A stretch of 62,316 nucleotides of DNA from the NCBI GenBank assembly GCA_003552465.1, contig PULQ01000025.1:1-62316 (forward strand), read 5' to 3'. How positions within the stretch are numbered: position 1 is the stretch's first letter; the number at the start of each line of letters is the position of its first letter. Under the pieces are notes generated by a model that was not told where the DNA came from, made no database searches, and saw only the letters and a list, made by a program, of their open reading frames with translations. This document shows, piece by piece, positions 1-62,316 of the stretch. The position numbers were made by a program, and so were the translations under genes. Source of the stretch: Dehalococcoidia bacterium (GTDB taxonomy: Bacteria; Chloroflexota; Dehalococcoidia; GIF9; AB-539-J10).

Positions 1-28
1 CTGGGCCCGAGTCCTCTCGGGGACAGGT

Positions 29-203
29 CTGCCGATCCCGGATCGTAGATGCCCTCCCCCGGTGACCTGACACCGAATCAGGTTCAGTCACGTCGCTCGT
101 CACGAACTACACCGCAGTTCGACTTGCGCAACCTTGGCAGCCGTGGTCCGGCCGACTGCGGTCAAGGGTCAGGCCAGCGAGAGCGGCGGCGATAGGGCGG
201 CAG
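29..203 (-). ncRNA. Candidate structured ncRNA (rod-shaped, 6S-like)
   Basis: Long imperfect complementarity between 29-71 and 167-203 (CTGCCG/CGGCAG; TGGCCTGAC/GTCAGGTCA with a G-U pair on the minus strand) plus internal stems. About 175 nt, non-coding, with a promoter-like element just upstream. Family not established. Confidence 0.4.
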
Positions 204-219
204 TTTCTCGCGTGTTCAG

Positions 220-248
220 ATTATTGCGGTACGGCGGGCCAGAATGAA
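220..248 (-). promoter_or_regulatory. Putative sigma70 promoter for the candidate ncRNA
   Basis: Minus strand TTCATT-17 nt-AATAAT. Confidence 0.35.
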
Positions 249-283
249 AGGCGATCGCGGATCCAGAAGGGGGATAATCCATT

Positions 284-1525
284 GTGCTTGCTGATGTGAT
301 GAGAGGTCTGCTAGGAAAAGCCACAAGCCTGTTTCCAGGTGTATATCGCCGCTTCGAACCCGACGTATGGGTCATGACTGCCATAAGGCTTCTCGGTGCA
401 ATCGGGTTCTCTATCTGTATGCCATTCCTGGCCCTGTATCTCCATCAGGATCGAGGCGTATCCATGACCCTGGTCGGTACCATACTACTGGCCGGTGGGC
501 TGTGCGCTGCTGTCAGCCAGGCTGTAGGGGGCGAACTATCAGACAGGTACGGACGACGGCCGATCCTGCTTGTGGCTGCATTAGCCGGTGCCTTCCTCTA
601 TGCGGGACTGGCGGTTCTCATCGGCATTTCAGCCCCTGTGTGGGCCATTACACTGGTCTACATCGCAGGTCGGTCGATGCTGACTGCAACACACCCTGTC
701 ATCACAGCAATGGTGGCGGATTTCGTTCCCAAAGGGAGACTCACGGAGGCATACGGCGTCCTTCGTATAGGAGCCAACATCGGTTGGGCTGCCGGCCCTG
801 CTATAGGGGGCTACCTGTTCGACGCCATACCCTATGCCTGGTTATTTGCGATTCCGGCTGCGACCTGCGTCATCATCTTCGTCGTTGTTTCCGTTTCGAT
901 TCGCAGACCTGAATCGGGAACCGAAGGAAGACAGGGCTTCCGCGGCGTTCTGCCGTGGGTTAGTAGTCCTCCCTTCCTGATCTTCACGCTGTTGACCCTG
1001 TTGCTCTTCGTAGTGATGGGACAGATGGGCAGCACGCTGTCTGTGTTCACCGTGGACAGAGTCGGGTTTTCGCCGGCCCAATACGGTTGGCTTCTAACTC
1101 TGAACGGGCTGATCGTGATTTTCTTCCAGTATCCGGTGACGCGTGTCCTCGGGAAGGTGGCGAAGGCCCGGGCTATATTGCTCGGATGCCTGCTGTACGG
1201 GATCGGCTACCTGTCATTGGCTTGGATTACCGGATTCGGATGGGCGCTTGGAGCCATGGCTGTGATAACAGCAGGCGAGATAATACACACGCCGATCACG
1301 CTATCGGTGGCGGCGGAGCTGGCTCCACAAGGGCTGAGGGGGCGGTATATGGGCCTCTTCGGGTTGAGCGAAACCATCGGCTTTGCAGTTGCCCCTGTGT
1401 TAGGAGGGATCCTTCTTGATGCATTTCCGGCCAGCCCTGAGCTCGTGTGGCCGCCCTTGGCCTCGATCGCGTTTGTTGCCGCTATCGGATACCTGTGGTG
1501 GGCCCGTCGATATAGGTTGCAGTGA
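284..1525 (+). CDS. MFS transporter
   Basis: About 12 hydrophobic segments, motif A-like GELSDRYGRRP, purine-rich RBS before GTG. Confidence 0.9.
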   Translation: MLADVMRGLLGKATSLFPGVYRRFEPDVWVMTAIRLLGAIGFSICMPFLALYLHQDRGVSMTLVGTILLAGGLCAAVSQAVGGELSDRYGRRPILLVAALAGAFLYAGLAVLIGISAPVWAITLVYIAGRSMLTATHPVITAMVADFVPKGRLTEAYGVLRIGANIGWAAGPAIGGYLFDAIPYAWLFAIPAATCVIIFVVVSVSIRRPESGTEGRQGFRGVLPWVSSPPFLIFTLLTLLLFVVMGQMGSTLSVFTVDRVGFSPAQYGWLLTLNGLIVIFFQYPVTRVLGKVAKARAILLGCLLYGIGYLSLAWITGFGWALGAMAVITAGEIIHTPITLSVAAELAPQGLRGRYMGLFGLSETIGFAVAPVLGGILLDAFPASPELVWPPLASIAFVAAIGYLWWARRYRLQ

Positions 1526-1622
1526 TGGCACTGAGATGCTGTGTGCAGAAGGAGTTCCAGTTGTGTCTGCCCCATCTAAGGAGTATGGGCCGGTGCCATG
1601 AGGGATGTGCTAGAATTCCGCT

Positions 1623-2408
1623 GTGGATGAACAAGATAAAAGCGCGTTCTCTGCGCTTGACCGTCCCGAGATCCTCAGCTTCGTGTTCTACCCCAGAAAG
1701 AGTGTCAGCCCTACGCCATCAGGGGCTTACGACCACTTGATCAAAGTCGATGACAACGTGGTCGTGTCATGTCGACTCTATGTGCACAGCAGAGATGTGC
1801 CTACAGTGCTCTACTTCCATGGTAATGGAGAGGTAGTTGGTGACTACGATGGCATCGCACCGATGTATGGTGAGGTGGGGCTGAATCTGTTTGTCGCCGA
1901 CTACCGGGGCTATGGCGCGAGTCAGGGTAGCCCCACCTTGAACAACACGGTCGAGGATGCTCCTATCATATTCAGGGGATTGCGCGACATCCTGCAGAGG
2001 GAAGGATACTGCGGTGATGCCCTGGTTATGGGCCGCTCGCTGGGAAGCCTTTCAGCTATCGAAGTGGCCTATCGCCACCAAGACATGGTCAAAGGGCTGC
2101 TCATCGAGAGTGGCTTTGCTGCCATTTCCAGTCTTCTGTCTCACCTTGGCATTCCCGCCGGGTCTCTGGGTATACACGACCCGGAGTTTCCTAACCTGGC
2201 CAAAATACGAAGCATAAAGGTGCCGACGCTTGTGATCCACGGCGAGCGGGACCAGATCATTCCGGCCAGTGAAGGAGAGATGCTGTATCATGGCTCAGCG
2301 GCGCGGGACAAGAGGCTGCTCGTTATCCCGGGGGCTGACCATAACGACATCATGTTGGTGGGGCGGGAGGCCTATTTCAGGGCGATCAGGGAATTCATCT
2401 CTCCCTGA
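1623..2408 (+). CDS. Alpha/beta hydrolase (ABHD13/BEM46-like)
   Basis: LYFHGNGE, DYRGYGAS, nucleophile elbow GRSLG, HGERD, C-terminal ADHND. Confidence 0.9.
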   Translation: MDEQDKSAFSALDRPEILSFVFYPRKSVSPTPSGAYDHLIKVDDNVVVSCRLYVHSRDVPTVLYFHGNGEVVGDYDGIAPMYGEVGLNLFVADYRGYGASQGSPTLNNTVEDAPIIFRGLRDILQREGYCGDALVMGRSLGSLSAIEVAYRHQDMVKGLLIESGFAAISSLLSHLGIPAGSLGIHDPEFPNLAKIRSIKVPTLVIHGERDQIIPASEGEMLYHGSAARDKRLLVIPGADHNDIMLVGREAYFRAIREFISP

Positions 2409-2436
2409 GCATCTCCCGACGAAAGGAAGATCTCAT

Positions 2437-3336
2437 ATGTGGTTTGCAGAGCCTGGCAAGATCAACGAGAGAATCGATTTCCTCGGAACACACGAGATCT
2501 GTATGTATCTGGTAAGGGGTAGACATTCGATGATAGTTGGTGGGGGTATGAGCTACATAGCTCCTGCCCTGGAAAGGCAGTTGTCGGCGATTGATGTTGA
2601 TGCGGGGGACATCCGGTATCTCGTTATCACCCACTCTCATTTCGACCATTGCGGAGCGGTGCCCTACCTCAAGAGGAGATTTCCCGAGGCAGAGGTAGTC
2701 GCTTCAGCGTATGCAGCGGAGGTGCTGCAAAAACCAAAGGTTATCGATGTAATCGCCAGTGCCAACAGGGAGAAGATCGCGGAATCGGGGCTAGATAGGG
2801 AGCTTGAGGATCCGGGTCTGGACATCTCAGGTATTGACGTCGACAGGATTGTCGGTGACGGGGACGCGCTGGACCTGGGCCAGGGGATCGAAGCTCATAT
2901 CATAGAAGCTCCCGGTCATAGTCGGTGCTCAATGGCGGTCTATGTTCCTGCGTTGAAGGCCATGTTTCCTACCGATGCAGCACCCTGTCCTCTGCCGGAT
3001 GGTAAAGGTTTGGTCTTGCCTTCGCCTCAATATGACTTCACCATGTACCTGGAATCGCTCAGGAAGCTGTCCGAGTATGATGTGGAGGTGTGCGCATTCG
3101 AGCATCACGGAGTGCTGGCCGGGGAACAGGGGCGAAATGCTCTGCAGAGGGGCCTCCAGCGTACAGAGAGATTCAAGAGCTATCTGGTCAGGCAGTGTGA
3201 AGAGTTGGGCAACATCGATGCAGTGGCCGGGAAGCTCGCCTCTGAGATAAGACGGAAGAACGAACTGCCCTTCCTCAGCCTTGAGCTTCAGGCCACAATC
3301 GTGATGCTATCGGTGCGCAAGATACTCGGTTCCTAG
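2437..3336 (+). CDS. MBL-fold metallo-hydrolase
   Basis: THSHFDHCG motif, PGHS. Start placed at ATG 2437 after GAAAGGAAG. Confidence 0.85.
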   Translation: MWFAEPGKINERIDFLGTHEICMYLVRGRHSMIVGGGMSYIAPALERQLSAIDVDAGDIRYLVITHSHFDHCGAVPYLKRRFPEAEVVASAYAAEVLQKPKVIDVIASANREKIAESGLDRELEDPGLDISGIDVDRIVGDGDALDLGQGIEAHIIEAPGHSRCSMAVYVPALKAMFPTDAAPCPLPDGKGLVLPSPQYDFTMYLESLRKLSEYDVEVCAFEHHGVLAGEQGRNALQRGLQRTERFKSYLVRQCEELGNIDAVAGKLASEIRRKNELPFLSLELQATIVMLSVRKILGS

Positions 3337-3671
3337 TACCTGCGCCGTTTTCCACCGCCTCCGCCGCGTCCGTATGAGCCGCCGAATCCGCCTCCTCTGC
3401 CGTATCCTCCGCCGCCTCTGCCGGTCTCGCCCCGGGGACGGGCCTCATTGACACTGAGGGTCCGCTCTCCCAGCTGAGTTCCGTTCAGTTCGTTGATCGC
3501 GGCCTGGGCTTCGGCTTTGTCTGCCATTTCCACGAACCCGAAACCTCTGGAGTCTCCACTGTACCTGTCCTTGATGATGTTAACCGATGTGACCTGCCCA
3601 AAGGCCTCAAACGCCTGACGCAGTTCATCCTCGGTGGTCTCGCGAGATAGATTGCCAACGTATATGTTCAT
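3333..3671 (-). CDS. RRM RNA-binding protein with Gly-rich tail
   Basis: RNP2 NIYVGNL, RNP1 RGFGFVEM, GGGGY/GGGF tail. Confidence 0.95.
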   Translation of the reverse strand: MNIYVGNLSRETTEDELRQAFEAFGQVTSVNIIKDRYSGDSRGFGFVEMADKAEAQAAINELNGTQLGERTLSVNEARPRGETGRGGGGYGRGGGFGGSYGRGGGGGKRRRY

Positions 3672-3806
3672 GTTCAAAACCCCCTTTTCCAGTAGTGCCC
3701 CAGCTCCTCACACAGCACAACTCATTGTGACGGGATGTACCGATGCCTGCCAGAACCCGTTGCGCTCGAAATCCCCAGAGCGCCCTCCCGGCTAATGTGC
3801 CATCAG

Positions 3807-4112
3807 CTAGGAACGGCCGCCGGGTTTGAGCTTGCTGTAGCAGTCGCTACAGTAGACAGGCCTGTCCTGCCGGGGCTCAAAAGGCACTTCACAGTCCTTG
3901 CCACACTCAGCGCAGACCGCGGAATGCATCTCGCGGCTGGCCCTGTAACCGCCGAAGCTGTTGCGCTGAGTCCTCCTGGCTTCGCGGCAGGCAGGGCAGC
4001 GCTTGGGTTCGTTCGCATATCCCTTGCCGGCATAGAACTCCTGCTCATCGGCAGTAAAAGTGAACGCGTTGCCGCAGTCCGAGCATTCCAGTGACTTGTC
4101 GGTGAAACCCAT
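3807..4112 (-). CDS. Zinc-ribbon protein with CxxC-x17-CxxC domain
   Basis: CSDC...F.FT..EQEFY..KG..NEPKRCPACR, then CAEC-x17-CSDC. RBS AAGGAGG. Confidence 0.9.
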   Translation of the reverse strand: MGFTDKSLECSDCGNAFTFTADEQEFYAGKGYANEPKRCPACREARRTQRNSFGGYRASREMHSAVCAECGKDCEVPFEPRQDRPVYCSDCYSKLKPGGRS

Positions 4113-4163
4113 TGGATGACCTCCTTTCGTTCAGTACTTGGCTAGAGCTTCGGTCATCCAACG
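4110..4163 (-). promoter_or_regulatory. 5' UTR hairpin masking the RBS end and start codon of the zinc-ribbon gene
   Basis: Minus strand CGTTGGATGACC (4163-4152) pairs with GGTCATCCAATG (4121-4110): 12 bp including one G-U. Confidence 0.6.
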
Positions 4164-4229
4164 TATGCAGACGCGAGCAGGATAACTGTCACAGAGGCGC
4201 GATAACCCAAACTTGTAACCACCGATTCA

Positions 4230-4258
4230 AGTATAGTCCAGGGCCTGGCAAAACGCAA
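4230..4258 (-). promoter_or_regulatory. Sigma70 promoter for zinc-ribbon/RRM genes
   Basis: TTGCGT-17-TATACT, implying a leader of about 110 nt. Confidence 0.55.
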
Positions 4259-4314
4259 CCGGCTGTAACGGTCGGCACGTATCACAGCTGACATCGGTCG
4301 ATGTCGCAGGATAA

Positions 4315-5295
4315 CTATATCCGGAACTCAATTATGTCTCCATCCTGGAGTGTATGTGTCTTGCTCCCCCTCTGCCCATCATACTTACCGGAGCCCCAGA
4401 CAACAGCGTACTTGAGATTCTCCCGGAAGTCCTTGTGAAGGCTCTCAGCGGCCTCTTCGACTGTGCTGCCCTTCTCCAGTATCATCGGATCCGACATGTC
4501 GACCTTGTCACCCGGAGTCTTGGTGTACACCCGGATGATGCTCAGTTCGTGAAAGACGGCCCTTCTGAACTCGTCGAGGCCCTGTCCTTCTTTTGCCGAT
4601 ATCGCGAGAATGGGAAACACGCCCGTGTATCTTGCGGCAAGCAGTCTCAGGTTCTGTCCGGAATCGGGCAGGTCGCTCTTGTTGCCCACTATGAACATCT
4701 TCCTGGGATAGGAGCCGGGCGTTGCCTGTGAACCATCCTCGGCCAGCGGTTCAATTCGGGCCTCTCCCAGTCCCTGGAGGGTTGCCTCCACCTGTGTGAC
4801 CGGTTCCTGGGATAGGTCAACTACAATGGCTATCAGATCGGCGCTTCTGAGAGGGTTTGCCAGCAGTACTCTCACCTCCTTGTGGCCGATGGGCGGGGTA
4901 TCCACCAGTTGGACCTGAATGTCCTCGTACCTCATCATGCCCGGAATTGGTATTTGCGTTGTGAAGGGGTAATCGGCTATTTCTGGCAGAGCCTCGGTGA
5001 CCGACGCGAGCAACTGCGACTTGCCGACGTTCGCCGGGCCCACCAGCATTACCTGCCCCGCACCTTCAGGCCTGATGTCGAAGCCGGTCCGCCTGGCCGT
5101 AGCTTGTTTCCTCTCGGCTTCCTGGGTTAGCTTTGCGATCTTGCGCCTCAGGTCGGCATGCAGCTTGTCTGTTCCCTTATGCTTGGGCATGATGGCCAGC
5201 ATGGTATGGAGCGCTGCGATCTTCTCGTCAGGCTCTTTGGCTAACCGATATCTCTTTTCCGCTTCGTGGTACTGCGGTGGCAGATTTGCCGGCAT
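4315..5295 (-). CDS. DRG/Obg-family GTPase with TGS domain
   Basis: MPANLPP start, G1 GPANVGKS, G2 YPFTT, G3 DTPP, G4 NKSD, TGS-like end VWGSGKYDGQ...LQDGDIIE. Confidence 0.92.
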   Translation of the reverse strand: MPANLPPQYHEAEKRYRLAKEPDEKIAALHTMLAIMPKHKGTDKLHADLRRKIAKLTQEAERKQATARRTGFDIRPEGAGQVMLVGPANVGKSQLLASVTEALPEIADYPFTTQIPIPGMMRYEDIQVQLVDTPPIGHKEVRVLLANPLRSADLIAIVVDLSQEPVTQVEATLQGLGEARIEPLAEDGSQATPGSYPRKMFIVGNKSDLPDSGQNLRLLAARYTGVFPILAISAKEGQGLDEFRRAVFHELSIIRVYTKTPGDKVDMSDPMILEKGSTVEEAAESLHKDFRENLKYAVVWGSGKYDGQRGSKTHTLQDGDIIEFRI

Positions 5296-5483
5296 ATTGC
5301 CAATTTTAGCATCATGCCGTGTATTGTCGAAACACCGGGTCGCCGTGTACATCTATGCCCGATCGGCCGGGTATGAAGCCCCGCGTCGGTTCGGGATGCT
5401 ATGCGACGATGAGCGGGCGGAACAAGCTGCACGGGGCAGGCGTGTCACCGCCGGTGGGTATGGTGGCCCGGGGTCGAGTGTTC

Positions 5484-5768
5484 CTACCCTCCGATGGCGC
5501 GGGGGAAGACGTGAAGCACGTCCCCATCATTGAGGTCGGTGCTCTTGAGATTGCGGATGTTGGTTCCGTTCAGCAGGATAAGGCCGTGGTCCTGCATCTT
5601 GCCGTCAAGGCGGATTCCTTCGGACTCAAGTATTCTGCGGATCGGTTCACAGTAGTTCTCCTCGACCTGCAGCAGGGCGTCATCGAGGCTGTCCGCCCGC
5701 AGCGTGATCGCATCTGTGCTTAGGCGGTCACGCCAGAAACCGTAGAACCTCACCATGATCGATGCCAT
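5484..5768 (-). CDS. moaD: MoaD/ThiS-family sulfur carrier
   Basis: About 94 aa beta-grasp protein ending IGG, next to an E1-like gene and AOR. Confidence 0.8.
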   Translation of the reverse strand: MASIMVRFYGFWRDRLSTDAITLRADSLDDALLQVEENYCEPIRRILESEGIRLDGKMQDHGLILLNGTNIRNLKSTDLNDGDVLHVFPRAIGG

Positions 5769-5773
5769 TCTCT

Positions 5774-6634
5774 CTACCTGCTCAGTCCGACTGTGTCGAT
5801 GGTTGGCCGACATACATCCACCAACAGCATCTGATTGCGTATGGGGACGCCCACTCCGGTGATTATCTTGACCACCTCCTGGACCTGGAGGGTCGCCATG
5901 ATCACGGGTGTGACTGAAGGGGTGCCGATCGAAGTCTCGATACCCTGTTCGGAGGAAGATCCCGGTGGCCCATAGATGCTTGACAGTCCGGGATCTTGAG
6001 GGAAGATGGTCATGATCTGCCCCCCAAGGCCTGCGATAGTTCCGTAGACGTAGGGTATTCGGAGGCTACGGCAGGCACCCTCGACTGCAAACCGCGATGC
6101 AAGGTTGTCAAGTCCGTCCACGACGACGCGGGCGTCCCTTAGCAGGTGGGCAGCATTGCTCGGCGTCAACCGTTCCTGGTGCGTCCTGACTTCAGTGGAT
6201 GAGTTGACAGCCGTGGCTCTTGCCGCCGCAACGACGGCCTTGGGCGCACCTAAGTCTCCCTCCGTTAACATGATCTGCCTGTTAAGGTCCGGCTCAGAGA
6301 AACGATCATCATCGATCACGATCACCCGCCCGACACCATGTCTGGCCAACAACTCGATGGTCGTGCCCCCCAGGCCTCCCGCTCCAACAACCGCGACGGT
6401 TGATTCCAGCATCCTTATCTGCCCGTTCAGGCCGATGGTTCCTGTGTTGCGGCTATAGCGCAGAGGAACTATCCCCTGCCTGAGAGCGGCCATCTCCACC
6501 TTCCTGAGCGCGATTCCCGACGATAGCGATATGGATCTGGCTGTGGCGAGGCTGATGACGGACTGTTCAGTGCCGTCGTCACGGAGCAGCGAGTCCGCCA
6601 GTCGCGCAATCTTGTTGACTATGTTCGGCTCCAT
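5774..6634 (-). CDS. ThiF/MoeB/HesA-family adenylyltransferase
   Basis: VAVVGAGGLG, DDDRFSEPDLNRQ, VVVDGLDN. N-terminal extension, no C-terminal CxxC pairs. Confidence 0.9.
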   Translation of the reverse strand: MEPNIVNKIARLADSLLRDDGTEQSVISLATARSISLSSGIALRKVEMAALRQGIVPLRYSRNTGTIGLNGQIRMLESTVAVVGAGGLGGTTIELLARHGVGRVIVIDDDRFSEPDLNRQIMLTEGDLGAPKAVVAAARATAVNSSTEVRTHQERLTPSNAAHLLRDARVVVDGLDNLASRFAVEGACRSLRIPYVYGTIAGLGGQIMTIFPQDPGLSSIYGPPGSSSEQGIETSIGTPSVTPVIMATLQVQEVVKIITGVGVPIRNQMLLVDVCRPTIDTVGLSR

Positions 6635-6829
6635 GGTGACTCTGCCGACAGGTGCGCCTCCATTCCTGTAGCTTCGGCTATGGCAAAATAGAGGTGCTGA
6701 CCGCCGGGATGAATGATATCAGAATGCAGGAAATCCGACACGAGACGAGATTCACAGGCGCTGAAGCGGCATATTATGATGTATAATGGGGCGGTCCAGG
6801 ATTGGAACTAAGTGAGAGGAGTTTAGTAC

Positions 6830-7240
6830 ATGGCAATCACATTTGGACCCCAGGAGTGGGCTGATGCACTGAAGCAGGCCATCGATGCCAGTCAGGCGTA
6901 CAAAGAGGCGGCTAAGAAGTGGGAGGGTGATATGTACATTATCATAGATCCCGATTCAGCCTACAGCCACAGGCATATCGTGTATCTTGATCTCTGGCAC
7001 GGAGAATGCCGCGAGGCACGTGTTGTTGAAGACGAGGGCGAGAAAGACCCGAAGTACCGGGTCTTCGGTCCGTTCACCAACATGAAGAAGATACTTGACA
7101 AAGAGGTTGATCCCGTCCGGTCTATGATGACCGGTAAGATAAGCGTCAAGGGAGATATGGTACAGATCATGCGGATGCCCAGAGCGGCGGTTGAACTGGT
7201 GAACTGCATGACCGCGTTTGAAACCGAGTTTCCGCAGTAG
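6830..7240 (+). CDS. SCP2 sterol/lipid-binding domain protein
   Basis: DPVRSMMTGKISVKGD motif, 136 aa, RBS GAGAGGAG. Confidence 0.85.
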   Translation: MAITFGPQEWADALKQAIDASQAYKEAAKKWEGDMYIIIDPDSAYSHRHIVYLDLWHGECREARVVEDEGEKDPKYRVFGPFTNMKKILDKEVDPVRSMMTGKISVKGDMVQIMRMPRAAVELVNCMTAFETEFPQ

Positions 7241-7340
7241 CCGACCTGAAGTCCCCGGCACCAGATCGACCGGCGATAGATGTCGGCACTTGACATAATA
7301 GTACTATCTGTATCGACGAATCAGGATAGGGGAGGTTCAT

Positions 7341-8510
7341 ATGTGGTACTTCGTGGCGCCTGAAGTGGTCTTCGGGCCGGATTCCTTGAGTCATCTCGCC
7401 GGGTTAGGGGCCAGATCCGCATTTATCGTTACCGACAAGAAGATAGTGGAGTTGGGGCTCACCGATCGTGTCATCGAGCAGCTTGCTCTGGCAGAGACAC
7501 GTGTGGTGGCGGTCTTCGACGATGTCGAGCCCGATCCATCGCTCCAGACGGTGCTCAAGGGCGTAGCGCTGGTTAACCAGCACTCGCCTGACCTGATCGT
7601 CGCTGTCGGTGGGGGATCGGTCATGGATGCTGCTAAGGCGATCAGGGTGCAGTATGAGCGGCCGGACATACCGCTCGAGGAGATAAACCCGTTCATAACG
7701 GACTTCGGCCTGGGCACAAAGTGCAGACTTGTCTGTATATCGACGACATCCGGTTCAGGTGCTGAGGCGACATTTGCCTTCGTAGTGACCGATACGGCGG
7801 ATCGGAGGAAGCTGAGCCTCATCAATCGACAGATTGCGCCCGACATCGCCATCGTTGACCCGGATATGGCCCGGGCCATGCCGCCTCAGATCACAGCGGA
7901 CACCGGGATGGATGTACTGACACATGCTGTGGAAGGGTACACATCCACATGGAAAAACGACTTTTCCGATGGGCTCTGCATGCGAGCAATACAGCTTGTC
8001 TTTCAGTATCTCACCCGGGCGGTGAAGGATGGCGACGACATGGAGGCTCGGGAGAAAATGCATAACGCGGCTTGCATTGCGGGCATAGGTTTCATAAACT
8101 CGTTTCCAGCTATGGCACATGCTGCCGGCCATTCTCTGGGTGCCGCGTTTCATGTGCCGCACGGCAGAGCGGTGGGATTGTTCCTTCCCTATACCATTGA
8201 GTTCGTCGGTGAAGCAGCGAGCGATCGCTGGACGGAGATCCTTCATACTGTCAAGCGCCCTGTTCCGCAGGGAGTACCGGCAGCGAGCGTGCTTGCCCGG
8301 ACGATTAGAGAACTTGCCGTTGAGATCAACCAGCCCGTTAGCATAAGGGAGACGGGAATTCCGTTAGACTCCTTTGGCGAAGCGATGGAGAAGCTAATCG
8401 ACAATGTCATGGCCGACGGCCAGTTAATAGTCAGCGCCAGGATACCTGATGCTGCAGAGACCGAGAGGTTTTTCAGGTACGCGTATGATGGAAAGAGCAT
8501 TGATTTCTAG
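7341..8510 (+). CDS. Iron-containing alcohol dehydrogenase
   Basis: GGGSVMDAAK, TTSGSGAE, DVLTHAVE, AHAAGH...HVPHG metal ligands. Confidence 0.93.
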   Translation: MWYFVAPEVVFGPDSLSHLAGLGARSAFIVTDKKIVELGLTDRVIEQLALAETRVVAVFDDVEPDPSLQTVLKGVALVNQHSPDLIVAVGGGSVMDAAKAIRVQYERPDIPLEEINPFITDFGLGTKCRLVCISTTSGSGAEATFAFVVTDTADRRKLSLINRQIAPDIAIVDPDMARAMPPQITADTGMDVLTHAVEGYTSTWKNDFSDGLCMRAIQLVFQYLTRAVKDGDDMEAREKMHNAACIAGIGFINSFPAMAHAAGHSLGAAFHVPHGRAVGLFLPYTIEFVGEAASDRWTEILHTVKRPVPQGVPAASVLARTIRELAVEINQPVSIRETGIPLDSFGEAMEKLIDNVMADGQLIVSARIPDAAETERFFRYAYDGKSIDF

Positions 8511-8652
8511 CGTCGCGCAGCGGAGCCGTTCAAGTAGTGTGGTGGTTTTAGACGGTTCATGGTGTGAAGCGGCTGGATGTTGGAAAAGACGAGTTCGAGA
8601 AGTAACAGCGATGTCTCGAAAGCTGTAGTATACAGGCAGAAGGAGCATTGTT

Positions 8653-10536
8653 ATGTTTGGCTACATGGGCAGGATTCTGAGAGTTGACCTTACAGACGGC
8701 AAAATCACGGAGGAGAGTCTGAACGAGGATGATTGCAGGATGTACCTGGGTGGAAGTGGACTGGCGACCAAGTATCTGTGGAACGAAGTGCCCGGAGGCG
8801 CGGATCCGCTTGGCCCCGAGAACGAGCTTATCTTCATGACCGGACCTCTCACGGGCACCGAGTCGCCCAGCGCAGGTAGGTACTGCGTTGTGACGAAGTC
8901 GCCTCTTACAGGCTTCTGGGCTGAGGCGAACTCAGGGGGCAGCTGGGGGGTGTATCTTAAGAACTCGGGGTTCGACGGGATTATCTTCAGGGGCATATCA
9001 CCAAAGCCGGTCTTTCTGGTGATCGACGACGGAAAGGCGGAACTGAGGGACGCGGGAGATCTCTGGGGTAAGGGTGTCAGTGAGACAGACAGGCTGATAA
9101 AGGAGGAACTGGGGGAGGACTTCAACGTTGCCTGCATCGGCATTGCGGGTGAGAACCTGGTTAAGTATGCCGCGATAATCAACGATGTACATCGAGCGGC
9201 CGGCAGGTGTGGGGTGGGCACGGTTATGGGGTCCAAGCGGTTGAAGGCTGTAGCCGCCGGAGGCACGCAGGAGATCAAGATTGCCAACCAGGAGGCCTTC
9301 AGCGAGACATCCAGGACAAACTACGACCTGATCAACGAGAGCATGCTGAAGATGACTTTGGAGACCTACGGCACGGCTATGAACACGGATCTTGTTAATG
9401 TGAGAGGCGGCTTTCCTACCAGGAACTGGCAGAGCGGCGTTTTCCCCGACATAGACAAGATAAGCGGGATCACGCTCGAGAGCACATTGCTGGTGGACAG
9501 GAAGCACTGTTATGCCTGTCCCATCAGTTGTTGCAGGGTCAGCGTGGTCAGGAGCGGTCCCTATGCGTGCAAAGGAGAGGGTCCGGAGTTCGAGACTATC
9601 GGAGCCTTCGGTGCTATGTGTGCGCTTGAGAATCTGGAGGCTGTCACACTTGCGCACAACCTCTGCGATGACTACGGGTTGGATGTCATCTCCGCCGGCA
9701 GCACAATAGCATTCGCTATAGAATGCTACGAAAAGGGGATTTTGACGAAGGATGATACCGGCGGGCTGGAGTTGAAGTTCGGTGACCCGTCCCCCGTCAT
9801 CGAGCTAGTACACCTTGTAGCGAAGAGAGAGGGCATTGGCGACCTGCTTGCGGAAGGAACCAGGAGAGTCGCGGCAAGCCTTGGCAAGGGCTCAGAGGAC
9901 TTCGCCATGCATGTAAAAGGACTGGAGTTGCCGGCGTATGATCCGAGAGCAGCCAAGATCTGCGGATTGGCATTCGCCACCGCCAACCGCGGCGGTGATC
10001 ATATGACGGCCTGGGTCGAAATGCCGGCGTTCATAGATGTGCCCATTCTGTGTGTTGAGGATAGCAGGATCGAAGACGCCATGGTTGAGAATCCCGCCGA
10101 GGCCAGGGTGCTGAAGGATCTTGAGGATGTTCTTACCGTATTCGACTGCGTCGGTACATGCAAGTTTATGGGCGTGGCGCTATCTGCTGAGGATTGGGTA
10201 GACATGATATCCAACTGCGTGGGCTGGGAGTTCAGCGTAAGCGATTTCAGAAGTGTCGGAGAGAGGGTTTACAATCTTGCCAGGGCCTTCAATGTGAGAG
10301 AAGGCCTGGTCAGGGCGGACGATACACTGCCCGGGAGGTTGCTGAACGAGCCATTGCCTGAAGGGGCGGCTGCCGGACACAAGGTGGAGAAGCTGGATGA
10401 GATGCTGGATGCCTACTACGAGTTTCGTGGTTGGGATAAGACGACAGGCAGGCCGACAGCAGAAAAGCTCAGAGAGCTCGGGCTGGACTATGTGATCGAT
10501 GTGATTGAGGGGTGTAACCATGGCCACTATTGCTGA
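8653..10536 (+). CDS. aor: Aldehyde:ferredoxin oxidoreductase (W-pterin AOR family)
   Basis: MFGYMGRILRVDL, KSPLTG, AAGRCGVG.VMGSK, CYACPISC, EGPEFET, DDYGLD. Confidence 0.93.
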   Translation: MFGYMGRILRVDLTDGKITEESLNEDDCRMYLGGSGLATKYLWNEVPGGADPLGPENELIFMTGPLTGTESPSAGRYCVVTKSPLTGFWAEANSGGSWGVYLKNSGFDGIIFRGISPKPVFLVIDDGKAELRDAGDLWGKGVSETDRLIKEELGEDFNVACIGIAGENLVKYAAIINDVHRAAGRCGVGTVMGSKRLKAVAAGGTQEIKIANQEAFSETSRTNYDLINESMLKMTLETYGTAMNTDLVNVRGGFPTRNWQSGVFPDIDKISGITLESTLLVDRKHCYACPISCCRVSVVRSGPYACKGEGPEFETIGAFGAMCALENLEAVTLAHNLCDDYGLDVISAGSTIAFAIECYEKGILTKDDTGGLELKFGDPSPVIELVHLVAKREGIGDLLAEGTRRVAASLGKGSEDFAMHVKGLELPAYDPRAAKICGLAFATANRGGDHMTAWVEMPAFIDVPILCVEDSRIEDAMVENPAEARVLKDLEDVLTVFDCVGTCKFMGVALSAEDWVDMISNCVGWEFSVSDFRSVGERVYNLARAFNVREGLVRADDTLPGRLLNEPLPEGAAAGHKVEKLDEMLDAYYEFRGWDKTTGRPTAEKLRELGLDYVIDVIEGCNHGHYC

Positions 10537-12208
10537 GAAACCATGGCTGAAGCAGTACAAGCTCGGACCCTATAAGCTTCCGCAGACGAAGGAGCCGTAT
10601 CCGGTTACGACGGTTCACAGTCTGCTTGACGCCACTGCGGCTGAGTATCCGGACAGGGTGGCCTGTTACTACCTGGGCAGAGAGATCCTGTACAGCGAGA
10701 TGAAGCAGTTCAGCGACAGCCTGGCTGCTGCGCTCGCAAACCTGGGAGTGACCAAGGGCGACAAGGTGGCTACCGTTCTGCCGAACTGCCCCCAGTTCAT
10801 GATAAGCGACTTCGGGATCATGAAGGCCGGGGCGGCGCATGTACCCTGCAGCGTGATGCACAGGGGGGCCGACCTGATCTATGAGATCGGAGAATCGGGG
10901 GCCGAGACGGTCATCTGTACCGATATGTCTCTGGACCTGGTGAACTCGGTAAGGGCGGAGACCCGCATCAAGAATGTCATCGTCAGCTCGTTGACGGACT
11001 ATTCGTCCGACGAGACTGATCCGAAGAAGCACCCGGATGCCCATGGATTCCGGGAGTTGATTGACAGCCACGGTCCCGAGCCTCCCGAGGTGGATATCGA
11101 TCCCATGACAGACCTGGCTGTTCTTCCCTTCACAGGAGGCGCTACGGGATTGCCCAAGGGAGTTATGCTGACCCACTATAACCGGGTGGTTGCTATAGTG
11201 CAGACGGCATGGTCTTATGAGCCTTTGAAGGTGGGCATCAGAGGGAAGGCTTCGGCCATGATACCCATCCCTCTGTTTCACGCCTACGGTCATCTTATGA
11301 TGCAGTTCGGGGTGTACTGGGGGCTGAAGGGCTATCTGCTGCCCGACCCGAGGGATACCGACACGCTGGTTCAGATGCTCATGAAGCATCGCCCCTTCTT
11401 CTGTGCCTGCGTGCCCACTCAGTATTCGCGACTGGTGGCGGCAGGACTGGGCAGACTGACCACGATGTTCATGTCGACGACGGCAGCGCTGGCGCCCGAG
11501 GTCGCGCAGAAGTTCAGGAAGGAGACGGGCGTGCCCATTACCGAGGCCTACGGCCTGACTGAGACCGGTGGTGCTACACATATCAACCTTTCGTCTTTCT
11601 CCAAGATCACCGGCTTTATGCCCTTCGAGAAGTTCGGGTCGATTGGGATTCCGCTGCCCGACACGGATGTGAGGATAGTCGATCTGGACACGGGGGAAGA
11701 CGTCGCTCCTGGCTGTGAGGGCGAACTATGGGTGCGAGGCCCACAGGTGATGATGGGATACTGGCCCGAGGCAGGCAAGGGCCTTGTCGACGGCTGGGTG
11801 CCCACGGGCGACGTGGTGAAGATGGAGGATGACGGGGATTTCTACATCACAGACCGTGTTAAGGACATGGCCAATATATCGGGACTGAAGGTCTACACCA
11901 GGCTGGTTGATGATGCCCTGTACGAGCACCCGGCGGTCGGCGATGCCGTTGCCATCGGGGTTCCCGACCCCGAGCGGGCAGGTAGTGAGAGGATCAAGGC
12001 CTTCATCCGGCTGAAAGAGGAATACGAAGGGCGGGTCACCGCTGAAGAGTTGATAGGGCATTGTCGGGAGAGGCTCCCGGCCTACGCGGTTCCCAAGTTC
12101 ATCGAGTTCAGAGAAGAGCTGCCTGTTACGGTCACGCTAAAGCTGTTCAAGAGGCAACTGAGAGAAGAGGAAGTGGCCAGGATGAAGGCCTCAGGTGAAT
12201 TGGGTTAG
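10520..12208 (+). CDS. Long-chain fatty acid-CoA ligase-like AMP-binding enzyme
   Basis: FTGGATGLPKG, YGLTE, GELWVRGPQVM.GYW, TGD, DRVKD. Overlaps the aor stop. Confidence 0.9.
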   Translation: MATIAEKPWLKQYKLGPYKLPQTKEPYPVTTVHSLLDATAAEYPDRVACYYLGREILYSEMKQFSDSLAAALANLGVTKGDKVATVLPNCPQFMISDFGIMKAGAAHVPCSVMHRGADLIYEIGESGAETVICTDMSLDLVNSVRAETRIKNVIVSSLTDYSSDETDPKKHPDAHGFRELIDSHGPEPPEVDIDPMTDLAVLPFTGGATGLPKGVMLTHYNRVVAIVQTAWSYEPLKVGIRGKASAMIPIPLFHAYGHLMMQFGVYWGLKGYLLPDPRDTDTLVQMLMKHRPFFCACVPTQYSRLVAAGLGRLTTMFMSTTAALAPEVAQKFRKETGVPITEAYGLTETGGATHINLSSFSKITGFMPFEKFGSIGIPLPDTDVRIVDLDTGEDVAPGCEGELWVRGPQVMMGYWPEAGKGLVDGWVPTGDVVKMEDDGDFYITDRVKDMANISGLKVYTRLVDDALYEHPAVGDAVAIGVPDPERAGSERIKAFIRLKEEYEGRVTAEELIGHCRERLPAYAVPKFIEFREELPVTVTLKLFKRQLREEEVARMKASGELG

Positions 12209-12292
12209 ACTTGCGGGTTCAACCTGGTGACGCGTTTTCACCGTGTGTTAAGAGGCGGCGCAGTGTGACTTCCGGGTGCCGCGGTACCAGAT

Positions 12293-13420
12293 ATGCCGAG
12301 CTACGAAGATCTAGAATCCAGGATCATTGACTCCGGAGAGTGCACCGTCTGCGGTGCCTGCGTTGTCGCCTGTCCGACGGCCCATGTGAAGCTCATCGAT
12401 GGCAGGCCAAGGCGGCCCAAACGCGCTATGGATTGTGTGGGTTGCAGCATCTGCTATGAAGCTTGTTACATGCTCAGGCACAGCCTGATCAAGGATATTG
12501 AGGGTGCCGTTATCGGTCGAGGAAAGAAAGAGAGCGTCGGGCTTTACATGCGCGCAGTGCTGGCGAGGACAACCGATGATGTGGTTGCCGACAGATGCCA
12601 GGATGGTGGGGTTGTGACTACGCTACTCCTGTATGCGCTGGAGAGCGGCATTATGGACGGCGTGCTGGTGGTCGGCAGAGACGGCTGGACTCCCACCGCC
12701 TATGTAGCAAGGACCAGGGAGGAGATAATGGAGGCGGCAGGTACCAAGTACGGCGTCGTGCCCGTGTTGAGTAAGCTGAGGGAGGCCGTTGTCGACCATG
12801 GATTGACCAAGATCTGGGTCGTGGGATCGCCATGTCATATACAGTCGATCAGATATCTCAAGCACAAGGGTTTGCCGCTGGCAACGTCGGTTCAGGTTAT
12901 GGTTGGCCTCTTCTGCAGGGAGAACTACGAGTATAACTGCATGGAGGAGCTGGTCAGGGCTCAGGGTGTCGAGATGAGCCAGGTCGATAGGCTGGAGGTA
13001 TACGATGAGTTCCGTGTATACGCAGATGGGAACAGGATGGACCTGCCTGTTACCGATATCAAGGATTGCGTGCCCCGGCATTGCCTTGTCTGCCGTGACT
13101 TCGCTGCCGAGCTTGCCGATATCGCCGCAGGTAGCGGGGGCTCCTACGGAGGCCGGTCAACCGTCATAGTCAGGAGTGTGAAGGGTGAGGAGGTCTTCGC
13201 CGGGATGGAGCAGTCGGGGCTGATCAGTACAGAGTCCGACGGATACGCGCCTGAGATCAGCGAGATTGCCGAAAGGAAGAGCGAAAAGGCGAAGCAAACC
13301 GGTGATATATTTCGGCTCGCCGAGAAGGGCCTTAATGAGAAGGAGATCTCCGATAGGCTCGGCATAACCGAGAGAAGGGTATCTCACCGACTGCGCGGTG
13401 CACGTCGGAACACCTCCTGA
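12293..13420 (+). CDS. FrhB/FdhB-like (F420 hydrogenase/dehydrogenase beta) protein with 2x[4Fe-4S] and C-terminal HTH-like segment
   Basis: CTVCGACVVAC, CVGCSICYEAC, QDGGVVT, GTKY, GSPCHI, GLFC, C..C.DF. Tail GLNEKEISDRLGITERRVSHRL. Confidence 0.85.
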   Translation: MPSYEDLESRIIDSGECTVCGACVVACPTAHVKLIDGRPRRPKRAMDCVGCSICYEACYMLRHSLIKDIEGAVIGRGKKESVGLYMRAVLARTTDDVVADRCQDGGVVTTLLLYALESGIMDGVLVVGRDGWTPTAYVARTREEIMEAAGTKYGVVPVLSKLREAVVDHGLTKIWVVGSPCHIQSIRYLKHKGLPLATSVQVMVGLFCRENYEYNCMEELVRAQGVEMSQVDRLEVYDEFRVYADGNRMDLPVTDIKDCVPRHCLVCRDFAAELADIAAGSGGSYGGRSTVIVRSVKGEEVFAGMEQSGLISTESDGYAPEISEIAERKSEKAKQTGDIFRLAEKGLNEKEISDRLGITERRVSHRLRGARRNTS

Positions 13421-13499
13421 ACACAACCGCGCGGTCTTGTGTAGAGCGCCTGCTTACAGATGGCAGATACCGGAAATAGACTAGATAGGAGGAAACACT

Positions 13500-13877
13500 G
13501 TGGAGAAGACTACCTATGAGATCGATGGATTTGCCAGGGGGGCGCCGTACTCACATGTTGTCGAGGCGGGTGGCTTCCTGTTCGTCTCCGGAGTTCTCCC
13601 CATCGATGTCGGGAAGAACCTGAAGATAACCGACGACGTAAAGGCGGCTACCGAACTGGTGCTCAGCAACGTGAAGCTGGCGCTTGAGTCGACTGGCAGC
13701 GATCTCGACAGGGTCGTCAAGGTTACCATCTTTCTGCGGGACATGGCCGATTTCAGCGCCATGAACGAGGTCTACAGGGCCTTCTTCCCCGTCAACCCGC
13801 CCGCTCGTTCTTGCATTGCCGTAAGGGAGGTTCCGGGTAACTACCCTGTGGAGATCGAAGCTATTGCCATCAAGTGA
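13500..13877 (+). CDS. RidA/YjgF family imine deaminase
   Basis: PYSH, FLFVSG.LP, VVKVTIFL.DM.DF..MNEVY, PARS, VEIEAIA. Confidence 0.92.
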   Translation: MEKTTYEIDGFARGAPYSHVVEAGGFLFVSGVLPIDVGKNLKITDDVKAATELVLSNVKLALESTGSDLDRVVKVTIFLRDMADFSAMNEVYRAFFPVNPPARSCIAVREVPGNYPVEIEAIAIK

Positions 13878-13956
13878 CGGATGAAGTGGCCGTCTAGCCC
13901 GGTATGCCGTTAGGAGGGCCACCCGCTGGGTGCCACCAGGTACATAGGAGGTTGCC

Positions 13957-16374
13957 ATGAGTGAAAGCACAGTGTTGCCGGAGATGACGATCGAGTCGTT
14001 CCCCAGGTTGTCGAAGCTCTATGACGACCTGCTATCGGCAAGGAAGGAGGTCTGCATCCAGAGGGCCCGCCATATCACGGACTTCATGAAGGGATCGGAT
14101 GTCTGGTTCATGCCTCCGGTGTTCAGGAGAGCCCGAGCAGTGGCTCACATTCTGAAGAACCTCGATGTGGGGATACATCCCGATGAGCTGTTGGTTGGCA
14201 GTATCACCAGCAAGCGGGTGGGAGCCGTCATCTATCCAGAGTTTGTCGGTGTCCTGATCTGGCCGGAACTAGCGAATCTGCGAGAACGAGCGGTGGATGC
14301 GTTCGACATCAGCGATGATGAGATCAAGGAGTTGGAGCAGGACATCTTTCCGTTCTGGATGGATAAGGTTCTGGCCTGGCATGCTCAGGAGTTCCTGTCG
14401 CCACCACAGCCCATGTCTCTCTTGTTCAAAGGGGGCTTCTTCGTGCTGACCGAAGCGGCAGGGATCTCACATACCGCTCCCGACTTTGAGAAACTGTTAC
14501 GTGTGGGGCTGGATGGCATCAAAGAGGAGGCAGGTGAAAAGGTCCGCGAGATGGATGCCGATCCCGTGGGTGATCCTGAGCGGTTCAGAGAACGCGCCTT
14601 CTACCGTGCTGTCCAGGTATCCTGTGATGCCGTCGTAGAGTTCGCCGGCAGGCACCACGCTGAGGCACTCAGACTCGCTGAACTGGAGACGGACAGCGAG
14701 AAGAAGGATGAACTGCTGGAGATCGCCCGTATCTGTGCCAAGGTGCCGGCCGGGCCGGCCACATGCTTCCGCGAGGCTCTGCAGAGCATATGGTTCCTCG
14801 AGATCGCTCTGCATCAGGAGAACTACGAGCAGGCTTTGTGCCCTGGTCGGGCAGACCAGTATCTCTATCCTTACTACCGGGATGATCTTGAGAAGGGACT
14901 CATCACCGCGGAGCAGGCCGTTGAGTTGCTCGGGTGCCTGTCTGTAAAGATGTCCGAGTTCGTCCCGCTGTTTGCCGAGAATCTCGCCACGCTGTTCAGT
15001 GGCTTCCCGGCCAATCCGTCGGTCACGATCGGCGGCGTGACTGCTGATGGTGCCGATGCTACGAATGAGCTTAGCTATCTGTTTCTGAAGACTAGAGAAC
15101 TGGTCAAGACCAGGCACCCCAATCTCCATGCTAGAGTACACGGGCAGTCGCCTCCTCAATACCTTGAGAGAATCTGCGAGGTAATCAAGGATGGCGGAGG
15201 AATGCCGGGCCTCGTCAACGACGATGTGGTTGTGCCTGCGCTTATGGCCAAGGGGATAACGGAGTCGGATGCTCGTGACTATGTGATCATCGGCTGCGTG
15301 GAGATATCGGTTCCCAGGAAGACCTTCGGCTCAACCGATGCCGCCTTGATGAGTCTGCCGGTCTGTCTCGAGATGGCTCTGAACAACGGCTGTAGTCCGG
15401 TCATGCAGGAGGAGGTCGGAGTGAAGACGGGCGATCCGAGGGAGTTCAGGGGAATGGATGACGTTCTCGGTGCTCTTCGAAATCAGATATCATACGTGGT
15501 GGAGCAGATGGTCATCGGCCTGAACGTCCTGGGCATTGCTCATAGGGAGCTATACCCCAGTCCCCTGCTGTCCTCTCTGATAGAGGGGTGTATTGACACC
15601 GGGAAGGACGTCACGGCCGGCGGTGCTGTGTACAACTTCACTGGCGTCCAGGGTGTGGGTGTGGCCGACGTTGCCGACTCACTGGCAGCCATTGACCGGT
15701 TGGTGTTCGCGGACAAGAAGGTAACGATGGATGAACTGCTGAAGGCTCTGGAGGACAACTTCGAGGGCCACGAGCGGCTTCATCAGTTGATAGTGAACAG
15801 GGTTCCCAAGTACGGCAATGACGATGAGCTTCCCGATAGGTATGCCAGGGAGGTTGCCGAACTCTTCTGTGGGGAAGTGGCGAAGCATCGTAATCCCAGA
15901 GGCGGAGCCTACTTGCCGGGGTTCCTGAGTATGACCAATCACAAAGGCTTCGGCAAGTTCGTCGGCGCATTGCCCAGCGGTAGAAGGGCCCTTGAGAGCC
16001 TCTCCAACGGCATATCGCCGTGCGACGGCGTGGATAGGAAAGGTCCGACCGCCTATCTCAAGTCGGTGGCAAAGGTCGACTACTCCCAGGCCACCAATGG
16101 AGTAGCGGTGAATCTGAAGTTCAACCCAACTTATCTCAGGGGTGCCGTCGGTACGGGGAACCTCGGTTCGCTGATCAGGGCCTACTTCGGGCTGGGCGGT
16201 ATGCACCTGCAGGTGAATGTGGTCGACAGGGAGACCCTTCTTGATGCCCAGAGGAACCCGGCGAAGCATGCCGGGCTTATGGTCAGGGTGGCCGGCTATT
16301 CGGCTTACTTCGCAGATCTGAGTCGAGAGGTACAGGACGAGATCATAGCCAGAACCGAGCATTGCTCTCAGTAG
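13957..16374 (+). CDS. Glycyl radical enzyme, PFL2/PflD-like, substrate unknown
   Basis: Gly loop RVAGYSAYF, Cys loop GCVEI, PDELLVGS, GRADQYLYP, PKYGND. 805 aa. Confidence 0.92.
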   Translation: MSESTVLPEMTIESFPRLSKLYDDLLSARKEVCIQRARHITDFMKGSDVWFMPPVFRRARAVAHILKNLDVGIHPDELLVGSITSKRVGAVIYPEFVGVLIWPELANLRERAVDAFDISDDEIKELEQDIFPFWMDKVLAWHAQEFLSPPQPMSLLFKGGFFVLTEAAGISHTAPDFEKLLRVGLDGIKEEAGEKVREMDADPVGDPERFRERAFYRAVQVSCDAVVEFAGRHHAEALRLAELETDSEKKDELLEIARICAKVPAGPATCFREALQSIWFLEIALHQENYEQALCPGRADQYLYPYYRDDLEKGLITAEQAVELLGCLSVKMSEFVPLFAENLATLFSGFPANPSVTIGGVTADGADATNELSYLFLKTRELVKTRHPNLHARVHGQSPPQYLERICEVIKDGGGMPGLVNDDVVVPALMAKGITESDARDYVIIGCVEISVPRKTFGSTDAALMSLPVCLEMALNNGCSPVMQEEVGVKTGDPREFRGMDDVLGALRNQISYVVEQMVIGLNVLGIAHRELYPSPLLSSLIEGCIDTGKDVTAGGAVYNFTGVQGVGVADVADSLAAIDRLVFADKKVTMDELLKALEDNFEGHERLHQLIVNRVPKYGNDDELPDRYAREVAELFCGEVAKHRNPRGGAYLPGFLSMTNHKGFGKFVGALPSGRRALESLSNGISPCDGVDRKGPTAYLKSVAKVDYSQATNGVAVNLKFNPTYLRGAVGTGNLGSLIRAYFGLGGMHLQVNVVDRETLLDAQRNPAKHAGLMVRVAGYSAYFADLSREVQDEIIARTEHCSQ

Positions 16375-16384
16375 GACTGTAACC

Positions 16385-17287
16385 ATGTCGGAGGGCGCCA
16401 CAGTTTTCGACCTGCAGCGCTTCTCTATACACGACGGTCCCGGCATCAGAACCGTTGTCTTCTTCAAGGGCTGTCCGCTTCAGTGCCTGTGGTGTCAGAA
16501 TTCGGAGGGCCTGGACCCTGAGCCTGAGATCAGCTTCTCGAAGGAGAGGTGCCTGGGTTGTCGGGAATGCCAACCTTCATGCCCATTGCAGGCGATCGTC
16601 TTCAATGGAGATGGGCGCATCAACCGCCAGCTTTGTGATCGCTGCGGCAGGGGCACCGAAGCCTGCCATTCGGGTGCCCTTGAACTCGTCGGCAGGCGCT
16701 ACTCTCCGCAGGAGTTGCTGGAAGAGGCCATGGATGATCTGCCCTTCTTCGTAGCATCGGGTGGCGGCATCACCCTCTCGGGAGGCGAGCCTACCTGCCA
16801 GGCTGAGTTCCTGTCCGAGTTTCTTCCACTGTGTAAGGAGCAGGGGCTCAATGTCGCTATGGAGACATGTGGCTACGTGGCCTACCAGAAACTGGAGCCG
16901 CTGCTTCCCTTCCTGGACCTGGTTCTGTACGATGTCAAGGCCGTTGACCCGGCGCTGCACCGGCGTCTCACCGGGAAGGATAACGCTGTGATACTGAAGA
17001 ACCTGGTGCGGCTTCTTGAAAAGCAAAGGTGCAGGATCAGGGTCAGGGTGCCTCTGGTTCCGGGCATGACATCGACGGACAGGAACCTTAGGGACATCAT
17101 TGGCTTTCTTAAGAAACATCGCGTCGACGAAGTGTCACTTGTCCCCTACCACAGGATGGGGGAGAGTAAGCTGGAAAAGATCGACAGCCCGCTGAAACCG
17201 CTGAATCTGGCCGGGGCCGATGATCGAGATATGGAAGCTGCAGCAGGCCTGTTTCGTGTTAGTGGCATTGAAGTCCTGGACCCGTGA
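16385..17287 (+). CDS. Glycyl-radical activating enzyme (radical SAM) with ferredoxin insert
   Basis: HDGPGIRTVVFFKGCPLQCLWCQN, CLGCRECQPSC, GGITLSGGEP, directly after the GRE. Confidence 0.95.
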   Translation: MSEGATVFDLQRFSIHDGPGIRTVVFFKGCPLQCLWCQNSEGLDPEPEISFSKERCLGCRECQPSCPLQAIVFNGDGRINRQLCDRCGRGTEACHSGALELVGRRYSPQELLEEAMDDLPFFVASGGGITLSGGEPTCQAEFLSEFLPLCKEQGLNVAMETCGYVAYQKLEPLLPFLDLVLYDVKAVDPALHRRLTGKDNAVILKNLVRLLEKQRCRIRVRVPLVPGMTSTDRNLRDIIGFLKKHRVDEVSLVPYHRMGESKLEKIDSPLKPLNLAGADDRDMEAAAGLFRVSGIEVLDP

Positions 17288-17321
17288 TGATACAGCGACG
17301 AACCCGTCCCGTTCGTGCCGA

Positions 17322-17350
17322 TTGACCTATCGGTACCGATACACTAAAAT
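17322..17350 (+). promoter_or_regulatory. Sigma70 promoter with perfect 14-bp palindrome in the spacer
   Basis: TTGACC-17-TAAAAT. Spacer contains TATCGGTACCGATA (17328-17341). Confidence 0.6.
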
Positions 17351-17362
17351 GGCATCTCAGTT

Positions 17363-18244
17363 GTGAACCCGGATGCTATTCAGCAAGACATAGAGCCTGC
17401 TCTTCGTGATCTTCCCGATCGACTCTGTTCTGGTGCCGCGCACCGCAATGATGGAAGGGTGGACCTGGATTGGGACGATGACCATGTGCTTCCCCCGAAG
17501 GTCTACCCGGACATAGCTCACCTTTTCCGAAGGATGACCGATGTCACAGTCGGGGCTGTGGGTGTGGTGGAGCAGGAACTTGTGCTTGATATCGGGTGTG
17601 GCAGGGCGGTTGATGCCATAGAACTGGCCAGGAAGGGAGGGCTGTGCTCAGGACTTGAGCCGTCGGGGAGGATGATATCGCACGCCCGGCTGCATACCTC
17701 CCGGAACGGTGCTTCGGTCAACCTCGCCCGTGGAGTAAGTGCACACCTGCCGTTCAAGACAGGTTCGTTCGACAAGATACTCTGCAAGGGAGCTCTGGAT
17801 CACTTCTGCCATTTGGACGAGGCGATCGCCGAAATGGCCCGGGTGCTCAAGCCAGGGGGGCGGGCGGTGATCGCCACTGCCAACTTCGAGAGCCTCGGGT
17901 TCAGGACCGGAAGACGGTTGTTCGCACTGATGCGTTTTCTGCGCAGAGAGAAGGCGGATGACGGTCATTTCTGGCAGATACCCGATGACCATACCATCAA
18001 GCTGGACTACGGCACCCTCAGGCGTCTGGTAAGCCCTCATTTCAGGGTAGAGCGTGCCGAGGGTATATCGTTGCTGGTCGGACTGCCTGGCTGGAGTTCG
18101 CTGCTTGATAGATTGCCGCAGAGGCTTTCTGCTCTTTCGCTGACGGCCCTGGACGGGTTGGCCAGGCATTTGCCTTCGCTCAGCAATGTCATCGTCATCA
18201 GGTGCGTGCCCAGGGCGAATCCTACCTCTTCGTCAACAGAATAG
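17363..18244 (+). CDS. Class I SAM-dependent methyltransferase
   Basis: VLDIGCG, LPFKTGSFD, RVLKPGG. Confidence 0.85.
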   Translation: MNPDAIQQDIEPALRDLPDRLCSGAAHRNDGRVDLDWDDDHVLPPKVYPDIAHLFRRMTDVTVGAVGVVEQELVLDIGCGRAVDAIELARKGGLCSGLEPSGRMISHARLHTSRNGASVNLARGVSAHLPFKTGSFDKILCKGALDHFCHLDEAIAEMARVLKPGGRAVIATANFESLGFRTGRRLFALMRFLRREKADDGHFWQIPDDHTIKLDYGTLRRLVSPHFRVERAEGISLLVGLPGWSSLLDRLPQRLSALSLTALDGLARHLPSLSNVIVIRCVPRANPTSSSTE

Positions 18245-18863
18245 AGGAGATGCCGTAGTCCCCGACTATCTCGTGCCGATCCAGTATGTCATCTTTGTGC
18301 TCATCCATCAGTTCGTCTACCGCCTCGGTCACCTCCGGCCAGTCGTCGAACCTGTAATCGTGAAAGCCAATGATACCTCCCGATACCAGGTGTGGCCAGA
18401 TGAGGCGGAAGTCGCTCTTCACACAGTCCTTCTGGTGACAACCATCGACGAAGGCGAAGACGAATCTAGTTTCCTCGTCCAGGACCACCCTTCTGGAGTC
18501 CTCTATGATCGTGACGATGTTGGGAAGACGCCTCGTCGCCTCTCTGTATACCTCCCACATGGAGCGCCCTTTCAGAAATGCACGGTAGACCTCGGCTGCC
18601 GGCACTGTGCTCTTGCTCACTGTGGTGTCCATGTCGGGGTCGAAGGTGTCGATGACATACACTCTCTTATCGTGCCTGGCTGCCAGTCTTGCCAGCTTCA
18701 CCGTACCACCGCCCATGTAGGCTCCGACCTCTATGAGGTCGCCTTCCATCTGCATCAGCCCCTGTCTCGTTATGAAGGCGATGAGGTTATCGTAGCCGAC
18801 GAACTCGGGTGGCGGGCGCTTCAGCCCCGGTATTCTGTGCCAGATATCGGCGATGCGGACCAA
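18222..18863 (-). CDS. Class I methyltransferase (Methyltransf_24-like), positional equivalent of MMP OrfD
   Basis: IEVGAYMGG, VIDTF, FAFVDGCH, LVSGGIIGFHDY. Confidence 0.75.
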   Translation of the reverse strand: MVRIADIWHRIPGLKRPPPEFVGYDNLIAFITRQGLMQMEGDLIEVGAYMGGGTVKLARLAARHDKRVYVIDTFDPDMDTTVSKSTVPAAEVYRAFLKGRSMWEVYREATRRLPNIVTIIEDSRRVVLDEETRFVFAFVDGCHQKDCVKSDFRLIWPHLVSGGIIGFHDYRFDDWPEVTEAVDELMDEHKDDILDRHEIVGDYGISSILLTKR

Positions 18864-18872
18864 GTCAACCTC

Positions 18873-19916
18873 TCACGGAAACCTGGTGAAGACCCTGCTT
18901 CGGGTAGCTTGAGGGTTCGCGATCTCAAGCTGGCTGCTGAGCGCGATGACCATCGCCGCTGAGACCCAAGTCGGTTTCTCCTCCGGGGGCCAGATCTCCT
19001 CCTCGGGCATCTTCATGCCCGTCCAGAAGCGCCCATCGTCATCTCTGAGTTCCAGGGCCCAGTCCAGGAGGGTCCTTGCCCTGTGGCTCTCGCCGATACG
19101 GTTCAGTGCCAGGACGAGTTCGCAGGTCTCGGCCACAGTTATCCCCCATGGTTCCTCCACCACACACTTGCACCCCCGGCCGTCGACAACGAAATCCGAC
19201 CACTTCTCGTAGATGCGCTCTCTGGCCTCCCCTCCCCTCACTATGCCGGTGAGAACGGGATAGTACCAGGACATCGCATAGTCATATTGACTGTCGACCG
19301 AGTTATGGAACAGCTCCGGTTGTTCGCTGACCGCATGTGCCAGTCTGCGGCTGGCAGCATGCCAGCGGGGCTTGTCGGTCTGCAGGAGTCTGGCTACCTT
19401 GATCCCACATCGCAGACTCTGGTAGATGGAGCTGGACCCTGCTATTAGCGCCAGAGGATAGACTGCCCCGTGCGGGTCACGAGCCCAGTAGATATGGCCG
19501 GGCGGCTGCTGCAGTTGCAGGGCGAAGTCGAGCCCTCTCTCCACCGTCGGCCACATCTCGGCAACGAAGCCCCTGTTCCGGGTTATCATGTAGTGATACC
19601 ACAGCCCGACTGCGGGATAGGAGCTGTAGTTGGTGTCTTTGGTCAGATCGCAGGGTTCATCTCCCATATAGCTGGAGTACCAGCTCCCGTCGTCGTTCTG
19701 AGCGCCGCGCAACCAGCGGTATGCCCTCTCGGCTTCTTCGTGTCTTCCCGACGCATCCAGAGCTATCGCACACTCGACGTGATCCCACGGGTCGGCAATG
19801 CCCGTGTCATACCACGGTATAATGCCCGACGGTAGCTGGGTACGGCCTATGTGGTCGGCCTGCTGCTCTATCAGGCAATCGATCTCCGACCGTGTTAACT
19901 CTTGTCTCAGATCCAC
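18873..19916 (-). CDS. Alpha/alpha-toroid glycoside hydrolase-like protein (MmpH-like)
   Basis: IPW...DPWDHVECA.AL, Q..DGSW, DTN, MWP.V, SIYQSLRC, MSWYYP, AETCEL, FWTG, match recalled mycobacterial MmpH-type motifs. Confidence 0.75.
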   Translation of the reverse strand: MDLRQELTRSEIDCLIEQQADHIGRTQLPSGIIPWYDTGIADPWDHVECAIALDASGRHEEAERAYRWLRGAQNDDGSWYSSYMGDEPCDLTKDTNYSSYPAVGLWYHYMITRNRGFVAEMWPTVERGLDFALQLQQPPGHIYWARDPHGAVYPLALIAGSSSIYQSLRCGIKVARLLQTDKPRWHAASRRLAHAVSEQPELFHNSVDSQYDYAMSWYYPVLTGIVRGGEARERIYEKWSDFVVDGRGCKCVVEEPWGITVAETCELVLALNRIGESHRARTLLDWALELRDDDGRFWTGMKMPEEEIWPPEEKPTWVSAAMVIALSSQLEIANPQATRSRVFTRFP

Positions 19917-19920
19917 GGAA

Positions 19921-20640
19921 CTACCTCTCGTTCTCGTTCTTGGTTGCGTAGAGGACCGTGCTCTTCGCGAAGAAAAGGGTGAAGAAGGAATCGAGCCATC
20001 GAATCGGCCTGCTGTTGGCCCTCATATCCCAGACCAGGAACCTGTAATAAAGCGAAGGAACGACCGCCTTTTCGTTGTTCACTCCGAACAGGCAGCGCAG
20101 TATCCAGTAGAAGGAGTGCAGAGCGTGCTTGCGGCGCCTGGCATAGACTTGCAGGCCGTGTGCACTGAGGGGCGGGATCAGCTGGCCCGACCTGTATATC
20201 CGCACGTGGCCGCCTGCACGGGCATGGTAGGCAGACGATATTCGCCAGCAAATGGCTTCAGGGAGGTAGCTTGGGACGCTTACGGCAACTGCGCCTCTGT
20301 CCTTCAGCCCCCTGGCCATCTCCTTGATGCCCTGCAGGTCATCCGGTACATGTTCCAGCACTTCCGAGCATACTATCTTATCGAAAACCCCTTCTTTGAA
20401 GGGAAGGCTCACGGTGCTTGCCCGAAGGAGACCCCACTGTGCCCGGGACTCTCCCTGCCTCTCCATAGCACCAAGGACACCCCTGGCCCGCATGAGCTCT
20501 TCTCCATCGATATCGAGCGCATACACAGTGCAGAAGGCCCGCCGGCAGGCCTCCCAGCTATGCCTGCCGGTACCACACCCGATATCGAGTACTCTTTCGC
20601 CATCCCCGATCTCCAAAACGCTGTAATCGACGGTGAGCAT
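19921..20640 (-). CDS. Class I methyltransferase (MeT1-like)
   Basis: MLTVD, DIGCGTGRH, SEVLEH, PE.ICW..S..YH...GGH.RIY, HALHS.YW, LVWD. Confidence 0.8.
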   Translation of the reverse strand: MLTVDYSVLEIGDGERVLDIGCGTGRHSWEACRRAFCTVYALDIDGEELMRARGVLGAMERQGESRAQWGLLRASTVSLPFKEGVFDKIVCSEVLEHVPDDLQGIKEMARGLKDRGAVAVSVPSYLPEAICWRISSAYHARAGGHVRIYRSGQLIPPLSAHGLQVYARRRKHALHSFYWILRCLFGVNNEKAVVPSLYYRFLVWDMRANSRPIRWLDSFFTLFFAKSTVLYATKNENER

Positions 20641-21867
20641 TCACATCACCTCCCGGTATACCTCGACCGTCTTCCGGGCCGCGCGTTCCCAGGTAAACTC
20701 GCTCTCGATCCTCTTACGTCCCGCTTCGCCCATCTTCTCTCGCAATGACGCATTGTCAAGGAGTGTTCTGATAGCCGCCGCAAGTGCCTCCGGCTGCGCC
20801 GGCGGTACCAGGATCCCGGCCTCGCCATCGCGTCCCACCACCTCGGGAAGCGCACCTCCAGTTGTGGAGACTACCGGAAGCCCGCAGGCCATAGCCTCTG
20901 CGGCGGGAAGCCCGAAACCCTCGTATAGCGATGGCACTACACACATCTCGGCTGCCGCGTACTCCTTCACCAGTCGGTCGGCACTCACCCTGCCCGTGAA
21001 GCTGACCATATCTTCGATGCCGTATTGCTTTATCAGCTTAAGATACTGGCCGTCGGGAAGGGGACTGCCGACAACGGTCAGCCTGATGTCTGTCCCGTCT
21101 TTGAGAATGCGGAGCGCCTGGAGGAGGTAGGGCACTCCCTTCAACGACTGCTCTCCGCTGTTGACCAGCACCAGGCTGTTGGGACGCTTGGGAACGCCAT
21201 TCGCCTTACGGAAGCGTTCGGTGTCGATCCCGTTGTGCACAACCCTCATGTGTTCCCTGCGAACTCCGTGGGCCTGTTCAATCGAACCGACCGAACTGTT
21301 GGAGACGGTGATGACCCGCTCCAGGCGTCGCGCCACCCGTCCCTGCATGCCGCAGAAAGCGTCCCAGCGGCGGATGAACAGTTTTCGCCACGGATATCTC
21401 GCCTGAGCGACGGCCATGTCCCGGTCGATGGGAATCGGATGATGAATGGTGGCCACAACCGGTATGCCCAGGCGCTTCATCAACAGCAGTCCGTAGCCCA
21501 GGCACTGGTTGTCATGGATGATATCGTACCTTCGCTCTCCCAGTAGCTCCTTGATCCTCCGGTAGGCCCGTAGACTGAATGTGAGCGGCTCGGGGAAGGT
21601 CCCGGTGCCGACCGCCAGCACCTCGTACAGGTTGACGGGATCGTAGAGACGGGACATGATCTTCCGTACCGACTTGTCAGGCTCATACAGGTTGAGGCTG
21701 TCAAGTCTGTGCAGCTGTATTCCCTCGGCAACTTCGGGATAGGGAGGCCCGGCCATCACATCGACCTCGTGGCCGAGTTCCAGCAGAGCTCGTGACAGAT
21801 AGTAGATATAGATGCCCTGCCCCCCACAATAAGGATTGCCGCGATAGGATAGAAGGCAGATTCTCAT
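20641..21867 (-). CDS. GT4 glycosyltransferase (ManT-like)
   Basis: MRI.LLSYR...CGGQG.Y, FPEP.TFSLRA, HDNQCLG, ATIHHPI, PSLYEGFGLPA.EAMACG. Confidence 0.85.
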   Translation of the reverse strand: MRICLLSYRGNPYCGGQGIYIYYLSRALLELGHEVDVMAGPPYPEVAEGIQLHRLDSLNLYEPDKSVRKIMSRLYDPVNLYEVLAVGTGTFPEPLTFSLRAYRRIKELLGERRYDIIHDNQCLGYGLLLMKRLGIPVVATIHHPIPIDRDMAVAQARYPWRKLFIRRWDAFCGMQGRVARRLERVITVSNSSVGSIEQAHGVRREHMRVVHNGIDTERFRKANGVPKRPNSLVLVNSGEQSLKGVPYLLQALRILKDGTDIRLTVVGSPLPDGQYLKLIKQYGIEDMVSFTGRVSADRLVKEYAAAEMCVVPSLYEGFGLPAAEAMACGLPVVSTTGGALPEVVGRDGEAGILVPPAQPEALAAAIRTLLDNASLREKMGEAGRKRIESEFTWERAARKTVEVYREVM

Positions 21868-22027
21868 GTCTCGGTACGGAGTCAGTCGTCACCAGGTCGA
21901 TCGACCCACTCTCAATGCTACAAGTCCGTTCGCTTCTTGTCAAGATTGGCGCACTGTTGCCTGCGCGTCCGCAAATGTGCATAATACCTGACTGCGTAAT
22001 AGATCCACCGACCGAAGGAAGGATTCA

Positions 22028-23227
22028 GTGAACCAGGACAGGAGAAGGCGAGTCTTCAGGGGGATAACGAGAAACGTCCTTCTGCTCGGACTGGTCAGCC
22101 TCTTCACCGACCTCAGCAGCCAGATGGTCTTCCCACTCATTCCCCTGTACCTTGTCGCCGTCCTGGGCACGGGGGCGTCCGCAGTAGGGATTGTTGAGGG
22201 TGCCGCTGAGACGACCGCTTCTCTGATAAAGGTCTTCTCCGGTTACTGGTCCGACAGACTGAAGCGGAGGAAACCGTTTGTGTTGATCGGCTATTCTCTC
22301 TCGGCGATCACCAAGCCGCTGTTCGCCCTGGCCGGAACCTGGCCCCTGGTTCTCGTGATCAGGATGGTGGAGAGGGTGGGTAAGGGCGTGCGAAGCGCCC
22401 CGAGGGATGCCATTGTGGCCGAGTCGGTTGACATGGGCGTCAGGGGCAAGGCCTATGGATTTCACAGGGCTATGGACGGAATCGGCTCTGTCGCGGGTGC
22501 CCTCCTGGCATTCGCTCTTCTGGCGGCTACCGACTCGGACTACGGGCGGATCTTCCTGCTGGCCGGTATACCTGGGGTAGCGGCTGTGTTGTTCATACTG
22601 CTTATCAAGGAGCCGGAGGCCGTCAAAGAGCCGCAGAAGGCGAAGCTGTCTATGCGTGTCAGCTTCACCGCCTTGCCCGCCACCCTCAGGCTGCTAATAG
22701 TGGCCGCTTCGGTGTTCTATCTCGGCCACTTCGGTTATGCCTTCCTGCTTCTCAGGGCTATGGACATCGGACTGACCGACCAGACGGCGATACTCCTCTA
22801 CGTGCTGTTCTACGTAGTCTACGTCTTCGCCGCGATGCCGGCGGGATCGTTATCGGACAGGATAGGCAGAAAGCCGGTGCTGGTCGCCAGTTACCTGGCA
22901 TTCGGCCTCGTCTCTCTGGGCCTCGTGTTCACAGGCGACATCTACAGTCTCCTGCCTCTTTTTGCACTCTACGGCGTATCGTTCGCCATGTTCGATAGTG
23001 TGCAGAGAGCATACGTGGTTGACTTCGCCCCCGAACACCTCAGGGGCACTGCTCTGGGCACATTTCACGCATGCGTGGGCCTGGTTGCCCTGCCCGGTGG
23101 TTATCTGGCCGGTATGCTGTGGGACAGGGTGGGGCCGGAAGCCACATTTCTCTACGGTCTTGTCCTGGCAGTTGTCTCCGCTCTCCTGCTTCTGGGAGTG
23201 AAGTCCGGGCGCGAACCCGACGGCTAG
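22028..23227 (+). CDS. MFS transporter
   Basis: 12 TM segments, SDRLKRRKP, RVGKG.RSAPRDA, SDRIGRK. Confidence 0.9.
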   Translation: MNQDRRRRVFRGITRNVLLLGLVSLFTDLSSQMVFPLIPLYLVAVLGTGASAVGIVEGAAETTASLIKVFSGYWSDRLKRRKPFVLIGYSLSAITKPLFALAGTWPLVLVIRMVERVGKGVRSAPRDAIVAESVDMGVRGKAYGFHRAMDGIGSVAGALLAFALLAATDSDYGRIFLLAGIPGVAAVLFILLIKEPEAVKEPQKAKLSMRVSFTALPATLRLLIVAASVFYLGHFGYAFLLLRAMDIGLTDQTAILLYVLFYVVYVFAAMPAGSLSDRIGRKPVLVASYLAFGLVSLGLVFTGDIYSLLPLFALYGVSFAMFDSVQRAYVVDFAPEHLRGTALGTFHACVGLVALPGGYLAGMLWDRVGPEATFLYGLVLAVVSALLLLGVKSGREPDG

Positions 23228-23241
23228 GTCGGTACTTGTTG

Positions 23242-23745
23242 TTACCGACCCACCTGGGTTGTCAGGTACTTGACCAGCATATCCAGTGCCTTGTCGGCGG
23301 CTGCCTGTTTGTTCTCGCTGCGGTCTCCGGTGAACACCCTCATCTCGGCAAGACAGGTATCTTCGGCAGCAAGGGCAAAGTAAAACAGGCCCACCGGCTT
23401 TCCTGGAGAGGAACCGCCCGGACCGGCGACGCCGGTGTCGGACACACATACGTCTACTCCAAGGAGCCTTCTTCCTCCTTCAGCCATCTCTATGGCAGTC
23501 TGCTCGCTAACGGCCCCGTGACTATCAATGGTGGCTCGTTGAACTCCCAGCAGGGCAACCTTGAGATGGTCGCTGTAAGCCACCAGGGAGCCCGCGAAGT
23601 ACTCTGAGCTTCCCGGTATGCCGGTCAGCCTGTCGCAGATCCTCCCGGCCGTAGCCGACTCCACTGTGCCGATGGTCAGCACGCGTCCGGTCTGCTGCCG
23701 GTGCAATCTCATGAGGCGGGCTATCTCTGCTTCCGATTCTGCCAC
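23242..23745 (-). CDS. CinA C-terminal domain / nicotinamide-nucleotide amidohydrolase (PncC-like)
   Basis: ESATAG, GSSEYF.G..VAYS, HGAVS, MAEG, TGVAGPGG, KPVG. Confidence 0.88.
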   Translation of the reverse strand: MAESEAEIARLMRLHRQQTGRVLTIGTVESATAGRICDRLTGIPGSSEYFAGSLVAYSDHLKVALLGVQRATIDSHGAVSEQTAIEMAEGGRRLLGVDVCVSDTGVAGPGGSSPGKPVGLFYFALAAEDTCLAEMRVFTGDRSENKQAAADKALDMLVKYLTTQVGR

Positions 23746-23786
23746 GGTCCCACCATTCTAACAGATTCGCCTGCTATAATTCGGGC

Positions 23787-24566
23787 ATGGCCGGAAGTCG
23801 GGACACTATCACGTTCCTGGGCACTGCTGGCGCGAGGTTCGTCGTGGCCCGTCAACTCCTGGCTTCAGGAGGCGCATGGCTTGATCTGTGTGGTACCCGG
23901 ATTGTGCTTGATCCCGGTCCGGGCTGCCTGGTCGGGGCTATCTCGAGAGGACTCGCCCCCGGGAAGCTCGACGCGATCATCCTGTCTCATCGACATCTCG
24001 ATCATAGCGGCGACATGAACATCATGGTCGAGGCTATGACCGATGGCGGTACGAAGAAGAGGGGCACAGTCTTCGCTCCCGGTGATGCTCTTGATGAAGA
24101 CTCCGTGATCCTCTCGCACTTGCGTCCCTATCCCCGGGAGATACGGTTACTGGTTGAGGCGGGGAGTTACACCGTCAATGGTGTCTCGTTCGTGACACCG
24201 GTCAGACATGAGCACGGGGTGGAGACCTACGGGTTCGTGTTCCGGACACCTCGTCATACCTTCTCCTGGATTACTGACACCAGATACTTCGAGGGTCTGA
24301 CCGCACGGTATGCCGCTGATGTAGTGATCATCAACGTTGTCCGGCTCAGTGCCGGTGCACCGATTGATCACCTGTCGCTTCCTGAAACCAGGGGAATCAT
24401 CTGCGCGCTGAGACCGAGGGCTGCCGTCCTCACTCACTTCGGCATGACGATGTTAAGGGCAGAGCCCGCTCTCGTGGCCGAGAGGCTGAGTGAGGAGACG
24501 GGAGTTGCCGTCATAGCCGCCAGGGATGGCATGGAACTGGATCTGGACCTGATCGAAAAGCAGTGA
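23787..24566 (+). CDS. MBL-fold metallo-hydrolase
   Basis: FLGTAG, LDPGPG, SHRHLDHSGD, H.VET, TDT, THFG. Confidence 0.88.
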   Translation: MAGSRDTITFLGTAGARFVVARQLLASGGAWLDLCGTRIVLDPGPGCLVGAISRGLAPGKLDAIILSHRHLDHSGDMNIMVEAMTDGGTKKRGTVFAPGDALDEDSVILSHLRPYPREIRLLVEAGSYTVNGVSFVTPVRHEHGVETYGFVFRTPRHTFSWITDTRYFEGLTARYAADVVIINVVRLSAGAPIDHLSLPETRGIICALRPRAAVLTHFGMTMLRAEPALVAERLSEETGVAVIAARDGMELDLDLIEKQ

Positions 24567-24570
24567 GAAC

Positions 24571-24690
24571 TCCCTGGCAACGACATATTTTCCCGGAGAG
24601 TTGCCCCTCGAGTATCGTCTGCGCTGGAGCGTTTCACTTCCGTGTTCGGGATGGGAACGGGTGGGGCCACTCCGCCAAAGTCACCAGGAA
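24571..24690 (-). rRNA. rrf: 5S rRNA (free-standing)
   Basis: Minus strand CCTGGTGAC...CCACCCGTTCCCATCCCGAACACGGAAGTGAAACGCTCCAGCGCAGACGATACT...GGGAAAATATGTCGTTGCCAGG, with paired ends. Confidence 0.97.
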
Positions 24691-24703
24691 GCTCTCGGCA
24701 GGA

Positions 24704-24733
24704 AGTATAACGCATGTCGGCCGGATTATGCAA
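24704..24733 (-). promoter_or_regulatory. Dedicated promoter for 5S rRNA
   Basis: TTGCAT-18-TATACT ending 13 nt upstream of the mature 5S 5' end. Confidence 0.6.
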
Positions 24734-24795
24734 GGCGGTGAGCTATTCCGTTGCCTTGCCCCTCCCCTATGACACTGGTATACTGGTCACCAGCT

Positions 24796-26232
24796 ATGAC
24801 CTACCAGACCGTCATCGGCCTCGAGGTCCATGCCCAGTTGCTTACCAGGAGCAAGATGTTCTGTTCCTGCAGCACCGACTATGCCGGAGCACATCCCAAC
24901 ACCCACGTCTGCCCGATCTGCCTGGGCATGCCGGGCCCCCTCCCCGTCATCAATGAGAAGGCCATCGAGTACACGATCATGACTGCCCTGGCCCTCAACT
25001 GCAACATTCCTGAGTATACGGAGTTCGACCGCAAGAACTACTTCTACCCCGACCTGATGAAGGGGTACCAGATCTCCCAGCACGGCACTCCCATCGGCCG
25101 GAACGGATGGCTGACCATAAACTCCAATGGCGAGATCAGGAAGATCGGCATCGCGGACGTGCATCTTGAGGAGGACGTAGCCAAGCTGTGGCACAGGAAG
25201 GACTGCAGCCTGATAGACGTCAACCGCTCCGGTGTACCGCTGATGGAGATAGTTAGCGAGCCCGATATGGAGTCGGCGGTTGAGGCCCGCGACTACCTCG
25301 TTCAGCTTCGCAGTATCCTGCGCTACCTGGGTGTGTCCACGGGCAACATGGAGGAGGGGAGCTTCAGATGCGATGCCAACATCAGCGTGCGGCTTCCGGG
25401 TAGTAAAGAGCTTACCCCCAAGACAGAGATCAAGAACATGAACAGCTTCAAGGCGGTTCAGCAGGCGCTGGAGTACGAGTCCCGGCGGCAGGTGGACCTC
25501 CTCGAGCAGGGCGGCAGTCCGATTCAGGAGACCAGGGGCTGGATCGAGCAGGAGGGCAGGACCGTGTCACAGAGGACCAAGGAGCTCGCCGGCGATTACC
25601 GCTATTTCCCCGAGCCCGACCTGCCTCCGCTGGTTCTGAACAGGGACTGGATAGAGCGGATCAGGGCCGGCCTTCCCGAGTTGCCGGTAGCCCGCAGAGA
25701 TCGGCTCATGGCCCAGTATGGCCTTTCGCTGTATGACGCAAGCCTCCTGACCGCGTCGCGCGGTATGGCCGACTACTTCGAGAATTGCATGAAGCTCGTC
25801 GACCCCGCCAAGGCCAAGGCGGTCAGCAACTGGTTGCTGGGAGACTTCAGCAGGCTGCTCAACGCTACCAATATCGAGATCGAACGTGCTAAAATAGTGC
25901 CGCGACAGCTCATCGGTCTGCTGGCCCTGGCCGACGACGGCACGGTAAGCGGCCCGGCCGCGAAAATCGTGTTCGAAGAGATGTTCGCCACCGGCAGGGC
26001 AGCAGATGAGGGGGTTGCCGAGAAGAAGTTGGGCCAGATCAGCGGTAAGGACGAGATTCGGGAGGCGGTGAGAGGCGTGCTGGCCGTGAACAGCGATGCT
26101 GTGGCAGACTATGCCTCAGGCAAGCAGCAGGCCCTGACCTTCATCATAGGGCAGGTCATGAGAGCCACGGGGGGCAGGGCCAACCCGGGCATGGTTAGAG
26201 AGATTATTGTACAGGAACTAGGAGGGAAATAG
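24796..26232 (+). CDS. gatB: Asp/Glu-tRNA amidotransferase subunit B
   Basis: YQTVIGLEVHAQL, FDRKNYFYPD..KGYQISQ, HLEED, NRSGVPLMEIV, RCDANIS, EIKNMNSF, YRYFPEPDL. Confidence 0.97.
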   Translation: MTYQTVIGLEVHAQLLTRSKMFCSCSTDYAGAHPNTHVCPICLGMPGPLPVINEKAIEYTIMTALALNCNIPEYTEFDRKNYFYPDLMKGYQISQHGTPIGRNGWLTINSNGEIRKIGIADVHLEEDVAKLWHRKDCSLIDVNRSGVPLMEIVSEPDMESAVEARDYLVQLRSILRYLGVSTGNMEEGSFRCDANISVRLPGSKELTPKTEIKNMNSFKAVQQALEYESRRQVDLLEQGGSPIQETRGWIEQEGRTVSQRTKELAGDYRYFPEPDLPPLVLNRDWIERIRAGLPELPVARRDRLMAQYGLSLYDASLLTASRGMADYFENCMKLVDPAKAKAVSNWLLGDFSRLLNATNIEIERAKIVPRQLIGLLALADDGTVSGPAAKIVFEEMFATGRAADEGVAEKKLGQISGKDEIREAVRGVLAVNSDAVADYASGKQQALTFIIGQVMRATGGRANPGMVREIIVQELGGK

Positions 26233-26233
26233 A

Positions 26234-26452
26234 TTGCTGGAGTCTCTTTATGTAGCACAGATATTGGTAGCAATAGCACTGGTTGCCTCGGTGCTCTTTC
26301 AGTTGCGTGGTGGAGGCATCGGAGGTATCTTCGGGCAGGCCGACTCGGTGTACAGGACGCGCCGGGGGGGTGAGAGTACGCTGTTCAAGCTCACCATAGT
26401 CCTGATCGGCTTGCTCGTTGTGTTCGCGATTGTGGCGGCCACCGTTGCCTGA
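26234..26452 (+). CDS. secG: Preprotein translocase subunit SecG
   Basis: Two TM segments with LFQ.RGGG.GG.FG and RTRRG.E..L loop. RBS GGAGG. Confidence 0.85.
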   Translation: MLESLYVAQILVAIALVASVLFQLRGGGIGGIFGQADSVYRTRRGGESTLFKLTIVLIGLLVVFAIVAATVA

Positions 26453-26462
26453 TATCCATTAT

Positions 26463-27299
26463 ATGAGTTCCATCATCACCCTGACCACGGACTTCGGCTA
26501 CGACGACGCCTACGTTGCCTCCGTGAAGGGAGCCATCCTGAGCGTCAACCCCGAGGCCAGCATTGTCGATGTCACCCACTCCATCCAGCCCCAGAACATA
26601 TTGCAGGCGGCTTTCGTGCTCAATGCCGCCTATCGTTGCTTCCCGAAGCAGACGGTACACGTCGTTATTGTCGACCCCGGCGTCGGTAGCGACCGCGAAA
26701 GCATAGTACTGAAGACGCCCTCCGCGCTCTTCGTCGCGCCGGACAACGGCGTTCTGAGCTACGTGGTCGATGACCTGGTTCCTGTCGAGACGCCCCCGGC
26801 CCGGCCGGCGGGTAAGCTGACCCGTGTCATCATGAAGAAAGGGATTGAGGTCGTGGCTATCAGCGACCCGCGTTTCTGGCGACGGCCTGTGAGCCCGACG
26901 TTCCACGGGAGAGATGTCTTCGCACCGGTGGCCGGGGGACTGTCGCTCGACATCGCGATGTACGAGTTCGGTACCAAGGTCGACTCCCTTCACGTCCTGC
27001 CGCTTCCCAGGCCATCTCGCGATCCCGATGGCATCCTGGTGGGACAGGTTCTGCATATCGACCGCTTTGGCAACCTGATCGCCAACATAAAGGGAAGTGA
27101 CCTGCCGGGAAGAGACGCCACCATCGAGGTGGCGGGCTGCTGCATAGAAGGCGTCAGCAAGTTCTACGCCCAGAACACGGGAGTGATGGCCCTGCTCGGC
27201 AGCACCGGTCATCTTGAGATATCCTACAGGGACGGCAGCGCCTGCGACTTCTTGGGCGCGGTAGTGGGTGACGAGATCAGGGTGATTCCAGCCGCGTAG
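26463..27299 (+). CDS. DUF62 SAM hydroxide adenosyltransferase family
   Basis: TLTTDFG, VDVTH, VVIVDPGVGS.R, APDNG, SPTFHGRD.FAP, IDRFGN. Confidence 0.9.
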   Translation: MSSIITLTTDFGYDDAYVASVKGAILSVNPEASIVDVTHSIQPQNILQAAFVLNAAYRCFPKQTVHVVIVDPGVGSDRESIVLKTPSALFVAPDNGVLSYVVDDLVPVETPPARPAGKLTRVIMKKGIEVVAISDPRFWRRPVSPTFHGRDVFAPVAGGLSLDIAMYEFGTKVDSLHVLPLPRPSRDPDGILVGQVLHIDRFGNLIANIKGSDLPGRDATIEVAGCCIEGVSKFYAQNTGVMALLGSTGHLEISYRDGSACDFLGAVVGDEIRVIPAA

Positions 27300-27319
27300 A
27301 ACCTCGCTCCGGAGCCGGG

Positions 27320-28048
27320 ATGAAATACCATAGTTCTGTTACGCTGACCGAGAACTGCCGCTGCTACATATGGCAGGGCAGAGGGAACAACTGCAATACT
27401 GTCCTGCTGCCCGGCCTGCTCAGAGGCGATCGGCAGCACGTGTTGGTGGATCCCGGCCACACAATGAACGAACTCGGCGAGCCCTGCTTTGATTCGCTGA
27501 CCCGCGCCCTGCAATCCGACGGCTTCAGTATCGAGGAGGGCGGCCTCGTCATCGGCACGCACTGCCATCCCGACCACATCGAAGCTACTGACCTGATCGT
27601 GAAGGAAGGCGGAGCCCTGTTCACGCTGTCAGCCGAAGAACACGAGTTCTACCGTACCGCCGGCAGGATGTTCTTCCAGGCGATGGGTGGTGAGGCGCCG
27701 GGAGTCGAGCCCTTCTTCTACGTCGGGGAAGGCGATCTGTCTCTTGGAGCCGCAGATGTTAAGGCCGCCATCAAGGTGTTCCTGACGCCCGGGCATTCTC
27801 CCGGCTCGGTCTCTCTCTATCTCGAGACGGAGAGAATACTGATCACCGGCGACGTCGTCTTTGCAGGCAGCGTTGGCAGGACGGACTTCCCCGGGGGCAG
27901 TCCGTCGTTGCTCAGGCAGAGCATCGACAGGCTGTCTCAACTCGAGGCGGAGTACCTCGTACCGGGGCACTCCACCCAGGCAGGCAGTGTAATCGCCGGT
28001 ACCGACCGCGTGAGGCGCAACTTCTACGGCATAAAGATGTTCGTGTAA
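27320..28048 (+). CDS. MBL-fold metallo-hydrolase
   Basis: THCHPDH, TPGHSPG, TGD..F.GSVGRTDFPGG, PGH. Confidence 0.88.
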   Translation: MKYHSSVTLTENCRCYIWQGRGNNCNTVLLPGLLRGDRQHVLVDPGHTMNELGEPCFDSLTRALQSDGFSIEEGGLVIGTHCHPDHIEATDLIVKEGGALFTLSAEEHEFYRTAGRMFFQAMGGEAPGVEPFFYVGEGDLSLGAADVKAAIKVFLTPGHSPGSVSLYLETERILITGDVVFAGSVGRTDFPGGSPSLLRQSIDRLSQLEAEYLVPGHSTQAGSVIAGTDRVRRNFYGIKMFV

Positions 28049-28723
28049 ATGGACATGGATGACAGGATCAGAAACGCGATGGAGCACACGGAGCTCGTCC
28101 GGGCTCCCAAACAGGAACTGTCCACCTTCGGAAGTTCCGTGGTCGACTACTACGTGGTCACCGAACTGGTGGGAAACGTCAGCGTGGTCAGGGACGGCAG
28201 GGTGATTGCCGAGAGGCCCAGGATCGTCACTCCCGCCTATTTGATCAACGTGGAGGGTTTCAGTGATCAGGCCAGGAGTTACATATCGATGCTGGCCCGC
28301 GAGCGCCCCCATGAGTCCGGTATCTTCTACCGCTACAAGAACGAACCGAAGGACATGAACGTCGTCTCCGAACCTTCACGACAGGTCATCGACAAGCTCA
28401 ACGCCCGTATAGATGAACAGCGCAACCCTCTGAGCACGATCATAAAGGGTGTCGAGGAGATGTGGGATGTGTCCCTGCTCATGTTCATCTACGAGCTGAC
28501 CAACAGGTCGCTGCGTACCAACATAGCGGATTTGGACCGCCGGGGACTGCTCGACACCGACTCCAGCGGGGTGCCCGAGGGCGCCCGCAACTACATCGAA
28601 GAGCTGTTTGAGGATGTAAGCCGGAACCTCGCAAGGGCACCGGAACTTGTACTCGAACTTCATCGCTGGGGTGTGTTCTCGGAATACCAGGACCGTTTCT
28701 TCAGGCTATTCAGGAATAGGTGA
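28049..28723 (+). CDS. Conserved hypothetical protein
   Basis: 224-aa ORF in operon position with plausible soluble composition. No recognised motif. Confidence 0.7.
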   Translation: MDMDDRIRNAMEHTELVRAPKQELSTFGSSVVDYYVVTELVGNVSVVRDGRVIAERPRIVTPAYLINVEGFSDQARSYISMLARERPHESGIFYRYKNEPKDMNVVSEPSRQVIDKLNARIDEQRNPLSTIIKGVEEMWDVSLLMFIYELTNRSLRTNIADLDRRGLLDTDSSGVPEGARNYIEELFEDVSRNLARAPELVLELHRWGVFSEYQDRFFRLFRNR

Positions 28724-29531
28724 GGCCCCCGGCCGACATCAGCCCCATATACCAGCCCAGCATCTGACTCCCCCAGATCAGCGTTATCATGGTGGCAATC
28801 GCCAGGAACGGGCCGAAAGGGAGTGTCTCGCGGAATCGCCTTCTCCGGGCGATCATAAGCGCCACCGCCACCAGGCTGCCGATCACAGCGGCCAGCACGA
28901 TAGCCAGTATCACCAGTGGAAAACCTGTCGCCAGGCCGATCACAGCCATCAGCTTGACATCTCCCCAGCCCATGCCCCCACGGGAGACTACGGCGATCAG
29001 GAAGAACAGGCCAAAGCCGACCGCTCCGCCCATGGCGGCGTTGGCGATCCCGGTGGTCACAAGACGTCCTTCCTCCATCCACGGTTGTGGCACCAGCGCC
29101 AGGAGCACTGCCACGATGATTGCCGGGTACACTACCTTGTTCAGTATCAGGCCGTGCTCGATATCGATGACGAAGATCACCGTGAACAGACAGGCATAGA
29201 AGGCCAGTATGCCGAACTGTGGACTCAGTCCATAGTGCCAGAAGAGCAGGGCAAATATCAGGCCGGTGGCCAGCTCCACCCAGAGCAGCTTTGACGGCAC
29301 CCTGGTACTGCAGTAGCGGCAGCGGCCGCGCAGCCGTAGATAGCTGAATATCGGGATCAGGTCCGTTAGCCCCAGCCTGTGCCTGCAGGCCTCGCAGTGC
29401 GAAGGGGGTCGAACGACCGACAGGTCACGGGGAAGGCGGTCGATGCACACATTGAGGAAGCTGCCTACCAGCAGGCCCAGAACACCGAACAGAAACGCTC
29501 CGGCGAAATCCACGGACTGTATTGTGGTCAC
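28710..29531 (-). CDS. pilD: Type IV prepilin peptidase (A24)
   Basis: GSFLNVCIDRLP, PPSHCEAC, RGRCRYC, IDIEH, MGWGDVKL, LPFGPFL. Confidence 0.93.
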   Translation of the reverse strand: MTTIQSVDFAGAFLFGVLGLLVGSFLNVCIDRLPRDLSVVRPPSHCEACRHRLGLTDLIPIFSYLRLRGRCRYCSTRVPSKLLWVELATGLIFALLFWHYGLSPQFGILAFYACLFTVIFVIDIEHGLILNKVVYPAIIVAVLLALVPQPWMEEGRLVTTGIANAAMGGAVGFGLFFLIAVVSRGGMGWGDVKLMAVIGLATGFPLVILAIVLAAVIGSLVAVALMIARRRRFRETLPFGPFLAIATMITLIWGSQMLGWYMGLMSAGGLTYS

Positions 29532-29702
29532 ATCGCCGCCTCGAAGTCAATAGGCGGTGAGTACTGGCCCTACCCCCGCTACGCATGCCCTCCTGCCTGC
29601 GAACAGCTCCCTACATCGTTCTCTCGCAACTCATCACTCTTTACTCATAACTCTTCACGCGGTTGTCCTCAGTTATCACTCGCCCGAGTTCACGCCCCAT
29701 CC

Positions 29703-29804
29703 TGTCATCGCGAGCCCCGACACACCACCCTATTGTCATCACAGTCCTGACACACCACCCTATTGTCATCGCGAGTCCCGACGCAGTCGGGACGTGGCGA
29801 TCTC
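29703..29804. repeat. About 30-nt tandem units ending in a TGTC-tagged palindromic element
   Basis: TGTCATC(G/A)C...GACACACCACCCTAT at 29703 and 29734, then TGTCATCGCGAGTCCCGACGCAGTCGGGACGTGGCGATCTC at 29764. Confidence 0.75.
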
Positions 29805-30628
29805 GCCCCTCCTTCCTCTCCCTTGAGGGAGAGGTCCGACTGTGTCGGGACTCCGATAGCATCGGAGATTTGGATGAGGGTGAAACAGCACATCGGGTCC
29901 TGGGGGGCGCGACCGCCTGCTCTTCTATCCCCTGCCCCCTGATCGCTGAATGCTGAACGATGACCGCAGCCTCCCCCCCCGGTACCCCGCATCGCTTATC
30001 AACTACTGTTCATGCTTCACGATTCATAGTCTACTGTTTGGTCGTCACTCCCCGCTCCTTACTCTCTATCGCAGTGCACCTGTCAGGGCAGATCGACATA
30101 ATGCTGCCAGGCTTCGGGGAAGGCGAAAACTACGCGAAGAGAATATCGCCCACGAGTGAAAAGGTATTGACAGTTCACTTGAGAGCCGTGGTACTATAGT
30201 ACCGTGGTGCTACGGCGGCGCGGACCTCGGCGGGCGGCGTTTGTGTCTGAGGCCTGAGGCGGGATGCTGCAGGGTTGGTTGAAGAGGGCCGTGTCATGAG
30301 TGAGAGCGGGCTGGCGAATAGGGATGATCGCAGAGTTCTACGGGCGCGGGGCGTGGCTGGTGTGGGTGGCTATATCGACGACTTGGCGTCGGGCAGAGGC
30401 AGTGAATACGGTGGACTGGCTGACGGTGATAGAAAGGCGAGACCTGATGGGTCAGGTCTCGTCGTTGCTTTTCTGAGACAGCGAGGCGGTTGATGATAGT
30501 CTGTGTAGCTAACACGCTTAAGCGGTTATGCTTGCCCATGGAGTCTCCTCTGTGGAGGACATGGTCGGTCTTGGGCGATGAGCGACATCCTGAATACCTT
30601 GCACGGGGTGGAGCAGAACACCTCCCCA

Positions 30629-30842
30629 TGTCATTCTGAGTGAGCGCAGTGAACGAAGAATCTCTCAGGGACTTAGGGCGGGGAGTAACAGGAGTATGAC
30701 AGAGGCTGCTCTGGCATAGAATGACGAATGACGAAGCTCAAATGCCAACTAAAGCTCAAAGGGCAAAGGACAAAGATGAGTGACCTTGGCTTTCAGGCAT
30801 TTGAACTTGACTTGTCATCTGGATTTTGACATTTGGGATTTG
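30629..30842. repeat. TGTCATTCTGAG palindromic element plus heptamer-periodic inverted tract
   Basis: TGTCATTCTGAGTGAGCGCAGTGAACGAAGAATCTC, then AATGACG/CTCAAAG/GGCAAAG/GACAAAG-type heptamers mirrored by TTGTCAT/TTGACAT/TTGGGAT-type heptamers. Confidence 0.6.
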
Positions 30843-30900
30843 CTCTGCGCCCGTAGTGGCGCAGAAAGGGAGCAGCCTACTACACAGAAGGAGGTATGAA

Positions 30901-32571
30901 GTGAGAAAGCTATTTGGAGTATCGCTCGTCGTGGCACTGGTGCTGAGCTTCAGCCTGGTGGTCACCACGACGGTGTCAGCAAGCCCTGCTGATTGGTATG
31001 TGGATGCGGTGAATGGGGACGACGGGAACGATGGCTTGAGTTGGGCAACCGCGTTCGCAACCATAGTCAAGGCGATGGATGAGGCAAGCGGCGGCGACAC
31101 AATCATGGTGGCGGCGGGGACGTACGCGGAGAACATCACCGTGGACAAATCGCTGGAACTGCTAGGACCCAATCAAGGGAAGCCTGGTTGTGCAGACGAC
31201 CGTGTGTCAGAGGCAGTGCTGGAGGGTCCGGAGATACGGATCACTGCTGCCAACGTGATTATTGACGGTTTCAGAATGGCAGGTCCGAGCACCAGCGGGA
31301 ATGCATTGCGTGCTCAAGCAGGAGCCAACGGACTGACTATCCGTCACAACATCATTGAAGTTGGAATGTATGTTGTGGCAGTGATAGACGACTTCACGTA
31401 CAGTTACAACCTGGCGCGCGACCTGCTGCTGTGCAGCCCGCCAACCGCGACCAACGTCATCTATGCCACGTCAAGCGGGGGCGAAAACTGGGCCATCACC
31501 AACAACAAGATGGTGGAGATCCGAAACGGCATCGTACTGGAGATTCCCGGTCAGTTCAGAAATCTGACGTTCAGCGAGAACGAGGTGCTTGAGTTCACGC
31601 ACTGTGGCGTGAACATTGGCCAGGGCACCACCGTGGGAGACCTTACCATCACCGATAACACTTTCTGGACACCCAAAACGGGTGCGCTCGGCGTATTCTT
31701 CTGGTATACGGGTGCCGGTGTTGCTGTTGATCCAGATGCCGTCATAACGATTACGGGCAATGATATAGTTGCACCATATGGCTTGTTCCTTGCAGCTTCA
31801 GCTGTTGGATCAGGTGCGACGGTGGATGTTGCGCACAATAAGATCCGAGAAAACGACGTTGCAGTGTGGGTATACACAGCCGAAATGGCAGGGATCATTA
31901 ATCGCATCAGTTACAACTTCATCGGTTTCAACACATGGGGCATACTTATCGAGGACGGTGCGGACCCCAGTGGCATCAGCGTAGATCACAACGCTATTTG
32001 CTGCAATACGATAGGCGTTGATAACCGTGACTCGGAACCTTTTGACGCTACCAACAACTGGTGGGGCTCCAACGACGGTCCCGGTGGGGACGGACCTGGA
32101 AAGGGCGATGTGGTGACAGGCAATGTCATATACGACCCGTGGCTGGTGCTTACATTGACGGCCGATCCTCCGAGTGTGGCGCCGGGTGGAACCTCTGTGA
32201 TAACCGCTGACGCGACCATGAACTCTGATGGGGTTGATACAGGAGCCAGTATACCTGATGGTACGCCAATCCTGTTCGCAACCACCAGTGGTTCAGTAGA
32301 TCCAGAGCTGGCCATCGCCCAGGATGGCGTTGCCGTCACAACCTATACTGCGGGCACAGAACCGGGGATCGTATCAGCTACAGCTCCGTGCTATCCTGAG
32401 AACATAGAGGTGTTAGACATTCCTCTGGCGCCTGTTCCCAGTTTTACGGTCGGCTGGGAGGGCTCGCCCGTTGACAGGCTAAAGGTTATGGCGCCCTGGC
32501 TTGTCCTGCTGGCAGGCATCATCGCTGGGGCGAGCGTGCTTTTGATGCGGCGACGCGGGGTCCGGGTCTAG
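30901..32571 (+). CDS. Secreted parallel beta-helix protein with Ig-like domain and C-terminal TM anchor
   Basis: RBS AGGAGG before GTG, signal peptide, WYVD..NGDDGNDG.SW.TAF.TI, ATNNWWG, tail VGWEGSPVDRLKVMAPW-TM-RRR. Confidence 0.85.
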   Translation: MRKLFGVSLVVALVLSFSLVVTTTVSASPADWYVDAVNGDDGNDGLSWATAFATIVKAMDEASGGDTIMVAAGTYAENITVDKSLELLGPNQGKPGCADDRVSEAVLEGPEIRITAANVIIDGFRMAGPSTSGNALRAQAGANGLTIRHNIIEVGMYVVAVIDDFTYSYNLARDLLLCSPPTATNVIYATSSGGENWAITNNKMVEIRNGIVLEIPGQFRNLTFSENEVLEFTHCGVNIGQGTTVGDLTITDNTFWTPKTGALGVFFWYTGAGVAVDPDAVITITGNDIVAPYGLFLAASAVGSGATVDVAHNKIRENDVAVWVYTAEMAGIINRISYNFIGFNTWGILIEDGADPSGISVDHNAICCNTIGVDNRDSEPFDATNNWWGSNDGPGGDGPGKGDVVTGNVIYDPWLVLTLTADPPSVAPGGTSVITADATMNSDGVDTGASIPDGTPILFATTSGSVDPELAIAQDGVAVTTYTAGTEPGIVSATAPCYPENIEVLDIPLAPVPSFTVGWEGSPVDRLKVMAPWLVLLAGIIAGASVLLMRRRGVRV

Positions 32572-32848
32572 GGAACATACCTGATCACTGGTAGGGGGTG
32601 ACCACAGGAGTGGAGATCGACCCCGCCCCTGCGGCCCCCTACCGTTTGTATCGCTGGTAGGGAGAACCGCAAGGGGAGGCTGTCGAGACTCCGGCGGCAT
32701 CGGAGATCTTGGCGAGGTCGAAATTCCCCTGACTCTCACTCTCTTCCCCAGGGGAGAGAGGATTTGGCGTCTGGGGCAGAGCCGCCGGGGCAGGTGTGTT
32801 GACGAGGCAGTGCCATTGGGGGTCTGGGGGCGCAGGCCCCAGCGCAGC

Positions 32849-33024
32849 TGTTATTGTGAGCGGAGCGCGGCAATCTCGCCTCCTGCCTGTCTTTGCGAGC
32901 GCAGTGGGGCAATCTGGGTGGGGTCAGGGGCAACCAGATCGCCACATCCCGATTTCATCGGATCTCGCGATGACAATTCTCCGCCTGTGATTCTGAGTCC
33001 CGATCCAATCGGGACTCAGAATCT
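32849..33024. repeat. Cluster of TGTC-type palindromic repeats
   Basis: TGTTATTGTGAGC...GCAATCT, TGTCTTTGCGAGC...GCAATCT, GATCGCCAC...TCGCGATGACA, GATTCTGAGTCCCGATCCAATCGGGACTCAGAATC. Confidence 0.7.
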
Positions 33025-33117
33025 CCTGGGGTTCTTGGGGAAGTGCCTGAGACCCTTCGCCAACATCTCGTCGACTCAGGGTGACAGGGGTACTGGGACT
33101 CGTGCTGTCGGACCGGG

Positions 33118-33141
33118 CACGACCCTAAATGGTCGCACTAC
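33118..33141 (-). repeat. GTAG-type REP
   Basis: Minus strand GTAGTGCGACCATTTAGGGTCGTG, a variant of the window's REP consensus. Confidence 0.7.
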
Positions 33142-33252
33142 AGAGGTTGGGCGGGAGAGGATTGGGCACAGCCTTCGATATCGTTCGGGGCAGAAGCTTT
33201 ACAGGGCGGCATGAGCACCTGTAACATGAGGGTGTAACAAACAGGCCGTACG

Positions 33253-33413
33253 ATGACCAGGCGGAAACTTGGGAAATCCGACCAAGCCGGAACATGAGTA
33301 GGCGGGAATCCAGTAAGCCGCCCGGGCCCGAACATGACCAAACGCAGATCCAGGAGGCCGACCAGGCTGGAACATGAGTAAGCGAAAGCTGAAGAAGGGG
33401 GCCAGGCCAGGTC
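33253..33413 (+). repeat. Four degenerate 40-41 nt tandem units, each starting with ATG
   Basis: ATG at 33253, 33294, 33334 and 33374. The last three are preceded by GAAC. Units begin M-T/S-R/K-R. Confidence 0.65.
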
Positions 33414-34285
33414 AACCCGCCAGGAAGCAGGGCGGAGTGCCTGGCTTCATCAGGCGCCTGCCCTGGTACGCCCGGCTGGGCCTGGGTACGGCGATTGTCG
33501 GCGTGGTTGTTCTTGCCGTGGTTCTTGTAGCCGGCGGGTACCCCGCGGACACCACTGCTGGGCCGAGGGCGGCGATCGTCGACCAGCTCTATAACCTTCA
33601 GCCTAACCCGGAGTTCGTGGCGAATGTTACCGCCCAGCTTGAGGACTTCGGTTTCGAGGTCGACCTCTACCAGGGCGACGAAATCGATGTTAGTTTCTAC
33701 CGGGGGCTGGCAAGGCGCGGTCACAGCCTGATCCTCTTTAGAGTCCATGCCGGCCTGGTGATAAGTAACGGGGAGGCGCTTGACAGGACTCTGCTGTTCA
33801 CCAATGAGGAGTACAGTACCGGCAGGTACCCGACCGAGCAGATAACCGCCCGTCTCGGGAGGGGGTCTGCCGGGGAAGGCCATCCCATGATGTTCGGCAT
33901 AACCGCGGACTTCGTCTCCAGCAGGACCAGCATGTCCGGGACATTCGATGACACCGTGATCATCATGATGGGGTGCTCGGCCCTCTACTACGACGACCTG
34001 GCCAGGGCGTTCATCGGCAGGGGCGCCTCGGCCTACCTGGGGTGGTACGGCAGCGTACTCCTGCACTACGTGGATGAGGCGACTCCCTACCTGATGCGGC
34101 AGCTGTGTTTCGAGGAGGCGACCATAAAGGAGGCGGTTGACAGGACGATGGACCCGGAGGAGGGCATAGGCCTGGACCCGAGGTACAAGGCGGGGCTCAG
34201 ATACTATCCCGAGCGGATCGGCGACAGGACGCTGGCGGAACTGCTGCAGATGGTGTTCGATACTGAAGAGCATGCAGCGAAATAG
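33374..34285 (+). CDS. Membrane-anchored protein with putative clan CD (caspase/gingipain/CHAT-like) His-Cys dyad
   Basis: Basic N-terminus, single TM, strand-His LILFRVHAG, strand-Cys VIIMMGCS, LARAFIGRGASAYLGW. Confidence 0.6.
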   Translation: MSKRKLKKGARPGQPARKQGGVPGFIRRLPWYARLGLGTAIVGVVVLAVVLVAGGYPADTTAGPRAAIVDQLYNLQPNPEFVANVTAQLEDFGFEVDLYQGDEIDVSFYRGLARRGHSLILFRVHAGLVISNGEALDRTLLFTNEEYSTGRYPTEQITARLGRGSAGEGHPMMFGITADFVSSRTSMSGTFDDTVIIMMGCSALYYDDLARAFIGRGASAYLGWYGSVLLHYVDEATPYLMRQLCFEEATIKEAVDRTMDPEEGIGLDPRYKAGLRYYPERIGDRTLAELLQMVFDTEEHAAK

Positions 34286-34308
34286 GGACACGTCGGTTTT
34301 TCATCGGG

Positions 34309-34332
34309 CGCGACCCTGAAGGGTCGCACTAC
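34309..34332 (-). repeat. GTAG-type REP between convergent genes
   Basis: Minus strand GTAGTGCGACCCTTCAGGGTCGCG. Confidence 0.8.
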
Positions 34333-34344
34333 CACAAGGAGGGG

Positions 34345-36153
34345 CTACTCGCCCAGGTACTCCTTGATCCTCCGTGCCAGCGCTGGCGTTATGCCCTCTG
34401 TCGTCGCCAACTCGTCGGGCGAAGCCCGCCTGATCGCCTCTACCGAGCCGAACCTGGCCAGCAGCGCCTTCTTCCTCTTCGGCCCGATGCCCGCGATGCC
34501 GTTCATGGCCGAGGCGAAGGCCTCCCTCCCGCGCAGCCTGCGGTGGTAGCTCACCGCGAAGCGATGCGCCTCGTCCCTGGCCCTCTGCAATAGGTGGAGG
34601 GCAGCCGAATCCTTCTCCATGCGGATAGGCTCCACCCGGCCTGAGACGAATATCTCCTCTTTGCTCTTGGCGAGGCCGGCCACGGGAATAGAACCGAGGC
34701 CCAACTCCCCCATCACCTCCAGGGCGGCGTTGAGCTGTCCCCTGCCTCCGTCTATCAGCACGAGGTCGGGCATTATGACCCACGTGCCGCCGTGCCCGGC
34801 CGCTGACCCAAACCTGCGCCTCAGGGTCTCCTTTATCATGGCACAATCGTCGGCACCGTCAACCGTCCTGATGCGAAAGCGGCGATAGTGCGCCGGCCGG
34901 GGCAGGCCCTTCTCCAGGACCACCATGCTTCCCGTGGCCGACCTTCCCTTGATGTTGGATACGTCATAGCACTCTATCCTCAGAGGCATGCCGGGCAGGC
35001 GGAGTACCTCCTTTAGTTCCCGCAGGCCGGCCTTGATAGTCTCCGCCCTCATGTCCCTGGCCCGTGCCATTTCGAAGCTCCGCACTGCATTTTCGGTAAC
35101 GGTATCGATCAGCCTCTTCTTCGGTCCCCGCCGGGGCACCCTGAGCCTGACCCTGCCTCCCCGCTGCTGTGACAGCCATTGGGAGAGCACCTCCTCTTCG
35201 TCCACGGGGTGCTGCAGGAGTATCTGCCGCGGTATGTACGAGGCCGACGAGTAGTACTGCTTTACGAACCCGGTGAGGATCTCTCCCGGCGAGTGGTCAC
35301 TGATTCCTTCCATGACAAAGCGGTCGCGACCGATCAGCCTGTCGTTACGCACGAAGAAGACCTCAACATGTGCCTGTTCGTCATCCTGTGCCACCGCTAT
35401 GACATCCTGATCGCCCTGCACTGCCAGCGCGATCCTCTGGCCCTCGATTACCTCCTCGATCGCCCTGACCTGGTCACGAAGCTGGGCGGCCCTCTCGTAC
35501 TTCATCCGGCGGGCGGCATCCTTCATCCCGGCTTTAAGTTCCGAGAGCACAAGCTCCTGCCTGCCCTGCAGGAACAGGATGACCTGGTCGATCACCTCCC
35601 GGTATTCCCGCTTGTCCACCGCCCCGGTACACGGCCCGAGACAGCGATGGATGTAGTAGTCGAGACAGGGCCGGATCTCGCTGCCGTCGATACGCCTGCT
35701 GCAGTTACGGAAGGGGAACAGTCTCTTGATCAGCCTGAGGGACCTGCGTATCGAGCCGGCACTGGCAAATGGCCCGAAGTACCTGGCGCCGTCCTGCTCA
35801 ACCTGGCGGGTTATCTGAACCCGCGGCCAGTCATCGTGGACATCTATTTTGAGGTAGGGGAAGCTCTTGTTGTCCTTCAGATGCACGTTGTAGCGGGGCA
35901 GGTACCTCTTTATCAGGTTGCATTCCAGGATCAACGCCTCCTGCTCCGAGCCGGTGACAAAGAGTTCGAGGTCCTCAATCTGCCGCACCATCCTCCGGGT
36001 CCTGAGCGAGGTGCTGGAGGACGGGCTGAAGTAACTCCTGACCCGGCTGCGCAGATTCGCCGCCTTGCCGACGTAGATGAGATTCCCCTGCCCGTCTTTG
36101 AAAAGGTAGACTCCAGGTCTCGCGGGCAGAGACTCAAGCTGCTCTGATTCCAC
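34345..36153 (-). CDS. uvrC: Excinuclease ABC subunit C
   Basis: GVYLFKD..G.LIYVGKA.NLRSRV.SYF, EALILE.NLIK, RIECYDVSN, DLVLIDGG.GQL, RDEAHRFA, HhH tail. Confidence 0.97.
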   Translation of the reverse strand: MESEQLESLPARPGVYLFKDGQGNLIYVGKAANLRSRVRSYFSPSSSTSLRTRRMVRQIEDLELFVTGSEQEALILECNLIKRYLPRYNVHLKDNKSFPYLKIDVHDDWPRVQITRQVEQDGARYFGPFASAGSIRRSLRLIKRLFPFRNCSRRIDGSEIRPCLDYYIHRCLGPCTGAVDKREYREVIDQVILFLQGRQELVLSELKAGMKDAARRMKYERAAQLRDQVRAIEEVIEGQRIALAVQGDQDVIAVAQDDEQAHVEVFFVRNDRLIGRDRFVMEGISDHSPGEILTGFVKQYYSSASYIPRQILLQHPVDEEEVLSQWLSQQRGGRVRLRVPRRGPKKRLIDTVTENAVRSFEMARARDMRAETIKAGLRELKEVLRLPGMPLRIECYDVSNIKGRSATGSMVVLEKGLPRPAHYRRFRIRTVDGADDCAMIKETLRRRFGSAAGHGGTWVIMPDLVLIDGGRGQLNAALEVMGELGLGSIPVAGLAKSKEEIFVSGRVEPIRMEKDSAALHLLQRARDEAHRFAVSYHRRLRGREAFASAMNGIAGIGPKRKKALLARFGSVEAIRRASPDELATTEGITPALARRIKEYLGE

Positions 36154-36213
36154 CAGGGGTCAATTGTAGCAAGTTGCATGTGCGTCCCGCACTTTCCTTG
36201 CAGGACAGACAGT

Positions 36214-36242
36214 AGACAAATGCCTTGCCTGTTGCTATACTG
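36214..36242 (+). promoter_or_regulatory. Sigma70 promoter for 36370 gene
   Basis: TAGACA-17-TATACT with TG extension. Confidence 0.55.
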
Positions 36243-36369
36243 ATTTACGGAGGTAAACACATAGAGGGTAACTGTCACCGTAGTCAGTAGCGCTCCCCGG
36301 TGCAGGCCCTGATGGGCGTGCTCAGTGGCAGTGTGCGGCAGTAGAAAGCGGTGACTACAGGAGGGAACC

Positions 36370-38148
36370 ATGAAACAGGTGATTGGTTTGGTGCTTGCGC
36401 TGGTGCTGGGTTTGGGGCTGGTGATTGGCATGCCAGCAGTGGCTGCCCCCGGCACGACCTATTACGTGTGTGCCGAAACTGGTCATGACAATAATAATGG
36501 TAGTGATCCGGAGAATGCTTTTGCCACCATTCAGCATGCCATAGGAGAAGCGTCTGGCGGCGATACCATCGAGGTGCTGGGCGGTATTTATGAGGAAGAT
36601 CTGGTCATTCCTGATGGCAAGGACGGTCTTGAGATCAAGGGCGCTGGCCGGGATGTCACCACGATCAGAGGTGTGTTAACGGAACCGTGGGACAAGTGGC
36701 CATTGGCAACGCCGAATATCGAGATCCTCTCGAATGGAGTCAGGATTCACGGCTTCACTATGGAGAGTCCGTTTGTTCCCCCAGGTCACTATTCCAGCGG
36801 CATAGTACTAACGGGTACTGATGTCGAGATCTTCGACAATGTGTTCGCGTTTGTGGGCGACGATAACAGCGGATCCGTTGGTGTTCAGACGTATAGTGAT
36901 GATGCGCTGCCCGGTAGCAATATTGGCGGGCTGAGGATATACGACAACACCTTCGACGGGACGGTCGATATCTACCAGGGCATATTCATAAACCGTGACA
37001 ACGGTGGAGGCATAGTTACCATAGAGAACAATGAGTTCAGCGGTAATGTCATGAGGGCTGTCGTCACCGGACGCTCCAACACTGTGATCAGCGGCAACGA
37101 GATGACGAGTGCGATCCCGGGCTACGGCATCACCGTCAGGGACCGGGATGGGCTGGATCAGGAGAGTATTGAGATCAAGGGCAATACCGTGGAGGGATTG
37201 CTGGTTGGGATGGTGATAGGACACGACAAGCAAGAGCTGACCGACATCAGGATCGCAGGGAACACCATAAGGGATAACGGTACAGGCGTTCGTGTCGCCG
37301 CATCCGCAGGAGTGGTGACGGTAGACCTCAACAATATCGTTGACAACACCGACTGGGGGGTGTTGAACACGGGCACCGCCACTCTGAAGGCCCGTTATAA
37401 TTGGTGGGGGCACGAGACCGGGCCCGATCATGAAGGGCTCAATCTGGGTGGCCAGGGCAATGCCGTAAGTGACGGTATCCATATCGGTCCCTGGCTTTAC
37501 CGACCTCATGAGCAGTTCGTCTCCGGCGCTCCCTGCTACGCGGGTTCGATAGCGCTTACCAATGAAGCGACTGAGGTCGAGGTGGGCAGCTATGCGGGTG
37601 GCTGGAACGGCTTCTCGACGCCCATCGCGCTGGATAGCTCAGCCAATACAGTGAGCAAGCTCCTCGACCTGACGACGGGAAGCGGCTTGTTTATCGAAAG
37701 GGCTCAGCGTTTCGACATCGCTGAACAGGCCTGGGTACCGATGATAATGGGCAACCAGTTGGTGGGTCCCGACTATACCATAAGGCCGGGCGAAGGCTTC
37801 TTCATACAGGTGCGGAGTGCGGGCAGCATTCCGATCCTGGTAAGAACTGATGCAACTGTGCCGCCAAGTCGAAACCTGGTTGCCGACTGGAACCTGGTCG
37901 GACTGTCGAGCCTGCAGGCAGAGACTGTAACGACTGCTCTATCCGGCGTGGATTACAGTTTTGTGCTGAGTCCCAAGCCACCTAATGCTGAGCACTGGAG
38001 CGTTCCTCCCTATGCAGCGGACGATACCTTTCTAGAGGTCGGTGAAGTTTACTGGGTGGCCATGAGCGAACCTGGCAGCCTGTTTGGCATAACCACGACG
38101 CCGGTGGCAGACGACATGATCTGGGACCTCAACCAGTTAGATGAATAG
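36370..38148 (+). CDS. Secreted parallel beta-helix surface protein with C-terminal WN..STP/WNLVG domain
   Basis: Signal peptide, YYV....G.D.N.G....AFATIQ.AI, ARYNWWG, GWNGFSTP...PGEGFFI...WNLVG...GEVYWV. Confidence 0.82.
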   Translation: MKQVIGLVLALVLGLGLVIGMPAVAAPGTTYYVCAETGHDNNNGSDPENAFATIQHAIGEASGGDTIEVLGGIYEEDLVIPDGKDGLEIKGAGRDVTTIRGVLTEPWDKWPLATPNIEILSNGVRIHGFTMESPFVPPGHYSSGIVLTGTDVEIFDNVFAFVGDDNSGSVGVQTYSDDALPGSNIGGLRIYDNTFDGTVDIYQGIFINRDNGGGIVTIENNEFSGNVMRAVVTGRSNTVISGNEMTSAIPGYGITVRDRDGLDQESIEIKGNTVEGLLVGMVIGHDKQELTDIRIAGNTIRDNGTGVRVAASAGVVTVDLNNIVDNTDWGVLNTGTATLKARYNWWGHETGPDHEGLNLGGQGNAVSDGIHIGPWLYRPHEQFVSGAPCYAGSIALTNEATEVEVGSYAGGWNGFSTPIALDSSANTVSKLLDLTTGSGLFIERAQRFDIAEQAWVPMIMGNQLVGPDYTIRPGEGFFIQVRSAGSIPILVRTDATVPPSRNLVADWNLVGLSSLQAETVTTALSGVDYSFVLSPKPPNAEHWSVPPYAADDTFLEVGEVYWVAMSEPGSLFGITTTPVADDMIWDLNQLDE

Positions 38149-38216
38149 TGTAACGAACTCAAGAAGGGGGGCGGAGGCAATTCGTGCCGTGCAGGTTGGT
38201 ACTGAAGAAGGTGAAC

Positions 38217-39626
38217 ATGAATAATTGGAGTTCAAGAAGATCGAGACTTGCCATCTGTGGCTTGCTGGTTCTGATGCTACTGATTGCTGTTGCGCCTGCC
38301 GGTCCCGTTATTGGTGATGTGGGTTCGGGTCACGGATTCTACGGCACCGTTAAGCTGGATGGCGAGGATGCTGCCGTAGGCACGGTGGTCAGCGCTCGGG
38401 TGGGCGGAGTTGAGTACGGCAGGGATGAGATTACCGTTGCCGGAGAGTACGGCCTGATAGTCCAGGGTGATATTGACGAGGGCGCTACCATTGAATTCTA
38501 TGTTCCCGGCGGGAAGGCAGATCAGACTCATCCGTTCCATAGCGGCTGGACCACCACACTTGACCTGACGGCGACCACGCCAGCTTACACCCTGACCATG
38601 GTGGCAGACCCTGAGGTCGGTGGCAACGCCAGTGATCTGACTGGTGAGCCGTCTTACGCGGCGGGCAGCGAAGTGGAGATAGAGGCGGCTGCCAGTGAGG
38701 GCTACCGGTTTGCCGAATGGACGTCTCCGGCAGGGGAGTTCGTGGATCGCTTCATGACAGTAACCACCTTCATCATGCCGGCTCAGGATGTGACCGTTAC
38801 CGCCAACTTCGTGGAGGCCTACGCGCTCAATGTGACATGGAGTCCCGAGGAAGGCGGCACGGCGTTTGATGATACCAAGGATGCACCCTACGCGGCAGGC
38901 ACCGCAGTTAACATAACAGCTGTGCCCGAACAGGGATACATGTTCGTGAACTGGACGTCCGATCCGGAGGAGATCATCGACAATGAGTTGGCTGCGCAGA
39001 CCTTCCTGACTATGCCCGCCGGGGACGTGACCGTCACCGCCAGCTTCCAGGTACGGCCCGAGGATCCTACGGTGACTACGGGCGCGGCCACCGACATCAC
39101 GACCCGCGCCGCGGTGATCAGTATGACCTACACCACCGGGAACTACAGCGAGGTAGACGTGAGGTTTGCCATCAAGAAGGCCGTTGACGTAACGTGGGTC
39201 CATTATCCTTGGGTGTCCAGGACGGAGGACGGCACCTATTCCTATGGGGAGACGGAGCTCGCCTCGAATACAGAGTACGAGTTCAAAGCACAGCTCAAGT
39301 ATGATGGTACCGTGATCGAAGGCGAGGTCCGCCGGTTCATTACAGCCAGCCAGGCGGATATCATTTTCCCCCCGTTCTGCTTTATCGCCACCGCAGCCTA
39401 TGGAACTCCGAGCGCTGAGCAGATCGACGTCTTGCGGGAGTTCCGGGATGTCGTCTTGATTCAGAACAGTCTGGGCTTCCGGTTCGTGTCTTTGTACTAT
39501 CAGTTCAGTCCTCCCGTGGCGGAAGTCATATCTGAGAGCAGCCTCTTGAGGACCCTGACCAGGGAGCTCCTGGTTGACCCTGTCGTCTGGATAGTTGAAG
39601 CTACCGGGCACCTATGGCGCAAGTAG
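38217..39626 (+). CDS. CFI-box-CTERM surface protein with two InlB-B-like repeats
   Basis: Signal peptide, HGFYG.V domain, GY.F..WT repeats, CFIATAAYGTP...LREFRD...FV.LYY..SPP. Confidence 0.85.
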   Translation: MNNWSSRRSRLAICGLLVLMLLIAVAPAGPVIGDVGSGHGFYGTVKLDGEDAAVGTVVSARVGGVEYGRDEITVAGEYGLIVQGDIDEGATIEFYVPGGKADQTHPFHSGWTTTLDLTATTPAYTLTMVADPEVGGNASDLTGEPSYAAGSEVEIEAAASEGYRFAEWTSPAGEFVDRFMTVTTFIMPAQDVTVTANFVEAYALNVTWSPEEGGTAFDDTKDAPYAAGTAVNITAVPEQGYMFVNWTSDPEEIIDNELAAQTFLTMPAGDVTVTASFQVRPEDPTVTTGAATDITTRAAVISMTYTTGNYSEVDVRFAIKKAVDVTWVHYPWVSRTEDGTYSYGETELASNTEYEFKAQLKYDGTVIEGEVRRFITASQADIIFPPFCFIATAAYGTPSAEQIDVLREFRDVVLIQNSLGFRFVSLYYQFSPPVAEVISESSLLRTLTRELLVDPVVWIVEATGHLWRK

Positions 39627-39670
39627 GGTCCGTCTTAACAGCGTCGTCAAGCCACCGCCCGGAGGGTTGA

Positions 39671-40384
39671 GTGATGCCGATCGTCAGAGCAAGCTCGAAG
39701 AGACTGAGGCCTGTTGTGGTTGGCCTACTGGTACTGCTGTTGGCCTCCAACCCTACCGGCCTGCTCTACGCTGAGACCTACGATGACCTGGGACATGGCT
39801 TCTACGGCGCGGTCACGGTGAACGGCAGAGATGCCGCCGTCGGCACGGTGATCAGCGCTCGAGTTGCCGGAGTTCAGTCCGGCAACTGGACACTTACCGA
39901 TCCGGGGCAGTATGCCCTGATAGTCCAGGGCGATATCGCGGAGGGGGCCACCATAGATTTCTATGTGGATGATCAGAAGGCCGACCAGACCTTTCCGTTT
40001 CATGATGGATGGACTACTGAGTTGGACCTTACGGCTCCGGCGGCACCCGACGATGATGATGATGATGACTATCCATTACCGACCCGGCCCCCATGGTGGC
40101 CGCCGGAGTTGCCGTATCCCAGCGACTGCTTCATCGCCACCGCAGCCTATGGAACCCCGACCGCCGGGGAGATCGACGTGTTGCGGGAGTTTCGTGATTC
40201 GGTGCTGCTGGAGAGCGCCGCGGGGTCTCAGTTTGTGGCCCTGTACTACCGGCTTGGCCCTCCGGCTGCGGGACTTATCGCACGAAGCGACTTCGTGAGG
40301 ACTCTGGCCAGGGAACTGGTGGTTGAACCGGTCGTCCGAATAGTCCACGCCACCGGCCACCTGTGGCGTAACCAGGCCCGGTAG
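39671..40384 (+). CDS. Minimal CFI-box-CTERM protein (paralogue of upstream gene)
   Basis: Signal peptide, HGFYG.V domain, poly-Asp/Pro linker, CFIATAAYGTP...LREFRD. Confidence 0.85.
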   Translation: MMPIVRASSKRLRPVVVGLLVLLLASNPTGLLYAETYDDLGHGFYGAVTVNGRDAAVGTVISARVAGVQSGNWTLTDPGQYALIVQGDIAEGATIDFYVDDQKADQTFPFHDGWTTELDLTAPAAPDDDDDDDYPLPTRPPWWPPELPYPSDCFIATAAYGTPTAGEIDVLREFRDSVLLESAAGSQFVALYYRLGPPAAGLIARSDFVRTLARELVVEPVVRIVHATGHLWRNQAR

Positions 40385-40473
40385 AAGAATCCGATATGCC
40401 TTCTGGCTCCACCCGTACGCAGGCAAGACGGTCCCGGTTGTGCTAGAATTGCGCGGGAGGATCGCGGGTAATT

Positions 40474-41337
40474 TTGCAATTGACCGGCACACTGAGCACC
40501 GACATCGACACCTTTCTGCACTACCTTGCGCAGGATAAGGGCTATTCTCAGAACACACTGGCTGCCTACCGCAACGACCTGGCCCAGATGGCGGCCTTCA
40601 TCGCCGCAGAGCAGGCAAAAGAAACAGCCTCGTCCTATGACGAGCTGCTCAAGGGTTACCTGCTAAAGCTCAGGGAGAAGCGATACTCTGCAGCAACAAC
40701 AGCACGCAAGATAGCATCGGCCAGGTCCTTCTTCCGCTTCATGGCCGATTCGGGCAGGTTGGACGGGAATCCGACCCGGGATCTGCCCTCTCCACACGTT
40801 GGCAGGCATTCACTCAAGTTCCTCTCCATGTCGGAGTTCAAGAAGCTGGTTGCCGAGGCGGCGAAGCTGAGCACTCCCGAGGCTAAGCGGGATGTGATGA
40901 TGCTCGAACTGCTTTATGGAACGGGTCTGCGCATCAGCGAACTGGTGTCGCTTGATGTCGGAGACATCGATACCGGGCGGCGACGCGTGAATGTCGGCTC
41001 CAGCAGGCAGGTGCCTATCGACGCCGGACTCGCTTCGCTTCTCGCCGCTTTTCTGAGGAGCGATCGACTGGACCTTCTATACGATGATGGCGAACAGGCT
41101 GTCTTTCTCAACCGGCGCGGCAGGAGGCTGACACGACAGGGGCTATGGCAGATCATCAAGGAGCATGCTTTCCGGGCGGGCCTGGATGACAGGGTCACTC
41201 CCCAGCCCCTGCGCCATAGCTTCGCAAGACACAGACTGCAGAACGGCACGGACCTCCGTGAACTGCAGCAACTCCTCGGTCATGCGTACATATCGAGCAC
41301 AAGGATCTACAGGCAACCACCAACAAGGCAGGGATAA
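40474..41337 (+). CDS. XerD-like tyrosine recombinase (divergent HxxR motif)
   Basis: NTLAAYRNDL, LLYGTGLRISEL, RLTRQG.W.IIK, TPQPLRHSFA, LLGH..ISST.IY. Confidence 0.85.
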   Translation: MQLTGTLSTDIDTFLHYLAQDKGYSQNTLAAYRNDLAQMAAFIAAEQAKETASSYDELLKGYLLKLREKRYSAATTARKIASARSFFRFMADSGRLDGNPTRDLPSPHVGRHSLKFLSMSEFKKLVAEAAKLSTPEAKRDVMMLELLYGTGLRISELVSLDVGDIDTGRRRVNVGSSRQVPIDAGLASLLAAFLRSDRLDLLYDDGEQAVFLNRRGRRLTRQGLWQIIKEHAFRAGLDDRVTPQPLRHSFARHRLQNGTDLRELQQLLGHAYISSTRIYRQPPTRQG

Positions 41338-41585
41338 TGGCGAAGAAAAAACGACGTACAAGATCTACCAGGCAGCAGTCGCGAACGGCCAGGCCGCTGC
41401 AGGAAAGAGTCGATCGCCAGGTGGCGACTACGTCCCCCGGGCGACAGCAGCCGCCCCGTGTGATGCCCGGAACTCAGGACCGGGCGGCGCGCTATGAACA
41501 CATTGTTCCCGAGCTGAAACGCATCGGGATCATCGCCGGCGTCATGGTGCTCGTCCTGATAATACTGGCAGTTGCTCTCGTCTAG
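41337..41585 (+). CDS. Small basic protein with C-terminal TM helix
   Basis: Overlaps the xer stop (TAATG). Lys/Arg-rich N-terminus, ELKRIGIIAG-TM. Confidence 0.7.
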   Translation: MAKKKRRTRSTRQQSRTARPLQERVDRQVATTSPGRQQPPRVMPGTQDRAARYEHIVPELKRIGIIAGVMVLVLIILAVALV

Positions 41586-41593
41586 CGCCCCCG

Positions 41594-42238
41594 GTGAAAG
41601 CGGTGGATTTGGAGCGGGCTCGAGATAGCTTGATCAGGTCGCTCGACCACGAGATCGCGGACAAGCGTGTGGTAGAGGCGATGAAGCGCGTTCCCCGCGA
41701 AGCGTTCGTGCCACCCGAACTGCGTGCCGTGGCCTATGAGGACCGACCGCTCGGCATCGGTTTCGGACAGACCATCTCCCAGCCGTTCATAGTCGCCATT
41801 ATGATACAGGCCCTTGAACTGCAGGGCGACGACAAAGTGCTGGAGGTGGGGACCGGCAGCGGGTACGTTGCCGCGATTCTGGCCGGGATAGCCCGGAAGG
41901 TGGTCACGGTGGAGTGCATTCCTCAGCTGGCCGACTCTGCCCGGCTTGCTCTCGACAGGCTGGGCTACGACAATGTCGAGACGCATGTCGCCGGGGGTGT
42001 GCTCGGCTGGCCGGCGGAGGCCCCTTACGATGCGATCATCGTTTCTGCCGGCGCACCCTCTGTGCCCGAGACCATCGTCGATCAGCTCGCCTGGAACGGT
42101 AGGCTGGTCATCCCCGTCGGCTCCCGGTGGCAGCAGGAATTACTCAAGGTGACCAAGCTGAGAACGGGCAACCGCGTGGAGAATCTCGGAGGCTGCTACT
42201 TCGTGCCGCTCGTCGGCGAAGGCGCCTGGGAGGAGTGA
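41594..42238 (+). CDS. pcm: Protein-L-isoaspartate O-methyltransferase
   Basis: VPRE.FVP, AYED.PL.IG.GQTISQP, VLEVGTGSGY, APYDAI.V.A. Confidence 0.95.
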   Translation: MKAVDLERARDSLIRSLDHEIADKRVVEAMKRVPREAFVPPELRAVAYEDRPLGIGFGQTISQPFIVAIMIQALELQGDDKVLEVGTGSGYVAAILAGIARKVVTVECIPQLADSARLALDRLGYDNVETHVAGGVLGWPAEAPYDAIIVSAGAPSVPETIVDQLAWNGRLVIPVGSRWQQELLKVTKLRTGNRVENLGGCYFVPLVGEGAWEE

Positions 42239-42240
42239 CG

Positions 42241-42280
42241 GGATCGCCGCGTCCCTCCTCTGTCGGGACTCGCGATGACG
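42241..42280. repeat. TGTC/CGTC-type palindromic half-element
   Basis: GGATCGCCGCGTCCC...GGGACTCGCGATGACG. Confidence 0.65.
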
Positions 42281-42368
42281 ATCCTTGCCTGTCATTTGAC
42301 GGAGGGCGTCGAGTTGGCATACCATAATGGGGTTTCTGCACTACCAAGACTCGGGAGGAAAGTCGGCA

Positions 42369-44189
42369 ATGGAGAAGACGAGGACTTCTGTCACATACCA
42401 CACGGCCAGGGCGTTCGCGGTCGTGCTCGCGGTGGCCCTTATCGCAGCGCTCGCCGGGTGGAGCTGCGGTCCGGGCGGCCGTTACGAACTCAGGATCGAC
42501 AGCACCGAAGGTGGGTCGGTAACTATCCCCGGTGAAGGTATATCCAGTCACTCACACGGGTCGGAGGTCGACCTGGTCGCCACGCCTGATGAAGGGTACC
42601 GGTTTGCGGGCTGGATCGGCGACATCGACACCATCGGCGATGTCGCTGTGCCGGAAACCACCATCCTCGTGGACGAGCACTATGCGATCAGGGCCAGCTT
42701 CGAGCCGGCGTTCCGGCTTACCGTATCCAGCACGTCCGGAGGTTCGGTGACCGTCCCCGGCGAAGGGAGCTTCGACTACGACGAAGCAGTGACGGTCGAC
42801 CTTGTGGCTACTCCCGATGATCTTCATCGGTTTGCCGGGTGGACTGGCGATGTCGAAACGGTCGGCGATGTCGCTGCACCGGAAACGACCATTCTTGTGC
42901 ACGGGCACCATTCCATCTCGGCCAGCTTCGAGCCGCTGGTCAGCCTCACTGTTTCCAGCACCGCCGGAGGCTCGGTGATCGGGCCCGGCGCGGGCACTTT
43001 CCACTACGAGGCGGGAGATGTGGTCGATCTGGAGGTGTCCGCGGCCACAGGCTACCTGTTCTCCGGCTGGACCGGCGATGTGGATTCCATAGCCGATGTC
43101 CGCTCCCCCTCGACCACCATGGTCATGAACGGCGACTCCGTTATCGAGGCCGGGTTCGAGCCGTACTGGATCGAGATATGGGACTGGTATGACCTGGATG
43201 CCATCAGGGACGACCTGGATGAGAGCTATCTCCTGATGATCGACCTCGATGCCGGCACCCCGGGCTACGAGGAACTTGCGGGGCCGAATGCCCACGGCGG
43301 CAAAGGGTGGCGGCCGATCGCCGACGGATACTGGAACCATCCTGAATGGATCGGGGAGGTGTTCGTCGGCAACTTCCACGGCCAGGGTTATGAGATCATG
43401 GATCTGCATATAAATCGAACTCAGAGCGGCGTGGGGCTGTTTAGCTATATCGGTAGTGGAGGAGTCGTTGAGTCTGTGGGCATAGTCTACGCCGATGTAA
43501 CCGGCTCTCCGTTCGTGGGCATCCTGGCGGGCTTCAGCCGCGGAGGCACGGTGAACGACTGCTACTCGAGCGGGAGTGTGCGTGGCAGTCTCGATGTGGG
43601 CGGCCTCGTGGGATGGAACTGGGAGGGCGGCACGATTGCAAACTGCTATTCGACTGCTACCGTACACTCCGATAACATGGCCGGCGGCCTGGTGGGCTGG
43701 AACTCACACATCCTGAAGAGTTCTTACTCCACGGGCAGCGTGAGCGGGGGTGAAAATGTCGGCGGTCTGGTCGGCGGTAACGGACACGGGGGCACGATAA
43801 GCGACTGCTATTCCACCGCCGATGTCTGTGGCCGGAGATTCGTGGGCGGTCTGTTGGGATACAACGACGAAGCGACTGTGATCGGTTGCTATGCCGTTGG
43901 CAGCGTCACCGGGTTTCGCGATTATGGCGGCCTGGTGGGCAAGTCCCGCCTGGCCACCGTCAGCGATTCCTTCTGGGACGTCGAGTCCTCTGGGGTATCT
44001 GTCAGCGATGGCGGTACCGGCAGGACCACCGCGCAGATGATGTCCATCGTCACCTATACGGACACGAATGCGGGGGGGCTGGACGCGGCCTGGGACATAG
44101 CCACGATCGCCCCGGGTCAAACGGACGATACCCGCACGTGGAACATCGTCGAGGGACAGACCTATCCCTTCCTGAGTTGGGAGGGATAA
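42369..44189 (+). CDS. Surface (possible lipo)protein with three InlB-B-like repeats and GLUG repeats
   Basis: Hydrophobic leader ending WSC, ST.GGSV..PG.G...WTGD repeats, repeated VGGLVG.N motifs, C-terminal TYPFL.W. Confidence 0.85.
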   Translation: MEKTRTSVTYHTARAFAVVLAVALIAALAGWSCGPGGRYELRIDSTEGGSVTIPGEGISSHSHGSEVDLVATPDEGYRFAGWIGDIDTIGDVAVPETTILVDEHYAIRASFEPAFRLTVSSTSGGSVTVPGEGSFDYDEAVTVDLVATPDDLHRFAGWTGDVETVGDVAAPETTILVHGHHSISASFEPLVSLTVSSTAGGSVIGPGAGTFHYEAGDVVDLEVSAATGYLFSGWTGDVDSIADVRSPSTTMVMNGDSVIEAGFEPYWIEIWDWYDLDAIRDDLDESYLLMIDLDAGTPGYEELAGPNAHGGKGWRPIADGYWNHPEWIGEVFVGNFHGQGYEIMDLHINRTQSGVGLFSYIGSGGVVESVGIVYADVTGSPFVGILAGFSRGGTVNDCYSSGSVRGSLDVGGLVGWNWEGGTIANCYSTATVHSDNMAGGLVGWNSHILKSSYSTGSVSGGENVGGLVGGNGHGGTISDCYSTADVCGRRFVGGLLGYNDEATVIGCYAVGSVTGFRDYGGLVGKSRLATVSDSFWDVESSGVSVSDGGTGRTTAQMMSIVTYTDTNAGGLDAAWDIATIAPGQTDDTRTWNIVEGQTYPFLSWEG

Positions 44190-44217
44190 CCGGATACACA
44201 CAGGAGGGCATGCAGCC

Positions 44218-44907
44218 ATGGAGATCGTTGAAGCAATCCGTGAACGGAAGAGCATCCGGGCGTTCAAGCCGGACCCCGTGCCGAAGAGGGCGCTCGGGGA
44301 GCTGCTGGAGCTTGCTCTGCGGGCTCCTTCGTTTGCCAACACGCAGCCCTGGGAGTTCGCCGTTGTGGCTGGCGACAAGCTGGAGAAGATAAAGCAGGCT
44401 TATGCGGACAACGCGGAGGCGGGGGTGGCCGGCGTCGCGGACATTCCCTATCCCGGGGAGTTCCCTGAACTCTACGATAGCCGCCGGCGCGCTGTCGGCA
44501 AGAAGGTCTTTGAACTGAAGGGTATAGGCAGGGAGGACAGGGACAAGAGGAAGGGGTGGCAGCTCCAGGGACTTAGGCTATTCGGGGCACCGTGCGTCAT
44601 CTACGTTCTCACCGACCGCTCGTTCTGTCTGCCGCCCGGCGGGGCCAATCCCTGGCCGGTATTCGACTGCGGCCTGGTGGCCGCGAACATCATGCTGCTT
44701 GCGCCCCGCTACGAGCTGGGTACCATCGCACAGATACAGGCCGTTGCCTACCCCGGAGTGCTCAGGGAGACGCTGGGCATCCCCGAGTCAAAGCTCCTGT
44801 TGCTGGGCATAGCCATCGGCTATCCCGATTGGGACGATCCTATCAACGGCCTCCGCTCCGAGCGAGACCCTCTCGACCGGGTCAGCACATGGCACGGCCG
44901 GGAATAG
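44218..44907 (+). CDS. Nitroreductase family protein
   Basis: AIRERKSIRAFK, RAPSFANTQPW, FGAP, IAIGYPD. Confidence 0.92.
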   Translation: MEIVEAIRERKSIRAFKPDPVPKRALGELLELALRAPSFANTQPWEFAVVAGDKLEKIKQAYADNAEAGVAGVADIPYPGEFPELYDSRRRAVGKKVFELKGIGREDRDKRKGWQLQGLRLFGAPCVIYVLTDRSFCLPPGGANPWPVFDCGLVAANIMLLAPRYELGTIAQIQAVAYPGVLRETLGIPESKLLLLGIAIGYPDWDDPINGLRSERDPLDRVSTWHGRE

Positions 44908-44913
44908 ATAATG

Positions 44914-44987
44914 TGCCCCCAAGGGGATTCGAACCCCTGATCTTCAGCTTGAAAGGCTGATGTCCTAGGCCTCTAGACGATGGGGGC
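44914..44987 (-). tRNA. tRNA-Glu(TTC)
   Basis: GCCCCCA...TCAGC-CTTTCAA-GCTGA...GGTTCGAATCC...TGGGGGC-A. Upstream TTGCAC-17-TAAAAT. Confidence 0.97.
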
Positions 44988-45100
44988 AACGCCACGCATT
45001 TTACGGGTAAACGGCCGATTGTGCAAGTCGGCGGTGCAGGCCAGCAGACAGGTATTGAGTAACAGCCCTGTGCTCCGTTCTAACCCGCGGTGGCACCGGC

Positions 45101-47221
45101 TTACGGGTCACGGAGGACGTTCACGCCCCGGTTCTCGAGCTGAGGGATGTATATCCCCCGGGAGTCGGCACTCAGCGGATTGCCCCGCAGGTCGATCCCA
45201 TCTCCTTGATCAAGCCCTTCGTTCTGCACCAGCGGCTGGATATTGGCAATCTGATTGTTGCTCAGGCCGAGGCAGATCATCGTATCCTCCCTCTCCTCCA
45301 GCCACCACTCTGGTAACCCTTCCACATCGCCGAGCCTGGCCATGCCGGAAAGCGGCGATATGTCGACGATATCGTTGTCATCCAGCCACAGGGCCCTCAT
45401 GTCGGTGAGCGCGGACAGCGCGCCGATGTCGGCTATCCGGTTGCGGTCCAGCGAGAGCCGCTGTAATCCGGTGAGGTCGGACAGCACGGATATGTCGGCT
45501 ATGTTGTTTCCCCCGAGGCCCAGTTGTTTCAGGCCGGTCAGTTTGGCAAGCGGGCCAGGATCGCTTATCTCGTTCTCGCCCAGGGATAGGATCTCCAGGC
45601 CGGTCAGGTCTTCGAGGGGCCATATATCGCTCACCAGGTTGTCGGCCATGGACAGCACCCGGAGGTCGGAGAGGTCTTCCAGGTGGGATATGTCCTGTAT
45701 CCGGTTCTCACTGATGCGCAGTTCTTTGAGGCCGACGAGACCGGAGAGGTGCGATATGTCGTCGATGTCGTTTCTCCAGATGCCGAGCACCTCCAGGCCG
45801 GTGCGGTTGGCGAGGGGCGAGATATCGCTGATCTCGTTACCGCCGACATCGAGGTGGGTCAGGTTGCGGAGGCCGTCCAGGGGCGAGATGTCGCTGATCC
45901 GGTTGTTGAAGATGCGGAGTTCAGTCAGGTCGGTCAGTCCGGCCAGGGGAGAGATATCGTTGATCTGGTTGTTCGAGAGGCGGAGGTCAGTCAGGTTGGT
46001 GAGATCCTGAAGATGCAATACATCCGTTATCTTGTTATCGGCAAGGGTCAGCGTCTTCAGCGCAGTCAGGTCCTTCAGGGGTGATATGCTGGAAATCTGG
46101 TTGTTCGAGAGGCGGAGTTCAGTCAGGCCGGAGAGGTACTTGAGGTCCGAAAAATCCTCGATGTTGTTGTCGGACAGGGTTAGCGTTTCCAGCGCGATCA
46201 TGCCGGCCAGGGGCGATACATCGCTGATCTCATTCTCGCCCATGGAGAGTATAGTGAGGTCGGTGAGTTCCTCGAGGTCCGTTACATCTGCTATCTCGTT
46301 GCTCCAGAGGCCGAGCACCTGCAGGTTGGTAAGCCCGCGCAGGGGCGTTAGATCGGCCACCCGGTTACTCTCCAGGCCCAGCCACCTCAGGCCGGTCAGG
46401 TGGGAAAGATCGGTTATCCCGCTCACATCGTTGTCGGCCAGGGACAGCACGGTCAGGTTGGTGAGCAGGGAGAGGCCTGACGGGTCTGTGATCTGATTCC
46501 CGGAGAGGTCCAGCACCTGTAGGGCGGTAAGGCCGGACAGGGCTGAAACATCTTCGATCTGGTTGTTCCAGAGGCCGAGCCATACGATATTGCTAAGGCC
46601 GGACACGCCCGATAGATTGCTTATCTGGTTGCCTCCCAGGGACAGTTAAACCAGTCCCGTGAGGCTGCCGATCTCGACGATGTCCTGTATCCGGTTGTCC
46701 TCGAGGCCCAGCATGTTCAGGTCCGTAAGGGTACCCAGCGGGGCTATGCTTTCTATCTCGTTGAAGTCAAGGTACAGTTCCTTCAGGCTGGGGAGACCGT
46801 TCAGGACGTCCGCGAACGGCCACAGGTCGCTTATTCCGTTTGCCGACAGACTGAGGGCCTCAAGATTGCGCATGTCGGCGAGCGGCGTTATGTCGGTAAT
46901 CAGGTTACGGCCGAGGTCCAGCTCCTTCAGTCCGGTGAAATGCTCGAGTCCGGTTAGATCCCGGATTCGCCCTTCGCCGCGGTCCTCAGCAGTTCCGTGC
47001 CAGAACAGGCTGAGTTCGGTAAGCCGGCGGAGTTCGGTATCATAGATGTCTCCCTGGGGCTTCCCCAGGACCTCCCTGATGGCGGCTTCCAGGTACGGGT
47101 CGGGAAAGGTCACAACCTGGGGGTCCTGGCATCCGGCCGATGTGAGGGCGGCAACCAGAGCCAGGGCCAGTATCAGCCTGGCTGCCACCGGCGCCCATCT
47201 TCGTCCTCTGAGCTTGTTCAT
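45101..47221 (-). pseudogene. Internalin-like LRR lipoprotein interrupted by one in-frame TAA
   Basis: ORFs 46646-47221 and 45101-46606 share a frame and read LTGLV*LSLGGNQI across TAA 46646-46648. Lipobox-like TSAGC, many 22-aa LxxLxLxxNxIxDIxPL repeats. Confidence 0.75.
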
Positions 47222-47327
47222 CGCTCGCTGCCCTCAGGCTGAATGTGTCGGGTTTATGCCCGGTAGGCGTGTCACTCTTAACAATGCTAACGGTTTTCCC
47301 CGCATTTTTCAAATCGGCTCCAGCCAA

Positions 47328-47630
47328 GATCGCCACGACCCGATGAAACCGGGACGATGAAGCAATCTGGTCGTGGGGCGACGAGAGCGCCACGTCCCCT
47401 CTCCGTCGGTGCTCGCGATGACATTGCGGGACGGGCCTGCGCGTCCCTGAAGGGTCGCACTACATGGATATCTGACTGCTGATCGCTGATCGGTCACTGC
47501 TGACCGCTGACCGCCATTTCACCCTTCGTCTTTGCGAGTAGTCCCGACGTGTCGGGACGACCAAGCAATCTAGGGGTAGTGGGGTAGCAGCTGACGGCTG
47601 ATGGCTCTTCGCCGACCGCCGACTGCCGAA
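47328..47630. repeat. Repeat mosaic: TGTC-type palindromes, GTAG REP (47440-47463), CTGA(C/T)NG heptamer runs
   Basis: CCCGATGAAACCGGG, TCGCGATGACA, GTCCCGACGTGTCGGGAC, CTGACTG-CTGATCG-CTGATCG...CTGACCG-CTGACCG. Confidence 0.7.
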
Positions 47631-47635
47631 ACAGG

Positions 47636-47662
47636 AAAGGGGGGAGCCCGCAGGCTCCCCCC
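47636..47662 (-). terminator. Intrinsic terminator-like hairpin after 47709 gene
   Basis: GGGGGGAGCC-4 nt-GGCTCCCCCC followed by TTT on the minus strand. Confidence 0.6.
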
Positions 47663-47708
47663 TGTGTTTGGCAACCGAGCAAAAGATCCTAGGCTGCTGT
47701 GTTGGTCA

Positions 47709-48113
47709 TCACTCGAAGTCTCGGAAGAGTCCTGCAAACGAGACCAGCAGGTCGCCGACCGCCTGCAGGATTCCCTCGAATCCGATTAACTCGCTGAGCT
47801 CGGGGAGCAGTTCGCCGACCCCTTCCAGGATCACAGCGACACCCTCCATGGCAACAACGCCCAGCTCGTCGGACCACCCTCCCAGGTTACAGGCCAGCAT
47901 GCCCGTGGTCTGGGCAACGGCGGTCCCCATTATGTCCGTGGCAGCAAGGGTTGTCCACACCATAGCCCCGGCAAGCGAGCGTGTCGTCTTGTCGGGTAAC
48001 TCCGGGCAGTCCGGTGGTGTGTATGTACAGCGGTCATCTGCTCCCACGGCCACGGGCACCATGAAGGTGACCAGCAGCGCAAGAACCACCCCCATACTGA
48101 TTAACTTTTTCAC
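47709..48113 (-). CDS. Small secreted hypothetical protein
   Basis: RBS AAGGAGG before GTG, signal peptide, Cys/Pro segment, then Gly/Leu/Glu amphipathic helices. Confidence 0.75.
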   Translation of the reverse strand: MKKLISMGVVLALLVTFMVPVAVGADDRCTYTPPDCPELPDKTTRSLAGAMVWTTLAATDIMGTAVAQTTGMLACNLGGWSDELGVVAMEGVAVILEGVGELLPELSELIGFEGILQAVGDLLVSFAGLFRDFE

Positions 48114-48228
48114 CAGAACCTCCTTCATGGGCTTCTCACCCATCTTATTTCGTTTGCTCTGCGTGCTATCCGCATTTCTTTACGTTCCTTCTCCATGTCG
48201 GGGCAGACATACATCCGTACACACCTGG

Positions 48229-49431
48229 TTAGCTCCCTCCCGACCACAGGCCGTGGGTCCAGTTGACCAGCGCCACGATCGGGTCGACCACGCCCACCCT
48301 CACCGTCGTTCTCAGGAAGTCGTGTCCCGAGATGAAACCGGCGATGGGCGGACTGGTTCTGTAGTAGAGGGATACGAACCCGGCCCCCAGCCTGTTGGGC
48401 ATCAGTACAGTGTCCCTGAACTCCCTCAGGATATCTATCTGGACGGCTGAGTCCGTGCCGTAGGCGGCGGTGGCGATGAAGCACCCCGTTAACGGGTCAG
48501 GTTGGGCGGTGAATTGGGCGGTGATCTCCACGTCAAAGTCCGGCATGGTGAAGGTGGTCGACGCTGCGTTCGCATTGCCGAAGTCTATCTCCGGCGACGA
48601 CGTCCAGCCGGCGAACTGGTAATCGGCTGCCGGCGACGCACTTATGCTCACCGTCTGCCCTTCTTCCCTGAGGTACTCTCTCCCCGCAGTGGGAGTGGTC
48701 GTTCCACCCAGCGGCGGCGAAGCCGTCATGGTCAGGGTCCAGTAGACCGTATCGTCCTCCTCCTCCTCTTCGAAGTGGGCGGTTATGGTAACGTCTGCCT
48801 CGGGCATGGCGAAGGTGGTCGTCGCGGAGGTGTTGTTGGTAAAGTCGCCCTCCGTCGCCGTCCACTCCTTGAACTCATAGCCCTCGTCGGCCTCCGCCAC
48901 CAGGTTCACCACCTTGCCGTACTCTTGGGAAAAGGTCCCTTCGCCGGGACTGGTCACCGACCCGCCCTCCGTGCTCTCTATGGTCAGGTCGTACTCCACT
49001 ATCACCGGCTCGTCATCGATCGTCAGGTCGATCCTGTACAACTCCCCTGCTTCCCCGGTCGGGCCAAAGGTATGTGTCTCATTGGCCAGTTCGCCGCCCA
49101 CCTTGAATCTCACCACCTTCCCCGGATCGTTGGCGGTTCGAGGAACGCTGAACGTGTACCAGCTCTCATCCTGAAACTCGAACAGCGAGGTCCAGGACCT
49201 GCGCTGGGTCTCCTCTCCCACGAAGGCTTCGACGATCGTGCCGGGCTCAACCGGCTGTCCGTTGACCGTCGCTGTGCCCTCGAAGAAGTCGTCCATTATC
49301 GGAAAGCTGTCGGCATAGGCCGGTGTCGCGGCGGCCAGCACCAGGGCCAGGGCCAGCAGGAGCCCCAGGGCTCCCGCTGGCCGGCCGGCCCCTGTTCTAC
49401 TCAAATTGTATCCGCGCGTCTGCCCTTTCAT
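48229..49431 (-). CDS. CFI-box-CTERM surface protein with two InlB-B-like repeats
   Basis: Signal peptide, FFEG..TVNG domain, GY.F..WT repeats, CFIATAAYGT...LREFRD...FVSLYY..SPP. Confidence 0.85.
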   Translation of the reverse strand: MKGQTRGYNLSRTGAGRPAGALGLLLALALVLAAATPAYADSFPIMDDFFEGTATVNGQPVEPGTIVEAFVGEETQRRSWTSLFEFQDESWYTFSVPRTANDPGKVVRFKVGGELANETHTFGPTGEAGELYRIDLTIDDEPVIVEYDLTIESTEGGSVTSPGEGTFSQEYGKVVNLVAEADEGYEFKEWTATEGDFTNNTSATTTFAMPEADVTITAHFEEEEEDDTVYWTLTMTASPPLGGTTTPTAGREYLREEGQTVSISASPAADYQFAGWTSSPEIDFGNANAASTTFTMPDFDVEITAQFTAQPDPLTGCFIATAAYGTDSAVQIDILREFRDTVLMPNRLGAGFVSLYYRTSPPIAGFISGHDFLRTTVRVGVVDPIVALVNWTHGLWSGGS

Positions 49432-49449
49432 AGTTCGGTCACCTTTGGA

Positions 49450-50883
49450 TTAGAGAACCGGCGAACCCGGAACCACCTGTCCGTCTGCGGCAAAGTGGAC
49501 CCAGTAGCCGAAACCGGGAACGAACTGGGTAACGGGCACGTAGGCGTTGCCGCTCAATCCGAGTATTCCTCCACCGATGGCGGCAGCGGGAAGCAGGTAG
49601 TCAGCGGCATCCCCAGGATCAGCCAGGTTCGTGTAGCCCATCATGGTCCAGCCTTTCGCGACGTTATACGTGAACGGCGGTTCCGGTGCGTATGCCTCGG
49701 CGTGTCCGAATAGCCACATTGCACCGTTGAGGGCAGGGTTCCAGTTCTCGTTGGTGGTCTTCATGCGGACAAGGTAGCCCTTGCCGTCCTCGATCGTGTT
49801 GAGCGACTGGTACTCGGCTGGCAGCGAGGAGTTGGTGTCGTAGCCGAACCATTTGCCCTGGACATTGTCGTAGTAACGGACGCTAACCAGGTTGGCCTCC
49901 ACGGGCTCAAAGACACTATCGATTGCGTCGTCGAAGAGCCTGAGAGGCGTGGAGAAGAAGTTCCACTTCGGTCCGAATTCGGGGCGTAGGAAGGAGTCCA
50001 GGTCCTGATAAGCCTTGAACATGTACTCCTTCTCGTATTCTCTGATGCCCGGCTCCTCACATGGGGGGGCAGGAATCTCTCCCTCGAGATGGAAGTTGAT
50101 CACGTAGTGCTGGCAGTCCTCCGAGGGTGTGTGTGCGTGAATGGTCAGAGGCAGTACGATCGTGACGTTGGCTCCCAGGTCATACGTGCCCAGCGGTAAT
50201 TTCTCGCACTCCTCCATGGCAGTTCCATTGAAGGTAACCTCTCCCGGGGCATCCGGCTTCAGGTGGGCCCAGACTTCGGTATCGCCCCAGCCTGCGCAGC
50301 CAAGTTTGTCGGTCTTTATGATCAGGTTGAAATCGTACACTTCACAGGCCTGTAGTGGGGGCCAGATGTCCTCGGCTATGCCCGGGTATGAGGGCCCGAA
50401 GTCGACCACGAACTTGTAAGTCGATACCGCCGGCACGATTTCGTACTCACCACAGTCGATCTGCTCGAGAGGACAGCACAGCATGTCCACCCAGACGTTC
50501 AGGGTGTAATAGTCTGGGGTGTCGGGGTTCTTCACTCCGTCGATGCAGATGACGACTGTAGCACTAGCGTCAATGTTGGCCGGGACCCCGACCGTGACCA
50601 GCAGGCCGTCTAGGACAGCAGTGGCTGCTGCCCCGTCGACGGTCGCGGTGACCGTCGCGCCAAAGGTCGTGCCCTCCGGGAACTGGATGACGAACTTGTC
50701 GTTGCCCGCCAGCATCTGGTACTTGCTTTCGAACTCAATGCAGTACTCGGCGAGGTAACCCGCGCAGGGCGGGGTTACGGTCACAGCGGCGTCGCACTCT
50801 TCGTCTGCCAGCACCGGCATGGCCACCAGGCTCATGCCCAGCACCAGTCCGAGGGCCAGGATAATGCTAAGTATCTTTTTCAC
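49450..50883 (-). CDS. Cys-rich secreted surface/S-layer-like protein
   Basis: RBS AGGAGG, signal peptide MKKILSIILALGLVLG...VLA, many Cys, C-terminal WNFFSTP...GKGY.V...GWTMMG...PGFGYWV domain. Confidence 0.82.
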   Translation of the reverse strand: MKKILSIILALGLVLGMSLVAMPVLADEECDAAVTVTPPCAGYLAEYCIEFESKYQMLAGNDKFVIQFPEGTTFGATVTATVDGAAATAVLDGLLVTVGVPANIDASATVVICIDGVKNPDTPDYYTLNVWVDMLCCPLEQIDCGEYEIVPAVSTYKFVVDFGPSYPGIAEDIWPPLQACEVYDFNLIIKTDKLGCAGWGDTEVWAHLKPDAPGEVTFNGTAMEECEKLPLGTYDLGANVTIVLPLTIHAHTPSEDCQHYVINFHLEGEIPAPPCEEPGIREYEKEYMFKAYQDLDSFLRPEFGPKWNFFSTPLRLFDDAIDSVFEPVEANLVSVRYYDNVQGKWFGYDTNSSLPAEYQSLNTIEDGKGYLVRMKTTNENWNPALNGAMWLFGHAEAYAPEPPFTYNVAKGWTMMGYTNLADPGDAADYLLPAAAIGGGILGLSGNAYVPVTQFVPGFGYWVHFAADGQVVPGSPVL

Positions 50884-51102
50884 CTCTTTCCTCCTTTTTG
50901 AATTGTCAGGCTTTTGATAGTCAGGCTATCTGTTTCCATTATTATCAGTGCCTGATTTCTCATGCTCGGTTGCCTGCATATATTCTGACTATTTTCGCGC
51001 TACCTCGAATAGATATTTGAGGTCTCGCTCAATGCCCATGACCGACCCGCACCCTCCCCGTGGAGGATGCACCATGGGTTGGAGTGGTCTTCCTTATTGT
51101 AT

Positions 51103-51250
51103 AGATTGCCGCGCCTCGCTCGCAATGACAGGAAACAATCGTCATCGGGAGGACTGGCGTAGCCAGGACATGGCGATCTCGTTGGTCTGCATGCATCGGG
51201 ATTGCTTCGGGGCTTCGCCGCTCGCAATGACGGGAAATACTGTCATCGCG
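51103..51250. repeat. Tandem TGTC/CGTC-type palindromic repeats
   Basis: GATTGCC...TCGCAATGACA, CGTCATCG...GCGATCTC, GATTGCTTCG...TCGCAATGACG. Confidence 0.72.
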
Positions 51251-51459
51251 TAACGAACTCGCGAAGTGCAGCAACGGACGTGCCTCTGTGCTGAGTTGCT
51301 CTGCCACCTGCGCTGTCAACTCCCTTCTCACCCTTGGTGTGGCTGTCTTACCGACCTCGTCGCCGCTTCCGGCCAACCCCTCCGGACACCGACTGCTCAT
51401 CACCTCGCTTCTCGATATGCTCCGATACAGACTCCGGGCTTCCCCGGGTCGCACTTAGC

Positions 51460-51488
51460 ATTCTAGCACCCGCTATCAGGACTGTCAA
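51460..51488 (-). promoter_or_regulatory. Near-consensus sigma70 promoter facing the 50883 gene
   Basis: TTGACA-17-TAGAAT with TG extension. Confidence 0.7.
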
Positions 51489-51540
51489 TACCCCTGGCGC
51501 CCCGGGAGAAAATTATCCGCTGGCCCGCTCACCCCCGCCG

Positions 51541-51629
51541 GGATTGCGTCGTCGCCTGCCGGCTCCTCGCAATGACTGGAAGGAGTTTTCATCGCGAGTC
51601 CCGATGAAATCGGGACGTGGTGATCCCGT
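51541..51629. repeat. TGTC-type palindromic repeats
   Basis: GGATTGCGTCGTC...CTCGCAATGAC and TCATCGCGAGTCCCGATGAAATCGGGACGTGG. Confidence 0.7.
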
Positions 51630-51651
51630 CGCCCGGACTGCGGCTCACATA

Positions 51652-53280
51652 TCAGCCCAGCACCCAGTCATCCACATCACACTGACCTGAGGCATTGCGG
51701 CCCACAGCCACCACGGTGCCGTTACCCTTGAGCCCCACCGTATGGAGGATGCCAGCATCGACCTGGATGATATCGCTCCAGCCCCCGACCTGGCACTGCC
51801 CGCGATCGCACCAGCCGGAGTGCACGACAGTGCCATCCGACCTGAGGCCGACCGATGCCTGGCAGCCCCCCGCCACCTGCACGATGTCGGTCCAATGGCC
51901 TACCGCCGTCTCCCCGTAGTTGTCGCGCCCTACTGCCAGTACAGTGCCGTCGGACTCAAGCCCCAGTGTGTGATGCCCCCCTGCTCCAACCTGGACAATA
52001 TCGGTCCAATCTCCGACCTCGAGTCGTCCATCCACTGTATTACCCACGGCTGCGACGGTGCCGTCTGCCCTGAGCCCCAGCGTGTGGTAGAAACCGGCGG
52101 CCACCCGGACGATGCCGGTCCAGCCGTCCACGTCGCATTGGCCCGAGGTGTTACGTCCTGTGGCAACCAGCGTCCCATCGGACCTGAGACCCACCGTGTG
52201 ATATCTCCCGCAATCCACCTGGACGATGTCCGTCCAGTCGCCAACATCACACTCCCCCTCGTCGTTGCCTCCGGCGGCGATCACCGTGCCGTCGGCCCTG
52301 AGCCCGATTGTGTGACGTTCGCCCGCCACCAACTGCACAATGCTCGTCCAATCACCGACCTCGCACTGTCCCTGTGCGTTGTATCCGGTGGCCACCACGG
52401 TTCCGTCAGACCTCATCCCGACCGTGTGCCAGATGCCGGCGGTTACCATGGGTATGGCCTCGAAACGGGCACTGATTGTCAGGTCTCTGTCGATATGAAC
52501 CGTAGTCTCAGGAGCATGCGCATCGTCAATGCCCTCCACATCGCCCGTCCAGCCGGCGAAGCGGCAATTCATGGCAGGCTCGGCCACAAGGTCGACCGGA
52601 GTTCCGCAGTCGTAGGTAAATGTGCCCTCGCCAGGACCGGTCACCGAACCGAAGGCGGTGCTGTTTACCGTGAGTTGATAGCGCAGCCGTGCGAAGTTGG
52701 CGGTCACGGTTCTGGTCGCATTCTCCCCGATGGTGATGGCGATGGTGGTGCTGGCGGAGTACGGGTCTGCAATGCCCTCTGTGTCGCCGGTCCATCCTGT
52801 GAACTCGTAGCACTCGTCGGCCACGGCCACCAGGTCGACCACCGTGTCGGCATCGTAGGTGAATACCCCCTCGCCGGGGGCGGTCACCGAGCCGCCGTCC
52901 GTGCTCGACACGGTCAGGTCGCAGTCTACGATGGGAGCTGGCTCGAAGTTGGCGGTAATGGAGTAGTCCGCCCTCACTGTGATGGTGGTCTCGGCGGCGT
53001 CGACGTCATCGACGCTGCGCACATCGCCGGTCCAGTTAACGAACTGATAGCCCGGATCAGCTTCGGCCACCAGGCCGACGACCTCGCCGAATTCATAGGT
53101 GTAGGAACCAAGGCCCGGGTCGGTGACCGAGCCCCCGTCGGTAGCCGAGATGGTGAGTTCGCACTCCGTCACAGCGCTTTCGGTGCAGCACACCAGCGCA
53201 GCAATGAAGACGACGACAACAAGAAAGGCGCTGGCTCTACTACTCAGGCGGTGCCTCCCTGAAGCGGGACGTGTCTTCAT
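51652..53280 (-). CDS. Surface (possible lipo)protein with three InlB-B-like repeats and RCC1-like repeats
   Basis: Leader ending LVCC, ST.GGSVT.PG.G repeats, about seven 37-aa AG..HT.GLR.DGTV.A.G.N..GQC.V.DW repeats. Confidence 0.88.
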   Translation of the reverse strand: MKTRPASGRHRLSSRASAFLVVVVFIAALVCCTESAVTECELTISATDGGSVTDPGLGSYTYEFGEVVGLVAEADPGYQFVNWTGDVRSVDDVDAAETTITVRADYSITANFEPAPIVDCDLTVSSTDGGSVTAPGEGVFTYDADTVVDLVAVADECYEFTGWTGDTEGIADPYSASTTIAITIGENATRTVTANFARLRYQLTVNSTAFGSVTGPGEGTFTYDCGTPVDLVAEPAMNCRFAGWTGDVEGIDDAHAPETTVHIDRDLTISARFEAIPMVTAGIWHTVGMRSDGTVVATGYNAQGQCEVGDWTSIVQLVAGERHTIGLRADGTVIAAGGNDEGECDVGDWTDIVQVDCGRYHTVGLRSDGTLVATGRNTSGQCDVDGWTGIVRVAAGFYHTLGLRADGTVAAVGNTVDGRLEVGDWTDIVQVGAGGHHTLGLESDGTVLAVGRDNYGETAVGHWTDIVQVAGGCQASVGLRSDGTVVHSGWCDRGQCQVGGWSDIIQVDAGILHTVGLKGNGTVVAVGRNASGQCDVDDWVLG

Positions 53281-53442
53281 GCATGGCTCCCTTCCTGGCG
53301 GATCGGTTCAGGCGAAGTTCCCCGCAGGAATTATGCTCTGCTAACACCGCCCTGTCAAATGGGCGGGGGAGGGGCCAAGCCGCCGACTCGGGCAGCCAGC
53401 GCGGACACCCAGTCGGCAGCTATTCGGTAGATCAGGTCGGAA

Positions 53443-53690
53443 TTGCTTCGTCGTCCCGATTGCATCGGGATGCCTCGCAACGACAGGAGAGAATTGTCAT
53501 CGCGAGTCCCGACGAGAATGCTTCGTCGTCCCGACACGTCGGGACTTCTCGCAAACACAGGGAGGAATTGACCTCCTTCTTCTGGGGGAAAGAGTTAGAG
53601 CGAGGGAGAGGACGTAGCGACGGGATTGCTTCGGCACTACGTGCCTCGCAACGACGGTAAGAGGCAGGTCGGGGTTCGCAACGACAAGCA
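53443..53690. repeat. Cluster of TGTC-type palindromic repeats
   Basis: ATTGCTTCGTCGTCCCGATTGCATCGGGA...CTCGCAACGACA, TGTCATCGCGAGTCCCGAC, GTCCCGACACGTCGGGAC, GATTGCTTCG...CTCGCAACGAC. Confidence 0.72.
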
Positions 53691-53813
53691 GGGACTGTCG
53701 TCCCTCAATCGATGATCTACAACGTAATGTCGGTCTGTGACGCTCAGATACCTTGACAAAGCTGCCATATTGTGTTTTAAATGTATTTCAGAGCGACCCG
53801 ATGAGGAGTCTGA

Positions 53814-55595
53814 ATGCGTAGAGTAACGACTGCCGCTTTGGCAGGTCTTTTATTATTGACACTGTTCCTGCCCCCGCCGGCTCTGGCAGACGAGCCGGCA
53901 CAGTATTCCATTACGACGGACCCCCTTTCCGGGGCCTACGGCGACGCGATCGATGTGTGGATAGTTGTTCCGGAGGCGGGCAGGTACCATATCTGCTGGG
54001 GTGCCGCCTCGCTAGCCCGGAGCTTAACAGAGATCCATGCACCCGCCGCCGGAAACTGGTCGGGCCAGTTCGCTGTTCCGGAAGCTGCCAGGGACCTTCA
54101 CGAGGATATCCTTTATCTGATCCGGGTAGAGGATCAGACGCTGGCCAGGGCCGACTTTGAGATCTATCCTCACGTGACAATTACGCCGAGGCAGGGCCCT
54201 GTTGGCACAACGGTGACGATAAAGGGTTACGGATTCAGCGAAGGAGAAACGGGCATCCCTATCGCGTTCCGCGGCAGCGAGATCATGACGGCGACAGCCG
54301 ATGCGCAGGGCAGCTGGGAGGAGACCCATTCCATACCCGGACTCGCGGCAGGGTCCTATCGATTCGACGTAGGACCCGATAGCGTAACCGACCGGGTCTG
54401 GCACATGCATTTCACGGTCACTCCTGAGATCACCGTGAATAAGGTGTCCGGCGTGGTCGGCGATATAGTGAGAGTGGGCGGCACAGGCTTTGCGGCCAAT
54501 GAGAAGGCGATACGGATCACTTTCGACGGAGAAATCCGCAGGGACAACATCCTGGCCGATTCCGACGGCTCCTTTTCCAACATCGAGTTCACCGTCCCCC
54601 GCAGAGGAAGCGGAACCTATGAAATCGGAGCCTCGGGCTCCAAGACCTGGGCCCGCGATGTGCCGACCCGCCCGTTTACCATCGTGACCGGAATATCGGC
54701 CTCGCCTACCGAAGCTTATGTCGGTGATGAGATTACAGTTACCGGCAGCGGGTTTGCAGCCTGGGAGACCGGTATAAGATTCACATTTGGCGGCAAGGCG
54801 GTTGATGCCGGTACGGTCACCGCTGACAGATTAGGTACATTTGAAGCGTCGTTTGTCGTCCCCACAAGCACCTTTGATTCCAAGACGGTAACTGCTCGTG
54901 GTGACACGACACTGGAGGCTGACGTCGAAGAGGCTACCGTCAAGGTACTGGCAAGGATAACTGATGTAAACCCACAGGAGGCGTCACCGGGCGACTCGGT
55001 TACCATTAGCGGCGATGGTTTTCGCGCTAACCAGGCCATGACGGTGACGTTTGCCGGCAGGGAAGTGCTGGAGTCAGTTGATTCGAATAACGATGGCACG
55101 CTGAGTGCCACGGTTACGGTGCCGGCCAATCCGCCAGGACCGCTGAGCGTCACGGCCAGCGGAGGTGGGGCACAGGCGTCAGCCGATTTCACGGTGATAC
55201 AGAAGACCCTGGACACGCCGCGGCCGGTTGCGCCTGAAGAAGCTAGAAGGCTACGGTCGGGGGAGGTGAAGTTTGAATGGGGCAGGATAACGGTGGGCAG
55301 TGACCGGACTGTCACATACATGCTCAGGATCGACGGTCCCGGGGGCGCACAGATGTATGAAGAGCTTGACGGGTTGAAGTTCACGATCCCGGCGGCCGAG
55401 GCTCTGCGTCCCGGCCAATATGAGTGGCAGGTCAGAGCGGTGGACCAGTTCGAGAATGTGAGCGAATGGTCCGAGCCGATGGTGTTCACAGTGTCTCCCA
55501 TTCCCCGTTGGGTATGGGTACTGGTGGGCCTGGCCGTGTTCACCATCCTCATGGTCGTGGCCTACCGCGAGGAGAAGTTCAGGCTCACGCCGTGA
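53814..55595 (+). CDS. Surface protein with tandem IPT/TIG-like Ig repeats and C-terminal TM anchor
   Basis: Signal peptide, repeated P..G.VG..VT..G.GF...E units, C-terminal hydrophobic helix. Confidence 0.85.
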   Translation: MRRVTTAALAGLLLLTLFLPPPALADEPAQYSITTDPLSGAYGDAIDVWIVVPEAGRYHICWGAASLARSLTEIHAPAAGNWSGQFAVPEAARDLHEDILYLIRVEDQTLARADFEIYPHVTITPRQGPVGTTVTIKGYGFSEGETGIPIAFRGSEIMTATADAQGSWEETHSIPGLAAGSYRFDVGPDSVTDRVWHMHFTVTPEITVNKVSGVVGDIVRVGGTGFAANEKAIRITFDGEIRRDNILADSDGSFSNIEFTVPRRGSGTYEIGASGSKTWARDVPTRPFTIVTGISASPTEAYVGDEITVTGSGFAAWETGIRFTFGGKAVDAGTVTADRLGTFEASFVVPTSTFDSKTVTARGDTTLEADVEEATVKVLARITDVNPQEASPGDSVTISGDGFRANQAMTVTFAGREVLESVDSNNDGTLSATVTVPANPPGPLSVTASGGGAQASADFTVIQKTLDTPRPVAPEEARRLRSGEVKFEWGRITVGSDRTVTYMLRIDGPGGAQMYEELDGLKFTIPAAEALRPGQYEWQVRAVDQFENVSEWSEPMVFTVSPIPRWVWVLVGLAVFTILMVVAYREEKFRLTP

Positions 55596-55599
55596 ACTC

Positions 55600-55870
55600 G
55601 ACATAATGCGCAGCGGCGTTAATGAGCATACGGCACGACCCTGAAGGGTGGCACTACAGGAGTGTTGACATAATGTCCGGCAGCGGCAAGGATCATGCGG
55701 TACGACCCTGAAGGGTCGAACTACAGGATTGTTGACATAATGTCCGGCAGCGGTAAGAATCATGCGGCACGACCCTGAAGGGTGGCACTACAGGAGTTTT
55801 GACATAATGTCCGGGAGTAGGAAGGAGCATGCGGCACGACCCTGAAGGGTCGCAATACAGGAGTGTTGAC
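55600..55870. repeat. Four tandem 67-nt units each carrying a GTAG-type REP
   Basis: GAC-starting units at 55600, 55667, 55734, 55801 (partial at 55868). REP cores at 55634, 55701, 55768, 55835. Confidence 0.9.
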
Positions 55871-55951
55871 GACGATGGCTTTCGAGATGGAAGGAGTTGA
55901 ACGGGGGATTGCGGCTGAACTGGCTCCCTGCCCGAAAGGGGGTGAGTTCCT

Positions 55952-56098
55952 ATGGGCTGTGTGGTGATCGCTGCGGCGGTGGGCGGCCTTGGGATGCTGG
56001 CTGTATACGTGAGTGCCGTCCTCGGTTTCTTCCTGATGCTCTTTACAGCCATCGTTACGCAACTGGCCGGACTGATAGGCCTGGTGCTCCTGATATAA
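55952..56098 (+). CDS. Small charge-free hydrophobic peptide 1 (48 aa)
   Basis: RBS GAAAGGGGGTGAG. MGCVVIAAAVGGLGMLAVYVSAVLGFFLMLFTAIVTQLAGLIGLVLLI*. Confidence 0.7.
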   Translation: MGCVVIAAAVGGLGMLAVYVSAVLGFFLMLFTAIVTQLAGLIGLVLLI

Positions 56099-56172
56099 CC
56101 TGAGCAGGGCACAGGCGGGATGATAAATGAAGTTAGAATGAACTGCCCGTGTCCTGAGGAGAGAAAGGCTAT

Positions 56173-56322
56173 ATGGGCTGTATAGTGGCGCCTGCCCTGG
56201 CAGTCGTGTTTGGACTTGCGGGCTTTGCCCTGACCGGTGTTACGGCTCTGTTCATGGGCGTCGCCACCATTCTGGTTAGTGGCCTGAGCGGTCTCATGGC
56301 CTTCCTCATGATCCTGATATGA
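56173..56322 (+). CDS. Small charge-free hydrophobic peptide 2 (49 aa)
   Basis: RBS GGAGAGAAAGG. MGCIVAPALAVVFGLAGFALTGVTALFMGVATILVSGLSGLMAFLMILI*. Confidence 0.7.
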   Translation: MGCIVAPALAVVFGLAGFALTGVTALFMGVATILVSGLSGLMAFLMILI

Positions 56323-56401
56323 GGCCGGGCTCAACCAGGTTGGGCGCTATGATTCAGAAGAGAGTAGAAGCCAGCCAGTACGCTGAGGAGACGAACAGGC
56401 C

Positions 56402-57271
56402 ATGATGACCTGTGCCGGGCTGCTCGCGGTAGCGACGGTCATCTTCCTGGTAGGCACTCTCCTGATCCTCGCCCTGATACCGTTAACCCTGGCCCTGCTC
56501 CTGCTAACAATCCTGGGGATACTGGCACTCCTTCTGCTACTGTGGCGCAACCTCTTCCCCTCGCTAACGAAACTTGCGAACTGGGCAGCTCAATTCAGGA
56601 ACATCGTCTTTCTCTTCGTCGTGGTGGTGGCTGTAGAGATCTTCCTGAGGTGGGGTCTCGTTCTAGCAGGTATCATCGTTCCCACCCTCACTCTGTTTGG
56701 AGTGACAATAACGATTCCAGGGTTACTCCTGCTGCTGCTCTTCCTCTTCCTGCTTGTACTGGCCATAGTTACCTGGCTGATCCGGTTGTTCCGTTACTCC
56801 TGGCCGCCGCTGCGAAACGTTTTCTGGGACCTGAGCTTTCGCCTGGTCGCCCTGTTCTGGAAGATTCTCCTGGGCATCCCGCTGGGCGTGGTCTGGTTCC
56901 TCTACCGTCCACCTCTACGGTGGCTGGTAGCGGTTGGCGTGTTCTACTTCAGGGGCATCGCCGCGGCAATAGCCTGGTTTATGTACAATCCTCCGTTGAG
57001 GGAACTGGCACGGGCGGGACTCTTCTTCGTGCGCCTGGCGGCCCGGCTCGTGGCCTGGATAATGTTCAACGCCCCGGTGCGCTGGATCGTGCAGATGGGG
57101 ATCTTCTTACTGAGGCTGGCGGCACGCTTTGTCAGCGGATTGATGTATGCGGTCTGGTCGTGGTGGACTCTGTCCGGGGTCAGGGACGCGTTCAGTAGAG
57201 GGCTAACCGTTGAGAGTAAGAGCTATCAGGACTACAAGCAGGCCCAGGATGACCGTAGCCCCGCCGCCTAG
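56402..57271 (+). CDS. Very hydrophobic membrane protein with three 27-aa Trp/Arg repeats
   Basis: RBS GAGGAG, uncharged N-terminal stretch of about 47 aa, repeats xxWFxYxPPLRxxxxxGxFxxRxxAxx. Confidence 0.75.
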   Translation: MMTCAGLLAVATVIFLVGTLLILALIPLTLALLLLTILGILALLLLLWRNLFPSLTKLANWAAQFRNIVFLFVVVVAVEIFLRWGLVLAGIIVPTLTLFGVTITIPGLLLLLLFLFLLVLAIVTWLIRLFRYSWPPLRNVFWDLSFRLVALFWKILLGIPLGVVWFLYRPPLRWLVAVGVFYFRGIAAAIAWFMYNPPLRELARAGLFFVRLAARLVAWIMFNAPVRWIVQMGIFLLRLAARFVSGLMYAVWSWWTLSGVRDAFSRGLTVESKSYQDYKQAQDDRSPAA

Positions 57272-57550
57272 CAGGCCGGCCACGTCCATATGACCGAAGA
57301 TCCGGTTGAATATCTCCTTGTTGATAGCCGCCTTCTGGCGCTCTGCTTCGTCTGATTCATCGGCAGACTCGGGCGTCTCGGCAGATGCCCTGTCGAATAT
57401 CGGTAGTATCATCTTCTTCCCCTCCCTCGACTCACGATAGACTATGCCGGCGATCACTATGCCGACGATGACGATGAATCCCCCGAGAATCAGCACAAGC
57501 ATGGACTGGCTTAGTATGCCTGCCGCGGGGCCAGGGTCAGCTGCGTACAT
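57203..57550 (-). CDS. Small membrane protein
   Basis: RBS AAGGAGG, TM helix, acidic linker, hydrophobic C-terminus. Confidence 0.65.
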   Translation of the reverse strand: MYAADPGPAAGILSQSMLVLILGGFIVIVGIVIAGIVYRESREGKKMILPIFDRASAETPESADESDEAERQKAAINKEIFNRIFGHMDVAGLLGGGATVILGLLVVLIALTLNG

Positions 57551-57711
57551 CTGTAACCTCCTTGTTTATCGAGCGAGTCTCATCACAGGTATCATCACGG
57601 GACTACACACTCAACCTCTACTTCGTTCAAGCGTAGCATGCCCGATAGGCCATGTCAATGGCCTCTTTCCCACGCATCTCCTGCCTGTGCTAAAATCCAG
57701 CGGGACATCGT

Positions 57712-58809
57712 ATGGTAGCCGACGCTGAACTGAAATACTGGGTGGCTTTCTCCGCCGTGGCCGGGGTGGGCCGGGTGCGCATTTCCCTGCTCAAGCAGCA
57801 CTTCGGCTCTCTGCACGACGCCTGGATTGCGCCCGAAGGCAGGCTGAGGGGGGCGGGACTTGACTCCCGCACCATAGAGGCCCTGCTCGCCGTGCGCCAG
57901 AGACTGTGCCCCGACGAGGAACTGGAGAGGGTACAGCGGATCGGTGCGGAGATCCTTACCTGCGAGGATCCGGTCTTCCCCCCGGCACTCAAGGAAATCC
58001 ATGACTACCCGCCGGTACTCTATGTACAGGGCGCCCTGCCCCCTCATGATCAGCCCTGCCTGGCCGTGGTCGGAACCCGGCGTCCCACCATCTACGGAAG
58101 ACAGGTGACCGAGGAGATAGTGACCGACCTGTGCGCAAGCGGCGTCACTATAGTGAGCGGCCTGGCCCTGGGAGTCGACTCCGTGGCCCACCGGGTGGCC
58201 CTGGAGGCCGGCGGCAGGACCATCGCCGTCTTCGCCTCCGGCCTGGACATAATCTACCCCGCGGAGAACACGAGACTGGCCCGGAGGATAACGGAGCGCG
58301 GTGCCCTGGTCAGCGAGCACCCTCCGGGCACCAGGCCAAGGCCCGAGAGCTTCCCGATGCGCAACCGGATCATGAGCGGACTGAGCCTGGGTGTGCTGGT
58401 GGTCGAGGCCGGAGAGAAGAGCGGCGCCCTGATTACCGCGCACCAGGCGCTGGAGCAGAACCGCGAGGTCTTCGCCGTACCAGGCAGCATACTCTCTCCT
58501 GCCAGCCTGGGGACGAACCGCCTGATCCAGGACGGGGCGAAGCTGGTTCGAAATTGCGAGGACATCCTTTCAGAACTGAATCTGTCCCCTGCCGGGCAGC
58601 AGCCGGAGAATCTCGAACTGTCGTTGCTCAGCGAGGCTGAGTCGCTGATAGTCGGGCAACTCGGCTCGGAACCCAGTCATATCGATGAGATCTGCCGCCG
58701 CAGCGGCCTGGCGATGCCCGAGGTGGGGAGCACCCTTGCCGTGCTGGAACTGAGGGGAGTAGTCAGGCAGGTGGGGAGCATGAACTACGTGCTCAGGAGA
58801 CGGAACTAA
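57712..58809 (+). CDS. dprA: DNA-processing protein DprA
   Basis: YPPVLYV.G, LAVVGTR, TIVSGLA.GVD, SE.PPGT.P....FP.RNRI.SG, GALIT, REVFAVPG. Confidence 0.96.
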   Translation: MVADAELKYWVAFSAVAGVGRVRISLLKQHFGSLHDAWIAPEGRLRGAGLDSRTIEALLAVRQRLCPDEELERVQRIGAEILTCEDPVFPPALKEIHDYPPVLYVQGALPPHDQPCLAVVGTRRPTIYGRQVTEEIVTDLCASGVTIVSGLALGVDSVAHRVALEAGGRTIAVFASGLDIIYPAENTRLARRITERGALVSEHPPGTRPRPESFPMRNRIMSGLSLGVLVVEAGEKSGALITAHQALEQNREVFAVPGSILSPASLGTNRLIQDGAKLVRNCEDILSELNLSPAGQQPENLELSLLSEAESLIVGQLGSEPSHIDEICRRSGLAMPEVGSTLAVLELRGVVRQVGSMNYVLRRRN

Positions 58810-58820
58810 GGAGGCTACAG

Positions 58821-61025
58821 TTGCCTGCAACAAAAGCGAGACGGACATCCAGAGCTAAAGCAACCAGGTCGACCGGCAAAGCCGGCAAGACCGGCGGTCA
58901 GAGGCTGGGCGTCGTCGAATCCCCGGCCAAGGCCAGGACCCTGGGCAAGATCCTGGGACGGAGCTACAGCATCAAGGCGTCGGTGGGACACGTGAGGGAC
59001 CTGCCCAGGTCGGACATCGGCGTCGATGTGGACGACGATTTCAGCCCCAGGTATGTGATCCCCACCCAGAAGAAGAAGACCGTTGCCGAGATCAAGAAGG
59101 CGGCCGCCGATGCCGGCGCTATCTACCTGGCGACCGATCCCGACCGCGAAGGAGAGGCCATCTCCTGGCATCTTGTCAAGGCGGCGGACATGGACAAAGG
59201 CGACGCGCCGGTTCACCGCGTGGTCTTCCACGAGATCAGCGAGGACGCCGTACGCAAGGCCTTCGAGAGCCCTCGCGACCTCGACATGAACCTGGTCAAC
59301 GCCCAGCAGGCCCGGCGGGTCCTGGACAGGCTCGTAGGCTACAAGCTGAGCCCGCTTCTGTGGCGGAAGGTCCAGAGGGGCCTGTCGGCGGGCAGGGTGC
59401 AGTCCGTCGCGGTGAAGATGATCGTCGATCGCGAGCGCGAGATACAGGACTTCGTTCCCCAGGAGTACTGGACCATCGAGGTCAGGCTGGCTCCACGCGA
59501 TGATGGCAAGGTCAGCTTTATGGCCAGGCTGGTGTCCCTGTTGGACGGTACTGCCCTGGATATCGGGAACAAGGACCGGGCCGACAGGGTGGTGGCCGAC
59601 CTGGAGTCCTGCCGCTATGCGGTGAAGTCCGTGCAGACGAAGCAGGTGCCCCGGCAGCCGGCGCCGCCCTTCACCACCAGCACGCTTCAGCAGGAGGCCT
59701 CGCGCAGGCTGCGATTCACGGCCCCGCGCACCATGGCCATCGCCCAGCAGCTTTATGAAGGCCTGCCCCTCGGGAAGGCGGGGTCGGTGGGGCTTATCAC
59801 GTATATGCGCACCGACTCCACCGCTGTATCGGCCTCCGCGATCAGCGAGGCGAGAGCGTTCATAAAGGAGGAGTACGGCGCGGACTTCGTGCCGCCCAGG
59901 CCGCGGTCGTTCGCCAGGAAGGCGAAATGGGCCCAGGAAGCCCACGAGTCGATCCGGCCGACCGATATTCGCCGGCAACCGCAGCACCTGAAGTCCTTCC
60001 TCAACCAGGCCCAGCTACAGCTCTACGAACTGATCTGGAAACGCATGGTCGCCAGCCAGATGTCGGCGGCCGTGTACGACACGACCACGGTCCAGATAGA
60101 GGCAACCGGGGCTACCGCGGACCGGAAGGAGGGGCCGCCCGGGGGTTATCTGCTCAGGGCCGGCAGCTCGACGGTCAGGTTCCGCGGCTTCATGGTCCTC
60201 TACAGCGAGAGCAGAGACGAAAACGAGCAGGTCGAGGCGTCGGTCAGCCTGCCCGCACTAAAGGACGGTGAGGAACTGGCATACCTCGGAGTTACGCCCG
60301 AGCAATGCTTCACCCAGCCGCCGCCCTACTATACAGAGGCAACGCTGATCAAGGCACTGGAGCAGAAAGGCATCGGCCGTCCCAGCACCTACGCGCCGAT
60401 CCTCTCCACCATCCAGGAGCGGGAGTATGTGAGCAGGACCGGCGGCAGGTTCCGGCCTACGGAACTGGGCATAGTGGTCAACGGGATTCTCACCGAGCAC
60501 TTCCCGAGGGTGGTTGACACGGCTTTCACGGCACGCATGGAGAAGCAACTGGACGGCATCGCTGAAGGCCGCTACGAGTGGGTCGTGCCGCTGCGGGAGT
60601 TCTACCCCGGGTTCCAGGCTGCGCTGGATGAAGCCCTGACCAACGTCGCAAAGGTGTCTCTGACCCGCCTCACCGATGAGACATGTCCCAACTGCGATCG
60701 CCCGATGGCCATCAAGATGGGCCGCTTCGGCAAGTTCCTCGCCTGCAGCGGCTACCCGGAGTGCAAGACGACCAGGAAGTACATCATCAAGACCGGCGCC
60801 CTGTGCCCCGAGTGCGGGGGTGCGCTGGTGGAGAAGATCAGCAAGAAGAAGAAGACCTTCTACGGATGCGGCAACTATCCCGAATGCCGGTTCGCCACCA
60901 ATACCAGGCCTCTTCCCCAGCCCTGCCCGGCCTGCGGCAAGCTGCTGGTGCAGTACGGAGATACCCGGGCACGGTGCCTGGCCTGTAAGCACAGGGTCAA
61001 CCTGTCCGACCTGCCGCAAGGCTGA
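58821..61025 (+). CDS. topA: DNA topoisomerase I
   Basis: VESPAKA, ATDPDREGEAI, AGRVQS, LITYMRTDS, AHE.IRPT, GIGRPSTY, C-terminal Cys4 zinc ribbons. Confidence 0.97.
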   Translation: MPATKARRTSRAKATRSTGKAGKTGGQRLGVVESPAKARTLGKILGRSYSIKASVGHVRDLPRSDIGVDVDDDFSPRYVIPTQKKKTVAEIKKAAADAGAIYLATDPDREGEAISWHLVKAADMDKGDAPVHRVVFHEISEDAVRKAFESPRDLDMNLVNAQQARRVLDRLVGYKLSPLLWRKVQRGLSAGRVQSVAVKMIVDREREIQDFVPQEYWTIEVRLAPRDDGKVSFMARLVSLLDGTALDIGNKDRADRVVADLESCRYAVKSVQTKQVPRQPAPPFTTSTLQQEASRRLRFTAPRTMAIAQQLYEGLPLGKAGSVGLITYMRTDSTAVSASAISEARAFIKEEYGADFVPPRPRSFARKAKWAQEAHESIRPTDIRRQPQHLKSFLNQAQLQLYELIWKRMVASQMSAAVYDTTTVQIEATGATADRKEGPPGGYLLRAGSSTVRFRGFMVLYSESRDENEQVEASVSLPALKDGEELAYLGVTPEQCFTQPPPYYTEATLIKALEQKGIGRPSTYAPILSTIQEREYVSRTGGRFRPTELGIVVNGILTEHFPRVVDTAFTARMEKQLDGIAEGRYEWVVPLREFYPGFQAALDEALTNVAKVSLTRLTDETCPNCDRPMAIKMGRFGKFLACSGYPECKTTRKYIIKTGALCPECGGALVEKISKKKKTFYGCGNYPECRFATNTRPLPQPCPACGKLLVQYGDTRARCLACKHRVNLSDLPQG

Positions 61026-61118
61026 CGCGGTGACCACGACCCGACTGCTCTTGACGGGTAGGCGGCCGTTGTGGTGCCGTTACGGCTCGGCTATAATTGG
61101 CGAGAGCGAGGTGACGAT

Positions 61119-61559
61119 ATGAAAATCCTTGTCATCCACGGACCGAACCTGAACCTTCTGGGACAGAGGGACAGGGCGCACTACGGCGACAGGACCCTTC
61201 CTGAGATCAACGCCCTGCTGGAAGAGCAGGGTCATGCGCTGGGTGTCGAGGTGGCGACATTCCAGTCCAACCACGAGGGGGCGCTGATAGACTTCATCCA
61301 GCAGCAGGCCAGTACGGCGCAGGGCATTGTGATCAACCCGGGCGCCCTGACGCACTACGGGCTTTCTCTGCGCGATGCCCTCTCCGACAGCGGGTTGCCC
61401 GTGATCGAAGTGCATATCTCGAACATACATCGTCGGGAGGAGTGGCGATCGCGATCCGTGATCGCGCCGATAGCCGACGGACAGGTAAGCGGCCTGGGTT
61501 GGAGTGGATACGCTGCTGCTCTACAGGCTATGGTGGACCGGCTGAAGGCCGGAAAATAG
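61119..61559 (+). CDS. aroQ: Type II 3-dehydroquinate dehydratase
   Basis: HGPNLNLLG.R...YG, QSNHEG.LID, INPGALTH, IEVHISN...RE. Confidence 0.96.
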   Translation: MKILVIHGPNLNLLGQRDRAHYGDRTLPEINALLEEQGHALGVEVATFQSNHEGALIDFIQQQASTAQGIVINPGALTHYGLSLRDALSDSGLPVIEVHISNIHRREEWRSRSVIAPIADGQVSGLGWSGYAAALQAMVDRLKAGK

Positions 61560-61591
61560 ACCTGTGTGCTAGATGATGCGTCGGGGCACTC

Positions 61592-62113
61592 TCAGGAGCG
61601 GCGCTTCCTGAAGTCCTCGAGGTCGAGCGTGTCTATGAAGTCCTTGTAAGCCGACAGCCCCTGCAGTTCCTGCTCGTTGAGCCTGTCCTCGGACACCCGC
61701 TTGCCCGCTTCCTCTTCCAGTATGATCCCTGCCTTCTCCAGGACTGTCTCGTCCGCATATATGGGCGCACCGGCTCTGACCGCCAGGGCCAGGGCATCGC
61801 TGGGCCGGGAATCAACGTCGAGCTTCTCGCCGTCGACGGTCAGACAAAGGTTCGCAAAGAAGGTGTCGTCTCTCAGTCCGCTCACCACGATGTGGTCAAT
61901 CGAGGCGCCCAGAGAGCCGATCACGGACTGCAACAGATCATGAGTCAGAGGACGCTGCGGTTCCACGTTCTGCAACTTTACGGCAATGGCATCGGCTTCC
62001 GAAGGGCCGATCCATATCGGCAGATAACGATTGGTCCCCTTTTCCCTCAGGATCACCACCCTCTGATAGTTCATCAGGCTAACTCTGATGCTGTCGATCG
62101 TCATCTCTATCAT
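61592..62113 (-). CDS. Bifunctional nuclease family (DUF151)
   Basis: LPIWIG..EA.AI, RPLTHDL, F.A.L, DSRPSDA.ALA.R. Confidence 0.92.
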   Translation of the reverse strand: MIEMTIDSIRVSLMNYQRVVILREKGTNRYLPIWIGPSEADAIAVKLQNVEPQRPLTHDLLQSVIGSLGASIDHIVVSGLRDDTFFANLCLTVDGEKLDVDSRPSDALALAVRAGAPIYADETVLEKAGIILEEEAGKRVSEDRLNEQELQGLSAYKDFIDTLDLEDFRKRRS

Positions 62114-62274
62114 GCTGCGCCTCCTTGATCAGCGTTCTTTCTGCATCCATAATCCTATACAATCGGATTTCCCAAGTCAAATAGTTGGTCGCTGTAGAGG
62201 CTGCTTTTCCCTCGATACCCGGACATGCAGGGCGGTGTTGTCTGGGAGATGGTGATTCCGGGTCTGGGTTCACC

Positions 62275-62316
62275 CGCGCCTAGAGGGATTCGAACCCACG
62301 ACCCCCGGTTCCGAAG
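62275..62316 (-). tRNA. tRNA-Arg(TCG), 3' part (truncated by window edge)
   Basis: Minus strand CTTCGGA anticodon loop, GGTCGTGGGTTCGAATCCC T arm, acceptor strand TAGGCGC-G. Confidence 0.9.

Follow-up and report, generated by a model that had tools for sequence, protein, structure and literature searches.

Within a window of 62,316 nucleotides from an uncultured Dehalococcoidia bacterium (the whole stretch of DNA that was analyzed), two genes probably encode a surface protein carrying a C-terminal sorting signal and a dedicated peptidase that processes this tail, with the cleavage itself being putative (Table 1). The tail is found on many unrelated surface proteins, and a caspase-like enzyme encoded behind it tracks with it across genomes, which points to a putative new route of surface-protein sorting. 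The original prediction had proposed the two as a candidate sorting pair, and the predicted fold of the enzyme, the adjacency of the genes in related loci and their co-occurrence across genomes support this proposal. We found no published description of such a pair.

Table 1. Features of the tail gene, the enzyme gene and the sequence between them (positions in the window).
Feature	Position	Strand	Details
Secreted beta-helix surface protein, DUF1565/NosD-like, candidate substrate	30901..32571	+	556 aa; ORF and start site
Predicted N-terminal signal peptide MRKLFGVSLVVALVLSFSLVVTTTVSAS	30901..30984	+	sequence reading
Tail signature motif VGWEGSPVDRLKVMAPW	32449..32499	+	fits class A consensus VG(G/W)xxxP(V/I)N(K/R)LxxLxPW
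Tail hydrophobic membrane-spanning segment LVLLAGIIAGASVLLM	32500..32547	+	
Tail basic cluster RRRGVRV and stop codon	32548..32571	+	
Spacer between tail gene and enzyme gene	32572..33373	.	802 bp; short local repeats
40-nt tandem repeat in spacer, extending into the enzyme's start codon	33237-33384		
Single-pass membrane protein, caspase/CHAT-like fold, candidate tail-processing cysteine peptidase	33374..34285	+	303 aa
Enzyme basic N-terminus, predicted inside the cell	33374-33469	+	
Enzyme membrane helix ARLGLGTAIVGVVVLAVVLVAGGY	33470..33541	+	residues about 33-56 by sequence, 31-54 in the model
Predicted extracytoplasmic catalytic domain	33551..34258	+	residues 60-295; AlphaFold model
Codon of invariant His125 (LILFRVHAG)	33746..33748	+	directly after strand 119-123
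Codon of invariant Cys201 (VIIMMGCSA)	33974..33976	+	directly after strand 194-198

The upstream gene begins with a GTG start codon, with GGAGG located 7 nt 5´ of it, and its product matches Pfam DUF1565 (4.9e-07) and, in NCBIfam, a NosD/LIC10774-like model. An identical 556-aa product is recorded as P0121. A basic N-terminus followed by a hydrophobic core and a small-residue site suggests that the protein carries a signal peptide, and the other end has the tripartite layout of a sorting signal, with a motif, a helix and a basic cluster at the extreme C-terminus. This end had been described in the original prediction as a motif, a membrane segment and RRR lacking LPxTG, PEP or PGF. The gene was confirmed, and none of the NCBIfam CTERM models (LPXTG, PEP-, PGF-, GlyGly-, MYXO-, GVDTG-CTERM and others) reached its cut-off on the tail. 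The best match, to MprA_tail, scored 15.9 bits, below its cut-off of 19.7, and spans the helix and Arg part only; the signature motif was matched by no NCBIfam CTERM model.

An HMM built for the tail detected at least 8 copies in the 1.8-Mb source genome (E = 1e-24 to 4e-9). The tail is no chance pattern, as these copies sit on unrelated passenger domains: beta-helix, propeller plus SpaA, DUF7507/DUF11 and Big_1. A search of a 5.8-billion-protein set with the tail region returned the query itself only, because matches this short cannot reach significance in that set. Two classes of tail were distinguished. The class A core, VG(G/W)-x3-P-(V/I)-N-(K/R)-L-x2-L-x-P-W, recurs in 8 proteins of the source genome and in related loci, with ~15 residues between the VG(G/W) motif and the membrane, while the wider class B variant, VGG(I/V)AE-spacer-TM-WYARRR, has 25-30 residues there. 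Tails outnumber enzymes: the source genome has 8 tails and 2 enzymes, and of two closed genomes that each encode 2 enzymes, one has at least 21 tails and the other at least 19.

The product of the downstream gene had been predicted to be a single-TM protein with a His in HAG and a Cys in GCS. Both residues, His125 and Cys201, are invariant in an alignment of 36 homologs (33-100% identity), as are Gly200, Asp70-Gln71 and Asp268-Pro269. By the positive-inside rule, the N-terminus is likely cytoplasmic and the catalytic domain extracytoplasmic. The family is large (2467 representatives at 50% identity, with members of 250-330 aa) and has no name in Pfam or NCBIfam; all source names seen were "hypothetical protein". 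No Pfam match was obtained for 28 family members at E ≤ 10, the enzyme had no match in NCBIfam or PADLOC, and searches of PDB sequences with the family profiles A1 and A4 returned chance-level matches only. Neither did the family match the profiles of the named clan CD families C14, C25, C13, C11 and CHAT (PF12770). When the family was compared with 16 Chloroflexota CHAT domains by hhalign, the probability was 4.8%, with the Cys motifs but not the His motifs aligned, and therefore a link to CHAT has no support at the sequence level.

The AlphaFold model of the catalytic domain (pLDDT 95.0, pTM 0.92) indicates a caspase-type alpha/beta/alpha sandwich of clan CD, with TM-scores of only ~0.5 and no sequence-level match. 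Among the Foldseek matches listed, only clan CD proteins were aligned over the whole domain (220-250 columns, TMq 0.39-0.53, probability 0.97-1.0). The top matches were SAVED-CHAT 8tl0 (TMq 0.53) and the CHAT domain of DdvA (0.51), with Csx29, caspase-11, RgpB and separase also found, whereas flavodoxin folds matched over ~165 columns only (TMq < 0.3). The order of the conserved residues is that of clan CD, with the His before the Cys, each directly after a hydrophobic strand, and a Gly in H125-A-G. The model thus bears out the earlier expectation of a caspase-like fold. We also considered a protein without catalytic activity that uses its caspase fold as a scaffold or receptor, which would fit the lack of sequence similarity to any active peptidase family. 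This is highly improbable given a family of this size in which the residues named above stay invariant even where identity falls to 33%; the strict conservation of the His and the Cys instead argues for catalysis by the enzyme.

The tail and enzyme genes had been taken to be direct neighbors. Their order and positions hold, but a gap of 802 bp separates them in the window, and each may have its own transcript. Of the 38 related loci that are testable, ~27 have a tail gene immediately before the enzyme gene on the same strand, usually at a distance of 40-300 nt, and ~11 have no tail gene at this position; the adjacency is not expected by chance (p ~1e-45). The second enzyme paralog of the source genome (C17) is also encoded directly behind a tail gene. 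Two enzyme clades pair with two tail classes, and tail and enzyme have co-diversified. One protein, P0213, is an in-frame fusion of a tail protein and the enzyme with a compatible topology.

The two components also co-occur. In the 151 genomes examined at the order level, tail and enzyme occur together in 26 and are both missing from 114; only the enzyme is present in 3 and only the tail in 8 (Fisher p = 5e-19). The corresponding numbers for the genus of the window are 13 with both, 1 with the tail only and 17 with neither. At the class level, the enzyme is present in 17 of 18 tail-positive genomes compared with 25 of 251 genomes overall (p = 2e-19). The co-occurrence anticipated in the original prediction is thus strong, even within one genus, with the caveat that the 8 tail-only genomes leave the coupling imperfect. 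In these 8 of the 34 tail-bearing genomes of the order, and in one further genome at the class level, the enzyme was not detected even at E ≤ 1, and no enzyme was found behind the tail genes of tail-only genomes where the sequence covers the spot. Enzyme-lacking tail genomes exceed what 80-95% completeness alone predicts.

Tails can therefore persist without the enzyme, as would be expected if the tail were a plain, uncut C-terminal anchor and the enzyme acted elsewhere, on passenger domains, on a propeptide or in envelope quality control, and were merely co-regulated with surface-protein genes. The clustering of tail passenger genes in surface-protein islands together with genes for CFI-box and LRR proteins also fits this explanation. 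However, an anchor of this kind needs no motif outside the membrane, yet the motif is conserved across unrelated passengers, and the tail class switches with the enzyme clade. In addition, 26 of the 28 enzyme-bearing genomes of the order (counting substantial enzyme matches) have tails, and the distribution of the CFI-box surface proteins does not follow that of the enzyme. We consider it unlikely that the tail is an anchor alone and favor its processing by the enzyme.

The original prediction had also named the nearby CFI-box proteins as possible substrates. CFI-box genes are located within ~4-8 kb of the enzyme gene in the window and in six related loci (L001-L006), but their distribution across genomes led us to reject this assignment. 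CFI-box proteins are encoded in 62 of the 151 genomes of the order, among them each of the 17 in the window's genus that have neither enzyme nor tail, and 14 genomes with the enzyme encode none; CFI-box proteins and enzyme are not associated (odds ratio 1.7, Fisher p = 0.21). We give almost no credence to CFI-box-CTERM proteins as the substrates of the enzyme.

For tripartite motif-helix-Arg tails, all sorting enzymes assigned to date come from the sortase, exosortase/archaeosortase, rhomboid and CPBP families (10.1101/2023.06.07.544157). By this precedent, the tail could be a true signal processed by a sortase, exosortase/archaeosortase, rhomboid or CPBP protease, with the caspase-fold protein as an accessory. 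A search of the source genome limited to sortase (PF04203) and exosortase (PF09721) gave no match while the controls were found. Neighborhoods of the related loci contain no third gene next to the pair, including an acceptor or partner, that is conserved across the whole family, and the invariant His and Cys suggest that the enzyme itself is catalytic. A processor other than the caspase-fold protein is thus very unlikely.

In the mechanism that we propose, with the caspase-fold enzyme as the tail-processing peptidase, the tail proteins would be exported through Sec via their N-terminal signal peptide and then remain in the cytoplasmic membrane, where the C-terminal helix would anchor them with the Arg cluster on the inner side. 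The 303-aa enzyme, anchored by one N-terminal helix and with its predicted caspase/CHAT-fold domain outside the cell, would recognize the VG(G/W) motif, and its His125/Cys201 dyad would cut at the motif via an acyl-enzyme intermediate. Resolution of this intermediate by water would release the protein, while resolution by an envelope nucleophile would re-anchor it in a sortase-like manner. We infer both the cleavage at or near VGG and the fate of the cleaved protein.

Dehalococcoidia lack a peptidoglycan wall, and we know of no mechanism for the attachment and release of their surface proteins; the pair is a concrete proposal for one. More tentatively, the enzyme family might be a transpeptidase, a caspase-fold "sortase" of the wall-less Dehalococcoidia, other Chloroflexota and some Bathyarchaeia, that cuts at VGG and links the C-terminus so formed to a membrane lipid or to an S-layer or envelope glycan, a possibility that we regard as somewhat doubtful.

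Two known systems combine an enzyme of similar type with a C-terminal signal. PorU, a gingipain-like protein, is the sortase of type IX secretion and carries out transpeptidation onto an envelope glycolipid. As in that system, a cysteine peptidase of caspase/gingipain fold would here serve a C-terminal signal on many unrelated surface proteins, with tail removal putative in our case, and the gingipain RgpB is among the whole-domain matches to the enzyme model. However, the PorU signal is a folded beta-sandwich C-terminal domain of ~80 residues, and PorU works within a large secretion machine at the outer membrane of diderm bacteria. The signal of our pair is a short motif-helix-Arg tail located in the cytoplasmic membrane, and the enzyme is anchored by a single membrane segment of its own and shows no detectable C25 sequence similarity. 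Gpi8/PIGK, of clan CD family C13, is the catalytic subunit of the eukaryotic GPI transamidase, a five-subunit complex of the ER, and exchanges the hydrophobic tail of a signal composed of small residues, a spacer and this tail for the anchor. It shares with our pair a membrane-anchored clan CD cysteine enzyme and a C-terminal hydrophobic-tail signal, with tail exchange here being putative; GPI signals differ in having no Arg cluster, and Gpi8/PIGK is not among the top 50 fold matches to the enzyme.

The layout of the VGG tail is shared by five tripartite systems, sortase A/LPXTG, PEP-CTERM/exosortase, PGF-CTERM/archaeosortase A, GlyGly-CTERM/rhombosortase and MYXO-CTERM/myxosortase (10.1101/2023.06.07.544157; PMC11980579), as is the many-to-one ratio of tails to enzymes. 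Judged from its predicted topology, the enzyme resembles sortase A in being a type II membrane protein of the Cys/His type that exposes its domain on the outside. In contrast to all five systems, the tail motif is different, the predicted enzyme fold differs from those of all five enzyme classes, and the enzyme gene is far more regularly found directly behind a substrate gene. The best whole-domain structural matches to the enzyme model are CHAT proteases, namely SAVED-CHAT, the Csx29/TPR-CHAT protein of Craspase and the anti-sigma factor DdvA. The absence of a Pfam CHAT match and the low hhalign probability distinguish the enzyme from these proteins, and the Chloroflexota CHAT proteins are multidomain and mostly several hundred to ~1,900 residues long, in contrast to the short enzyme family with its domain predicted outside the cell.

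Among the few machines that read tripartite C-terminal sorting tails, the pair would introduce a further enzyme fold, with the processing of the tail putative. If the enzyme were a transpeptidase, it would represent a sixth enzyme class for such signals and, in prokaryotes, the equivalent of the GPI transamidase of eukaryotes; a transpeptidase with a short recognition motif might also serve as a protein-ligation tool, like sortase A and butelase. Models of the tail and the enzyme could also allow the surface proteomes of uncultured Chloroflexota to be predicted from sequence.

We also noted features of the surrounding sequence. The pair is flanked in the window by genes for a prepilin peptidase, an MBL hydrolase and uvrC, none of which was found in any related locus. 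The repeats of the spacer were considered as a genome-wide element, which was rejected as they are local only. Behind the enzyme gene lies a gene for a geranylgeranyl-reductase-like oxidoreductase, an arrangement common to close relatives only (C17, C67, L001 and L002).

The protein encoded by Gene 1, the candidate substrate, combines an N-terminal signal peptide with a right-handed beta-helix (Pfam DUF1565, 4.9e-07; NCBIfam NosD/LIC10774-like) and ends, in order, with VGWEGSPVDRLKVMAPW, LVLLAGIIAGASVLLM and RRRGVRV. The product of Gene 2, the candidate processing enzyme, has 10 Lys/Arg within residues 1-36, a single membrane helix and a ~240-residue soluble domain containing His125 (LILFRVHAG) and Cys201 (VIIMMGCSA). 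The original prediction of a new sorting pair, a tail protein and a single-TM His/Cys protein encoded by the next gene, was accurate in describing both proteins, including these two residues, but the genes are not directly adjacent, being separated by 802 bp. The repeats in this spacer are local and include a 40-nt unit unique to this site within the genome; since the enzyme ATG (33374) lies inside the last copy, the earlier copies hold ATG-like decoys.

Coordinates of the features discussed (in the window unless a related locus, L, is named)
Feature	Position	Strand	Remarks
Gene 1, tail-bearing protein	30901-32571	+	556 aa; GTG start, GGAGG 7 nt upstream
Gene 2, enzyme	33374-34285	+	303 aa
40-nt unit (CCGACCAGGCTGGAACATGAGTAAGCG...)	33237-33384		four copies, head to tail; in the spacer, running into the enzyme ATG
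42-nt inverted repeat, first arm	29762-29803		86% complementary to second arm
42-nt inverted repeat, second arm	32936-32977		3.1 kb from first arm
Prepilin peptidase (A24)	28710-29531	-	1.4 kb upstream of the tail gene
Beta-helix protein without tail, CFI-box-CTERM proteins	36370-39626		few kb downstream of the enzyme
Tandem second enzyme copy	L013:8843-9763		beside the first
Tandem second enzyme copy	L019:10851-11630		beside the first
Inserted two-gene pair	L014:1004-1497		between tail and enzyme genes
Inserted two-gene pair	L016:563-1056		between tail and enzyme genes
Tail protein and enzyme homolog	L021:8821-10759		53 nt apart

No NCBIfam CTERM model matched the tail, the C-terminal motif-helix-Arg segment, above cut-off, and weak matches were confined to the generic helix-Arg part. 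A genome scan followed by a tail HMM identified eight tail-bearing proteins in the genome: one each in the window and on four other contigs, and three on contig C31, one of which extends onto contig C17, as the start of C31 overlaps the end of C17. They carry unrelated passenger domains (beta-helix, propeller with SpaA-like, DUF7507/DUF11, Big_1), and the complete proteins have signal peptides. The short form, class A, follows the consensus P-x-V-G-(G/W)-x3-P-(V/I)-N-(K/R)-L-x2-L-x-P-W, then helix, then RRR; the gene upstream of the enzyme in distant loci (L019-L040) encodes the wider class B, with VGG(I/V)AE.P, a spacer, a helix and WYARRR.

The enzyme had no match among Pfam, NCBIfam or PADLOC models, 28 family members had none among peptidase families even at E <= 10, and PDB sequence searches with family profiles were empty. 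Its more than 693 close relatives, mostly from Dehalococcoidia, are all unnamed or "hypothetical protein", and a search of 1.84 billion proteins yielded 2467 family representatives at 50% identity, nearly all of 250-330 aa. Asp70-Gln71, His125, Gly200-Cys201, Trp224 and Asp268-Pro269 are invariant across 36 aligned sequences with identities as low as 33%. AlphaFold modelled the full-length enzyme with pLDDT 80.7, and residues 60-295 with pLDDT 95.0 and pTM 0.92. Consistent with the caspase-like fold originally proposed, whole-domain Foldseek matches of this predicted structure in the PDB were confined to clan CD peptidases (probability 0.97-1.0), with TMq of 0.50-0.53 for SAVED-CHAT 8tl0, 0.51 for the DdvA CHAT domain, 0.47 for gingipain RgpB, 0.46 for Csx29, 0.45 for caspase-11 and 0.39-0.41 for separase; flavodoxin matches covered only ~165 columns with TMq < 0.3. 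In the model, strands 119-123 and 194-198 directly precede His125 and Cys201, respectively, and the dyad runs His then Cys, the clan CD order. The modelled enzyme has the fold and dyad order of clan CD, and matches none of the named families of the clan by sequence. TM-scores of ~0.5 indicate that the predicted domain is only remotely related to its matches, and hhalign gave only 4.8% probability against 16 Chloroflexota CHAT domains.

We compared 41 related loci, all from MAGs. The tail gene lies directly upstream of the enzyme on the same strand, as expected for a sorting pair, in ~27 of 38 testable loci (chance p ~1e-45, with tail genes taken as <=1% of genes). The tail HMM showed this arrangement in eight loci of the L series; it was also seen in nine further genomes, and twice each in two others, with a gap in these genomes of usually 40-300 nt. 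A second enzyme paralog in the same genome (C17, 53% identity) likewise sits directly behind a tail gene, ending a cluster of three. Additionally, in P0213, an 879-aa protein from the representative library, a large surface protein with the tail, its helix and basic loop is joined in frame to the enzyme helix and domain, in a compatible topology; this may be a natural fusion or reflect a lost stop codon. No third gene is conserved with the pair across the family.

The enzyme is patchily spread, occurring in 25 of 251 genomes of the class, including 8/8 with class A tails and 9/9 with several full-length class B tails (Fisher p = 2e-19). Of 151 genomes from the order, tail and enzyme occur together in 26, the enzyme alone in three (one as a fragment), the tail alone in eight and neither in 114 (p = 5e-19); both statistics count related genomes as independent. 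This concern about kinship is partly answered by the pattern within the window's own genus (both in 13 genomes, tail only in one, neither in 17) and by the enzyme tree, in which all class A neighbours fall in one of two clades and all class B neighbours in the other. Two closed genomes each have two enzymes, alongside at least 21 tails in one and at least 19 in the other. A renewed search of the eight tail-only genomes with a broad profile at E <= 1 again yielded no enzyme, nor was one found in the available sequence behind their tail genes. Some of these absences may be assembly gaps, the genomes being 80-95% complete, and the excess of tail-only genomes suggests that a genome can keep its tails even when it has no enzyme. 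The original prediction had offered the neighbouring CFI-box-CTERM proteins (12 CFI-box matches in the genome) as alternative substrates, but these occur in 62 of the 151 genomes, including genus members lacking both enzyme and tail, and are missing from 14 enzyme-bearing genomes, giving no association (p = 0.21). Another sorting enzyme might instead handle the tail, but neither sortase nor exosortase/archaeosortase was found in the genome, while controls were detected.

Most likely, the candidate clan CD peptidase cuts tail-anchored surface proteins at or near VGG. These proteins would be Sec-exported and then anchored by the tail; the enzyme, as a putative type II membrane-anchored cysteine peptidase, would cut them, and the product would be either released or transferred to an envelope acceptor. 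One of the two closest working parallels is the GPI transamidase Gpi8/PIGK; sortase A shares the enzyme's topology but differs in fold. The other close parallel is PorU, from the type IX secretion system (PMC4560394, PMC8545088). Full-text literature searches returned no description of the pair, and a sorting-signal catalogue (10.1101/2023.06.07.544157) contains neither this tail nor a caspase-fold enzyme.

We also noted features surrounding these genes. The 42-nt inverted repeat brackets the tail gene, with further short palindromes on both sides, and may be a cassette boundary or recombination site. The prepilin peptidase gene is conserved in none of the related loci. The region downstream of the enzyme looks like a conserved surface-protein island, with the same content found at 14-19 kb in the close relatives L001 and L002. 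The C31/C17 overlap falls within one 654-aa DUF7507/DUF11 tail protein; joined, these contigs read three tail genes and an LRR/InlB-repeat gene, the enzyme paralog, and a geranylgeranyl-reductase-like FAD oxidoreductase, a paralog of which lies behind a tail gene on contig C67 and behind the enzyme in L001 and L002. In L022 the enzyme gene lies between tail genes, and the two-gene pair inserted in L014 and L016 looks, by sequence, like a toxin-antitoxin module. Finally, the pair seems to cross the domain boundary: on L021, which is labelled Bathyarchaeia, is 79.8 kb long and also encodes a proteasome subunit and the F420 ligase CofE near the locus, the gene for a tail protein (…VGGYVVLADKPALLAPY-helix-KRAARRK) precedes that for an enzyme homolog by 53 nt. 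This fits the pair being present in archaea too.

Follow-up and report, generated by a model that had tools for sequence, protein, structure and literature searches.

Proteolipids such as KdpF, CydX, AcrZ and Pmp3/YqaE are shorter than 60 residues, are almost entirely embedded in the membrane, have no enzymatic motif, and are encoded beside the gene of a presumed larger partner; to our knowledge, nearly all of the small membrane proteins studied carry flanking charges which set their orientation. In Bacillus, tandem paralogous, tiny, Gly-rich and essentially charge-free hydrophobic peptides make up the YjcZ, or 'tiny_TM_bacill', family (TIGR01732). Class IIb bacteriocins comprise two related peptides of ~50 residues with small-xxx-small motifs, followed by a membrane-protein gene, whilst the type I toxins of the E. 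coli ldr/rdl and ibs/sib systems are short hydrophobic ORFs that occur in tandem. The archaeal S-layer proteins SlaA/SlaB, from wall-less prokaryotes, exemplify a surface protein held by a C-terminal transmembrane (TM) anchor. Each of these likenesses recurs at the locus analysed here, which lies in a 62,316-nucleotide contig of an uncultured Dehalococcoidia bacterium (the window, meaning this whole stretch of DNA; Table 1).

Table 1. Features of the peptide locus and their positions in the window.
Feature	Position	Strand	Description or basis
593-aa TIG surface protein	53814..55595	+	Pfam TIG E=1.5e-19
Tandem repeat, 3.6 x 67-nt unit	55627..55870	+	TRF score 383; TIG-to-peptide spacer
Peptide 1 gene	55952..56098	+	48 aa, charge-free, 48-aa class
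Peptide 2 gene	56173..56322	+	49 aa, charge-free, paralogue of peptide 1, 49-aa class
289-aa polytopic membrane protein	56402..57271	+	homologue alignment, AF2, repeat analysis
115-aa convergent two-helix protein	57203..57550	-	conserved position and orientation in relatives

Like the proteolipids, the two peptides of the window are short, hydrophobic and without enzymatic motif. They differ in being unmatched by the family HMMs of Pfam and NCBIfam, in being about twice as long as one TM span and free of orienting flanking charges, and in occurring as one to three tandem paralogues beside an uncharacterised partner which is neither a transporter nor an oxidase. From the YjcZ family they are set apart by phylum, length and neighbours, and by the lack of an NCBIfam match. 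Across Pfam, NCBIfam, PADLOC, PHROG and the PDB no family match was obtained for the peptides; within NCBIfam there was none at E ≤ 1 for the window peptides and none at E ≤ 0.1 for 28 family members, and a literature search on the peptide family found no description. The module had been called unannotated, which does not hold everywhere, since public MAG records list homologues under the name 'hypothetical protein'.

The original prediction, made from the DNA sequence, described two short ORFs with clear ribosome-binding sites and no charged residues, and both were confirmed at the positions in Table 1. Peptide 1 (MGCVVIAAAVGGLGMLAVYVSAVLGFFLMLFTAIVTQLAGLIGLVLLI; GRAVY 2.27) and peptide 2 (MGCIVAPALAVVFGLAGFALTGVTALFMGVATILVSGLSGLMAFLMILI; GRAVY 2.14) contain no D, E, K, R or H, have in common the motif T..V(T/S).L(A/S)GL that had been noted for them, and are each preceded, 6–9 nt 5′ of the start, by a purine-rich Shine–Dalgarno (SD) sequence (GGGGGTGAG, GAGGAGAG). 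When the entire 1.8-Mb genome was scanned in all six frames, nine charge-free ORFs of at least 38 residues were returned, three of which have a GRAVY above 1.5; two of these three are the adjacent peptides 1 and 2. No other charge-free ORF of the genome combines strong hydrophobicity with a ribosome-binding site, and the scan found no further peptide copies elsewhere in it. The composition and adjacency of the peptides exceed chance.

Charge-free peptides, one to three per locus, lie directly 5′ of a homologue of the 289-aa protein in all 17 related loci examined, with fixed lengths (48/49 or 54–65 residues) and with start, SD and exclusion of charge kept. Public data contain at least 129 peptide clusters; in the true frames of the 120 sequences retrieved, charge is confined to the 48-aa class, where position 19 can be His or Asp. 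Within that class (54 database clusters) M1, G2, I6, P8, G25, F26, L28, T36, L44, V45 and L47 are invariant or nearly so. The related 55-aa class has four invariant or near-invariant Tyr residues (20, 27, 38 and 45) and MxxxM runs on adjacent faces of one helix, a pattern falling within an internal 18-residue repeat. N-termini are of the MGC or MIGC type, with the Cys at position 3 or 4; it is invariant in the 55-aa class (43/43), is present in 45 of the 54 clusters of the 48-aa class (L, A, G or I in the remaining 9), and is also substituted in some 49-aa peptides. The conserved Cys3 of the original prediction is weakened by these substitutions.

In close pairs, dN/dS is 0.12–0.56 across the peptides (0.13–0.22 for peptide 1 and 0.12–0.56 for peptide 2, each against close orthologues), and the peptide coding sequence is better conserved than the spacers. 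The comparisons proposed with the original prediction have therefore yielded homologues, kept synteny and dN/dS values below 1. The pattern of conservation indicates that specific residues are probably constrained beyond hydrophobicity alone, and the ORFs of peptides 1 and 2 are real genes, best read as encoding small integral-membrane proteins; the two are paralogues of one another.

The AlphaFold2 (AF2) single-chain model of peptide 2 is one helix, spanning residues 2–48 (pLDDT 86). In all three peptide classes the residues G, A, S and T form a stripe with a periodicity of 98–100 degrees per residue that keeps its phase from residue 9 to residue 46; no more than 2 of 2000 shuffles equalled it. 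A fully hydrophobic 47-residue helix is about twice as long as the bilayer is thick. In the 48-aa class, the polar position 19 is followed by G/S and then S/T, a hint of a turn, and the small-residue stripe of this class keeps its phase across position 19.

The gene that follows the peptides was, as predicted, found to begin with MMTC and 47 uncharged residues and to encode three 27-aa W/P/R repeats (residues 163–243; 56888–57130). From its N-terminus, the 289-aa protein is made up of the uncharged stretch, which ends at W48-R49, an amphipathic WRxIYPWLVRMGRWAAQLRN helix, two TM helices flanking a short outside β-hairpin, the repeats, and a tail. Across the family, which has more than 465 homologues and no Pfam domain, there are three to five such Arg/Trp amphipathic 27-aa repeats followed by an invariant SYQDY tail; the family alignment has a near-invariant Cys4, several invariant Arg and no invariant His. 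In the 289-aa protein of the window, the repeat Arg residues cluster on one helix face, with a hydrophobic moment of up to 0.62. The AF2 single-chain model is all-helical (pLDDT 75); a Foldseek search with it gave no meaningful match (best E = 6.5), and a sequence-profile search of the PDB gave none. Neither the protein nor the family alignment was matched in Pfam, NCBIfam, PADLOC or PHROGs, and the exosortase and rhombosortase models did not match the protein. Most of it is predicted to be cytoplasmic or interfacial, the outside part being a loop of ~12 residues, so that any contact with the TIG surface protein would have to run via TM helices or tails. With the N-terminus of the 289-aa protein the peptides share an M-x-C start and a similar uncharged length, a likeness that we treat as a lead only; by hhalign the two are not significantly related (probability 1.2%).

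In every locus for which the contig is long enough, a TIG protein is encoded directly 5′ of the peptides. That of the window has a Sec signal peptide (ALA|DEP) and Ig-like domains of the IPT/TIG type; at its C-terminus a TM helix leads into the cytoplasmic tail AYREEKFRLTP. At the other end of the locus, the 3′ end of the 115-aa gene overlaps the 289-aa gene by 69 nt; its product consists of a TM helix, a VYRESREGKK motif, an acidic loop of ~40 residues and a second TM helix. The place and orientation of this gene are kept in eight related loci (including L051, see below), and the protein occurs in 20 of 25 genomes of the genus, with no match in the other sampled genera bar one marginal case (E ~0.01). 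In drawing the unit around the peptides and the 289-aa protein, the original prediction was right as far as it went, but it missed both the TIG surface protein and the convergent 115-aa protein. The motif TM-YRE(E/S)(K/R) is found in this genome only in these two, and with only two carriers was rejected as a genome-wide sorting tag. A sortase, exosortase or archaeosortase system formed by the TIG and 289-aa proteins was also rejected (tag in two proteins only, no invariant His, no model match), and a sortase-like enzyme is absent. Each 67-nt unit of the repeat array between the TIG and peptide genes contains a promoter-like TTGACA-17 nt-AAGAAT/AAGGAT and a CGACCC-TGAA-GGGTCG hairpin; in relatives this spacer is ~130 nt long and holds one degenerate copy. 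The array may be the promoter region of the peptide operon.

The order TIG protein, peptides, 281–291-aa protein and convergent 110–118-aa protein is syntenic down to 48% identity, and the peptides belong to a five-gene cell-envelope cassette. Its neighbourhood comprises an RCC1/InlB-repeat protein, the TIG protein, dprA, topA and gyrB; the original prediction had noted no adjacent transporter or modifying enzyme, and there is none within ~4 kb of the peptides. Across 31 genomes of the genus, the peptide matches all share a contig with the 115-aa gene, from which they are ~1.2 kb distant, and there are none at any other place. The range covers one uncultured Dehalococcoidia genus and a few relatives, and the locus is inherited vertically, its place in the chromosome being fixed. 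Distant relatives of the 289-aa membrane domain always follow the gene of a secreted surface protein (with FN3, PEGA or 'GWGWC' domains) and have no peptides; a GWGWC-domain partner was not found elsewhere in this genome. In one such peptide-less relative, L051, the uncharged N-terminus has ~30 residues and the upstream protein is non-anchored. The peptides thus co-occur with a long uncharged N-terminus of the membrane protein, and the pairing of surface protein with membrane protein is the older arrangement, to which the peptides are a late addition. Genes for PBP transpeptidases and SEDS proteins are absent from the genome (87% complete), and the envelope thus probably consists of membrane and surface proteins.

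These findings support the earlier view of an undescribed membrane-peptide system, with genes that are under selection and tightly linked to the 289-aa protein. Amongst the readings offered with it, proteolipid subunits with a partner protein fit best, whilst the pilin motif is absent and a bacteriocin with its immunity protein is not supported. We consider it probable, if only modestly so, that the peptides act as proteolipid-type subunits in an envelope membrane complex which is specific to this lineage and holds the surface protein. Made from strong ribosome-binding sites just 5′ of the 289-aa gene, each peptide would form a long α-helix with a continuous Gly/Ala/Ser/Thr stripe suited to tight helix–helix packing. 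We infer that the peptides assemble in the cytoplasmic membrane with the uncharged 47-residue N-terminus of the 289-aa protein, and that this complex also takes in the 115-aa two-helix protein and, by way of its TM anchor, the TIG protein. The cytoplasmic leaflet would be the site of the Arg/Trp repeats, which might there bind the 115-aa protein through its acidic loop, and the TIG ectodomain would face outward as part of a protein surface layer in an apparently wall-less bacterium.

The arrangement resembles S-layer anchoring by SlaA/SlaB in its anchored surface protein, the apparent lack of peptidoglycan synthesis and the dedicated membrane partners alongside; it differs in that there is no relation in sequence or fold, and the role proposed for the partners here comes from gene linkage only. 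Linkage by itself would also fit several other relations, among them substrate, regulator or antidote. A more specific version, which we put forward as speculative and rather unlikely, is that the peptides, as unbroken and wholly apolar helices of ~70 Å, and the N-terminus of the 289-aa protein make up a new membrane-embedded helical platform, the base of a machine fastening the surface layer in Dehalococcoidia that lack peptidoglycan, with the TM-YRE tails docking on the Arg/Trp repeats at the cytoplasmic leaflet.

The small-residue stripe could also line a narrow conduit. In a pore or channel oligomer of the peptides, with or without the N-terminus of the 289-aa protein, the continuous face of hydroxyl and small residues would be turned towards a cargo of ions, small solutes or lipid head groups, and the 289-aa protein would act as gate or scaffold; the invariant or near-invariant Tyr and the MxxxM runs on adjacent faces of the 55-aa class, together with a peptide copy number varying from 1 to 3, are consistent with such an oligomer. 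We regard this as unlikely, since charged or strongly polar lining residues are absent, stripes of this kind are at least equally typical of tight helix packing, and the locus has no transport-related neighbours, its persistent neighbour being a surface protein.

The N-termini bear on a reading of about the same, low probability, in which the peptides are exported to the surface or lipid-modified there, being either acylated at the N-proximal Cys or similar to pilins, chaplins or hydrophobins, and coat or anchor the TIG layer, the 289-aa protein serving as assembly or export factor. MGC and MIGC resemble a lipobox core, the Cys of the 55-aa class and Cys4 of the 289-aa protein are invariant or nearly so, Lgt and LspA are encoded in the genome, and the module is tied to surface proteins. 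However, no signal peptide (basic n-region and h-region) precedes the peptide Cys as it does in bacterial lipoproteins, and the class III leader of type IV and Flp pilins is absent, as is its Glu. The Cys is itself replaced in part of the family, as described above; the module contains no prepilin or other peptidase, ATPase or acyltransferase, and hardly any of the 289-aa protein is extracellular.

Small hydrophobic peptides in tandem copies, with a stable hairpin in the first spacer of the window (z = −3.2), also call to mind type I-toxin-like or holin-like membrane-damaging peptides, for which the 289-aa protein or an RNA would be the antidote. The conserved antisense or flanking RNA of type I systems is lacking: conservation is lower in the spacers than in the coding sequence, the spacer hairpins (that of the first spacer included) are not kept in relatives, and Rfam had no match to the region or to the loci of the repeated hairpin. 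No antisense ORF or element is conserved among relatives and PADLOC gave no match; in contrast to ldr/rdl and ibs/sib, the SD is strong and accessible at nearly all peptide loci, and the peptides, which descend vertically at a fixed chromosomal position, are never found apart from the constant 289-aa gene. We consider a toxin role quite improbable. The type I toxins known to us have charged termini.

A pair of similar small peptides that carry GxxxG-like small-residue motifs and stand ahead of a membrane protein has the outline of a two-peptide bacteriocin with its immunity protein, as the original prediction had also suggested. Here, however, the double-glycine or Sec leader is absent and homologues start alike, there is no cationic charge, and with zero net charge and a GRAVY above 2 the peptides would be neither soluble nor diffusible. 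Neither an ABC exporter nor a C39 peptidase was found within ~4 kb in the window or in flanks of ~4–6 kb in relatives, a transporter is absent from all of the loci, and the locus is syntenic across the whole genus as a vertically inherited core locus, rather than strain-variable; a bacteriocin is very unlikely. That the ORFs, short and without family match as they are, should be non-genes has a negligible probability: chance ORFs were rejected on the length, start, stop and SD kept in 17 loci at 52–86% nucleotide identity, fragments of a decayed or known membrane-protein gene were not borne out by the conserved start, stop and length, and the dN/dS below 1, the exclusion of charged residues across more than 100 homologues and the invariance of specific residues all argue against either.

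Small membrane proteins are under-annotated, and the peptides described here form a family of 48–65 residues which excludes charge almost wholly. The reach of the finding is limited by its narrow taxonomic range, and the function proposed for the peptides is putative. A family that is charge-free and yet residue-specific poses questions of membrane insertion, orientation and assembly. Linked to the peptide family are surface proteins and a membrane protein family without annotation, all within a group whose envelope architecture is little known. If the proposed complex, in which the peptides act as proteolipid-type subunits holding the surface protein, is correct, it would offer a first handle on surface-layer attachment in these uncultured, apparently wall-less sediment bacteria.

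The three ORFs of the original prediction were recovered at the same positions by both region reading and ORF listing. Peptides 1 and 2 (48 and 49 aa) begin with MGC, end in L-(L/I)-I, lack D, E, K, R and H, and are each preceded by a purine-rich Shine-Dalgarno (SD) sequence, as had been described. The 289-aa membrane protein starts MMTC, with 47 uncharged residues before W48-R49, and its residues 163-243 form three clean 27-aa repeats precisely where they had been placed, with weaker repeat-like units on both sides; the description of these repeats as amphipathic is correct, since on a helical wheel the Arg residues of each repeat are no more than about 60 degrees apart, and hydrophobic moments of up to 0.62 are reached. 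When the whole 1.8-Mb assembly was scanned in all six frames, nine ORFs of ≥38 aa proved to be charge-free, three of them with GRAVY >1.5. Two of these three are peptides 1 and 2, adjacent to each other, so the observation is real and far beyond chance; the third is without a good SD sequence. An antisense ORF of 213 aa covers both peptide genes and is very probably spurious, because stops interrupt its frame in most relatives examined.

Coordinates of features in the window, elsewhere in its genome (contigs C13 and C87), in genome G301 (contig C46) and in related public loci (L numbers)
Feature	Location	Orientation	Details
67-nt tandem unit	window 55627-55870		3.6 copies, between TIG protein stop and peptide 1
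Antisense ORF	window 55693-56334	-	213 aa
Peptide 1 ORF	window 55952-56098	co-directional with other two	48 aa, ORF listing
Peptide 2 ORF	window 56173-56322	co-directional with other two	49 aa, ORF listing
Membrane protein ORF	window 56402-57271	co-directional with other two	289 aa, ORF listing
Three 27-aa repeats	window 56888-57130		within membrane protein ORF
115-aa protein gene	window 57203-57550	-	convergent
3' overlap, 289-aa and 115-aa genes	window 57203-57271	convergent	69 nt
Hairpin core sites	window 34311; C13:3803; C13:3882; C87:1894; C87:1974		C87:1974 a variant
Three tandem peptide genes	L017 3320-3921; G301 C46:30299-30897		226-nt period
GWGWC-domain secreted proteins	L040 307-5853; L042 83-1054; L044 3555-4256; L051 1-969		directly upstream of membrane-domain relatives

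Synteny with the membrane protein was borne out in 17 related loci (48-89% protein identity), all 17 of which carry one to three charge-free peptide ORFs with SD sequences directly upstream of the homologue. The commonest arrangement is a 48-aa and 49-aa pair (GTG start in two of these); one locus (L017) and genome G301 have three copies, and four more distant loci (L015, L019, L022, L023) each have a single 54-65-aa peptide of the MIGC...MFG class. The three-gene arrays keep a strict period; the copy in the middle arose by recent duplication of the 49-aa gene and no longer has the Cys codon. A peptide profile search returned at least 129 clusters, from Dehalococcoidia only. Charged residues occur in 18 of 120 retrieved peptide sequences: in seven they come from mis-called N-terminal extensions or C-terminal read-through, and the other 11 are true-length 48-aa peptides whose sole charged residue is a His or Asp at position 19, which in this class is Y, Q, N, H or D.

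Invariant or nearly invariant positions are numerous, both in the 48-aa class (G2, I6, P8, G25, F26, L28, T36, L44, V45, L47) and in the 55-aa class (MIGCL, Y20, M21, M25, G36, Y38, F46, A48, F50, G55), so selection acts on the specific peptide sequence, beyond hydrophobicity alone. Nei-Gojobori dN/dS is 0.12-0.56 in close pairs, apart from a single pair of very low divergence at 0.90, and peptide coding sequence is more conserved than the spacers between peptide genes.

The 49-aa peptide was modelled by AlphaFold2 as one helix spanning residues 2-48 (pLDDT 86). G/A/S/T residues show a periodicity of 98-100 degrees per residue in all three peptide classes, with a power that no more than 2 of 2000 column shuffles attained, and the stripe keeps its phase from one half of the peptide to the other; such a pattern marks a helix that has a single uninterrupted face for close packing or for lining. 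A 47-residue apolar helix could be either straight and tilted or folded back as a hairpin, the latter suggested only by the 48-aa class, where positions 19-22 read polar-G/S-S/T. The AlphaFold2 model of the 289-aa protein (30 sequences, pLDDT 75, pTM 0.41) is all-helical save one short β-hairpin: a long N-terminal helix is followed by an amphipathic basic helix (WRxIYPWLVRMGRWAAQLRN), two transmembrane (TM) helices of normal length around the hairpin, and the Arg/Trp-repeat helices. The hairpin would be the only clearly extracytoplasmic part. Basic parts of membrane proteins lie on the cytoplasmic side (the positive-inside rule), and the basic repeat half is on that account predicted to be cytoplasmic or interfacial.

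The unit is larger than originally described. Wherever the contig is long enough the order is TIG protein, peptide(s), 281-291-aa protein and convergent 110-118-aa protein, usually followed by dprA and topA. The TIG protein (584-674 aa) has a signal peptide and Ig-like domains of the IPT/TIG type, and its C-terminal TM helix ends in AYRE(E/T)KF(R/K)xx; the convergent protein has two TM helices, VYRE(S/T)REW(K/R)K after the first, and an acidic loop. In the window's genome this TM-YRE motif occurs in these two proteins only. The 69-nt overlap of the 289-aa and 115-aa genes recurs in L007 and L010; in L009 the two genes share 45 nt, and in L019, L022 and L023 they do not overlap.

The module is taxonomically narrow. 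More than 465 homologues of the 289-aa protein exist in public data, all unnamed or 'hypothetical protein' and none with a Pfam domain; those with a named source are all from Dehalococcoidia MAGs. In a class-wide sample of 301 genomes, the profile of the 289-aa protein matches five: all three from the window's genus, one from a second family (a strong match) and one weakly and partially. The 115-aa protein is present in 20 of 25 genomes of the genus, the misses being mostly incomplete MAGs, and the sole match among 16 genomes from other genera of the order is marginal (E about 0.01). Peptides were matched in 15 of 31 genus genomes, a lower bound as the 55-aa class scores weakly; every match lies on the same contig as the 115-aa gene, about 1.2 kb from it, and never elsewhere.

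The full-length family of the 289-aa protein is small: among 1.84 billion representative proteins, searched exhaustively with its profile, there are only seven strong relatives. About ten distant relatives match residues 20-145 (the membrane domain) only. In genome G259 a 146-aa relative starts 9 nt after the gene for an 1848-aa FN3-repeat surface protein, in L042 the spacing from the gene of a secreted FN3 protein is likewise 9 nt, and in L044 the relative is preceded by two genes, one for a PEGA-domain protein and one for a secreted protein of 233 aa. The upstream proteins of G259 and L042 and the 233-aa protein of L044 share a C-terminal domain, GWGWC...RSLF...LRTPG...G(A/V)PY(I/V)(P/Q)-stop, which has no Pfam match and is a candidate docking domain, as yet uncharacterised, of Dehalococcoidia surface proteins. 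It measures about 190 aa and ends in an amphipathic helix, mostly with G(A/V)PY(I/V)(P/Q)-stop; no GWGWC protein was found in the window's genome. L051 encodes an intermediate, full-length relative (269 aa, with repeats) with the convergent YRE protein and dprA; its upstream protein carries the GWGWC domain (E = 7e-13 against the L042 protein), peptides are absent, and only about 30 N-terminal residues are uncharged. As the distant relatives and L051 follow surface-protein genes, the pairing of such a gene with this membrane domain is old. The peptides are confined to the clade with a TIG surface protein bearing its own TM-YRE anchor and a long, 47-residue apolar N-terminus.

Each 67-nt unit upstream of peptide 1 contains a promoter-like TTGACA-17-AAGAAT/AAGGAT and a CGACCC-TGAA-GGGTCG hairpin. 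The array is a recent local expansion, since the corresponding spacer in relatives is only about 130 nt, with one degenerate copy. The hairpin core GGGCGCGACCCTGAAGGGTCGCACTACAG occurs at eight genome sites, and on C13 and C87 units of about 79 nt hold both it and another hairpin, ACGAGGCTTyAGCCTCGT; core and units have no Rfam match and look like a REP/MITE-like intergenic hairpin family.

The most economical reading, to which we give slightly better than an even chance, makes the peptides stoichiometric subunits, integral to the membrane, of an envelope complex specific to this lineage. We infer complex formation, topology and an anchoring role from linkage and sequence features. The small-residue faces of the peptides would pack against the 289-aa protein's apolar N-terminus and the TIG protein's TM anchor, and the basic amphipathic repeats, placed on the inner leaflet, would meet the acidic loop of the 115-aa protein. 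A pore-forming peptide bundle is also compatible with the hydroxyl/small-residue stripe and the Tyr/Met faces of the 55-aa class, although nothing further speaks for it. Lipidation of Cys3 is possible, because the genome encodes Lgt and LspA, but a signal peptide is absent and, of the 54 peptides in the 48-aa class, nine have another residue in place of the supposedly conserved Cys; in MIGCL of the 55-aa class it is invariant. A type I-toxin-like reading is unlikely: conservation of the flanking RNA does not exceed that of the peptide, relatives do not share the spacer hairpins, and the SD sequences are strong. The proposed bacteriocin and immunity pair is contradicted on two counts: leader, charge and exporter are all lacking, and the locus is fixed and vertically inherited.

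What the genome lacks fits the wall-less envelope of Dehalococcoides-type bacteria, whose outer layer consists of membrane-anchored surface proteins: neither PBP transpeptidase (PF00905) nor SEDS polymerase (PF01098) genes were found in the 87%-complete assembly, which, together with Lgt and LspA, is consistent with a peptidoglycan-free envelope still making lipoproteins. Scans of the peptides and the 289-aa protein against Pfam, NCBIfam, PADLOC and PHROGs gave no match, nor for the 289-aa protein did Foldseek against the PDB or a PDB sequence-profile search give anything meaningful, and a literature search on the peptides, this protein and the module found nothing. All three are outside every curated family tested; in that sense 'unannotated' holds, although gene callers do call the peptides in public records. 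Small hydrophobic membrane proteins encoded beside a larger membrane partner are a known theme; the present ones stand out because charge is almost wholly excluded, they are long enough for two membrane spans, they occur as tandem paralogues and they are tied to a surface-protein module.
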